Assembly: GCA_964247055.1 (NCBI GenBank)
Contig: OZ176054.1
Location: 5,456,001 to 5,520,000, forward strand
DNA: 64,000 nt
Source of the DNA: Paragordius varius
Lineage: Eukaryota; Animalia; Nematomorpha
Direction: 5' to 3'
Part shown: one piece after another, positions 1-64,000 of the stretch
Position numbering within the stretch: position 1 is the stretch's first letter
Layout: every line of letters starts with the position of its first letter
Position numbers and translations under genes: made by a program
Notes under the pieces: generated by a model
Told to the model about the DNA's origin: nothing
What the model saw: the letters and a program-made list of their open reading frames with translations, nothing else
The model's database searches: none

Positions 1-332
1 CATAATCATAAATAAAAACCTATTGGCTAAATATCAAATGACAAATAATATTCATAAATGTTAATGAATTAATAAAGGGGATAATAAATCATTTATAAAA
101 ACAATCTAACACTAGTTGACAAACCAAAAATATATCATCATACTTTTGATTAGCGTATTCAGTAGTGAATATCTAATTTTTTATTCTACAAACACACTAT
201 TGAAAGCATATTCAATCATTCCCAATAAAAAATATACCCAAATATTTTTATTGGCATATTTTCATAAAAAAAATTGCATTTTCAAATTAATCTAACGCAT
301 GTGGCAAAAAATCGTAATCAATTATAACTTAC

Positions 333-3300
333 GATTCCTATAGCCGCTTTGTGGATAGGTGAAAGCGAAAGATCCGCAGCTTTAACCTCACAAACCAACA
401 CAGGATCAAACCAAACATCAGGTCCCCCAACTATAAATAAATACAGCAAAAATTTAAATTATAAATACAAAGCCTGAAATCTTAATGACAAATTATTTTT
501 TTAAAAAAACGTACATTAAACCTTAACATTTTAATGTAAAATATCGTTTTGGAATAGGAATTGAATGGAAAATGTAAATTAACACTCTCAATTACATTCA
601 AGATTTTACCATTTAGGTTATGTAAAAAAATAAATTTAAAAAATATACTTTCGTCTTTAAAATATATGTCTTTTCGTTCTTAAGTTTCATCTTTATAATT
701 ATAACTTATACTGTAATAATATATTTAAATATCCAAAATTTTCGGCAAAATATTAACTTTTAATCGACAATTAATGATACCATTTGATCCATCGATCCCA
801 TTGTAACCACTTACATAGTAAGATTTTGGACCCGCAATTATGTGCGGCTTTAATTTATCTCTCAATTCTTCTAAATCGGCATCTTTGAACCCGGTCCCAA
901 GCTATTTGTACAAATTATATGTTTTATAGATTTTTTTGTGTTAATGCACTTGAGTGCCTCATAAAAAATAAAAGTATATGTTATAAATAAATATTTATTA
1001 ATTTAATGATATAAACGGGATAATATATATATATTTTAAAAAAATGAAACAGTAAACTAGTCAGAATGTTTTTAGTGTCAATATATATATATATATATAT
1101 AATCGTATAATAAATTATGTTTGTATTATAACATTAAAATATTATTTTTGGACTTTAATTCTTATTAGAGAAACATTTTATCATACTATGTAGAATTGGA
1201 ATAAGCCTGTTTTCACAGGCATACCATGTTCATCGTAAAGAGAAACGTTGTTTTGATTTATGGACTTTTTACTAAATTCTTATGGTTTTCAATGCAGAAG
1301 AAAACAAAAATAGATTTATTTGAAAATTAGTATATTCAAGTTTCGTATTACACATTTATGAACCAATTTTAGTATGGGGACATATTTCCAACTATTAAAA
1401 AAATTGTAATTAGAGTGGATGGTATTACTATTTTGGTAACATAGATAGATTTTACATACTTTCTGGTCCTTATAAAAAAACTCATAAATTAGCGATTAGC
1501 TTTTAATTAATTATTGGGTACTTGATCCCTAAACATACGAAAAAAAAGTATTCCTTAAGATTTTTTAGAGAATTACCTTACAAATACTTTGATATTGTTC
1601 ATTGGCATCATCATAACAGGCGAGCAATAAGCCTCCATAAACTCCGGTTCTTTTACCTTGCCCTTGATAAGCCCCAATGATAACCAAATCAAATGTGTCG
1701 CCAGTACTGTCAATATAATCCTTTTTTAACTAAAACGATTGGGAAATATATATATATATATTATAAAATAAGTTTGCACAAAAAAATTCACAAAAAATAT
1801 TATTTGTCTAATCATTAGGTATTATTAATTAAAACCATTTTAGGTGCAAAAAATATGCACAAAATATATTATATTTAAACATAAAATAGTTATAAGATAT
1901 TAATATATATAAATTAATTGCATTACGAGGAAAATAAAGTTTTATGATGACAAATATCAAAAAAAATCGTTTTTCCAAAAACCAATAAAAGGATTAACCG
2001 TGGTTTAAGTTATAGCAAATTTTTTTTAAAAAACACGAAAATTTAAATTAAATTTATGCTAATAAAAATATTGAAGGGCAAACTTTTAGCCATTTGTTAG
2101 AGCGTTTATCGATTTCATATAGGGAATCTAACGCTTTGACCATTAATCCTTCACAATTTCCTAGGATTAAAAATATTATTTAGACACAAAAAAACAATTA
2201 AAAAACAAAATTATACCACCCGATTGTTAAACGTTATAAAAATAGATATTTATGTTAGTAATTAATTAAAACTTATTTTAAAGTATATATATGGAAATCA
2301 TATATAATCTATGCCATAATAGTAAGTAATATTCCATTGAAAATTATGGAAAACATGTTATTAATAATAAAATTTATTAGTGAAAAGCAAGCCGAGAAAA
2401 CAAATTATGATTTTGCATTTTTGTAAAATTTAAAAAAAAATGAGTAAAAATGTCATCACCTTTAACACTTGCTTCCATAAATTCTGCGATTTCATCCAGG
2501 ACGGCAGGAGAATCTTTTTCAACATCCAAATGTTGTGCAAAATGAAAATGACCTAACATACATTTTACACATAATTAAATTAAAAAATATATTTATATTA
2601 AACAATTAAAGCCAAATATAACAGAAAAAACATATTTTTCAAACTTGTAAAAAACAATAATAATAATATAATAATAAAATATGAGTTAAACGCTGTTTCC
2701 TTAAATATACGATATAATTTTATGCATTGCCTATTTAAAAAATTATATCATAAATGGGAATAACCTATATGACACCTTAAGTTTTTTTGCATATTTCGCA
2801 TAGAATTTGTTAATTTTATCGGATTCTGAGACTCATTTGTAACCCTATTCAAAATGTCTCCTATAAAACGTAAAAACGGACCTCACAATACTATAAAAAT
2901 AAAAAGCGAAAGAAATATTGATATAACCTAAATGTGCATTAAAATTGGTATAAAGGATTTCTCTCCGTTTTTTAAATGTTAGTTCTGTCAATGGATTATC
3001 ATTCAAGAAAAGAAGATCAAAAGCAAAAACACAAACGTCCACTTTGATTGCATGGGATGAAGCATCCTAAATATTTAAAAAGTATATTTTGTGCGATGAA
3101 TTAAACTGAATTTATAGGTTTTGGAATAATTTGATGCAAGCATCACCAAAATTAATGATGATTTCGTTAGAAATATCTAATTTTGTGAAATTAAAACAAA
3201 ATCAAAACTAAAGAAAAAACATTTATAAATTAATCGAATACTTAATTCAAAATAATATTTAGTAAATGTAAAAAAGCACTCTAAAAATTATATTTTATAA

Positions 3301-6300
3301 TACACTTAACCAACTTTAATATACGAATTAAGTACACTTCTAAATTATTAAATGTAAAAGTTATGAAGCATATCCCTGAAAGCATATATAAAACTAATAC
3401 TTTGCGTTTTCGAGTAGTCAAAATTTGAAAGGGTAAGATTTGTTGCTTTTCGGCATCAAAAGCTACAACTTCGGCATCCATTATAAAATTCTTAACGTTT
3501 GTTTTATCATATATTATTCCACGATTGTTGTGTGTATTCGATTCCCCGTCTAATTTTTAAATAATAATAATAAAATATTGCAAACGACTAAAAAATTTTA
3601 GTGTTTTGTTGTATTTAATGTAAATAAAATATATATACATATAATTATACAATTTTTATGTAAACTTATTGTTTAAAATTTTGAAATAATAAGTTAAAAT
3701 AATAGGACAACCAAATTTTTTAACATTTTATTGAAATTTTATTTAAATGAGCCAATAAACACTTTCAACTTAGTATACTTAGGTGATAATTAAATTTTGC
3801 TTTAGTTTTTTTTAACCCTTTTCACATCTTATTTCAACACAAGTTTTACATAAGCAAAATATACAATATTTAATATAAAGTGTATAATTCAATAAAATTT
3901 CCATTATGTTTGATTATAATTACCACTAATTTCCCTTTCCCATTGTAATTTTTCAATTAAATCGGGATACTTTGTTGTGGTATCTTCTTGATTACGACTA
4001 TAAACCCGATATGTGCCATCCGAACATAAATGAATCTTGGATGATAATATATATATATATATATATATAATAAACGTTATGTTAGCTTTTGACACAATAT
4101 AACTTAAGGTGTATACCATAGATAGTGTATAAAATAAATTATAATTTTGTGAAAAAATAAACCTACACTTATCTATGAATTCTTAAATCTCATTCTAAAT
4201 TTCTAATGCTACCTTATATACTTAAAATGGCTTAGTGTGTAGTAGCTCCCGATATATATTTATATATATAAATAAATAAACTTAGTCAAAGTAAATGATA
4301 AATAATTACTATAATTTTGCTGAATAAAATTCAATAAAGATTCGAAATTAATTAATTCTTTAGTGGACCAAGTAACTTTAAAAAATAAAATTTAAATTGA
4401 ATTTTGGAAAAATTTGTTGGGTGCCTGTTCACATATAAAAATGTTTTTATACTGGTATTTTTGATTCCAGATATTTGGAACTAAAAGAATTGATAAAGGA
4501 TTATATATACATATCATCTAATTTGTGTTGATTTGTGGTTTTCAGATTATTTATCAATATAAGTAGTTTTGACCCAAAAAACTCAGTAAATCAATATAAA
4601 ACAAATTTGTTCATGTTTAAAAACAAATATTAACCTGAGCACGTTCTCCGTCATATTTCCATTCAAATGTTAAAGGTTCTGCTAAGAATTTATCCTCGCC
4701 TTTACTTTTTGAGCCTGATTCAAATTTTTCAAGTAAATCCTTCACATCTCCTTTCGTGGGCTGTGCCAACATAGGTTTTACAGGAATGCCTAATTTAAAT
4801 TACCATATTAACCGGATAAAATACAAATGTGAATTTTTATTTAAAAAACTAAAATGCTAAAAAAATTATAAAAAATTGCCAAATTTTGGCTCTCGGTAAT
4901 TTTTTTGTACCACTAACTAAAATTCATGAGCATTTAGATCAAGCATTGGATATATCATGTTTCATATTCAAAACGTTTAAAAAATAAAATACTCTCCAAC
5001 ATAAACTTTCCCTAAATATAATTTGCATAAATTATAAATTAATTAAGTGATTGAAAACAAAACGGTTTGTCAAGCTTAAATAATACCGGGATGCATCTTA
5101 CAATGTTTCATAAGGTTGGAGATACCATGTTTCATTATTAAAGGTATAATAATATCGTAAGATGGGCATTCGCTGCAAAAAAATATAATAAAATTTCTTT
5201 AAACACTAACATTTAACTATTAAACAAAGTGATAAACATAATATATATAAAACTTGAATGCATTTTTCAGTATAGCGGTATTTTCGTCAATTTTTTTCTT
5301 ATTTTTCGATTCTAGATTAAATAAACATAAAATATACCATAGATATTTTTGATATGAACAAATTCATATATATATTTAAATATAAAACCGGTAAATGCTT
5401 GGGAGAGAGCTGCTAATATACTGGCCTGAGCTAAACCGATCCGCATTTTACCAGTGACAAATCTTACAATATATTTGGCTTCATATGATTGACTGTGGAC
5501 AAATATTTCTTTCAACTTACCCAATTTACGAGATTGGCTCTATAATATAAATTTCTTTACTGTAAAATATCGTAAAATAAAATCAATATTTTATAAAATA
5601 AAACATGGGTTAAAATCATTGGTTCTACAATGATTTTAATTAACTATTTCTTTTTATTCCAATTATTTTATATATAAATGTCTGTTTGCGAGAAAAGTAG
5701 CACACGATTAAATTTTGGTTGGCTATTTAATAAGAAAATCAAGCATTCTGTAAATGTACAAAAAAGGATGTATAATTTTTACCGAAAAACAATAGAACTA
5801 GACCAAAAACCTTTTTCCAAGAAAAAAATTGCCGTTAAAGATAGATAATAAGAAACCAAAATCAACGGTTCCAATTTCATTACTAATTTCTTAAAAAAGC
5901 ATATACATTTTGTCCACTAATTTCGGATATTTCTTTGAAAGCATCATAAACTTTTCGAACTGTCAAATGTTTTTTGGTGTTGGAAAACATAGTTTTTTGT
6001 GTGCCTTTACTTTGCTGAGCTACTATACCAATATCGCCTTTCGCTTTAATCTCATTTTTTATTGTCGCTAGCGTTCGACCTATATATAAAAATCATGGTA
6101 TTCATTGTGGCAAAAACAGTATGATTCACTTTTTAATTAAATATTAGGCAACGTATAAAAATTATGATATTTATATATGGATTTATCAAAAAACATTAAT
6201 GTTATTATCTAAAAACATATATTATAATATACTTTAATAAATATAAAACTCATCGATCTTTATAAAATTTAAGAAACTTCGGTTATGCAAATCAATGCTT

Positions 6301-7367
6301 TTAGCTCTATATATAATTATCAAAATATATTTAAAATTAACTCTTTTGTCCAAAAATAAATTACAATCATATATTACCGGTGCTTTCTGCCATTAATTTA
6401 AGCACGGCCTGTTCCCCAATATTTAATTCACGGCCTTCATAAGTGGGTGCAATACAATTTGAGCATAAATAAAGCACTGGAATGAGATCTTGGGGTGTCA
6501 TTTCAATGATGGAACCATATAAGTGAGATAGATACTCGATTATTTTTAATCTAACATTGCAAAATTGTTTAAATCAAATTTAGAGTTGGACCCCTCCATC
6601 TCCCATTATCTCTCTCTTGATATCCGCATCATGACCCATTTTGATATATTTTTTTAAATTTAATCCACTTATTTACAATGTATAGTTTAGTGGGGATATA
6701 AATATAAGGGATTCAATATACTCATAAATAGGTATGTTTGTAAAAATGAAACAAACTGCAAACAATTATCGTAGATATCGGAAAAGTAAAGCGTGGAACA
6801 AAGCAAAAATATTTAATAATCCGGTGGTAAAAAGGGCAAATTCCGGTTCTACAATTTTAAAAGGTTCAAACATAAAGTTTTTTAAAATAATAATTCAAGT
6901 AAAAACAAACTAAATCAATTTAAAAATAAATTATACCTTGATGATTCTTCCTCAATAGCTTCTAATGTTTTAGCTAAAGCCGAATAAGGAACACTAAATA
7001 TTTATAAATATATTGATATTTTAGTTCCAAATAAAATATAAATAATACGATTGGTTTGTAGCCCAAGAAGCATTTTTAACATAATCATAATCCGAATCTG
7101 TTGGGTCGTATATTATATCTTTCAATGATATGTTATCTATATTTAACAAATTGTAAACCATCATATTTTATATCTTCAACTTGAGTTTTTCGTTTTTCCT
7201 CTATTTTAATTTTCTAATATTATTACATTAAATACCTTTATAATTGGCGAAAGTTTTTGGCTAAATTTTATATAAACATTTACTCTAGTTGTATTTTAGG
7301 ATTGGTTGATACAAAAAAGGATCTAATATATTATTAATGATTATTACGTTATTTTATTTTGCGGCAT
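333..7367 (-). CDS. LIG1: DNA ligase I, multi-exon; the last exon(s) lie beyond the window's left edge
   Basis: Spliced translation gives the N-terminal PIP box MPQNKITSFF (ATG at 7367), DBD ([31 protein letters not shown]), motif [13 protein letters not shown] (exon 4635-4789), [22 protein letters not shown] (2085-2160), [21 protein letters not shown] (about 1578-1729), [10 protein letters not shown] (815-901) and [22 protein letters not shown] (333-430). The exons checked have GT-AG boundaries. The terminal GISLRFPRF exon is not in the window. Confidence 0.97.
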
Positions 7368-7955
7368 ATACCTAAATTTTTTTAAACAGGTTGTAAGGGG
7401 CGCCCATTTAAAATAGCATTTGAGCATATAATCATGATTATATGGATAATTACGACACTTATTATTTACGCTACTGGCGAATTTGAGCTAACGGTTCATA
7501 ATTGTTTAATTTCGGTAATTTTGCGAAAAATTGATAATATTAAATATTATAATTTTAATTCATATGTCAAAAATTAAACAAATAACTCAGTTTGGGCTAA
7601 AATTAATAATATGCATTATCTTTTAGGCTCAAAGGTAAAATTAATTTAACTTAAACTTCTAGTTTTTTTATTAAAAACAATGTTTGTCATATATCCTTAT
7701 ATAGTGATTGAGGTTATCCTCCTTAAAATTAAATAATATACCAAATATGTAATGTATTGAATTTATTTTGAAATTTTTGACATATTATAATTTACTGTGT
7801 CCACAATCTTGATGGAATATATGTTTTAGAAATATGCATAGGGTGTATTTTTGTGTGTTTGGTCCTTAGGAATAATTACACACTTTATACCTCTTTAGGT
7901 TTTGCATAGCAAAGCGATTTATACAAATATCTTGAGAAGGTATTATCGTTTGAGC

Positions 7956-8858
7956 CTTAACACCGACTCAAATTAGGATATAAAAACACTCCAGACTATA
8001 TTTAAGTTAATATTTTAATACTGAAAGGAACGGTCCCAATTTATGCTTCAATCCAAAAAAAATATAAAAATAAGCTGAAATATAAAAAAGGTTTTATAGT
8101 GACACTTCAATCAAATTGGGGTATCTAAATACTCGAGATTATATTTAAGTTGATTTTATCAAACTACTGAAAGAACCCAAATTATTATGCTTTTAGCCAC
8201 TTCGAAGCCATTTATGTTAGACAACATTTTTGCAAAATATCGTTTTTATTTAATTTTAAAGCTAATACTAAAGCCAATCACATCTAATATTGATAGAAAA
8301 GGAGAAATTGTTTATTTTGTATTATTTTTAATTTTAGGTAATGTACCATGCCATGGTGATACCTTGGGTTTTTACCTTAATATAAGTAATATCAAGTATT
8401 TTGAATATATGTATAATTAATTTCATTAATGTTATATAAATGCAAACTTTTGCCATTGTTTCAAGTCCTTCCATATATTTTAAAATATTTAATTTTAAAC
8501 AGGTCAGGGATATCCAACGACTCCAATTAAATCTTAGGACTGAAATAAATGTGTTTTATCCGCATTATTTAGCCCTTTTGCTCATGATTTTAACACTTGA
8601 TGACGTTTGGGAGTAGATATATACCGACCATCTAAAATTTAAATACTTAATATTTTTATCATTGAGCTAAAATTAACTTTCTTTACACTTATATACAACA
8701 CAGATTCTGTCCTTTCATTTGAATTGGGGTAATTGGTACCCCGGACTGTTTGGAATAAATATCAAAAAATAAGCAAGCAATCGAAACCATGGCAATTCAC
8801 TTATATAACATTGATGAACCGAAATCTAAAATTTATTTAAAAATACTTGATAATACCT
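7956..8858. mobile_element. Degraded/fragmented copies of the piggyBac-like TTAA MITE family (two + fragments, one - fragment cut by a Helitron)
   Basis: Similarity to the 19223-19783 element: ttaacac..caaatt..gg.tat at about 7956 and about 8101, right-end-like ggactgaaataaatgtgttttatcc at about 8537-8560, reverse fragment tttaacactt...aattggggtaa...aaatacttgata at 8590-8858. Confidence 0.65.
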
Positions 8859-9797
8859 ATTAATGAATGTCCCGACAATAGCTTCGCCCTCTTTTTAAAA
8901 TAGGCCCCCAGTTCGGGCCCACCCCGTGTGAAAAACGGTTTTTTTTTGAAAACAGAAGTCCACAAAAATCGTGTCTTTGAGACAATTTTCCGGAGAACGT
9001 GTTGGACCATTCAATTTCAAATATAATTTTTATTTACGTATTTTCGATTGCGCCGAACATAGTCGTCTCGCTTTTTTGATTTAGGCCCTCTTTTTACCCG
9101 CTCCCCCCGTAAAATGCCACCTTTTTCAAAAAACAAAGTCCATAAAAATATTTTTTTAAATCTATTTTTCGACCAAGGTATGAGACCGTAAAAATTCAAT
9201 ATGGATTCCACGTATTACCTGTTAAAAGGCAAAAATTTTAGTCAAGCGTTTCTTTGATGATAGCTGCTGGGTAAGGAGCTACCCGCGAAAAACTGATTTT
9301 TCATGTAACTTTGTGATCTGTTTCCGGAAAACCAGTGAACGCAATCAAATCCAAATATCGAAAAAATCATAAATAAATGTCCCGACAATAGCTTCGCCCT
9401 TTTTTGGAATAAGGTCCCCAGTTCGGGCCTACCCCGTGTGAAAAAATGGGTTAAGTCAATTTTTTGGAGAACGTGTTGGACCATTCAATTTCAAATATGA
9501 TTTTTGTTTACTTATTTTTGATCGCGTTGAACATAGTCGACTCACTTTTTTGATTTAGGCCCTCTCCCGCTCCCCCCGTAAAATGCCACCTTTTTCAAAA
9601 AACAAAGTCCATAAAAATATTTTTTTGATTGTATTTTTCCCCCAAGTAAACAATATATTAGTATGAATGCACCGTTTTAAAATTCCTATAATATCATATT
9701 TAAAGGATGTTTCGAAATAATCCACATATGTGGATCATTTTATTGTCCCTTATTTCAAATAGCCCCCCCCCCCAGAAGTCCGAAGGATTTACGCTAG
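8859..9797 (+). mobile_element. 5'-truncated non-autonomous Helitron (same family as 41319-43889), two internal units about 510 bp apart
   Basis: cccgacaatagcttcgccct at 8871 and 9381; ends ccccagaagtccgaaggatttacgCTAG|T at 9797 like the other copies, but without the subterminal hairpin. Confidence 0.8.
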
Positions 9798-10392
9798 TAA
9801 TTAATAACTTTCTATCAATATATACCTACTCATACTGTAATAATTCCAGATGAATCACATTTTTTGACCAGCTTTTTGGACAAATTTTTTTAAAAAAAAA
9901 TAACAAATATATAAGTTTTATTTAATGCTCTTGTTGTAAAATTCATTTTTTAGCTACTTTGGTATGTAATAATTTTAACGTTTTACATGTTAATTAAATT
10001 ATTTGCATCATTTCTCTTCCAGAGTGACTGAGCCTCAATTTTTTACGTTCTAGAAGCCCTTTGACTAAAAAAAAAGTCTTCCAAAAACACAGTAGAGTTA
10101 CCCCAAATTTGATACACTAAGTATATATATGTAATATATATACTTATTCTGAATAGATTTAGTAAACAATTGATGGATATGGATTTAATTACCATATTAT
10201 ATAATCCTTTATTAATACAAATTGCGAAATATATTTTGAGACGACCTAATAACACAAATTACTATAATATAGTAGGCCATCTTTGTAATAAATTACTCTT
10301 ATGTGATAAACCAATTAAAATTTATTTCAACATATTTTTGTACAAGAATATATATCAAATAATATTAATATGTAACTAGTTTGCGCGAACCA

Positions 10393-12603
10393 TTACATAA
10401 CTCCTGGAGGTGGCATACCTATTAGAAGAAAATATAATGATGAATTGTCAATTAAATTTCATATATATTTAATATTGGAGATAAATTAACGAAATAAAAT
10501 AATTTGTTTAGTTTTTAATATATCTATGTAAAATGTAATAATTAATTATGTAAATTGATAAAGAATGATAATTATAATCTTATACGACTAAAATAGACAT
10601 TTTAAAATAATATAATTAGTACATTAAAATCAATTGAAATATCCTAATAAACGACCAAAATCTTAGAATATAGTTAAAAAAATCAATTTAATTTTTCGCA
10701 TTAAGAAAGTATATATAGAAAATGCACAAATTTAATTAATTTTTTTCTAATATTAAATTTTAGGGCAACGTTCAATTAAAATTTCTAATAACAGATCGAA
10801 TATAATCCAAAGATAAAAAAAATATGTAAATTTTAAAAAAGAGCATTATTACACGTTGCCAAAGTTCGGCATTGAGAATATTATAACGAAACAAGTGAAA
10901 AACTTACAAATAGAATTATATTATCAAACAAATTAACAACTCTATTACAAACTTATTCCTTCATAGAATCTAAGATAAATAATATAACATAATATATAAC
11001 TAATACATGTAAAAACTTTAATTTCCGAACCCTTTAACTATAAAAATATAACCAATGCTATAAAACTACACTGAAATTTTAGAAATGGTTAAGACGGAAA
11101 AATACAGTAAATAAGCGTATTATTGGTTATAAGAGTTTTTTTATTTAATAGGAAAAAATAAGAAAGTCAGGATAAACTTTTTAAATAATTCATAATTAAA
11201 CTATATACTGTGCAATTTAAGCTGGAAATAACAAAAATTTGCGCCTCCTTTACAATAAAATTTTTTATATTAACAAAATAAAATAACATATAAACAATAA
11301 CCAATAAATATACAATTTCTAATTATTTATCAGAATTGAGCGCAAATGCTTATTGAAGAAAATAAAAAAATAATTTTGCTTAATACGCATTTAAGCTTAA
11401 TTTTAGGATCGATTATATTATTATTTTTAAACATATAATTCTATCAATTCTATTTTATCTAAAAATTTTTGGGAATTCACATACCTCCTTGAGGCATCAT
11501 CATTTGGGGTGCGGGTCCGCCCAATCCCACAGCTGGTCCTTGAAGACCCATCATTGGAGCACCTGATGGCACTATTCCGCGTCCGGCCGCTCGACCCATT
11601 CCTGGTCCCGGTGGCACAATACCAGCTGCTGCTACAGGCACGCGAGGTTTACCATCCTAAAGAAAAATAAAAATTTATTTAAATATCAAATAAAGTTTAC
11701 TAAGAAAACATATGCCTTAGGATTCATTGATATAATTTAAGATAATAATATGGTTCAAATTAAAATATTTATTTACTAAACATTCAATATTTCGTTTAAT
11801 TTATAAGCTTCTTGAAACAAAAATATCAGTCCTCTGAGTGTCAATGGTGAACTTAATTCTCATACCTACTGCTTTATTCCAAAAAACTGAATTTAGCAAA
11901 ATATAGAATGTATATAAAATAAAATTTTCATTCAATTAAATAGATTATTATCCTGAGTTTGTTAATATCGTAACATACATCAAAGCTGTTAAATCTTCAA
12001 AATTTTAGGTAGCTGATGTAAGTTAATTTTTCATATTAAATTTATGTTAATAGGAGAAAGATAAGCGAGAATGCCATCGTTGTTAAATTTAACAAACTTA
12101 GCCATAGGCTCAAATTATCCATTATGTGAAAGTAAAAACTCACCAGGATGTTACTAATAAAAACTCTGCAAATTATAACCAATATTAGTGTAAGAAACGT
12201 AACTTACTCTTAAATTAATTTTACTATAAAATATTAATTAAACCTTAAATTATTAATCTCGTTTTTATATAATATATAATATGAACTTCGGGAGGGGGTG
12301 GTCCATGAACGGTAACAGAAACAACATTCTCGCCTCGCAAAAGCACTAAGCCTAATGTTCGCTTTTCTTCCCGTTCTGTATTAGAATCATCTTTCGCTCG
12401 TATAATTCTAAACTCTTCACAGTCTGCCAAAATAACATTCATGTGCTTGTCAAACGCTCTGAAAGTTCCTATAAAAGAGCGTCCATCTTGAAAAGTGATC
12501 CGCATTCGATAGTTAATATAGTTAAGCATTTTATTCCCACGGCCGGCACCCTATATATATTTTATTTAAGATTAAATTAATTATAAATATATGATCTTAC
12601 CAT
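10393..12603 (-). CDS. SNRPB: Small nuclear ribonucleoprotein SmB (4 exons: 12601-12603, 12287-12550, 11485-11656, 10393-10418; about 154 aa)
   Basis: [49 protein letters not shown]...[28 protein letters not shown] matches the SmB Sm fold; GRAAGRG and Pro/Gly/Met tail; phase-compatible last exon GMPPPGVM*. The last exon is less certain than the others. Confidence 0.95.
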
Positions 12604-12625
12604 GTTGAAATTTGAATGGAGCTAA

Positions 12626-14278
12626 GGATAAACTAACCGGGACTTTTTGATGTATGGCACCGGCTGACGCAACATCCTCTCCAGGCTAGAATCGAACAAT
12701 GACCGTAAATCCTTAATGACCCCGATCTTTAAAACTTACCTAAAAAACTTCAATAATTGTGGCCAACTGAGCTCTTGAAGCTGCGCTGATGAACGCGATT
12801 ACGATTATACCCCGAAAACCTCGATCACTTTTAAGCTCTTGGCAAGAGGAAACGCACCAGAGTTACTAATCCTATCCCGTTGAAAACCAACGCAAAACTC
12901 CCTGCTATATGACGATGACATCGGAACCGCTTATATTTGAGGGCTGATTACCAATATTCAACTTTTATTTGAACCGGATATGCTCCAGATTGAATGATAC
13001 TATTGCGAAGTCGGTATTATTTTAAGGTTAATTCCCACTGCTGGATAAGGTATGAATTTTATTTTACAACGCTCTGTTAATGTCAGTTAATATTGATGTA
13101 ATTAAGGTATAAATTTTTATTTTAAAACGCTTTGTTAATGTCAGTATTGATGTAATTAAGGTATAAATTTTTATTTCACAACGCTCTGTTAATGTCAGTT
13201 AGTATTCATGTAATTAAGGTATACATTTTTATTTTACAACGCTTTGTTAAAGTCAGTATTGATGTAATTAAGGTATAAATTTTTATTTCACAACGCTCTG
13301 TTAATGTCAGTTAGTATTCATGTAATTAAGGTATACATTTTATTTTACAACGCTTTGTTAATGTCAGTATTGATGTAATTAAGGTATAAATTTTTATTTT
13401 ACAACGCTCTGTTAATGTCAGTTAGTATTCATGTAATTAAGGTATAAATTTTTATTTTACAACGCTCTGTTAAAGTCAGTTAGTATTGATGTAATATTTA
13501 AAACAAAATCTGTTAATGGTAAACACCTATACAGATAGTTAAGAATATAGACTGCTTCCCACAGATATCCCACGAACAAAATGTACCACTGAATGTATAA
13601 AGCATGCAAGACGCGACTCTGAATAGACTATTAACCAATTATTGTGGGACGACGTCCTGGGAAGCAATGTTGGAGCCGCTGATATTTGAGCAGGGCTGGT
13701 TACCAATCTCCGACATTTTGTTGGTCGGAGTTGAGTCTTACCTCAGAGCAAGGTCAACGACCACTTATCCCGGGTTAGCGTCCCAGTTGAAGGTACAACT
13801 GAAACATGGTCGCACGAAGGGGTAACGTTGACGCTTGTAATGTCTAAGATCTCCAAAATTGGTCTACCTTAAAGGCCACACTCATTTAGAAGCAAAAGAA
13901 GACCCCCTTCCACACCAAAGATAAGAGCTTAATTAACTCTACATTTGATTTAATATAGACCTTTGACATTACTTTATGGAGTAATCAAACCCTGTTTGTA
14001 CGGTTATTTAAACTCAAATATTGCTTTTATTTACCTAACAAGGCGATATTAACATTTCTTTTAATATATGTATATATATATAGCTTATTAACTATACTAA
14101 CTCCCATTAACACATCTAACATGAAGGCTTTTATTTATGTATGTAGATACTAACGTCAACCCCAACCTCCGATGTGTTTCCCCGCTCTGAAGCTCAATGC
14201 ATTACGGGTGGGTAGGGATTGCCTTGACGGCAGGTGGCCGACGATCTTCCGACGCTACACCCTTTACTTGTTGTTTAC
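12626..14278. mobile_element. 1,653-bp insertion of unknown class flanked by a 14-bp direct repeat (probable TSD)
   Basis: TTGAATGGAGCTAA occurs exactly at 12612-12625 and 14279-14292; the interior is GC-richer than the flanks, carries a minisatellite and ends in a short repeat-like tail (TTTACTTGTTGTTTAC). No TIR or RT motif recognised. Confidence 0.75.
13047..13495. repeat. Minisatellite, 8 units of 53-58 bp alternating long/short (about 112-bp higher-order dimer)
   Basis: AAGGTAT starts at 13047, 13104, 13158, 13216, 13270, 13328, 13381 and 13439; long units carry ctctg...gtcagttagt, short units ctttg...gtcagt. Confidence 0.97.
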
Positions 14279-14942
14279 TTGAATGGAGCTAAATTACCGT
14301 AGCAAAAAAAGTGATTTAATAAATACAAATGTATTATGGAATATTATGACGCCCCACAACTCTTTAATTTGTTTGATTAATTCTTATTTTATAAATTATA
14401 TTTTTTTTGTAAAAGCATTATCTATAAATATGTGATCATATATGATAATCATTATTTTTTTCAGAATACTGCGGTTGTATATATAATCATATCGATATTA
14501 TGTTAATGTAACCAGATATTTTGAACTTGGACGCAGTACAAAATTAAAACATTCTTTGTTCTTTTCACATCATCGTTGTGGGATATTACACAGTTTCCAA
14601 AAATATCCTGATAAAATATATATTCTGATAGAAAAATATCAGTATTATCAGGTTGCTTTTGATTTTAACCTTTACGATTATTAAAAGTTATTTACACTTT
14701 GGTAGGTGCTCAGTATAAAATGACAAAAGGTGTGCAATTTTTTCACTTACAATGGTGAAGGCTAAATGCTTCAAAAATATCACTAAATTATAACATAAAC
14801 TACATGTAAAAAGCAAAAAATTTTAATTATTTAGATGTGGGCCCTGATAGTCCCAAATTTTTTGGCTTTTTAAAATGGACTGTTCTCTTAAAAAAACGCA
14901 AAAATTACGACATTGTGTAATAATTATATATATATAAAATAT

Positions 14943-15013
14943 GGCCAACAAAGTCCTATTGCCACCTCCCCGTGGTGTTGGCTGGGGCATGAAAATGCGC
15001 TAACGGCAAAGGC
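14943..15013 (+). ncRNA. HDV-like (delta-like) self-cleaving ribozyme at the retrotransposon 5' end
   Basis: P1 GGCCAAC(14943-49)/GTTGGCT(14977-83) with G.U at the cleavage site; P2 CCT(A)TTGCC(14955-63)/GGCAAAGG(15005-12); P3 ACC/GGT; L3 TCCCCGT; P1.1 CC/GG(14984-85); P4 GCAT-GAAA-ATGC; J4/2 GCTAAC with the catalytic C at 15000. Confidence 0.93.
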
Positions 15014-15274
15014 CAGTTTTCTAATGATCTGTAAAATCATTAGTTGTACACAAGGGCATGTGTTACGTAAAAATTGCCTCAATAAACCATGAAGTATAAT
15101 AATATGAATTTGAATTTGAAAGAACATTAAAACCTATCAACATCTCAAATAACAATAATAATTCAACTTATAATAATTATTTTGATAATATTTTTATTTA
15201 TTAATAATATTTCCTATTTAAACTTTTATACCCTATATTTTCTGATATATATTATAATAAAAACTACCAAAACT

Positions 15275-18271
15275 ATGAAAATAAATAATACCGTTAGTAA
15301 TAATAACAAAGCAGTTCTGAAATTTGCTACATGGAATGTGGGTACCCTCGTTAACAAAATATTAATGGTAACAAACACTCTTAGTCATAACAATATAGAT
15401 ATATGTTGCATCCAAGAGGCCAGATTGAAAGGAGAGGGATTGAAAAGCTTAGACGATTATACACTATTCTTTAAAGGAAATGACAAGGGATAAGGTGGTG
15501 TTGCGATTTTCATTAAAAACATCTACCGTGATAACATAATTGATGTAATAAGACATAATCCAAGAATGATTCAAATAAAAATATTGATGAATGATAATGT
15601 AATAAATATAGTTTCAACTTACGCACCACAATCTGGTCTAAGCGAAGCATCAAAAAACGAATATTGGGAAGCCCTCTATGATTTGATGAACAAAACTTCT
15701 TCTAGCGAACAAACTTTTGTTGGTGGTGATTTTAATTGCCATATTAATAATGATAGTAATGAATACCATGGCGTGCATGGTGGAAATGGTGTTGGAGCCC
15801 TCGATAACATGGGCGAGAGTTTGCTAGACTTTTGCATTGCAAATCAACTCATAGTCGCAAATACCCATTTTAAGAAAAAAAGCAACCAGCACATAACATA
15901 TAATTCTGGTGATCACTCATCTATGATAGATTTCATATTAATTCCCAAAAACATTAGGAAACATTTAACAAACATCAAAACTTACTATCAACCCTCCTAC
16001 CAACACAAGCTAATAACAGCATTTCTAATCATCGAGAAAAGCTGTAAGACCGCATTCCAACCCCAAAAAATAAACATAGCAAAGTTAAAGGAGTCAAAAT
16101 TATTAACCGAATACACCAAAAACACAGCGTTAAATATTCCCGAACAAAACAATGTTGAAACTCTATGGAAAAATTTTAAAAGCACAATTCTAACATCTGC
16201 TAAAATACATTGTGGCTTTACTAAACCAATGAGGCAACGGAAAAGCTGGTGGTGGAAAAAGGAAATAAAACCATTGTTGCGTGAAAAAGGCGAAGCATAT
16301 AAAAAATGGAAAAGCTCGAAAAATAAGGATGATAAAAAAGTTTATGATGACAAAAAACGAGAGGTCCAGAAAGCCATTCGACACGCTATGAATGAAAAAT
16401 CCATTAAAATCGCTGAAAGTTTAGAAAAAGACTTTAAAAACCAAACAATTTTTAAAAGACTCAAAAACCTTATCAATAGTAATAAAGATGTTAAAACCAT
16501 AAAATGTATTAAAGATGATAATGATAATATAATAACGAATCCCTCGAAAGTCAAAGAAATTTGGAAAACGAACTTAGAAAAACAACTCAACCAAGTAAAC
16601 CCGACTAAACAAATTAGCATGGTTTCACCAGTAGCTGGTCCCATACAAGAAATCACCATAGATGAAGTCACAACTGCAATCAATAAATTAAAAAGTAACA
16701 AAGCTCCAGGCCCAAGCAGCCTTTCAGTCGACCTCATTCGACCCATCACAAACACTGCAGAATATCTAACAAAACTCTTTAACCAAATAATAATTACAAA
16801 CCAAACTCCCAACGATTGGAAGAACAGCATAATAATCCCCATTTATAAAAATAAAGGCGATCGTTTAAAAACATCGTCCTACCGACCTTTAAAACTTCTA
16901 GAACACACACTGAAAATATTCGAAAATATTTTAGAAAACAGGCTGAGAAAACTTATAAGCTTAGATTCAAATCAGTTTGCATTCCGTCCAAACAGTAGCA
17001 CAATTGATCCCTTGTTCATCCTAAGACGCTTACAAGAAAAATATCTGGAAAAGAAACAAAAGCTATACCATGTCTTTGTAGATCTGGAACATGCGTTTGA
17101 CCAAATACCACGCTCAACAATTCAATGGGCACTACGTAAAAAGGGAATAGAAGAACATACTATACAAATTTTATTACTACTCTATAAAAATACAACAACC
17201 AACGTTAGAACCAATATTGGCAATACAAACAATTTCCCAACAAACGCTGGACTACATCAGAGTTCAGTCCTAAGTCCACTCCTTTTTATAACTATAATGG
17301 ATGCGGCAACGCAAGACATAAGAACTGAATGCCCTTGGGAAATGTTATTCGCCGACGACCTCGTGATAACGACACGATCATGGGATCAACTGGTAAATAC
17401 ATATTCCAAGTGGAAGAAATGCCTTGAACAATATGGAATGATCATAAACGCCACAAAAACAAAAATAATGATAACGGGTGAAAGTGAAACACCCAGATAC
17501 CCCTGTTCCATTTGCAGTAAGGAAGTACGTTCAAATTCCATTAAATGCATATCATGTCAATTGTGGGTACACAAAAAGTGCTCTAAAATAAAAGACAAGT
17601 TAACAAATGTAATTAATTTTAAATGCTTAAATTGCTTAGACCCAAGCAATAAAAATTTTAATCGACCAAAGCTACTTAACATTGATGGACATGATATCGA
17701 ATTGGTTGACTCTTTCGTATACCTAGGAGATGTCATATCATCTCAGGGAAGCCCACAAAAGGCTATCAAAAGAAGAATACAACAAGGTTGGATAAAATAT
17801 AATCAATTAAAATATGTTTTCCAAAACAAACATGTTAACAATCGTAATAAATGGTATCTTTACAAGGCAGGAATAAGACCTGCTCTTACCTATGGTTCTG
17901 AAACCTGGGCATTAAACAAAACAAATCAAACAAAACTCCTAACCAGTGAGAATCGAATACTCAAAAGCTGCTTTCGTACACCAGAAATACCAATTTTCAT
18001 TAAAGAAAACGATAAAATCGATTATATAATTCAAACTAACAGATTGCGTCTATACGGTCATACTCAGAGAAGAGACGCCACCCATCCGTTAAAAACTGTT
18101 GAAAACATTAATGTTGATGGCAATAGAAGAAAGGGACGACCACTCTTTTCTTATAATGATAATATAAAAATGGACTTGAATCAACGTAGCCTTTCCACAG
18201 AACAATGTAAAGATCGTAATTTATGGAGGAAGCTACTTCATGGATATAAAACTCCGAATATGGAGTCCTAA
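15275..18271 (+). pseudogene. RTE ORF: AP endonuclease + reverse transcriptase with inserted PHD finger; one in-frame TAA at 15491-15493
   Basis: The two listed ORFs (15182-15493, 15566-18271) are in the same frame, separated by one stop (KG*GGVAIF). EN motifs FATWNVGTL, DICCIQE, GGDFNCH, SMIDFIL; RT motifs KAPGPS, YRPLKLL, FVDLEHAFD, LHQSSVLSP, LFADDL, FVYLG; RTE C-terminus RLRLYGH...RRKGRP...KDRNLW. Confidence 0.93.
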
Positions 18272-19222
18272 AATTATCCATCCATATATAAAATATATTT
18301 TTTAAAAAATGCACACTATCAAAGATTTAATTTTTATCAAAATTTTTTAGAGCCTACTTCATTTTTAACATGATGGAAACGATATAAACGGTTGAGATGC
18401 TATAACATTTTAGATATATAATTCGATAATGCTAATTCTCAATCAAATTTTGATTTTAATATTCGCTCGTTCCCAAATTTATGTTAGATAAAAATTGTGT
18501 TTTTTTTACAAAAATTCTCCAAAATTTTCAAACCTTAAATTAAATATTTGAACCTATAGTAATGTTCAACATCATCGAATTATTTAGAAAAAGGGATTTA
18601 ATATATCTTAAAGCGTTATACCGTTTACATCTGATTCAAAATCGTTAGAAGTACGCTTCAACAAAATATCTCAATTTGTTTATGCAAAATAATAAGAAAA
18701 TTAATAAAAATTAAAGTTTAGGAAAAAAATTAAATAATATCATTCCTCCAATGAGTATAAACGTAAAAATTCTTAATTTTTATACGAAAAAAGGTTATTT
18801 CATAATCATATGCAATATATTATAAATTTTATATCAACAATTATCTATATAATTTTCCATTTGATAATTATGGCAGAAAATGAACTTTGTAAACTTGATC
18901 AGACATTTATTAAAATACAAAAATTAATTTTATTATTTTAAATTTAGAGGCACCTCTTTTTACGGAAGCCCTGAGTTAAAGAGTCATTATCCCGAGGGAT
19001 TCCAAGATTTAAAGTTTCGTCACTGAAGGCTGCAATCCTAAGTTTTATGTTTAATTCAAGCAGAAAATAAAATATAAACCAATTAAAAATAGGCCAATCT
19101 TAGTTACCGCAAAATGAATCATTTCTCTTTAAATTATAGGGGTTGTTTTTATTGAGAGTACTATATTAAATTCTATAAAAGGTAATTATAATATATTTAC
19201 AAAAAATTAAATTTTAATTTAA

Positions 19223-19783
19223 CACTTCGATTCAAATTGGGGTATCAAAATACCCCAGACAAAATTTGAGTTAGGATTTTTAAAAAACTACTGAAGGAAA
19301 TGATCCCAATTTTAATTTATGCTTCCATCCTAATAAAAATTATATAAATATGCCAAAATATCTGAATAAAATTTTGTTATGAAAAAAAGTTCCATCTCAA
19401 ACTATTTGGACGCCATTTTTATTTTAAAATTTTTTTGCAAAATATCGTCTTCATTTAATTTCGGTAAAATTAATGCTAATTTTTTATTTAAATCACATCT
19501 AACATTGATAGAAATAGAAAAAGCGGTTTGCTTTTCATTATTTTTCAAAATTACCATTGCATACATGTCACGTTGACTAAATTTTTATATTTGGGTTTTA
19601 TCAAGTATTTTTGAATAAAATTTTTTACATATTTCGGTTTATTTATGTTATTAAAGTGCAAAATTTTGCCATAGTTTCGATTCCTTCGAAACTTTTAAAA
19701 GAATTTTATTTTAAACGGGCCTGGAATATTTAACTACCCCAATTTGAATCGAAGGACTAAAATGAATGTGTTGTATCCAAGTG
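19223..19783 (+). mobile_element. piggyBac-like non-autonomous element (MITE), 561 bp
   Basis: TTAA at 19219-22 and 19784-87; ends CACTT...AAGTG; internal inverted repeat CTTCGATTCAAATTGGGGTA / TACCCCAATTTGAATCGAAG abuts the left end but is offset by about 24 bp at the right end. Confidence 0.88.
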
Positions 19784-20926
19784 TTAAATTCAAAAAGCAG
19801 TACAAAAGTGGGCGCAGTATAGGCGCAGTTTTTTTCTGAAAATCCAGTACTGTACTGCGAAAAACAGCCTATCTGGTCACATTATATTATGTATACTAAT
19901 AAAATATAATTCGGGCATTCAACTAACAAAAACAATATTTTTAGACTTTTACACAGATTTTTATATATTTAATACTTTACTGCTATGAATATTGGTTAAA
20001 TTAAATGTAATTTTATATAACGCACGGTTCGGCTGAAGCATAGCAGATTCTCAGTTATATAATTTGTTGATGATGAAGATTTTCTAATCAGAAAAAAGAA
20101 TTGTTTCAATGAGTATTTTTGCATTTTTTGCTATCAAATTTACTAAAAAATTGTAGCAAACAACTTTTGACAGTCTTTTACAGGTTCGGAGTAGTTATTA
20201 TAAAGAAATTAACTTAAACTTATGTGGTCCTCCATGTCAGAAAATGAACTGTCCGCACCTTTTCTTAAATTAATTTTTTTGTTGAAAGACTAGTGCTCCA
20301 TTACAAATAAGGCTTTTAAATTAAAATATTTATAAAATACTGATTAAAATCAAAATATAATTTTTATAACATATAATATTTTAGATGGGTCTGTGAAATC
20401 ATATTTTTGGGTCTATAAAAAAGCAAGTTCTTTTACAACAAAGGCGAAAAGGTGTCGAGATTGCGCCAAAAAATTCTAAATATATCCTAAATTTTGACAT
20501 AAAAAAGAAATTTTGATAAATTAATGCATACAAGAGTTTTATAATATCCTCTTACTCTTCAAGTTTACCAACTGGCAAAGAAAATTAGGGATTTTTTAAC
20601 AATATTCTGGACGGGTAACCTATATTAGATTATATTTCGATATTTTTACCTTATGATGCGGTTTAAATTTGGTGGTGTAATGGCGGATTTGATAAAAGTT
20701 TAGCCGCTGTCGAAGGCGCTAAAATGAATAATTGAGCCTCTACCTTTTAAAAAAACATAGTAGGGTGCAATTATAACATCCATTGAGCGGGTGGGGCTGA
20801 CCAAGGCAGTTTTTATTAAAATGATAGCTGACTATCAAAATTAACAACCCCTAGATGTCAACACTTTTTTCCACACCATTTTGCATACTTTTAATCAAAC
20901 ATCTAACTTTATTATGTAAAATTCAT

Positions 20927-23319
20927 ATGGTTTTTCAGTGCTGTTTTGGAGGCGAGGAGCGGCATAATGCATCCTCTAAAAGCAAACTTATTGATCGTGA
21001 TATCAAAAAATCGCAAAAATTATTTTACAAACAAATAAAATTGTTACTCCTAGGGCCTGGTGATAGTGGAAAAACTACCTTTATGAAACAAATGAAGATA
21101 ATAAACAATGTGTCATTTACGTCTGAGGAATTATTGGATTATAAGGATTCAATATACAATAATTTATTTAATGGAACAAAAAATGTTCTTTGTAATTTAA
21201 GCCAAACTCTCCCAAATTATAATGGTTTTTTGACACAAATTAATAATTATGATAATCACATTTCATCAATCGTAACGGTATTGAATCAACTTTCTCAAGA
21301 TTCATCCTTTATGAATTTTTTAAGCTCTCAATACTTTATGGTACATTTTGATATAATTTTAGTCATCCCTAAATTATTTTTACAACAATCTTGGTCGAAT
21401 ATTAAATCAAGTAAAATATTAATTATATATAAGAATTATGTTCCAAACCTAAATGATATACTCCACTGCCGGAAATCTACTAAATCTATTAATGAATACC
21501 TCATTAACATTCATGATATACCATTTAGGTTTAATATATTGCCATATTTTTATTTTTTGAAAAATTTACGTCGATAAATTTATATTTTCACATCATTTGA
21601 ATTCATAAAAGCTCTATATGATTGCAGAAATTATGATACTTTCAATATCAAATATCTCTAGTATGTTAAATATTCTATCAGTTTATCATAACCGATAGAA
21701 AACAATATTTTGTGTCAATTTTTTGTTTTTTACTTCAAATAAAAATTTTAAAATATTTAATTTGTTGTTTATTGTGCTTTATTTAATAAAATTATTACTT
21801 TTGAAAGAAATATTGCGGAATAATACATTTGAAATAGATATTCTTGTATTATGCACTCAAACATGTCCAATCGTTAAATGAGGGTGGTTCCCTCTATAAA
21901 TATATTTTTAAAATTATTAGGTTAATTTAGCTGAAATTTTGTACATATATACAAAGATTGTATTAAACACATTTATCAAATGTTTAGTCCGTTTTGATTG
22001 CTATTATCCATATCACTAAATTTAAATAAAATACTCTGATCAAAATATTTAATATAATATTCGTAAGAAATTAGAACCCAATGATTTTTACTAATCTCGT
22101 AAATTTGTTATATAATATAAATTTAAATGGCTTACCATTATTATTCTATGGTAATATTATAAATATATTGTGTATGCGTACTATTTTTTAATATTTGTTT
22201 TAATATGTCTCTTTTACTCCTATAATTTAATATAAATATAGATTTGTAGATGTTGGTGGTCAAAAATCTCAACGACAGAAATGGGTCCAATGTTTTGAAG
22301 GCGTCACGTCCATTTTATTTTTTGTAGATTCCGCTAAATTATTTTCCGATATGCATTTAAATAATCCGTCCAAAGAAGAAACCATCCATGAAAGTATTAA
22401 AATGTTGCAAATTACTTTAAATTATTTAATTTTTTTATAAACAAAGTCTTAATGACTTCAATCCGCATCATAGCTCTTTATCAAGAAAATAAAAAGTTAA
22501 AATTCTTTCTAATTTCATAATTTTTGTCTCAATTTAAGGGGGCTCCAAAATACTCCCAAACTGTTAAATCCCATCATTTAAGATTTTTTTAAAAAGCAAA
22601 CAAGTTTCTGATGATAGCATGAGCTATTTACAGTGGCGCTATTATATTTAAAAAAGCTCGTTGCAAGGAACGGCCTGTATAAATTTAATTTATTCCATTT
22701 AAACAATAATTTATGATTAATGCTTTTATAATGTGTTTATATCAATACAGATTCCATTTGTGATGATAATAGTCAATTATTACAACAAGAGCAACAACAA
22801 AAAGGATTAATGGATTATGCGAGTGAAACGTTAGCCATTTTCGAAACTCTCATAAATAATCGATTTTTTACGGAAGTTTCTGTCATATTTTTTTTGAACA
22901 AAACGGACATACTTGAAAAAATTATTGGTAAATATAATGATGATGATGAAGAAGATAGAAAACTTACTAATAATGCACATGTCATGCATTTAACGAACCC
23001 CAGTCATCACTCCAACAATGATCTCAAAGCTTTAGTCGTAGAAAATAATACTAATAAAGATTTGATTCATAATGTCCAAAATACAACAGGAAACGCTAAT
23101 TCGACCAATACCCTAATCGTTTCAAATAAAAAGAGCATAACACTCTCTGACGTACAAACTGATATATACAACATATTTTTGACTTGCCGACGCGATAAAA
23201 ATAAACCCATTTTTTGTCATTGTACAACGGCTGTAGATACGCGAAATATTGAACGAGTTTTCGAAGATGTGCGAAATACTTTGTTGGACAAAAATTTGAG
23301 AAACATTACATTATCCTAG
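20927..23319 (+). CDS. GNA12: Heterotrimeric G protein alpha subunit, G12/13 family, divergent (exons 20927-21340, 21363-21410, 21434-21528, 22242-22393, 22751-23319)
   Basis: MVFQCCF (palmitoylation-like), KLLLLGPGDSGKTTFMKQMKII, NYFYNNLGRI, DILHCRKSTKSI, FVDVGGQKSQRQKW, FFLNKTD, HCTTAVDTRNIERVFEDVRNTLLDKNLRNITLS (G12/13-type C-terminus). GNA12 versus GNA13 cannot be distinguished. Confidence 0.9.
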
Positions 23320-24845
23320 TCTAGTCAAAATTATTTTATCGATACTAATCATGCAATATTTTTATAGATTCGGTAGTTATTTATACATATATTCTATTAT
23401 TATGTTTTATTTAACTTAACCATGAGCATGTATTATAATATACCGATTCACACTAAATCATTCAATTGAATTATCAAAAATGATCATACCATGCAACATA
23501 TGATGTCTAATATGCCATAAATTTTTTATAATAAAAGCTTAGTAAAATTTTAGAAAGGACTAGAAATGTCGATGATAAATTATTTTTATTTTTTATGCTT
23601 GATTTGATTACGATAAATTTTTTTAGCCGGTGCACCATGTTAACGGAAAATATTTTTTAATTTAATTTTAAGTTTTGAAGTGTGCCTTTGAATCTTCCCA
23701 TGATAAAATCCACGTCAACGCGTACCATTTATTTGTACCAAAATATCTATATAACTGCTCTACTTTTTCGAAACTCTCTAGGCCTCATTTTTAACTAGGT
23801 CTATCATTTTAAGTTCTATTATTTCTCCATTTCAGACACCGAACGGATCACATGTTTTTAAAAAAATTATCATCAAATATAAAGGTTGTCGTTTTTAAAT
23901 GAATCTGATATTTTGTTAAGTTTTACATATGTAAAACTCTCATAAGCTAATTTTCATGAATAATATGATAAATAAAATTTATATTATGCATTTTAGCTTA
24001 TAAATGTCGGCTTATTATAACACAGGTTAATAAATAGGGTAAAAATTAAATTAAATAGACAAAACATAAAAACTAAAAGACATTTTTTTAAAAAAAAGAC
24101 ATCATTTATTATTTTTTTTATTCATCGTTTTAGGTTTTAAAATAAGGATCAAAGATGTAAATTGTGACATCCGATTATATGTCTCAAAATCGTAACTAGT
24201 TTATGTAGGGAAAATCAATAAAAGGGGTCGTTCTTACGTTTTGTTATAAATTTAATTTTTATAAATGTTTTTTGTTGGTATCTTTACATTTTTGATTAAT
24301 AAATGAAAATTTATGAATTAACTGTATTTTCCATATATTCAATGTGATCCTTATGTTATTTCTTGTAGCTTGATGAATTTTATTTAGTATAAAAATAGAA
24401 ACGGTACATTTTTGACCCTGCAATTTGGACACTATGATTGTTCAGATATCCCAATATATCTTTTTGAAAATTTTTATTCGTTACAAGCAAGGAATTGCTA
24501 ATATGAGATAATTTATTTATATCTTTATCCCGATTTAGAATAATATTTAAAAATAAAATCGTAAAATATTGTAGACATTTAAAACCATTTATATTTGCTT
24601 AAATCGCAAAATATTTGGTTTGTTGCGAGTTTAGATCCAATTTATAGTCTGACTCTAAATGACTTAAAACAATAGCATTTATATGTTTTTTTTTATATTT
24701 TCATCTAGAATATATTTTAAGCAGCTTTCCTCTCAATATAATTTTATACAAGTCTATGAATAATTTTTTAACTACAGAAATGATATATAAAATACCTGTC
24801 TAAATTTTATTCTAATAATTAAAGGCATTTTCGTCGCGACTTTTA

Positions 24846-25016
24846 CAGTATGCATTTTAATGGTTGCTTATTTCACACTATAGTATGGCAACAGTAGTTT
24901 ATGAAAACAACAAAGTTTTGAAAAAAAATTATTTCCTTTCGTTTTTCCATACACTCCTGTGTGTGTCAAATTGCCTAACTATAGTGTGAAATAAGCAAAC
25001 ATTATAATGCATAGTG
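24846..25016. mobile_element. Tc1/mariner-type MITE, 171 bp
   Basis: TA|CAGTATGCATTTTAATGGTTGCTTATTTCACACTATAGT...ACTATAGTGTGAAATAAGCAAACATTATAATGCATAGTG|TA: imperfect TIRs of about 45 bp with TA flanks. Confidence 0.75.
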
Positions 25017-26428
25017 TAAATCACAGTATAAATTAAAAGTTTTACAAAATTTATAATATCACACTGATTTATTTTAATTTGAACATTCCTTTATATTCAT
25101 ATTTGACAGCAAAGTTGGATATATATACATAGTGTTTTATATAATATGATATTTTAATCGACTAACACTTACATATAAATATAATCAAAATAATAATGTG
25201 CAATAGATTATTGATATGAGATTATTTAGATCATTTTGTGTGCATGAGCATTAAAGTCTTCAATAGTGAGAATTTTGCGGTTTCAAAAGCTAAAACATAT
25301 TATAAATATTATTGATACAATAAAATTAGATTATATGTTAAAATTACGCGCAACTTTTATTAAGTTTATAGGGCGAAAAGTTTAAATTGAAAAATAAATT
25401 TTTCACAATTATTTGTTTTTTAAAGTTTTAAATCCTAGTAAAAATATTGATGAGATATTTACAAGCGAAATTATTTTTTAATATCAAAAAAGTTTATAAA
25501 AAAATATAAAAGCATTATAATAGAGTGTGCGCTTTTATTACTTTATAGTAAAAATAAAACCATAAGGGAATTGAATTATATTTTATATTAGTAATTATTA
25601 ATTTGGTTTTTAAATAAATTGAAAAGGCATGAAGGTAATATCGCGAATATAATAATTACCACATAAAGCGAGAATATTATTTAAACAAATGTACTGCGAT
25701 TCAAACGCGACAATCTACAAACGATTACACATGCATAAATAAAAAAATATTATTGTTTGATAATGTTATGTACATATTTATAATTTAAAGCGATCAAAAA
25801 TAGATGGGGTTATTTCTAAAGCGGTTTCAAAAGTTTATATTATATTTTAGAAAATCATATTATATACTGTAATTAACTCAATATTAACCTGGTTTTTGGT
25901 TGTTTTGCAAGTGAGCTGACAGGATCTAAAATGTACATAAAATGTGTAATGTAATTTATTAAAAAAGATAACAGATTAATAAATGAATATTTTTACCTAT
26001 ATTCTCATTTTGAATGTATAAATCTGATGTAATATTGTCATCCAATTGAGGATACAGCCGTTTCCTAAATATATATTATTTTAAAAGTTTGAAACATAAA
26101 AATAAGTTTTTGAGAAAAATATGTACATTTTAATTCAAAAAATATAAAAAATATATAAAAACGCAAACCATACAGTTAAAACTCTTTATTACACAGATTA
26201 ATTTTGTGGTTGACCCATATATCTCTTTTAGCAAATACTTTTTAATCTTTTTTAATGGCAATGTTTTGATTGCGCACAAATTGAATCGACACCGACTCTG
26301 ATAGTCAGAAATATTTGTGTGAACATTTATGTATTTATACATTTCATTTGCGAAATATTTTGGCTCAAAAAGAGGATGATAGTAAAATCTATATAAATTT
26401 TTATAAAACAAAAATCAAACCAATAAAA

Positions 26429-27369
26429 TTAAAACCTATTTTGTAGCCCTGCTGCTGACTTGGTTTCATTATTCCCTTCATCAATAAATGCAATTTGATT
26501 TTCAAATTGCAACGTTTTTAATGCGTTCCTTGCCGTGTGATCAGAGGCTCGTGATTTTCTTTTGTCTTCTTTGGGATCGGAATGGGTTAAAACTTCGATA
26601 TCATTGAATACTATGGCGTTTCCACCACACTGAGTCGCAATTACATCACCCTACAATTAAAAATTTCTTTTTTAAAATTGTGTAAGATATTATGTATTTC
26701 AAAAATTGCTCTTGTATATATATATATCTACTCAATTCGATTTGATGTTCAAACTGTTTATTTTATCAAACATATAATGTTGCCTATTTTAATTTTAGCA
26801 TAACATTTGCCCTGAGTATACTATTAAATAATCTTTTCTATTTCATACCATGTAATTTGCGAATTACTAAAATAATTTTGATTATTTTGGATCTCTATTG
26901 TGAGTACAAAACTGTTATCTATAGCTACAGGTAAATACGATTTCGTTCAAAATTATAAAAAAACAAATGTTGAAGGTCACATCAAAATTAATTAAAAAGT
27001 TTGACAACGCATTTTAAATTTATTAAATACGGTTACACTTTTAATTTTATATAAAAAGTAAGTTATATAATATTTTTGGTAATAACCTTGTTTTTTGAAT
27101 ATATAAATATAAAATAAAAAAATAGTTAAAAAAAATAATTAAGGTTACCTTATAAATTTGTGTTTTAATGTCTCCCGACTGGCTATCCTGCTCTTGTTTA
27201 TTCAGCAAATATTTATCACACTTTTCCAATTCCCGTTTATTTAGCGCATTTGTAGTTGTGACATTTTTAATTTTTGGTCTTAAAATATCATCTAGAAAAG
27301 CATACATATGCATAAAATTAAATTAATAATTAACCCTTCTTATTACCAAAATAAATGAAAATCTGATAC

Positions 27370-27414
<45 letters not shown>

Positions 27415-30400
27415 ATGTAAATAACCTACATTATCTATACCTTATTCATCCCAATATATTGATTATATCCAAAAATTAACTTAAAAAAAATGGTGATTGC
27501 TTTTGAAAAAATATTAATCTTTATGACTTTTCTTTCAAAATATACTTGTTTTTCCTTGTCCTATAGGTTTATGTTCCAAATATTTAAGTTCCCCCACAGA
27601 TTTAGATCGTCTCCGGTAATGACGTGGATTTCCCATTGGGACGCCCTATTATACAATAAAAAATTATACAGACAAAAAAATTGAATGACATATTTTTGGA
27701 AGACATCCGTAATTTTTAAACCTTGATTTTTCTGTGTGTAACTTTTATGTTAAAAATATGTGATTGAGGGTGTAACCAATTTACATGTTAAATTTTGAAT
27801 CTGCAACCCAAAACGATAGGTGGCATCAAAAATATAAGGGTCAAAAAAGTGTGGTGGTCATTTTTATATTGGTCTTTAAAAAATTTTAATGTATCGTATT
27901 ATTATTGGGATTGATTTTTGTCAAGTCAATATATAATAACCTGTTTTACGATTAGTTATTAATACAGTTGTTATTATTACCAAATAAATAAATCAAACAA
28001 GGGTAGCCTTTCGATAATTAGTGACAATCAATGAATAAAATTTTAAATTTTCACAATTATTGATACATTATAGTTAAGTTTTTAGTCCATTATCTTATAT
28101 TAATATATGTTTAAAAGAGTGTTGCCTGGTATAGGCGATACTCATGGATTAATGTATTTATAACATGTCAGATCCACCTTAATTGTTAATATAAAAAGTT
28201 GTGTTTTACATATGATAAAATTATTTAAACTTTTAAACCATTTATAAATACTATTTGTTTAAAACAAAATTATAATTCTGTTATAACATTTTTATACAGT
28301 AATGGGTTAAAATATTTACTTTATTGATCGTAGCAACTTTAGCATCATACATTCGAGCAACGGAAGCCACATGCTAAAAATGTATAAATCCATAAAAAAT
28401 ATATTAATCTGATATTTTGACTAATATCGGTTTGAAATGTCTTATGAATATATTTCCTTGCACAGATTCAGAATATGGCCTACACTTCCTACTCTAATGA
28501 GCTCCACCTTTTCAAAAGGTTTTTATAAAAATCATTAATTCAAAAACATTAAGTCTATATACAATTTCAGTATTATTCGTCTAAACTTTGTGAAACAATA
28601 CATTTCAACACACACACACACACACACACTTATATAATTTTGCTAAATAAATATTTTATAAAAAAAATTACCCCTCCAGTATGAACGTTTGTGTTTGCAG
28701 TGTTTATGGCACAATTACCATTTTGTTGATTCGGGACCGATAAATAATGTCCAAGTGATTGCTGCTGAGTTGTTTGTTTTAAGGATGTGGCCATACTTCC
28801 TGCATTAGGGTTTTTGCCAATTTTATTGAAATTAGCAAGGTCTGGAAAAGTCGGAGGTTGTTGTTTTGCCACAATCTATAAAATCAAATTAATGTAAAGT
28901 AATTATAATTTATAACCAACTTGTTTTTTTTACAAACCTATTCCCAAATTAGTGATATATATATATATGTTTTTTCTATATCGCCCTTATAATCCTCCCC
29001 TAAACTTCAAAAAAAACATGGCATATAAAATAATTACGCATTCTAATTTATTTTTTGGTATCTACAGTTAGATTCACTTCAAAAAATTGCGTGTATAGAT
29101 TCCCACAAATTATCAAGTTTATGCGCTTTTTGTGCAATAATAAGTACCACAACAAAAAACCACATCACTTTATCATTACTTTTTTAACTCTTTTGTTTTA
29201 AAAAATTGTACAATTTATAATAGTGTTTCAAACTTTTTTGTGCTGAGATTGAGTCATTTGTTGGTAACGTGGCAAAGTATTTTTGTACTGTAAAGATTTG
29301 GTCATTGTCGCAGATGGTGTCAAATATTTCTGGCCGTTTGTGTCAGAGTCTGAACTGGTAAGCGCTTCAGTAACAAAGTTATTATTGTCATTTGTCGTTG
29401 TTTTAGGATTTGATGTTTGGTTATTCATGTCAGGATCATTTATTCTGTTGGAATTTATAACCGGAATCGGTATTGTAAGTCCTACCAAAAAACATAATGG
29501 ATTGCGAGTACAGTAAAAATTGTAATTATACGGGCAAGGCGTAAAAATATAAAGACATAATTTTTTCTCAAAAGACAACCATACTTTTTAAATCTTGATT
29601 TTTTGTCATATAAACAAACCATTGTTTATAATTGCAAAATATAAAAAATAGAGATAATATGCAATAAATTATATATTTTACAATTGTAATTACATAGTTT
29701 ATAAGGGAAAAATTAAGGTTTAAAAAAGGATGGTTATTTGAAAAAATTATTGACTCTATATTTTTAGGTTTTGTCCGTATGATTTCAATTTTCACTGTAC
29801 CAATTTATGATTTATTTATTGTTCACTGAATCAAATTATTTATTTATATTATTGAAACATATGTCCCTAAGCTAGGCTAATATCATATTTTAGGTTAAAA
29901 ATTGTCATTGATTTTTGTAACAGTTTTACTATGATTTAAGGGTATAATATACCTAATATACGTTACAAAAAAAGTCCAAGAAAATAGGACAATAACTTTA
30001 ATATATTAGTTAATCCAAAAAAATATTATTTGAAAATTTGGCCTAACTAAATTTTTAAATTAAGGTTTAAACGCAATATATGTATACCAATCGTTGGATT
30101 AGGACCCAATCCAATCATATAAATTGTATGAAAATGTTAACTAAAATACCATTTCCATTTTCATTGTTTCGATTTTGTGGGGGTGTATCGGTATAATGAG
30201 ATGAAGTTACGTTTCCTTCCACTATTATGTCTTTGAGTTGGCGTAATTTTTGATTTTTTATCCATAATTTATTTTCCATTTCCTGTTCTTTGGCTTTAAG
30301 CTGGCGTTCCTAAAGGCGAAAAATATATTGCAAATTTCTATATTTTGTAAATAATTTGTCCTCAAAATACATACAGAAAACTTGATACAATTATCATACA

Positions 30401-33053
30401 CTTTTTAATTTTGAGTTATAATTATATAAAATTGAATATACTGTCCTGATTTACTAGTTTTTGAGTATATGAGAGCCCAGTAATTATATATATATATATA
30501 TATATATGTAGAATATATCATATATTAAAAAAAATGTAATTATAACTATTTTTTTTTAAAAAAAAATCAATTTTAATTTTTTCCAAAAAAGACCCATTCA
30601 GGTTAATTATGGGGAAAATACTGTACTATTTGAAAAAAATACCATATCTTTTTCCATTTTACGGCGCGCCAACTCATTTTCATCCAGAATGTTTTCGAAA
30701 TTCTTGTGCGTTTTATCATAAAATGCCAATTTTTGGGTTAATCCCTGCGCTAATTTTTCCAAATCTCGCGTCTTATTTTGCAATGTATTGAATTCTTCAC
30801 ACCGTGCTTGAGCCTCTTTTAATTCCTAGGCGTGATTTTTAAGATTCAAAAATTAAATTAATATATGTAATGTGTCTATTTATATATAGTATATGTTTTA
30901 AATATAAAATATCGTTATAAGTAAATACATATAATTTTAAAGATTATATTGAACAATTAAGGTTTAAAGTGAAGATGTCTTTATAAAAAATATTTGCCAT
31001 TTAAATTTTTTAAAAAAAATTCCCTATTTTGTATCGTATTTTGTATTAAATTTACGCTTTACAAAAAAATAAAAAAACCTTGCGTAATTGTTGGATTTCA
31101 GCTAAATTATCTTGATTTACATTTGGATGTTTTGATAAATCACGCACATTAGCTAGTATATTATTGTAAAATGCAGAATATTTTGGTAGCTTTTGTTCCA
31201 CTGTTCCAAGCAATTGGTCCACCATTGATGGTTCATTAAATTCAATGAGCTAATATGCACCACAAATGTAGTTAAAATTCAATTTTTAACACAAAGAGAC
31301 TGCTCAAGCTATAAAAACTAGAATCAAAATTAAATCTCTTCACTTTTATAGAAAAAAGGCTGAAATTAGTATGTTTAAATAAAATTATTTATAATTAACA
31401 AAATTAAATAAAAAAAATTAAATTTTACAATTTTTACCTGTATTTATTAAAATGCCCTAAATATGTAGTAATTAATTACTGTTAACAATGTTAAATAAAA
31501 GAACCAAAAAAATTAAATTTTTACTAAATTTATTAAAATCCGCAATTTTTATCTGTATTTATTAAAATGTCCAAAATATGTAGTAATTAATTACCAAAAA
31601 AATTATTATTTTACCTGTATTTATGAAAAACCGTATTTTTTACCTGTATTTAAAAATGTCCTAAATATGTAGTAAAATAACAATGTTAATTATAAAAACA
31701 AAAAAAATTAAATTTGACTAAATTTATTAAAAACCGTAATTTTAACCTGATAAAAATGTCTGAAATCCTTAAAAATTATTAATAACTAACAATGCTAAAC
31801 ACAAAAAACAAAAACAATCTAAAATCTACTTAAATTTTACAAATATATATTTTTTGAATTAGTAATAATAACTATATAAAGTAATACAATTTTGATTGAT
31901 ACAGGTATTTATCATATTGAAAAATATTAACCACAAAATTTCGCATCTAAATACGTAACAATAATATCAAATGTTAACATAAATTGGTATCATATTCTCA
32001 AAATTTAACATTACAAAATAAGCCTATAATTCTCACGTCAATCCTCTTTCATATGTGAAGTATGAAATAATTTTGTGGATCAGTAGTTTACGCATTTGAT
32101 AAACCATTTATGTTATTTGACTGGCAATAAAATTACTTAACATACATTAAAATGCACAATGTATTTAGCAACTTAGATTTTTCGAGGCTTAACATACAGT
32201 TTTTATAATTTTGACAGTCTTGAAAATATATCCAAATCTTACTTTGATTTAATAGCTGGTGAGGTCACATTAAACGAAAAGATGATGATAATAAATTGCA
32301 TGAGATGCAACATTATAAGAAAAGTTCTACCAGTCGCCCTCAGACAACGTGTAAAAACAATTACAAAGGACCTCGTTAAAAAAAACATTGATATCAAAAA
32401 TGCTCTCGATCGGAAACTATGGAAATTTATATTAGACAATCCTGAACATATAAAGTAATCATTATATTTTTTCCAAAAATCTGTATTGACATTTTATGGC
32501 GTTAATATATTCTAATAAAAAATTAATATATAAATGATATTTGTTACATCTAAATTTGGTAGAACAGGTCCCGTATCAAACGTAGGTATGCTGTTGAGTG
32601 AAAAGAAACCATCTTTGGAATCGCCTACAACACTGCTGACATCATGAAATTTACTGTCACCAATCCTGAGTAATTGGCTATCTGTGAATGTTTGTTGTTG
32701 AGTTGATGTGCTACTAGGAATCGTGGTAGTTAATTTTGTTGGACTTTCCCATCTAATTAATGATTATACAGTATGGAGGACATTTATGCTGGATTATTCA
32801 CATTTTCGTTGGTCAATTTGTAATACAGTAGCATGGGTTATAAATAAAAAGAAAAAATTGATTTAATTTAACATTTTGTTTTTTTTCATACGCTACTTTG
32901 TTGCCAGACTAACATAATGTTAATAAGACAGCAAATTATAAAGAATTTTATAAATAGCTTAAACGTGCTAAGCAAGAAAATAGTGCGAAGTTAAGAAAAG
33001 GCAAAAGTATGGGGAAATTTAATTTTCATGCAAATGTATTTTATTTATAAAGA

Positions 33054-33092
<39 letters not shown>

Positions 33093-33711
33093 CGATAAAA
33101 TGTTATTCACATATTGTAATAGCGCTAAATGATAGCTCATGCTTATCCTCATGCACTCTTTTCCAATATTAAAAAAGGTAATAGTTTTGAGTTTTATGGA
33201 ACCATAATAATTAAGTAAATAAAAATATATGATCTTGTTAGTTATGTTAAGCATCTGTGGATACGGTATTTTTTTAATATTTAACCTAAAAAATCAATTT
33301 CAATGTGGTTATGAATAAAAAAACATCATGATACAAATAATTCTCCATATATTTTTTATAAATATTACGAACGATAGAAAGAAAGCCAAACTAAACCTTA
33401 ATTTATTGCGAGGGGCCGTTTGTTGAGGTGTATATAGTTGGTGTTTTTTGGTAGCATTGTTTGGTGTAAAATATGCCGAATTTGCTTCTTGTAATTCCTT
33501 CTGTTGCTGTTGAATGAGTTGTTGAGCGTTATAACTGATAGGGCGAACGATTTGTACCTCTTGTGTTAATTCTGCGAATCTGGCAACGTGCTGTATTATA
33601 TAGCAAATATACATTTTAATCACATTCAACAATATATAAATTAGATTCTTTTTTTGTTTATTTTGTTAAAAGGGAAATAGTGCCTTACACCAAAACAAGT
33701 TAAATTAAATA

Positions 33712-33750
<39 letters not shown>

Positions 33751-36700
33751 CCTGAATTTGCTATAGACAAAAAATAAAAGCATAATTATAATATTATCCA
33801 AAAAAATATACAGTTTAGTTCCGTCTCTTTTTAATTATTTTAAAGTTTAAAAACATTAATATTGTATCACAAAACGCATGGAACTTGCGATCTTCAACAA
33901 AACTCAATGATAAATCTACTCCCAACCATAAATATTTAGTGGGCGTAAAATATTATGATATTTCATATCTTTGAATAGTTTATTTATACTTATCAATATC
34001 CTATTTTAAACATCCCCCAAAAACTCTTAAATTCGAATTACACCATTCACATTCCAAATTTATTGGATATTAAGTTGTATATACCAAATTTTCTTCAAAA
34101 TCTTTTCCATCTGGATTAAGGCAAACGATCATACGCACTTTGCCTTGACCCTCAAAATAATTCTTAAACAGATGAGTTAATTTGCTATCTCGATAAGGAA
34201 CCATCCGTTCATTTACAAGCATTGGTGTTCCCACATCTCCATTATTATTGTTGTTAGCATTATTTGTATTATTGCTTATGAATTTTTGTTGATTTTCCCG
34301 TAAGGCTTCAAGGCAATTACGAAGCACCATGAGAGATGAATTAATGTTTCCTATTTGATATAGGTAAAAAAAATTAATTTACAAATAGATGATAGTCCAA
34401 ATAATTTAAATTTTGACTGACATACAGCCCTTTATATAGTTTTATAACAATCTTATACAGTTTATAATCTAGTTTTTCCTTATTTTTTAATTAAAGGATA
34501 ATGGTATGAGGACCTGTGAAAGCTTTAAAACTCGCCTCTGGCACGGAATGTAAATCGGCGCACTAACTAATATATCGTCTGCCTATCTTTTTATAGGGCA
34601 ATGGTATTATAAAATATTAGCCATAACTTGATTCTATGAAAATAAGATAGGAAACAGTTAATTTGTATGCTATTGATCAATTACTAAATTATAATTTATT
34701 TACACGGATTGAATAAAATTACCAATGTTTTATCACACTTACACCTTTCTAGACAAAATATTGTAATGTAACATAAAGCATTTTTAATAACCTGCTTCCC
34801 TCAATCGTTCTCCCACATTATTCGTGCGGGCCGTTCTTTCACTACCAGCTAAATCCACCAAAGCTAATTGACTAACGCCAATGCGTGATTTATCCTTTTG
34901 ATATATATACATGTATAAATAAATATGCAACAAAATTAATTAACATTTTGCAGTCATGTTGTTTAAGATGTTTTGCGGTTACTTTTTCCGATATAGGTTA
35001 TAATAAAATTGTCGGATAAAAAACTGGAAGATAAAAGATATGACTGTAAACATAATAGCAAAATTTAAAGGCGAAATAATTAGACATGTTTTGCAAGTTA
35101 AAATTTAATTTTATTTTCGTTTATATCCATTCTTCAAATAAACGTACACAGAACTAATAAATATATTCTACATATTTTAATTTATCACCCCATTTTTAAA
35201 ATAAAAAAGATAAAATAATACTTTACCATAATGACATAATCAGTAGATGGATCAATGGGTGCCTGAACCAATCTTACATTAAAGATTGAGTGAGATCTCG
35301 AACTTTCCGTGTTTAATGTGGTAACGGCCATACGTTTTTTCTTCCAACCCTTGTAAAGGACCTTCAAATCATATAAAATAAACATTTTTAGTTTTTTTAA
35401 TACAATAGATATAAATAACGCAAAGATCATTAATATTGATTTAAAATTATATTTTTCGCTTTTTCTTATTAGCCCATAATAGTGCTATTTGTATACGACA
35501 AGATTTAATGAAAAGCTAGCATATATTGATAATCATTTAAAAAATTATAAAATTAAATTGTGGCACAAGATCAACAATATTTGAATAAGTAGATGACGCA
35601 AAATTGACTCACATAGAAGATCTGCTAAAAAATTGGAAAAATTTTATTAAATTTAACAAATTTTTAATTAAGATTTTTGAAAAAGATACGAGGAGCCTTT
35701 GGGTGTAATATAATTGTAAAACTACATATAATATTTATTTAATCGTAATATGTGCATCTAAATTCATATAATATTCTCTTTTGTGAATTTATTTATGCAT
35801 AAAAATGACTCAAAAAAATTATTAGAATAATAAAAAATACCTCTAAAGCATCGTCAGTACTTTTTATTTCAACCTCTGTGCAACCATTAACATACATCGA
35901 ATGATTGGCATCTTCCCGTAAATTTTTTGACATTTGAGTTCTATATAAAAAAAAATATGGAAATTATAATTTTTAAGTTTCCAGAAAAAGAATAATACAC
36001 TTTTTTACAACAATTATAAATGTTAAAGACCAATTACGATTGGTTATAACAAAATTTTATGATAATACCTTATTAATTTGCTGAAATATCAATTAAATAA
36101 AGTTTGCTAATGTATAAATATTATGTAACTTAAAACCAAAATTTGTGTCTAATTTTTTCCGTATGGACATTTATAAAAAAATATATTTTGTATAGGTATA
36201 ATGCCGTCCAATGCTAACAATATGTAAAAAACCCTTAACATTATCCTAAACCAATAATCACCAAAACTTATAGTCTGCAAAACGTGTTTTCATTATGTAA
36301 AATTTCATTAGGTTAAAATATCCTTTATTGTTTAAAAACTTGAATATTTTAACTCTGTTTAGTGAACACCAAAACATGTTTTAATTGAAAAACTACCGAT
36401 TACAAGCATATGAAAATTTCAATGTTTTCATAAAGATTAGGGAAAGTAATTAAACATTGCAAGTTTATTATTGAAGATTGCCAGATAGTTTACACTAGAG
36501 CTATAATATTGGCTTTAAATTAATATTTTCGCTTATTCTTACTATTAGCCAATAATAATCATCCCTTTACTGTAGATGCTATCTAGCAATATTTTTAAAA
36601 AACTAGCAGTATATTGATCTTAATGATTATATTTTTCTATTATATAAAACAACAGTTTTATATTTTTGTATAGCATGGTCTTCAAATTTTTCCTTTTAAA

Positions 36701-38129
36701 AATATTTATCTGTTAAAAACAAATTTTTGACTATAAAAACTTACGCAAAATTATATTCATTAAGAAATATCTACTTCATATTAATTTGATCCAAAGTGAC
36801 ATCCTCAAGCAAGTCATAAATGTAATTATTGTAAATTTCGACAAACGAAACAAAAGCAGAGTAAGCATTATCTTCACACACATCAGGCAGAACTGTGGTG
36901 TCAGGTGATCGTGAAGTGAAGAAATCATCTTTGGCATTCATTCTTAAGAAAATTCAAAATTAAGAGTTAAATAGATAACGACATTAGCTTAAGATATTTA
37001 TACGACGATTAATTGTTTATTTAAAATGGAAAAAATTCTGATCAAACTTTTTGCCGCCAACTATTTTAGGCAGAAAGAAGGGTTTAAAATAGCAAATTTT
37101 GATATTCATATATTTTAAAATAATGTTTAAGCAAATCAATAAGCTCAAAGGCCAAAAATATTAAAAATTTTTTTTATAGAGCAAATATTTTAGCAAAAAA
37201 ACAAAATATGAATTCTGGTGTGTAAAGTACCCAATATTATAGTCGGATTAAAACATTTCCAGTTTTCATATATTAACAGATAGCATTTAAGAAAGAGCAA
37301 TGTGAATGACTCTAATAATGGTTTATATAAAATATGAGAATTTTTGGCCTTTATCTTCCTTAAAGTAATAGAAGTGCTTTTTTCTTTAAAATATTTGGCA
37401 ATATTTAATAAAAAACTATGAAAATAAATTTACTCACAACGTTTGATATATAAAATAGTAAATGTTTAAACGTTAAACTTTTTGGGAGTGACAGTCGGTA
37501 ATTTGGTTAAACTGTTACAACTTCCAGAGGCGGCAGCCATAGTTAGCGCTTTGGTTCTTTCAGATGCAGATTCATAAGGTGTGGCAATGTCAAATCCGTT
37601 ATTTTTATCCGGTTTAAATACCTAATAATATTAGTTGTAATTTACAAATTTTTCCGTCTGATAATCGCGTATACTATTAAATAGTGTATCTAAGCATCTA
37701 ATAAGTATTCCTTCATCGTTAGACTTCCCATTCATTGTATAAGTTTTGCCCGAGCCGGTAACACCATAAGCAAAAATTAACCCTTTTATTAGAAATTTAA
37801 AAACCATTTTTGCCATCAATTAAATCTTGAACTAAAGGTTTAGCAACAGTTTTAAATATAGTTTTTTGTTTGGATTCAGGGGCGAATACTTTGGTAAATG
37901 TATATTCAAACTTAAATTACATAATGTATAAACCTCTTTGATGTTTGGGGTTTTGATGTTTTGTAAATTTAATGGAGGATATATAACAATACGTTTATGA
38001 TCAACAAATTTACAACATATATCATTAATAGATGTCGGTTTTATACGACAAAAGACCTGGATAAACATAAATAATTACCTCTACAGGATCCTTATCATTA
38101 GTTAGATATTTCTTGTTAGTTTTCTTCAT
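26429..38129 (-). CDS. KIF23: Kinesin-6 KIF23/MKLP1 (centralspindlin motor), multi-exon
   Basis: [45 protein letters not shown] (P-loop), [82 protein letters not shown] (Aurora B/14-3-3-type motif), C-terminal [21 protein letters not shown] (Arf6-binding domain). The stop is placed at LQNRF*; an alternative last exon at about 26130-26388 is possible. Confidence 0.95.
31410..31770. repeat. Degenerate intronic tandem repeat, about 110-bp unit, 3-4 copies
   Basis: Recurrent tttttacctgtatttattaaaatg(t/c)cctaaatatgtagtaatt blocks within a KIF23 intron. Confidence 0.7.
32251..32460 (+). mobile_element. 5'-truncated, frameshifted RTE 3' remnant in a KIF23 intron
   Basis: Translates as [10 protein letters not shown]...[11 protein letters not shown] / [23 protein letters not shown], resembling the RTE C-terminal WFGH..R...GRP.TW...D......A.DR..W pattern. 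Confidence 0.65.
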
Positions 38130-38641
38130 AGATCTTATATTTTTATTTCTAATAATATTAATATTGATAGAATACATTGGCTTCATTCTATATTTTTGTT
38201 TATTTTAAATTTGACGCTTTAATTCTGACCAATAACCTAAATCGATTATAATACCACGAAGTATATAATTAGTTACAATTTTCGTTTGCTAAATGATGTT
38301 TTATCATTTTAACAGTTAAAATCGAATATTCTATAATAAAATTAAAATTTAAATATTTTTCAAGATCCTTAGTAAATTGATTAGGAAAACCTATATCCTT
38401 TACACCTAAGCCAGAAAATACATGCAAAAGTAAAACAAATATTATTAATTAAATCATCATTCTAATTTTAGAGCAAAGCCTTACTTTAACTTTAAATGTT
38501 TTTTTAAATGAATAAAAATTATGTAGAATTTATCCAGAAGCTTTAAAAATTAAAATTTTTTATTATGAAGTCTAAAATTTTGACATAATACAAAATTATA
38601 CCGCTTTTAAAATAAAATTAATATAATTTAGTTTTATTTAA

Positions 38642-39201
38642 CACTTGGATACAACACATTCTTTTCATCCTTCGAATCAAATAGGAGTAATTGGATACCC
38701 AGGCTTGTTTAAAATTAAAAATTTCAAAAAATATCAAATAAATTAAAACCATGGCAAATGTTTGCACCTATATAACATTAATGGCCCGAAATTTAAAAGA
38801 AAGTTTGTTCAAAAATACTTGATAGTGCTTATTCCGAGGTAAAACCCAAAGGCAAAAATCTAGCTAACATGGCATGTGTGCATAAGTTAAATGCAAAAAT
38901 AATGTAAAATGTACCATTTTTCTGTTTTTATCAATGTATGTCATTTACAAATATAAACTTAATTTTACGCTTGGAATAAAATAAACATGATATTTTGGAA
39001 AAAGTTGTAAAATAAAAATGGCGTCGAAGTATTTTGATACTAAAAATTTTTTTCTAAATAATTTTTATTTAGATAATTTGGCTATTTTATATAATTTTTA
39101 TTGAGATAGAAACAATTTAAATTTGAACCGTTTCTTTCAGTAGTTTTTTTAAAAGATCAATTTAAATATTATCTGGGTATTCAGAAACCCCAATTTGAAT
39201 C
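38642..39201 (-). mobile_element. piggyBac-like MITE copy (reverse; left terminus damaged)
   Basis: TTAA(38638-41)CACTTGGATACAACACATT... is the reverse of the family's right end; the copy ends ccccaatttgaatc lacking gaagtg. Confidence 0.8.
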
Positions 39202-39280
39202 TTAACATAACCTTTTGGGGATTTTTAAAATGGTCATTAAAAATTTAATATATCTAAAATATTTATTAGGGCAACTTTAA

Positions 39281-39863
39281 CACTTCGATTCAAATTGGGG
39301 TATCTAAATACCCCAGATTAAATTAAAATTAATATTTTTAAAAAACTACTGAAGGAAACGGTCCCAATTTAAATTTATGCTTCTATCCTAATAAATATTA
39401 TATAAATATGCCAAAATATCTTGATAAAATTTTGTTTTGAAAAAAAAGTTCCATCTCAAACTACTTCGACGCCATTTTTATTTTACAAAATTTTTGCAAA
39501 ATATCGTCTTTATTTAATTTTAAGGATAAAACTAAAGCTAATTTTTTTTATAAATTACATCTAACATTGATAGAAATAGAAATTGCGGTTTAGTTTGTAT
39601 AATTTTCCAATTTTACAATTTGACATATGTCACGTTGAGGAAAATTTTTACCTTTCGGTTTTAGCTTAAAATAAGTAATATCAAGTATTTTTGAATTAAA
39701 TTTTTTATATATTTCGGTTTATTAAAGTTAGATAAGTACAAAATTTTGCCATGGTTTTGATTCCTTCTATATTTTTTAAAGAATTTTATTTTAAACAGGC
39801 CTGGGGTATCCAACTACCCCAATTTGAATCGAAGGACTAAAATGAGTGTGTTGTATCCAAGTG
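39281..39863 (+). mobile_element. piggyBac-like MITE copy, 583 bp
   Basis: TTAA at 39277-80 and 39864-67; same termini and internal inverted repeat as 19223-19783. Confidence 0.9.
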
Positions 39864-40559
39864 TTAAGTAAATGCGTTCTTTTTGCGCATGATATAACAA
39901 AAATTTTAAAAATGTCAGATTGCAATCTTCTTCTTTACTTTTAGTAAATAATACAACATTTAATAGAAATTCGTTTCAATCGTCTTTTGAAACTATCCGA
40001 ATAATGCACAGTTATAACTGTAAATTTATTGCATAATCGATAAAAAAATAAAAAACACCATACTGTTTTTAGACTTTGATTTTTTGAAATTATAAGCCTT
40101 CCAAAGAAAATAATTAATGATGAGATGGTAATAAAAACTTAAAAATAGCTGTTTTGAATGGTATAAAAGCAATAAATAAGTATTTTAATCAAAAAATTTC
40201 ATGTGTTAACTTTTTAGACATTCATTGCCATCTAGACAAAGTTTGAGCTATTTTCATCCATTAGTTTTAAATATTGATCGCTTTCTATGACATATATTAA
40301 TTATCGATGTAAAACATATTAGTATAAATTTTATAGAGCTTTAATTCTTTCGAATGATATACAAATGGGCATTTGTCTTATTCTAAAAACCATTTTTTAG
40401 TAAAATTTTGATAAAGAGGGCGCATAATTAAAATCAATTTATACAAAATTCTTAGTTTGAATTATAATTTTTATATCCTTTACTGTTAAATTTGATAGTA
40501 AATATCAGAAAAGGCAAAAAACTCGAGTGGCAGAAAAATTTGTCTAGTTTAATCAATCA

Positions 40560-40960
40560 CCTTTTGGAGTAGTTTTATATCCCAGAATTTAAGATTTGAA
40601 TATCTTAAAAAGTATTTATAAAAGCCGAATATAAAAATATGCTTTCTTTAGCCTTTTAGGCGCATTATACAAAATATTTAGTTAAAAATATAAAATATAT
40701 AAAATTCTCAAATTTTGCCACTTTTTTAAATCGCTAATGCAACAGGCAAATTTTTGTATATTATGGTTAGGAAATGCAAATGATTAGTTAAATTTTAGGC
40801 TTTTTACCAGTAAATTGATAGATTTATATCAGCTGTTCATTTCAATCATGTTTTGGATATCTGTCACTCTATAACTTACCAAAATAAATATATTTTTCAA
40901 ATACATAAGAAAAATGTCTGATATTTAAATTTTTACTAAAATAACTTTCAAAACAGTAAA
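40560..40960. repeat. Partial copy of MITE family C
   Basis: gtagttttatatcccaga...aaaaatatgctttctttagccttttaggcgcattatacaa matches the reverse complement of 51222-51702 and 63270-63430. Confidence 0.65.
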
Positions 40961-41318
40961 TTTACATGAACTCTGAGATATATTTACTACTGAGATGTAA
41001 ATTGTTAAGATAATCATAATTAAAAATTTCGTGATATTTATACTTTTTTATTAATGATAATTTTAACAAGCATGCGTCACAATTGTAAGAATATGTCTTT
41101 TATTCTACGAATATATATCTGAGAATTCCATGAATAATGAGGCACGAACATAAACGCCAAACGCGATTAATATAATAATATGATGTAAGATAAAAATACA
41201 ATGATGCAATTTTGTAATATCAACTACATATCAACTACCAACGTTTCTTCTAGGACAAAATAGTGAATCATAAAGTGTCAATTGTTGTGTCGATATGGAT
41301 AATATCTCAGGTCTGTAA

Positions 41319-43889
41319 TCTATATATTTATAAAAATGGAAAATGCTGGCTTTGTGATCTGGTACAGGAAAACCGGTAGACCCAATCAAATCCAAATATC
41401 GAAAAAATGTAATCATTAATGAATGCCCCGACAATAGCTTCGCCCTTTTTTTGAAATAGGCCCCCAGTTCGGGCCCACCCCGTATGAAAAACGGTTTTTT
41501 TTGGAAACAGAAGTCCACAAAAATCGTGTCTTTGAGACAATTTTCCGGATAACGTGTTGGACCATTCAATTTCAAATATGATTATTGTTTACTTATTTTC
41601 GATTGCGCCGAACATAGCCGAGCCACTTTTTTGATTAAGGCCCTCTTTTTACCCGCTCTCCCCGTAAAATGCCACCTTTTTCAAAAAACAAAGTCCACAA
41701 AAATAATTTTTTTAATCGATTTTTCGCCCTAGGTATGAGACCGTAAAAATTCTATATGGATTCCACGTATTCCCTGTTAAAAGGCAAAAATTTTAGTCTA
41801 CCGTTTATTTGATGATAGCTGCTGGGTAAGGAGCTACCCGCTAAAAACTGATTTTTCATATAACTTTGTGATCTGTTTCCGGAAAACCGGTGAACCCAAT
41901 CAAATCCAAACATCGAAAAAATTTAATCATTAATGAATGCCCCGACAATAGCTTCGCCCTTTTTTGGAATTAGGTCCCCAGTTTGGGCCCACCCCGTGTG
42001 AAAAATGGGTTAAATTTTTTGGAGAACGTGTTGGACCATTCAATTTCAAATATGATTTTTGTTTACTTATTTTCGATTGCGCCGAACATAGTCGAGTCAC
42101 TTTTTTGATTTAGGCCCTCTTTTTACCCGCTCCCCCCGTAAAATGCCATTTTTTTCAAAAAAAAACAAAGTTAACAAAAATATTTTTTTGATTGTATTTT
42201 TTTGCCCACGGTATGAGACTGTAAAAATTCGAGAAAGATTTTTCGTATTGCCTGTTAAAAGGCAAAAATTTTAGTCAAGCGTTTCTTTGATGATAGATGC
42301 TGAGTAAGGAGTATCTATCATATGTGTAGCATGTTAAAAGATATATGGATATTAATACATTATTTATGGTAATCTATATATTTATAAAAATGGAAAATGC
42401 TGGCTTTGTGATCTGGTACAGGAAAACCGGTAGACCCAATCAAATCCAAATATCGAAAAAATATAATCATTAATGAATGCCCCGACAATAGCTTCGCCCT
42501 TTTTTGGAATTAGGTCCCCAGTTCGGGCCCACCCCGTGTGAAAAATGGGTTAAGTCAATTTTTTGGAGAACGTGTTGGCCCATTCAATTTCAAATATGAT
42601 TTTTGTTTACTTATTTTTGATCGCGCTGAACATAGTCGACTCACTTTTTTGATTTAGACCCTTTTTTTACCCGCTACCCCCGTAAAATGCCATTTTTATC
42701 AAAAAAAACAAAGTCCACAAAAATAATTTTTTAAATCTATTTCTCCCCCAAGTAAACAATAAATTAGTATGAATGCACCGTTTTAAGATTCCTATGAAAT
42801 CATAGCTATTAAATAATTTTTCGAAATAATCCACATGTGTAGATCATTTTATTGTCCCTTTTTTCAAATAACCCCCTCCCCCCAGAAGTCCGAAGGACTT
42901 CCTCGGGCTGCGTAGCAGCACGAGATTTACGCTAGTAATCTATATATTTATAAAAATGGAAAATGCTGGCTTTGTGATCTGGTACAGGAAAAACGGTGGA
43001 CCCATTCAAATCCAAACATCGAAAAAATATAATCATTAATGAATGCCTCGACAATAGCTTCACCCTTTTTTTGAAATAGGCCCCCAGTTCGGGCCCACCC
43101 CGTGTGAAAAATGTTTTTTTTCTAAAACAGAAGTCCACAAGATCGTGTCTTTGAGACAATTATCCGGAGAACGTGTTGGACCATTTAATTTCAAATCTGA
43201 TTTTTATTTAGTTATTTTCGATTGCGCCGAACATAGTCGTCTCGCTTTTTTAACTTAGGCCCTCTTTTTACCCGCTCCCCCCGTAAAATGCCACCTTTTT
43301 CAAAAAACAAAGTCCACAAAAATATTTTTTTAAATCTCTTTTTCGACCTAGACATGAGACCGTAAAAATTCATTATGGATTCCACGTATTCCCTGTTAAA
43401 AGGCAAAAAATTTAGTCAGGCGTTTCTTTGATGATAGCTGCTGCGTAAGGAGCTACCCGCGAAAAACTGACCCGTCATATCCAAATAGCGTGCTTTTGGG
43501 GCTAAATTTCAGAAAACCTATCAGGCCATATGAGTTCAATAGCTGCTTAAAGTATTACCCGTAAAAAGTCAAAAATTTTAGTCGAGCGGATTTTTTAAAT
43601 TAACCGTTAAATAGGCCCTTTACTCCCTAAAAATGCGCTATCATTGAACTATTATTTAGTTTTGAAACCATTCTTCCAATAACTATTAGGACTGAACGAT
43701 TATTCCAGGTATAAAGGCAAATTTATTTTGTCTTTGGAGCTAAATTTCAGAATATGACACTATGTGAATCATTTTAAAACTTCGTGCCGCATACCAAAAT
43801 TGCCTATAAAATTAAAAATGCCCCCCCCCCCCCCCCCAGAAGTCCGAAGGACTTCCTCGGGCTGCGTAGCAGCACGAGATTTACGCTAG
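41319..43889 (+). mobile_element. Cluster of three non-autonomous Helitrons (41319-about 42312 truncated; 42373-42935; 42939-43889)
   Basis: Each starts A|TCTATATATTTATAAAAATGG; complete copies end with the hairpin CTCG-G-GCTGC-GTA-GCAGC-A-CGAG + 7 nt + CTAG|T; no TIR or TSD; internal units of about 510-560 bp. Confidence 0.88.
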
Positions 43890-45103
43890 TACTTTATAAA
43901 GACATGTATAATCAATATTATTTTTTATTGGTTAGTATTAATTTGAGAACTTTATACTAGGTGGAAATCATAAAAAAGTGGAGCTAATAGAATATCTTCT
44001 AAAATTGAACCTATCATAAATTAGCTTCTTAAATATTTGAAAATTTGGTAGTTACTTGAGTTATTTTTTTACAATTTACATTTATTGATTTTGTAAACGA
44101 AACTTAGAGTAAATTATACAGGTAAAATGTAAAAATTGAAAGACCATTTTTTTAAAGAAAAACCATCTTTCTTTTTTTAATTGTAACTATCCCTTTGGGA
44201 TGCAAAATGAGGATTGCTACATTAGTAATACTTTAATTATATAATTATTGCATTATATAATTTATGTAGGAAAAACTTAGGTTTTAAAAAGTATGGTTGG
44301 CTATTTCAAAAAAATACTTGTCTTTAGTTTTTTACTTTTGGCTGTATAATATTAATTTTTACTGTAATAGCATTTTTTAATTGTTAGTTAACAAATTGTT
44401 TAAAGCATGATTGAGAAACAATCATTTTATGTAATTAAATGTTTTTAAATTTTAACATCTAAATTAAATTTAAATTTTTAAACATTTCAATACGAATGAG
44501 CAGTCGAATACTTGGCAAATAAATTACACATTTATATTGATGAGAATTGGTATTCTAATTTACCATTTTTGATAAATTATTATATGTCGAGTATAGAATT
44601 CTATGTAATGATTAACATTTTTTGTTTTTATTTTCAACAGATGATTATATTTTCGTAGGAGCAACTTTTAACTAAAATATAGTTTAGAATGTTGGTTTGG
44701 TATAAATTTAATTGGCTACATTGTTTTTCATTACTAAAAGACTTATAATTTTTACAGTTGTAGAGAATTAAGATAGGTTTGAAATTCAATTAAAAAATAC
44801 AATCTTTATAAAATTAACCTGATTTCTAAAGTAATTTTTTACATTTTTAACCATAATTTATTTGCCTGTTGTACACGACACAAAAAATCTTAATAGACAT
44901 TTTTTTATATAAAAATGTATCAGGGTTCTCATGTGCTTAATTGAGCCTTCATTTTAAAAAAAATAATACTTTTGTGATTACCCCATATTAATATCGTCAA
45001 ATTTATTCACATTGTGATTAAAAAATGGGGTTAACGCTTCTGCAAAAAATATTTGGCCAAGTCATACTCCAATAAAATCTATGAATCTAAACTATTACAA
45101 CAC

Positions 45104-45520
45104 GTTACACTCCATATATCTTATTACTGAAAAGTGGCGGTTTGGATGTAAAATACAATAATACGATAATTTATATAGAGCCTTACAGCAAAATCAAGTT
45201 AGCCAAGTTATACAATAAACCGTCCAATAAAATCTGTTTTAACTTGATAGAATATGTTACACTCCATCTATCTTATTACTAAAAAATGGCGGTTTTGGTG
45301 ATGAATGGATGTAAAACACACTAATACGGTAATCTACGCAGACTGTTGCATCGAAATCAGTTTAGTTAAGTCTTATCAAATGTGCAGAAGATATGTTTTT
45401 ATTTATTTTTCAGCTACAAAAACCAATACTATACACCTCATCTATCTTATAAATGAAAATTGGCGGTTTTAATTCTAAGTGGTTGTGAAACACACTTATA
45501 CGAGAAAGCTATGATCGTTA
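45104..45520 (+). repeat. Three diverged tandem units (about 150-175 bp)
   Basis: tacac(t)cc(t)cat(c/a)tatcttat(t)a.t.aaaa.tggcggttt recurs at about 45104, 45256 and 45430. Confidence 0.75.
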
Positions 45521-46409
45521 CAACAATAACATAATATGCCAACATGCTTTTCAAATAATGCCAATTTACCTCGCTCTTAGTTTTTGACAAAATGAAATCT
45601 TATTCTTAAATTACTGCTAATACCAACAATTAAAGAATTTTAAAATTATAAAAAATTTTATCATTATATTAATGATTTATTAAATAATCCATATTTAGGC
45701 CCAGAAACGGTATAATATCTTACAAAATAAAAAATAAATAATTTTATATGTATTTTGTGAAATATGGTATTGTAATTTTTAACATTTTTTTGTCTTCTTA
45801 TAAACTACAGACGACAACTGTTTGTATACCCCATATGGGTTTTAATTAAATAGACCCGAGTTAATAAACTGTTAAATAGCTGATTTTGATATATAGTAGC
45901 TAATAGGCTTTGTTTTATAATAATTTAATTTTTGGGTATATTACTTATAACATTTAACAAATAATTTTTATCAAAAAAAAGCTAGCCAAAATAAAGAGTC
46001 TTTGCCACACAATTCGGCTATTTTTATGAGACCCACTAAAATTTTGTGCTGATAATAGACAATGTAGGGAAGTTTAATTTTAAATATAATAAAATTTAAT
46101 TTCTCTCAAATAATTTTATTTGTATTCTTTTACAAGTTATTTGATATAACTTCATTCAATGATTCTCAAGATCAATTTTTTCTTATAAAAATGTAATTAT
46201 TTTTAAGAACGAGAACTTTCGAATTATTAAATTGGTTATCAGTATCGTAAATGTTAAAATCAAAAAAATTATCTTTGGATCTATAACATGTGTCATAGTA
46301 ACAGCTAAATGTGAGCATAGTGCAGGAAAAAGTAATATATTACATTAAGGAATAATTTTACTATAACTTTTAAAAATATACAAGACAGATAATATAAATA
46401 AGAAAATTA

Positions 46410-49345
46410 TTATATAGTTGCAGTTATCTTGCCAATAGAATATTGTGCTGAAATAATACTAGGATCCTCGGGGAAAATTTTGATTGGTAAATCCCAGGTT
46501 AAAGTTTCGACGCTTTTCGTGATTGGGTAATTAACACTTGATGATATTAAGGTCGTATCTATATATATATGATATAATTTCGATTTAGTAATAAAAAAAT
46601 TTTCTAAACTTTTATCGTTTAAAAATAAAAAATAATTAATCTAATTTTAACAAAAATTAGTTATCATATCTATCATATAATACAAGTTGTTTAACAGATT
46701 TTTATATAAAATATATGCCAAAAAACTTAAAGCGACTAAGCGTAATGTATTGAGAACTAAAAATAAACAATTTTGCAAAAATATTTTAATAAGTGATAAC
46801 GGATTTTAAGCTATTGAAATTTTTAAAGGTTTGTAAAAGTCATAAGTTTGCAAATTTTATATATACTATAATCCTTAGTATTAACATAATTTAAAGAACA
46901 TCACCTACCATTACACTTAAAATACTAACAAAATAACTCTTTATAAAACTTTTTTTACCAAGTTGTGATAATTATATTACAAAATGTACAACATCTTTGT
47001 TAACAAATAAATGTAGGGACTACTTTTCAACTCTTTAGCGCGTAGGGATGAAGAAAATTGTGACACATTAGGTGTTTCCCAACCGTTTTCATCAATGATT
47101 GTATTAGCCGAATCGTGAATAGGATCTCCATCCAACACCTTATTAAAACTCTTTATATCCATGCTTTTAAAATTACGTTGATTCGAGATTGTGAATTGAA
47201 AATGTAACTTCCATTGATGTTTTACTAAGAATGATTATAAAATTTATTTATGTCTTAAAAATATAAAAAATAAAATAAATTAAAAAGTGGAGTTTATAAT
47301 TTAAATGGTTACATATGTTTGTGGAAAAAGTCGGGGTTATGGTAAAAGGCAAAGATAACGTAATAGGGAATATTTGGGCATTTAATACGGAATATCGCTT
47401 TTCCAAATAGCAATAGCCTGTGTGCGTTAGTTTCCCATCATTATTTTTAGTCTGTAAATTTTTATGTAAAGTCCATTTCGAGTTTGGTGTAAATTCTTCA
47501 TAATCTTTTAGTGATACCAATACCTATCAAATATTTAATAATTATTATTCACTGAAAAATATATTTTACTGCCTTTCATCAAATTACTATACTTATTTGT
47601 TAAATGGTAAACGTGCTATATTATCGATACATATATGAAATGTTGTTTTAAAAATAATTTATGCTTGCCGTAAATCCACCAAAATTAAAAACTTACAGTG
47701 GAATAAATAAAATATTTGTAATAAAGCAAATAATATTAGGAGTAAAAATGAATATTAGTGAAAATAAAAAAGAAACAAAGGGTCATGATGCGCGAGTAAG
47801 CATTACCATACCCATTAAATAATAATTATTTTTTGCTATTAGTGAAAGAAAAAAAGGAAAGGAAGGGTATTTATTGAGTATGTAATACCATACTATTACG
47901 TAATATTCTTTCCCTCAATAGTAAATAGTAAAAAAAAATTATTATTTGATGGGCATGGTAATGCTTACTTGCGCATTTTTTATTTTCACTAATATTCATT
48001 TTTTTACTCATAATATTATCATCTTTACTACAAATATTGTTTTATTAAATCCACTGTATGATAAAAAATATAGATTAACGAATAGTGTTTTCAATTCAAA
48101 TGTTGGGAGATAGCTACACTTAAATATTATGAATTAGTGGGCTATCTTCTGTCATTTAATAGCAATAAATATAAGATTTTTTTAAATATAAGTTTAAGGT
48201 AAAAAGCGCTAATCATTTAACCGGGGTAATTTTAACAAAAAACATCGCATTTTCGATAAAAGAAAATTATTTTTTTAAACTTTATATAATAAATAGTCCT
48301 TATCATTTCCACCAAAAAAGTTTTGACGTACGGGAAATTATATAACTTAATTTTCGAAATTGTATTTTGGTAAAAATTTTAATATATATATCCGTGGAAA
48401 ATAAAAAAAGCTCTTTTGCTCGTAGTTAATAATTATCAAATATCAAATGAAACAGTGTTGCTAAAGCCATTTATACTTAAAAAACAGTCTAAAATATATT
48501 GTGGGTTTATAAAAATAAACCTCCAGACAAATGGCTACGGCATCTCTAAAATCCAAAGAAATATTTATGTCTTCTCCCAATTTAAAGTAGGATTTAGATA
48601 GTGATAATTTACAAACTTTTATATTTTCCGATAAAATATTATAATCTAACAAATTATGCATATATAAAACTTATTGACCGTGGAGATATTATATTTTCAA
48701 TCAAACCCTTAACATTTTCGACGTCGAATGCTTTAGTTTGCTTTTTTAAAAATGGATTGAGTGGTGTCACATTTTGATGCAAAATTTCCGAAGTTAAACC
48801 TAATTATTAATATTGTAAAATTAAATATAATCTATACCTTGCAGCACCATAACTTTAAAAGGAATCCGGACAAAATTAATCGTAGAATTGACAAACTGTG
48901 TGGTGACGATTAATTTATAGGCGTACTTGCAAAGAATACCCCGATAAGATGGATATGACTCAAAAGGAATATTTTCAATGTAAAAAACTAATTTATATTT
49001 TAAACCAAACATTCATTAATTTGATGTTCATCTAAGTCATAGTTTTTGCAAATATATTTTGGTTGAGAAAAATATACGCAATATCCTTTTTCCTCTTATA
49101 ATAAATGATAGATAAAACCTTCAGAAAAAATTGAATTCACATTTTGTTTGCCGGTATATTCAATTTTGTCTTCATCAAAATAGCATTGACACCATATCTG
49201 AAGACAAGTGTATAATATTTTCCTATATTTTATGGAAATAATACGTAGATTTTTCACTTTTTTCCAGGTTAAACTTAATGCTTGCAATCAATTTATCGCC
49301 ATTTAAATAATAGGCCCCCTTTAGCAAGTCCACCGAAACTATCAT
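46410..49345 (-). CDS. RGP1: RGP1 (RIC1-RGP1 Rab6 GEF subunit), multi-exon
   Basis: MIVSVDLLKGAYYLNGDKLIASIKF, CLQIWCQC, PSYRGILCKYAYKLIVTTQFVNSTINFVRIPFKVMVLQG, QWKLHFQFTIS and last exon VETLTWDLPIKIFP parallel human RGP1 (PPSFRGQSVKYVYKL, KWRLHFEFVTS, VDTFSWDLPIKVLP). Confidence 0.88.
47696..48056. mobile_element. Tc1/mariner-type foldback MITE (361 bp) in an RGP1 intron
   Basis: TA|CAGTGGA...TCCACTG|TA with imperfect TIRs of about 140 bp (e.g. gcgcgagtaagcattaccatacccatt / gatgggcatggtaatgcttacttgcgc). Confidence 0.88.
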
Positions 49346-49585
49346 GTGTTGTATCGATGTTGCACATGAATCCTAAATAATCCATATGGGTTTGAATATG
49401 CAATGATATAATTGGAAAAAAATGTTTTAGGATGATTGAGAAAACATTTTTATAGTTCAATGGGTTTTCAATAGATTTTATAATATAATGTCTGAATGCC
49501 TTTATATTTTTAAAATTACTCTTAAAGAATTATTTTTATGAAAGTTTTGGCTGTAATTAGCAAGTTGCCACTTTAGGTCATTTAA

Positions 49586-50650
49586 CACTTCGATTCAAAT
49601 TGGTGTATCTAAATACCTCAGACTAAATTTAAATTAATATTTTTAAAAAACTACCGAAGAAAACGGTCCAAATTTAAATTTATGCTTCTATCTTAAAAAA
49701 TTATATAAATATGCCAATGTATAGTCTTCATTTAATTTTAAGAGTAAAATTTAAGCTAATTTTTTATTCATATTACATCTAACATTGATAGAAATGGAAA
49801 AAGCGGTTTCTTTTGTATTATTTTTTAATTTTACCATTTCACACATGTCACGTTGAAATTTTCACCTTTAGGTTTTAGCTTAAAATAATTAATATCAAGT
49901 ATTTTTGAATATTTGTTTTATATTTCGGGTTATTAATGTTAAATAAGTCCAAAATTTTGCCATGGTTTCGATTACTTCCATACTTTTTAATGTATTTGAT
50001 TTTAACACTTGGACAATACATTCATTTTAGTCCTCCTATTCAAATTGGGGTAGTTAAATACCCCAGGCCTGTTTAAAATTTAATTTTTTAAAAAATATAT
50101 AAGGAGTCAAAACCATGTGATAATTTTGCGCTTATATAATATTAATAAACCGAAATATATAAAAAAATTTATTCAAAAATACTTGATGTTACTTCTTATG
50201 AGCTAAAACCGAAAGGTAAAAATTTAGTCAACTTGACATGTGTGCAATGGTAAAATTGAAAAATAATACAAAATAAACCGCTTTTTTTATTTCTATTAAT
50301 GTTAAAAGTAATTTAAATAAAAAATTAGCTTTAATTTTACCCTTAAAATTAAATGAAAACGATATTTTGGCAATATTTTATAAAATAAAAATGGCGTCAA
50401 AGTAGTTTGACATGGAACTTTTTTTTCAAAACAAAATTCTATTTAGATATTTTGGATATATAGTTTTTATTAGGATAGAAGCATTTTAAATTGGGACCGT
50501 TTCCTTCAGTAATTTTTTAAAAATTCTAACTCAAATTTAGTCTGGGTTATATAGATACCCCAATTTGAATCGAAGTGTTAAACAGACCTGAAATATCCAA
50601 TTAACCCAATTTGAATCGCAGGACTAAAATAAGTGTGTTGTATCCAAGTG
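49586..50650 (+). mobile_element. piggyBac-like MITE interrupted by a second, inverted family member (50006-50577)
   Basis: Outer TTAA at 49582-85 and 50651-54; inner element flanked by TTAA at 50002-05 and 50578-81; the outer sequence resumes exactly (acagacctg ~ acgggcctg) after the inner copy. Confidence 0.92.
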
Positions 50651-51221
50651 TTAAATAAAATATATGTAAATGTGTGTGTAGGCAAGCTTCGACAAATTAA
50701 AATTATTTTCCTCAGTATGAGACTTAGAATTATAACACATACTAAAAAATCCTATTTACCAAATTTTTAAAAATTTTTATTGTTTTTAACTCCCAAGTTT
50801 TTTAATATGGGGATTGAAACAGAAAATGTTTTGGGCAATGTTTCGGTTTAAATAAGGTGTCAAACAAAATTATTCCTGAAATACGTTTTAAATCAATAAA
50901 ATATTTTACAATAATTCTGATTTCAGATACTTTTTTTTAAATTTAGGGGAAACCTATGATTATTATACAATGGGTAGAATGATAAAAAAAAAGAAAAAAA
51001 CTTTTCATTAGATTTACCCAAACATCATGACCTTTTTGGGTAGTTTTATATACCAGAGCGATTTGAATTTGAAAATCCAAAAAAGTATTTTGGGTATTAG
51101 GCCGAATCGAAAAATGCTTTGTCTATTTTAAGGCAGATGCCTCATAATTTTTTAAAGAAATGTAAAATTTGATCCTCCTCACAAACTTTGCGTCGCTTTT
51201 CACTTGTTTGTCTACAATGTC

Positions 51222-51702
51222 ATATTAGGGTAGTTTTAATCCCAAAGCGTATTGTGAATAAACTGTTATTTTGAGTGTTAATTTAGTTAGAATTTTATTA
51301 TCAAACATTAATCCTGTATTAATAAAAAATTTACAGTTTTGTAACTTTTAGAGTCGAAATTTCGGACAGCTCCTAAACCGCATCAAACTAAACATTTGTT
51401 TAAAAAATCAGATATTTATTTTCGTTGGTAAAATACATATTGAAAGCTTTCTAAAATTAATTATTTACAATTTCTAACCATAATAACTTTATTTGCCTAT
51501 AGTATTAGGGATTTGAAAAAATTTTATGAAAAAAATGGTGGCGAAAAAGTTTGATATGAGGATTTTTTATTATTTTACATAAAAAAAAATTTTGTATTAT
51601 GCGCCTAAAACACTAAAGAAAGCACATTTTTAAATTCGGCCCAATACCTTAAATGTCTTTAAAAGTATATTTTCGCTTGGGATATAAATCTACCCCAAAT
51701 AT
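51222..51702. mobile_element. MITE family C, about 480 bp
   Basis: Imperfect TIRs ATATTAGGGTAGTTTTAATCCCAAAGC / GCTTGGGATATAAATCTACCCCAAATAT; related fragments at 40560-40960, 51030-51150, 51770-51963 + 54706-54722 and 63270-63430. Confidence 0.65.
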
Positions 51703-51963
51703 CATGGAGTGTTGTTGCTAACACAACAGGAGATAAATGTATATTGGTTAAAAAACTTTTAGGTTACATTTTACCAGCAAAAACTTGATATTTATTGCTT
51801 TCATAATCAGCTTTTTTCAAACTGTTTTGGAGCATCGCAACTTTTGACTCTGAAGTTCCAAAACTGTAAGAAATATAAGTTTTATCTAATAAGAACAGTG
51901 TTTGATAATTATAATTTTAACTAAAATAACTTTAAACAGTGTTGTATTTAAAAGAGTGTATAT

Positions 51964-54697
51964 CAGGGGTGGCCACACTTTTTTTGTCGCGAGCTTTTTT
52001 TTGGCTTTTTTGTTAAAAAAAGAGTTCGCGGTCACCCAGAAATATTTATCAAAAAAACTCAATCAACACTTTAAATGATGTATATACCTGCTTTACAGAT
52101 TAGAGTGACTTGTTTAAACCATTTTAAAATTGTAATTTTTTTATCTATCAACCAAATACAAAAATAATTTTAATTAAAAGACAACGGGTTATTAACTACC
52201 TTAATTTTTTAACCAACATAAAACACTTCAAAATATTTATTTATTAAATTTCTATTATATGAAATTTTACAATATAAAAATTTAAACAATGCATTTGAAA
52301 TTACAGGGGAGAATACATTATGATACAAAAAATAAAAGAAATAAAAAATAGCATTCCAATTTAGAACCATAATTTGAACATAAATAAGAGTACATTAAAA
52401 TTGTATCAGTTTTAATTCTATCCACATATTTTTTAGTAAATCGGCTTTTTCCTAAGCGAAAATACAACTCGATAAACATCCATATTTAATAAAGAAAAAA
52501 ATATTTAAAACGCCCGACTGCGAAAAAATTCAGAAAGTTTATCTAAATTAGGTTCAAATGAAGTCAAAGCAATTCTCAAACATGATTCTAAATGTTTATT
52601 AGTTAATTGTGACCTCTGTTTAGTTTTGATAGCATTCATAATTGAAAAAGCCGATTCACATAAATATGTGGATCCAAAAAAAGAATTGAATAATGCAGCG
52701 GTTTTCCAAATATGGGGGTATTTATCTTTATTTATAAATTTATATATATCTGATCCTAATGATTTTAGATGGATATCGCATTTAACATTTATTAATTCCT
52801 CTTCCAACTCTGCTAAATTTGGTACACCAAGAAAGTGGCTGAGTTTTTGAGCAATATATTCAACATTATTATTATTATTAAATGGGCATGATAAAAAAAT
52901 AGCGATGTCTTCAATTTTATTTATAGATGAAAATCGTTTTTCAAAATCATTAATAAGCAGACCAATATCATCTGCATATTTTTCAAAAGAGAGATTCTCT
53001 ATTTTTTCAGACACCGCTGCCAGATTAAAAAAATGTTTTAAATCTCGGTTTTTTAATTGTGTTTCTACTACTGTTAGTGTCCTTAAAAGATTTTAAAGCA
53101 CCCATCATATCCATTATTGTTTTATCTTTTCCTTGTAATTGGATGTTTAATTTATGCAATTTTTCCGTGATATCGCATAAAAATGCAAGATCAAGCAGCC
53201 AATCTTGATCTTTCAATTCAGGGTATGAAAATTTAGAATTCTCTAAAACAATTTCTATTTGTGGTAAAAGTTGCCTAAATCTAATTAAAAATGCGGCACG
53301 ACTCAACCACCTTACATCAGTATGTAATAAAAGTTCTACATATTCCACGACTCATTTAACAAAATTCGAAATTGGCGGCGGGACAAGCTTTTTGTTCGAA
53401 TGGCGTTAACAATTTTAAAACAGGGGTTCATTACATGATGGTATTTTAAAACTTTTGAACATAAAACTTGATTATGGATTATACAATGGTAATCAATGAA
53501 CTTGGGAAATGCACTGTGATTTTTACATAAAGCGATAAAGCCGTTGTTAACGCCAATCATAGCTGGAGCTCCATCAGTAGTTATAGATGCGAGTTTTACG
53601 ATGGGAAGTTTCGTATCTGTGATAAATTTATAAAAAGAATAAAAAATATCCTGCCCTCTGGTTCGTTCGTGGAGAGGTATTATAGTTAATAATTCCTCCT
53701 TTGCAGATAAATCACTAAATATCATACGAATAAAATTGCATAATTGGGCGATTCCAACATAATCGGTGGACTCATCGAGTTGCAAGGAAAAAAAATACAG
53801 TTATTAATATTTTCATGTAAAATTTCATCAAGATTATTACTAATATCTTCAGCCCTGCGCATAACGGTATTTCTCGATAAGCTTATGCTTTTAATAGCTG
53901 TCATAATATTATTTTTGTTATCAAAATTTTCAAATAAAATATCACAAGCGCTAATAAAGGCTTCTTTATATATTTCACCATCTTGGAATGGCTTATTGTT
54001 CCGAATGAGTATTCCCGCTACCTTGAATGAAGCAATCGTAGCATTTTTATAGTCTTTGTTGTATTTAAGTATGCTATTTTGTGAGGCGGATAATTGTTCT
54101 TTTAATTCCTTTACTTTAATGTTGCGTTCTTGAGTTTGTAAGGGGTAGTTTTTGGAGTAATGTGGATGCAGAGATCTATAATGTCTTTCAATATTTGACT
54201 TTTTGGGCAAAGCAACAGTACTATTGCATATTAGACAGGTGCATGTTTCATTTATCATAATAAAAAAGTATTCATGCTCCCAATCTTTCTTGTATCTGTA
54301 CAACTTTTTTTGGCTCATTCTAAAATATAAGTTTTAAAAACCTACTTTTGGTGTATCAAATCAAATCTAACTTCACGATTATGCTTCTGATTTATGAATA
54401 AGCTTTGCTCAAAGTTTTGATATATTCAAGGGAAATGACTGATTTTAAGTTTTAATGCAAATGCTCCAAAACATATGAATTATAATTAATAAAATAATTT
54501 TTTTACACCCTTTTCTTAGACGTTTTTTTTTAATTTAAACCGTATTTTTTTGTATTTTAAATTTAAATTCGCTCAGAAGTAGCCAACTATCCGAAAAAAA
54601 TCAATAAAATTTTTTAAAAAAAAATATTTTCAGGCGGTCACTTTTTGAGTTGTCGCGGTCACGAAAGTGACCGCGGTCACCTCGTTGGCCACCCCTG
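51964..54697 (-). mobile_element. hAT DNA transposon, Buster/SPIN-like, 2,734 bp
   Basis: 12-bp perfect TIR CAGGGGTGGCCA; perfect 8-bp TSD GTGTATAT (51956-63, 54698-705) fitting the Buster nnnTAnnn target; subterminal GCGGTCAC repeats. Confidence 0.96.
52505..54318 (-). pseudogene. hAT transposase with three frameshifts
   Basis: BED-like CLIC...NIERHYRSLH, catalytic LQLDESTD and TDGAPAM, YHCIIH, VRWLSR, WLLDLAFLCD, STYLCESAFS, RSQLTNKHL, spread over four ORF pieces; shifts at about 53785 (poly-T), 53345 and 53085. Confidence 0.93.
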
Positions 54698-54922
54698 GTG
54701 TATATAAACCTACCCCAATATGTCATTGCGGAAAAAAATGAAGTGTTAATGTGATAAATATAATAGTTTTGCTTACTGTTTATATTTTGCAAAAAAAATT
54801 TAAAGCTCCATCTCATAAATAAGAATTGCTTATGACATTCACTAAACTAAGACGTATGAAAATTAGCAATTTCTATTTTATCAGCTCACCCAAAATTAAC
54901 TGACGGATATATACATGTAAAG

Positions 54923-55235
54923 CAGGGGTGTCCAATATGCGGCCTGAGATACAATGTGCGGCCCATAAATTTGGATTACCAAACAAATAATAATGTGATA
55001 TGCTCATAAAGTAATAACACTGATATTTCATGAACAAATTTTTTTAATATGTCTTTCCAACTGACAACCAATTAGCAATAATCGATTATAATTTATACTT
55101 TGATTGGTTTTTAATTTTTTTACAATAATATGTCTGAAATTTAATTAAAATAGTCATTATTGATCATATATTTCTTAAATGCTACTGAATTTATTTTTCA
55201 AAAATACGACCTGAAGCCATTTGTTGGACACCCTG
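54923..55235. mobile_element. hAT-type MITE, 313 bp
   Basis: CAGGGGTGTCCAA...TTGGACACCCTG termini with atgcggcc subterminal motifs; flanks match only 5/8, so the TSD is degenerate. Confidence 0.7.
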
Positions 55236-57787
55236 ATATATATAAAATATAAAAAATTTTTATGTTTTTTTTAAAATATCCAATATAAATTCAAATATAA
55301 AAAAATAATAGGTGATTTTGGAGATAAGTCAATTTTAGATGTAAATAAATTAAGCGTAAATAAAGGACGAATTTATTAACATAAAATATTGTGCTAAATG
55401 TTCTTTATTAATTATATAAAATGCCAAAATACTTTAAATGATATAATGACAAATCTCTTGGCTTGTATAGCCTAATGCTTTTTTAAAAAAATTTAATTTT
55501 TACGTTTGATGAGAAATGTGATAGCAATTATGGGGGAGTATAGAGCGTCTTCGATAATAGAATATCAATAATTATTTTGCTGTAAAAGTATCATGTATGG
55601 GGTGTATTTGCATTTGATGATACATTGAAAGCTAAGATATCTTGTTTTATGTGATTATACCGTATAATAATTGCTCTTTTTGACTGATTTTTTCTCACGT
55701 CCGCCGCACGGACGCATACAACATTTTCTTCTACTTTTTATGCTGTTGTATAATCAGGAGGGAGAGCAGATTGGTGCGCGAATAAAATATAAATATCGTT
55801 AATAGTTTTTTTAATTTCTTTCGTTTGATTGTACAGTAAATAGAGCGCCGGACTCTCTGGGTGTGTGACCGGAATTCGAACTTTTTAACTGTGCAACCGT
55901 TCCATCAGCACTGGTGGCACTAGAGAATATTATATCTTTCATAAGTACTGATAGTTAATTTTTAACATTAATATAATAGAAAAAGATAGTATTTTTATTA
56001 TAGGGGCAACCCTCTAAATGGATGTTTAATTATAAAGCTGTCTGTTCTATCTCTTATTGTTTGGTAGTAAGGTTCTTCTTTATAATTGTGGATGATGGTT
56101 AAATCTGGTATGAGAAATTGGTTAAACATATGTTTTATGTTACAAAGTTTATTCTATGCTAGTCAACTTTAGATTTAAAAAGTTAATTCTTATTTTATAT
56201 TTCATTTTTAAGCGTTATCTTTTCCTGTTTTCGAAATTTGGTGAGGCCGCTGTGAGGAAAATACATAGGTCAAGCAAAAAATCAAGAAGTGTGCGATCCG
56301 ATGATATATCAACACATGCAAAAGACACATCACTTAATTGGTCCAAATACTTTCAAAACTAAAAAAACGACCATCGCTTATTATCCAAACATACTCCTAA
56401 ATAGATTATGTATAATAGCCTAACATAAACCACATAATAAAAATTTTACAAAAAATCCATTACACCCTGCTGATAATATACATACACAGACAACAACAAC
56501 AAATGTCAAAAATAACAAATTATCGTTTTATAATATCTTTTTACATTTTTTATTTTTATTTATTTAATTGGTGAGGGATCAGTTAATTCCTTTGCTGTAT
56601 ATGCTATCTGTCAATGATTTATGAAAAATTAGCAATAAATATACTTTCTCAGACTGTATATTCAAAATATCTTAAATTTATTAATAAATTTACGGGTTGT
56701 TGATAATATTTTAAAATATAACTTCTCAGAAGTTTTTAAAAAATAAATAATAAGTTTAATTGATTAAGAACCGAATGTAAACGCGTTTTTTTCCAAACAC
56801 TTCCGAAACAATATTTGGAAATTTAGTATTATTTCCAAAAGGCCAATGATTATGGTTCCAATCCTTGTAGACATCCTAAATTTATATATTCATCTTCTTT
56901 ATTTGTTTAAAAATTACATCATTTAAAAAATTTCATACAAATTTGTATATAATTTAGATTCTATAAAACAAATCTTTTAAAGTACATTTTATGTTCTTTG
57001 TGTGCTAAATGAGTTAGTTTGAGATGGAAATGGCAGTTAAAAAAACCATTTGTCCAACTACTTATGATAATAAGATAAAAATGAATTTTAGGAGTTTTAA
57101 AAACTTGATCTCAAGTGATAAATTGTTTTTAAATAATTATGCAATATATACTATAATACGCAATTTTACAGAGACTTAAATAATGCTACGCACACCACAA
57201 TCGCAAGGGAAGTTTAGGTTGAAAATAAAATCTCTATCAACCGTTTCATTTATGCCAACCATAAATGATTATTGGCAATCTATTCAAAAATTAGATGATA
57301 GCTCAGATATTAAATATGTGAGATTTTATTAAAACAACCTTCCAATCTGTTTACAGATATAATTTGATACATCATCGGCAACCAAAGGAAATAATCGTAT
57401 TATAATATCGCTTAGTTTGCGTAAATATTGATACAAACGTTAAGAATATTAGTAATTAGCTTAGTCATTTAGTGAAAGTGTATTTCATTATGTGGGCCCC
57501 TATATTTTATACAATTTACATGTTAGGAAAAGGTTCCTTAATTTAATACCAAAACTTATATTTATTTTTAAAATTTCAATTTAAAATTTTGTCTTAACCA
57601 CGTATTCAAATTTGGGGTATCTGTTAAGTTTAATAAACTATAGTTATATGCAAAAAATACAACTTTTGTTGCACCCAAATTATATTATCTCTACTGCCTT
57701 TTTTGAATAAGAAGTTTTAAAATTTTTGGGTAGATATATAAACGGGAGAAATTTTTCGAAATCTAACACTGTTCAATAAACACATCG

Positions 57788-59009
57788 ATGAAATATCTTA
57801 TTTTTATTCTTTTTTTATCGATTTTTATATTTTGTCAAACGCATGCCCTATATGTGGACCGGGATAACACTGATTCAAGGTTTTAACTTTTTTGTGTATA
57901 GCACCTCCTCTCATTTTTTTTTCATTCTATAGCCATGATGCGTCTGATGAGAAAAGTGCTGATTCAGACACAACAAATCTAAGCGCAGACGACAATAATT
58001 TGGGTGATTTAGCAAACGATTTTGCCGATGATGACATGTATGAATACGCTCCGGACTCTGATGATGCTATTGATAGCACAGCGGATGATTTTGCCGACTC
58101 TGATGGCGACACTACAGACGACACTGACGAAAATGTGGACACTGACGATAATAAAAATGATGACAAAGATGACACAAACCTTAAATCATTGAGGATCAAT
58201 GGTGGGACAGTTGTCACCGCTACCGCCTCCTTTGTGGTATAAAATTTATGGGTTCAACCTGTTTTTTTCTCTTATCTAGGTTTCATTAGGTTTACCGGAT
58301 GATAGGTGTGTGGGAACGTTTCTCAACAGCAAAACTATTTTAACTGCCGCTCACTGCGTTTTTAATCAGTATAAATTTTATTACTATCAAATATAATTCA
58401 TTAGACGTCCAGCAGACATTAAGATTAAGGCTGGGGTAAATAACCTAAATTTGCCAGGCGTTACTTCAGCGATTTCCGCAATTCATCCACATCCCAACTT
58501 CACCTCTCAATTGAATCGGAATGATATTGCCATTCTCAAATTGGCTACTGCGCTGACAACCATGATGACTTTGCCATTACCATCTGCAACAGAAGACCCA
58601 AAATCTGCCACTTGTTATGCTTTAGGCTGGGGACCTATAATGCGTAATACTTTTTTCCATCATCTTTAGCTGAGTTAAAACGTGTGAAATTGAACTACAT
58701 TTCGGAAGCTGATTGTAGAAAAAATCAAATTATTGCGCCAAGATTGCAAGCTGGAACCATTAACCTTGATAACAAAATATGTGCAATGTCCGATGATTTC
58801 TGGCGAGGGACAGAACCCGTATATTTTTTGTGTGATGAATTATAATGTTTTAGGGTGATAGTGGTGGACCCTTTGCTTGTTTAATGGGCAATAACTATAA
58901 GATATTTGGTGTAGCTTCGGAAAATGCATTAGATACCGATATTGACTGGAAAGTGTCTGTTTACATTGATGTTCGCAAATATTTAACATGGATCAACTCA
59001 TTGTTATAA
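57788..59009 (+). CDS. Secreted S1 (chymotrypsin-fold) serine protease with an Asp-rich propeptide, 6 exons
   Basis: Signal peptide MKYLIFILFLSIFIFCQTHA; activation site SLR|INGG (58195); triad LTAAHC, NDIAIL, GDSGGP; LGWG; GT-AG introns, including one of 26 nt. Confidence 0.92.
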
Positions 59010-60329
59010 AATTTTTAATAAATGAAAATTACGCATATTATGAAGGTCTATTTAATATCAATGAAAAGCGGAAATTGGTTATTCAAAACTTATATAGTAA
59101 CAATTTCTCGCGTCCCATATTTTTTTATTGTTACCACTCTTAACAAAAATAAACCCAGAATTTAATTTTCTTACTTTATTTTATTTTAAAAAATATCTAT
59201 CTTTAAATCTGAATTTTGCAAAATGTAAATTACTCGTAACAACCGTTCGCTATAGAAAAATTAAAAAATATTATTTAGTAATGGCGCAAAAACATCGGAT
59301 AATACATTTAAACTTCCTTTTCAGAGAATAATTTACAATTAGCTGCCATATGCAATCATTATTAAAATATATATTATTGCAAAAAAACGGTACAAGTTCA
59401 CAAAAGATGGCCTATTACACAGGGTGGGGTCCCAACTGTCGACCTTGGCTAAATATTTTACTTCTTGGGGAAAATGATTTAAACAATTCGATATCATATG
59501 GTTTTCTTGGTTGATGCTTCAAAGCCACCTTTTTTATAGCGGCGTATTTAACGAAAGAAACCTACACTAATTCTTAAAAGATTTTTTGTGTTTAAAAAAA
59601 CGCAATTTTACGGGGGAGGGGCTAAACGCATGTATCAATTTTAAAAAGTGGCGGAATATGTTCCGCGCATAAATAAGTAAGAATTCGGGTCTTTTTGTTT
59701 TCCGTAGGAGGTAAAATTTTTACAACCCTCTTTTTCACACGAGGCGCATATAAACTATAGGGCTAATTTATAATGGTTGTTCAACCACGCCCGGCACATT
59801 TATAAATGAATTTAAAAAGATGTCTACGCTATGACCGGTACATTCATAAATATATAAAGATGTTATGATATTTGAATGAGCCTGCATTCCAGAATATAAT
59901 GATAAATGTGTTTTGGTTTGCAAAATCATTAGTAAAAACTATCGCAAAATACTTTAATAGAATATTGTCAACCTTATAAAATCAAAGAAAATTGCAATTT
60001 TTTCATTATATTGAAGTTTAGTGAAATTGATGAATCACAGGTCATAACTAAATAGTCAAATGTTTAACATTTTCGTTTTATCCGCAAATTTTATTTTGCT
60101 CTTAACCTATGTGCACTTGGATTCTCTTTTTTCTCATTTTTTTCGGATCTCAAAAAACATGTTAAAAGATAGGCAGATTCGATTTATTAAATAAATTTCT
60201 ACGCACAATATAACGATTAATATAATTATGGTGCAACTTTGAATAAATTATATATGTGTTAGTTTGATTAATTTTATCAACAATAACTAAATTTGACAAA
60301 TTATTTAAAATAAATCTATTATATGATTT

Positions 60330-61228
60330 TCACCATTCATGGACTTTTTTATCACTATAAAATTGACCGTTTGGATTATTTGAATCGTTCGGGGGTAAAA
60401 GAGCTAAATATACGGGTGTTACGGCTCCTTCATCAATCGTTTTATGACCTTTATAGGATGACATGTTTGTGGATACATAACCGGGACAACAACAATTTAT
60501 GAGAACGTCCTTTTTGTCTGGATGCAATTTATTGTATTCTCGGGCAAAAATTTTCGTAAGGGCTGTTACACCTGACTTTGAAATTCCGTAATGGGATGTC
60601 CCATAACCGAGGGCTTTCCAAGCCTCCGGATCATCATCTCCCAAATGTGCCGACTTTTCATATTCCTTCATCCACTTCTCCAATTCCTCAAGCGTCATAT
60701 CTTTATCGGCACGTCGAAACCAATTTTGAACTTTTTCGGAGGGGATATTGTTGAGACAACCGCACACACTCGAAACATTAACGAGCCGTGCATGATCCCG
60801 GAGGATTGGTATCATTTGCTGACACATGTGTAGAGTTCCCCAAAAATTAATTTTTAAAGTTTCATGGGCTTGAATGGCATTGGACTCAGTGGCGTCCCGT
60901 TTGTAAGCAATCCCAGCGTTATTAACCAGCACATCTAAGCCACCATATTTTTCAAGCAAATAATTTTTACAATTGGTTATAGAACTATCATTCGTAATGT
61001 CAAGTTGATGAAATTTGGGTATTTTGGGCAAATTCATTCCCTTTAACTTTTCAATTGCTTCTTGACCGCGTTCCACATTCCTAGCACTGAGGATGACATC
61101 TCCATCAAATTTCTCACATAAAGCTTTGACAATAGCAAAACCAATCCCTTGATTGGCACCAGTTACTAAGGCAACTCTTGTTAGTAAAGATATAATTAAA
61201 AAATTTACACAAACATCTTATTGACCAT
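60330..61228 (-). CDS. CBR1: NADPH-dependent carbonyl reductase (SDR, CBR1-like)
   Basis: VALVTGANQGIG, FHQLDI, GGLDVLVNNAGIAYK, RLVNVSS, YGISK (YxxxK), INCCCPGYVSTNM, GAVTPVYLALLP. Start inferred at ATG 61228 with a 32-nt first intron (less certain). Confidence 0.92.
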
Positions 61229-63269
61229 ATTAAAGTTAATTGCAGTATGCACATTTGTGCTGGCATGATATTATAGTTGGTCAATTAGCAACACAGCATT
61301 GTATATAAAAACAACAAAATGTTGGTTTATTTAATTATGGATAAAATTTGTTTTATAACAAATGACCAACAATAATGTGACCAAGCCAGTATAAATGTTG
61401 ATACTGTATATGTAAAATTTCCAGGATATTACAGAATTTGTTGGCACCTTGTATGCGTTATTTTGTAAATGATCGAAATATTTTACCTTAAAGGCATTTG
61501 GACGATAAATGTATTTCCTATAAACAAAATAAATATTCGATAGATATATAGTAAAATTTTATTAAACTTATAGATACATATCTCAAATGTTTGCTAGATA
61601 ATTTTCAAATAATAGAGACAAGACACGATTGTTTAAAATTATCGCTGGTAAATACTCACTTATTTTATTTTACGATAACAATAACATTATATAGGGTATT
61701 TATGGTTAACATATAATTAAATTAATAACCAGCTATATAAACAACTAATAAACTTAATAGGATTCATATTTAAGCATGGTGGCTTTAAAATTTTTAGCCA
61801 CAAAAAATAGTTGATTTAAGTCTGGTTTTAAAAAATATCATTACATTAAGTTATTTTTTTTGCATAAAAAACTAATTTATAAATTGATAATTAGATTATA
61901 GGCATAATATATAAAATAAAAATAAGTAATTTCTGAAGTATATTATAATATGACGATACCTTTCTAAACTCTTGATCCGTTGTACTTACAATAGTCTCGT
62001 TTGACAGTTTTAATTTAAACTCAGATGAGACGGAGAAATAAAAGTTATGTAATGACAATATAGATAGTGTTTATAAAAATGTGATAAATTTATTTGATGA
62101 AAAACGTATCATAATTATGATAGTGCATTGATATAAGAAAAATATCATCACTTTTGTCGCAAGGCTTCATATTCAAAAATGGCAAAATTTGAGCATAGGG
62201 ATGTGCTTTAGCCCCAAAATATCACTAAATATTAACTAATAAAGCAAAACAATATTTTAAAAAATTAATTTTAAGACTTTGGCTAATTCCCAAATATTTA
62301 GCTACTCAGGTTTTTTAAAATATGCGCAAAAATGCTGATATGCAATATAAAATTTAAATATGTTAAATTTTGATATCAACTAAAATTCTTAATGAAATAT
62401 TTAATTTTAAGTAAAATTTTGTTGAAACTTATTCATACTATATTAAGCATGATAGAAACAGTATTCACAAGCTTTAGATATTATAAAAACAATTTATCTA
62501 TAAAGATGCCGATCCAATTTTGTTTACGAATTTTGATTTTAATAATGCGTCTTCAAATTTAGTTTGCTATAAATTAAGTTTTATACAAATATGAATAAAA
62601 CAAATAAACCTTTAAATTAAAATTCTGAAGCGATAAAACAGCATCATCAAGTTATATAGAAAAAATATTTTTGTTAAATTTTTTAGCGTTTTTATACCGT
62701 CATCATGCTTCACAAAATGAAGTACACTTCACAAAAGCTAAAATTTAGGTTTTGAAAAAATATGCATTTTATTAAAAAGTTAGTTGATATCAAAATTTAA
62801 CATATTTCAATTAAACCTATCCGGCAACCTCGGCATTTTTGCGTTTATTTCAAGAAAACTATTCCATTTTAGAAAAGTGCAAAAAATTGAAACTTTTGGA
62901 GGCATATCTAAAAAATTAAATTTAATAGAAATATTATTTTGCTTTTTATATGTAGATTATTATATATCTTATTGATATTGTTTGGATTAAAGCATTTAGC
63001 TTCCAAAAAAATTTGTTTAATAAAATGTGCGCGATTTTCGCTATCTTCTAATATGACGCAGTTACTACAAAAGTGATAATAAATTTCTTATATTACTCAG
63101 GGCCAAAACCAAAACCATACGATATATTTATCCACCATATATTTTATCAGGATATGTTTTTATACCCCCAGGTGTTTATCGCAATGTATATGGGGCATTG
63201 CCCCTTCAAGAAAAATTTAATATTTGCCTTTTTAAAATGTTTTGCTTACCAATTTACCACGCCAATACC

Positions 63270-63790
63270 TTTTGGGGTAATTTGGTATCCCAGAGCTATT
63301 TAAAATTCGAGTACTTAAAAAGTATTGAAGGTATTAAGCGGAATTAAAAAATATGCTTTTTAGCCTTTTATGCGCATTATACAATAAAGATTTTTTAAAA
63401 ATTAAAACCTCATCTGAAATTTTTGCCGCCATTTTTTTCTATGATTATAACACTTGGATACAATATATTCATCTCAGTCCTTTAATTCAAATTGGGATAG
63501 TTCGATATTCAGACCTGTTTAAAATTAAACTCTTGAAAAAATTTAGAAGGAATTGACCATGGCAAACACTTATTTAACATTAATATTTCATTTCAAATTA
63601 GGATATCTAAATACCCCGACAATTGTTAACTTATTTTTAAACCATTGAAAGAAGCTCATTCAATTAAATTTTGTGCTTCTATCCTAAAAAATTATATGAA
63701 TGAGCTTAAATATCTAAATAAAATTTGGTTCAAATTAATACGTATCAAAATACGGCGCATCTTTTATTTTACAAAATTTTTGCAAAATAT
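63270..63790. repeat. Mixed degraded fragments of MITE family C and the piggyBac-like MITE
   Basis: ggggtaatttggtatcccagagc...aaaaaatatgcttttttagcc (family C), followed by taacacttggatacaa...aattcaaattgggatag and caaattaggatatctaaatacccc (piggyBac-like ends). Confidence 0.6.
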
Positions 63791-64000
63791 CGGATAATAA
63801 AAATTTTTCTTGACTTGCAAGTTTTCATGTCATGGCTCGCTTTCATGCGAAAATATTAGACGAAAGTCAAGCAAGAAAACTTGATTCGCAGGTGATAAAG
63901 AATCATTTGATTAAAAAAACTTATAGATTTTGCAAGTGTGGTGTAGGGCACACTTGAAGAATTTTAAAAATATGGATAAAATTATTATGAAAACTCTTGT

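Follow-up and report, generated by a model that had tools for sequence, protein, structure and literature searches.

Transposable elements (TEs) that are spliced out of host transcripts are known for Tc1 in C. elegans, Ds/dSpm in maize and 412 in the vermilion gene of Drosophila. These cases were demonstrated by RNA analysis, and they mostly concern DNA transposons or an LTR element. LINEs of the CR1/L2 type end in octamer tails, and SVA-like composite retroposons contain an internal VNTR. Nematodes, the sister phylum of Nematomorpha, possess spliced-leader (SL) trans-splicing.

Introners are TE families that generate spliceosomal introns, and the derivation of splice signals from target-site duplications (TSDs) is a known mode among them (PMC9860276, PMC12130899, PMC11282704). 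Non-LTR retrotransposon-derived introners account for about 5% of the classified introner families (PMC12130899). The insertion considered here was found in the hairworm Paragordius varius, in a window of 64,000 nucleotides (contig OZ176054.1, positions 5,456,001 to 5,520,000), shortly before the start codon of the SmB gene. A TE insertion of this type is a known kind of event. As with Tc1, Ds/dSpm and 412, an element within an exon or leader would be tolerated because most of it is cut out at cryptic or terminal splice sites. Unlike those elements, the SmB insert is an antisense non-LTR retroposon, and its removal is a prediction. With introners it shares the division of the splice signals, one coming from the element and the other from the TSD.

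The gene beside the insertion is SmB/SmN (SNRPB), judging by the predicted LSM fold, the SmB N-terminus and the Gly/Pro/Met-rich tail. It is encoded on the minus strand, and its gene models were searched one exon at a time. Exon 1 (12601-12603) is the start codon alone and is followed by an intron of 50 nt, GTAAGA...TATAG (12551-12600). Exon 2 (12293-12550) carries the Sm/LSM domain (Pfam LSM, 1.1e-20), is 85% identical to SmB of Gordionus and matches human SmB (1d3b_B) at 3.6e-36. Residue 2 of this exon is aligned with residue 3 of the human protein; therefore, the one-codon ATG exon is the true start. Exon 3 (11485-11656) encodes the Gly/Pro/Met-rich tail, which matches the P0010 tail, and the stretch of the gene that was read is intact. 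SmB is single-copy: no paralogue that would make the insertion-bearing copy dispensable was found in the genome, and no empty, insertion-free SmB allele was found in the assembly.

The exact 14-mer TTGAATGGAGCTAA occurs twice, at 12612-12625 and 14279-14292, with 1,653 bp between the two copies (12626-14278), and the coordinates given for this direct repeat in the preliminary description were re-found. The gap between the SmB ATG and the duplication is 8 nt (12604-12611). The insert is oriented antisense to SmB and lies on the plus strand. The SmB-proximal TSD reads TTAG|CTCCATTCAA in the SmB sense and contains a candidate acceptor AG at 12623-12622. Next to it, the 5' junction contains 13 additional nucleotides, GGATAAACTAACC (12626-12638), which are copy-specific, do not belong to the family sequence and are missing from all other copies. 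In the SmB sense they form a pyrimidine-rich run with a second AG (12634-12633) before that of the TSD. The 5' region of the retroposon (12639-13045) begins with the family full-length start GGGACTTTTTGATG, the complement of which gives a family-borne AG (12644-12643) in the SmB sense. An internal array of alternating 54/58-bp repeats (13046-13495, about 8 units) differs in unit number among copies. The 3' region (13496-14262) is the best-conserved part, with up to 99% identity to copy C3:437917, and ends in a microsatellite-type tail of TTTACTTG units (14263-14278). The first TTG of the SmB-distal TSD (14279-14292) is microhomologous to the tail. The 3' region contains no ORF of at least 100 aa, and the element as a whole has no long ORF.

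About 82 recognisable 3' ends of this family are present in the 110.6-Mb genome. In 23 of the 42 copies examined, the tail is directly followed by an exact TSD, with lengths of 11-16 bp and a median of 13. Nineteen of these 23 TSDs begin with T, many of them with TTG or TTTAC, which matches the tail (microhomology at the priming site). The tail (TTTACTTG)n ends in variable phase among copies, and a 17-mer from it is confined to this family. The 5' starts of the copies correspond to positions 14-16 of the family sequence or, in truncated copies, to positions 22-1450, and 0-32 additional nucleotides may be present; partial copies are simply 5'-truncated. The family is thus shown to be a non-coding, non-autonomous non-LTR retroposon inserted via target-primed reverse transcription. 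The proposed TE insertion with TSDs in the SmB leader is confirmed by the multi-copy interior and by the TSDs of the other copies; these also rule out a single-copy interior flanked by a chance 14-mer match. Most of the empty sites rebuilt from the 42 copies are AT-rich non-coding DNA.

Similarly to the partners of CR1/L2-type LINEs and to SVA-like retroposons, the hairworm family is non-coding and 5'-truncated, with a tail of 8-nt repeats rather than poly(A), TSDs of variable length and an internal variable array. It differs from them in its long TSDs (11-16 bp) and in that no autonomous partner sharing its 3' end and no pol III head were found. The search for a partner used partial matches of divergent sequence, the pattern of the tail and the coordinates of reverse transcriptases (RTs); among the 150 best RT places, not one directly preceded a family 3' end. 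The neighbouring LINE was rejected as the partner, its 3' end being different. The only HDV-like ribozyme detected (14943-15012) belongs to that LINE, and none was found at the 5' end of the element. When 20 open frames in the vicinity of insertions were scanned with Pfam, only SmB, MAT1, the ATP-cone of ribonucleotide reductase (RNR) and one LINE RT fragment were matched. ARAGORN found no tRNA-derived head in the element, and Rfam gave no match at E up to 5. A minus-strand TTCGATTC...CCA look-alike is mis-spaced, and a tRNA-derived SINE head was rejected; a head derived from 5S or 7SL RNA was not recognised either. A DNA transposon with terminal inverted repeats was also discarded: the weak likeness of the ends (GGATAAAC and GTTTAC) consists of copy-specific nucleotides and tail and is not seen in other copies.

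On the minus strand, the junctions of the SmB insert read CAA|GTAAAC, with GT at 14278-14277, and CCTTAG|CTCC, with the AG at 12623-12622 supplied by the duplicated target. Both were as claimed earlier, and the splicing arithmetic also holds: 1,657 nt would be removed and a 10-nt duplication left. CAA|GTAAAC is found in every antisense copy because the (TTTACTTG)n tail, read as its reverse complement, gives this GT. The candidate donor would be an incidental product of a tail sequence that retroposition requires, not an adaptation. The family 5' end read antisense gives CAAAAAG|. The verified donors of this genome are loose (GTAAGA, GTTCAT, GTATGT, GTAAAT, GTATTT) and its acceptors consist of a TAG in a T-rich context; GTAAAC and CCTTAG fit within this range. 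Each of the three candidate acceptors (12643, 12633 and 12622) leaves an ATG-free leader of 18-39 nt, and an unspliced leader would contain 18 ATGs. The original T7 tract of the SmB acceptor has been lost, and its context now rests on the 13 copy-specific nucleotides. The antisense insert also contains the internal donors GAG|GTAAGA (13741) and TAG|GTAAGT (12739), stronger-looking than the terminal one, together with acceptors whose AG ends at 13657 and 12740 and 11 AATAAA hexamers. Therefore, clean one-step removal is not assured. A candidate pre-existing 5'-UTR micro-intron of 38 nt on the minus strand, GTATTT...AATTTAG (14289-14326), resembles the verified 31-nt intron of RNR. Since it ends exactly at the targeted AG, a pre-existing cis acceptor remains a candidate.

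At insertion, one nick fell in a T-rich sequence with microhomology to the (TTTACTTG)n tail and a second lay 14 nt away, which gave the 14-bp duplication, and 13 stray nucleotides were added at the 5' junction. The element landed inside a formerly short SmB leader. SmB is most likely still transcribed from the old promoter, now 1.67 kb away. The element would then leave as, or within, a 5'-UTR intron, using one of the three AGs in its own 5' end or in the duplicated target. Two candidate donors come into question, GTAAAC at 14278 in the tail complement and GTATTT at 14326 in the possible older micro-intron; use of the second would leave the mRNA unchanged. For the removal of the SmB insert by splicing as a predicted 5'-UTR intron, the chances are judged to be about even.

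Among the 42 copies, three are situated no more than 60 nt from a verified start codon. Besides SmB, an antisense copy is located 44 nt before the start codon of MAT1 and reads CAA|GTAAAC ... CCTTCTCAG|(TSD), repeating the GT...YAG layout of SmB with a candidate acceptor AG from the TSD. The third copy is inserted in the sense direction and interrupts codons 1-4 of the single-copy gene for the RNR large subunit; it has no GT...YAG sites, and no acceptor lies between it and the ATG. The RNR copy is beyond splice rescue, and therefore family insertions at gene starts are not generally neutralised. The SmB insert is young, as shown by its 98-99% identity to its sister copy C3:437917, its short private branch (0.005) and its perfect TSD. 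The private divergence of the RNR copy is 0.009. Among 32 copies, the three at gene starts occupy the 1st, 6th and 12th places in order of youth (P = 0.025). This youth hints at the pattern expected under purging rather than neutrality, and gene-start insertions of the family may be short-lived.

The main rival to splicing-out is a recent, possibly heterozygous or polymorphic allele that impairs or abolishes SmB expression, with nothing neutralising it and with GT and AG merely incidental. Such an allele would be visible only because the assembly represents one haplotype of one animal. The youth of the SmB copy and of the gene-start copies in general, the unrescued hit on the single-copy RNR gene and the ATGs and AATAAA hexamers on the SmB-sense strand of the insert all speak for it. 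However, three start-proximal insertions in essential genes are many for one haplotype if each does strong harm. The RNR copy also has a non-negligible private divergence, and two of the three gene-start copies show a coherent GT...YAG layout. A harmful allele is thus considered possible, though somewhat unlikely. If the copies are heterozygous knock-outs, this is the ordinary case of a young TE family causing damage. Should splicing remove the SmB and MAT1 copies, these would represent a fresh and datable birth of introns from a retroposon in an animal. Very little molecular data exist for horsehair worms, and the general model in which a TE and its TSD give rise to a new intron could become an observed event. 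Splicing would be unneeded if SmB had acquired a new transcription start within the element or at its border, whether from an antisense promoter of the 5' region or from a cryptic initiator of the duplicated target. The element end is only 8-47 nt from the ATG, and the 5' end of a non-autonomous retroposon, which here abuts SmB, must carry or attract promoter activity in order to spread. The tolerance of the RNR sense copy would also be explained if the 3' region initiates transcription too. To cover all three cases, though, outward promoter activity from both ends would be needed, and a pol III head, whether of Rfam or tRNA type, was not recognised; a new start site seems improbable.

The targeted TTTAG|CTCC might instead be a spliced-leader trans-splice acceptor, so that the element would lie in a discarded outron and the acceptor would be regenerated by the duplicated target. 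The SmB and MAT1 target sites do resemble the acceptors of nematode outrons and SL1 in being T-rich YAG sequences shortly before an ATG, and three genomic 22-mers resemble nematode SL1. However, the count of SL1-like 22-mers, 4 against 2 in the reversed control, was not regarded as an excess, and the gene architecture of an SL RNA, unlike in nematodes, was not detected in the hairworm genome. The Rfam SL1 model had no match there, its control also being silent; a search for a leader followed by GT and an Sm site gave 0 matches, a pattern that a divergent leader would escape. The RNR start, where an acceptor is lacking, also counts against trans-splicing, and no report of it in Nematomorpha was found in the literature searched. 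With no spliced-leader RNA found in the genome, the earlier suggestion of an insertion at a trans-splice acceptor is not supported and is regarded as very improbable. The same low standing is given to the family as a true introner, a retroposon specialised for forming spliceable introns, with its splice signals under selection. Such a reading draws on the antisense family consensus, which begins (CAA|GTAAA)n and ends CAAAAAG|TCCC, on the two antisense 5'-UTR cases and on the documented non-LTR-derived introners (PMC12130899). Against it, the rebuilt empty sites are mostly AT-rich and non-coding, the needs of retroposition explain the tail sequence, and removal would leave 13-17 extra nucleotides, which shifts the frame in a coding sequence. 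No copy is shown as an intron within a coding exon either; copy L013 is an ambiguous case, its end lacking an AG.

Candidate splice signals from the element ends and/or the TSD, by which introners are recognised, were found in the SmB and MAT1 copies. These two, both in 5' UTRs, are the only ones among the 42 with an intron-like setting, to which the RNR copy does not belong. The family is not placed among the introners: in contrast to them, just 2 of its 42 copies examined are in an intron-like setting and most are intergenic, a sense copy disrupts a gene start, and splicing is predicted only. The preliminary description of an "introner-like, self-neutralising" element therefore fails for the family, given also the absence of a usable acceptor at the RNR copy, the dependence of the SmB acceptor context on copy-specific nucleotides and the youth of the gene-start copies. 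Its question whether other copies have splice-forming ends is answered in the affirmative in part: the GT is family-wide in antisense and MAT1 repeats the GT...YAG layout, but most copies occupy AT-rich non-coding sites. It is also doubtful that this young retroposon prefers the 5' ends of housekeeping genes and is a non-LTR introner in the making, its antisense copies being born as spliceable 5'-UTR introns with a tandem tail-complement donor and an acceptor from the 5' end or the TSD. The apparent excess of copies at the start codons of single-copy essential genes bears on where LINE nicking sites lie in germ-line chromatin, as well as on the load of harmful insertions in a single wild animal. 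The spliceosome of this genome already handles introns of 21 nt and loose donors.

The exact 14-mer TTGAATGGAGCTAA is present in the window sequence at 12612-12625 and 14279-14292, with 1,653 bp between the two copies; the repeat finder assigns it to family D18. The minus strand, which carries SmB, reads CAA|GTAAAC at the far junction (GT, 14278-14277) and CCTTAG|CTCC at the near one (AG, 12623-12622). With 14278-12622 excised, 1,657 nt would be lost and a duplication of 10 nt would stay behind. The repeat, the insert length, the GT and AG positions and this arithmetic are all correct in the preliminary description, and its observation is confirmed. The flanking parts of the insert have a GC content of 0.41-0.49 against a background of 0.20-0.28.

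The interior of the insert recurs at dozens of genomic sites, and 82 places match a 22-nt probe of the family 3' end with at most 2 mismatches. Ends were aligned for 42 copies in the family orientation, which is the plus strand of the window. Full-length copies begin at GGGACTTTTTGATG (family position 14-16), the others being 5'-truncated to any point as far as position 1450 and frequently carrying 1-32 extra nt at the junction. The 3' end in all copies reads ...CCCTTTACTTG(TTTACTTG)n with a variable phase of the break, immediately followed by sequence that directly repeats the upstream flank. Exact target-site duplications (TSDs) of 11-16 bp (median 13) were found in 23 of the aligned copies; 19 of the 23 have T as the first base, often within TTG or TTTAC, a microhomology to the tail. 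The TTG opening the 14-bp duplication at SmB is likewise common to the family tail. The internal array consists of alternating 54- and 58-bp units in variable copy number. No ORF of at least 100 aa and no tRNA was found in the element, and Rfam gave no match to it. The tail, TSDs, 5' truncation, extra nucleotides and lack of coding capacity are hallmarks of target-primed reverse transcription (TPRT) of a non-autonomous non-LTR retroposon with a short-repeat tail, and the insert is almost certainly such a retroposon, placed by TPRT. Its proposed transposable nature is borne out by a multi-copy family with TSDs of its own, which rules out a single-copy interior or a chance 14-mer match. Segments of about 50 nt flanking the internal array (12923-12971 and 13672-13723) are 78-89% alike, possibly making the element a composite in which two related units surround the array.

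SmB exons were searched individually. Exon 2 (12550-12293, minus strand) encodes an Sm-fold protein with a Pfam LSM domain (1.1e-20), whose closest relative by identity is SmB of the horsehair worm Gordionus (85%). In the alignment to human SmB (1d3b_B, 3.6e-36), residue 2 of this exon falls on residue 3, which places the start methionine in a one-codon exon, the ATG at 12603-12601, directly followed by the 50-nt intron 1 (12600-12551). Exon 3 (11656-11485) encodes a Gly/Pro/Met-rich tail matching that of the Gordionus protein. The donor of intron 2, GAA|GTTCAT (12287-12292, minus), is unusually weak and is demanded by the reading frame of exons 2 and 3. SmB is single-copy in the 110.6-Mb assembly, and the gap between its ATG and the duplication is 8 nt.

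The GT at the far junction belongs to the tail repeat read in reverse complement, (CAAGTAAA)n, so that any copy antisense to a gene shows GTAAAC or GTAAAG donors at its upstream end. As the tail is required for retroposition, selection for splicing need not be assumed. The near-junction AG sits in the duplicated target. Two more AGs occur just upstream in SmB sense, at 12634-12633, within 13 extra nt (12626-12638) seen in no other copy or locus, and at 12644-12643, at the family 5' end (CAAAAAG|TCCC). From any of the three candidate AGs the leader would be ATG-free and 18, 29 or 39 nt long. Verified introns in the genome (SmB introns 1-3, one MAT1 intron of 21 nt and one ribonucleotide reductase (RNR) intron of 31 nt) have loose donors (GTAAGA, GTTCAT, GTATGT, GTAAAT, GTATTT) and T-rich TAG acceptors; judged by sequence, the candidate SmB donor and acceptor fall inside this range. 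The exons flanking the two micro-introns (MAT1, L002:1306-1326; RNR, L011:1436-1466) align in frame to human proteins.

Empty sites rebuilt for the 23 clear-TSD copies are mostly AT-rich non-coding DNA. Scanning the open frames in the vicinity of all 42 insertions gave two further gene-start cases. The copy at MAT1, the CDK-activating kinase assembly factor (C4:5143213-5144783; L002:1306-1500, 3075-3100), is antisense and lies 44 nt upstream of the start codon; residues 1-28 of the first exon align to 1-28 of human MAT1 (1g25_A, 8e-13). In MAT1 sense its first junction reads ACACAA|GTAAAC and its last ...AAGCCTTCTCAG|AATAAC, the candidate acceptor AG (TCAG) being TSD-derived after 28 extra nt, and this layout of tail GTAAAC donor and TSD acceptor is the same as in the SmB copy. 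The copy at the single-copy RNR large-subunit gene (C6:9514327-9516139; L011:1436-1485, 3314-3324) runs in the same direction as the gene, whose start codon and first codons fall within the TSD TATGTTTGTTA. The exon after that matches human RRM1 from residue 8 onward (3hnc_A, 2.5e-38) and carries an ATP-cone domain. The reading frame is intact and now opens directly after the element tail, 1.8 kb from the old promoter. No AG lies between tail and ATG; this copy therefore cannot be neutralised by the proposed splicing scheme. At L013 (C1:3928255-3929775; L013:869-1486, 3023-3132), an antisense copy breaks a 239-codon open frame without a Pfam match, with a donor-like tail and no AG at the other junction.

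Three of the 42 copies have a verified start codon no more than 60 nt away, against an expectation of about 0.3-0.7 with 0.8-1.6% of the genome within such a distance of a start (assuming 10-15 thousand genes, a rough figure of our own). This excess (P ~0.01-0.03, post hoc and with the rough gene number) hints that the family favours gene 5' ends. In a tree of 32 copies, built on their non-repeat 3' region, private branches are 0.000 for the MAT1 copy (the shortest in the family), 0.005 for SmB and 0.009 for RNR, the family median being 0.011 and the maximum 0.07; the gene-start copies are younger (rank-sum P = 0.025). Youngest copies at gene starts are the pattern that purging by selection would give. 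The assembly represents one haplotype and holds no empty site, which leaves room for a heterozygous harmful allele; that the SmB insertion is of recent date, harmful and perhaps heterozygous is somewhat unlikely.

Removal of the element from SmB transcripts as, or within, a 5'-UTR intron at the candidate sites has about an even chance of being correct. Stronger internal donors on the SmB-sense strand (GAG|GTAAGA at 13741, TAG|GTAAGT at 12739), internal acceptors (AG ending at 13657 and 12740), 18 ATGs and 11 AATAAA hexamers count against clean one-step excision. Use by SmB of a new start site at the element edge is improbable. The preliminary description also considered insertion at an existing splice acceptor, and a cis acceptor may have been present. 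In the 130 nt preceding the targeted TTTAG, the sole donor-like site at a workable distance is GTATTT at 14326; it yields a 38-nt candidate leader micro-intron (14326-14289) resembling the verified 31-nt RNR intron. If this intron is real, the element would only have lengthened it, the TSD would have remade the acceptor, and the mRNA would then be unchanged. A trans-splice acceptor is very unlikely, the spliced-leader searches giving a weak negative. The Rfam SL1 model had no match in the genome (its control was uninformative), the nematode SL1 22-mer gave 4 near-matches versus 2 with its reversed control, no match was obtained with a pattern of leader + GT + Sm-site, and the literature searched contains no report of trans-splicing in hairworms. 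Three 22-mers share GGTTTAATTACC....TTTGA with nematode SL1 (C4:5338835-5338856, C1:8123945-8123966, C2:14191890-14191911), without an excess over the reversed-pattern control and none with GT and an Sm-site downstream under the pattern used.

Non-LTR-derived introners are known and account for about 5% of the introner families that have been classified (PMC12130899), and TSD-derived splice signals are a recognised introner mode (PMC11282704). SmB splicing, even if confirmed, would be another example of an already known kind. Copies of this family are rarely intron-like, with no proven case, and the start of one gene is disrupted by a copy; as far as testable, the introner label suggested earlier does not suit the family, and a specialised introner is hardly credible.

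The search for an autonomous partner among divergent partial matches, tail 17-mer sites, RT-coding places and the adjacent LINE found none. The more divergent partial matches are merely 5'-truncated family copies, the tail 17-mer occurs solely with this family's 3' end, and in none of the best 150 RT-coding places does a family 3' end follow immediately downstream. At L005:3177-3422, a family copy with its own 15-bp TSD sits inside an RT-encoding LINE fragment (RVT_1, 3.9e-11). The LINE adjacent to the SmB-upstream retroposon was rejected as its partner because the 3' end differs. This is a complete single-ORF APE+RT element (14943-18283, within 14930-18296; ORF 15566-18271), divergent from SmB, with a 13-bp TSD ATATATAAAATAT, a 12-nt 3' UTR and an HDV-like ribozyme starting at its first base (14943-15012; drz-agam-1, 38.9 bits).
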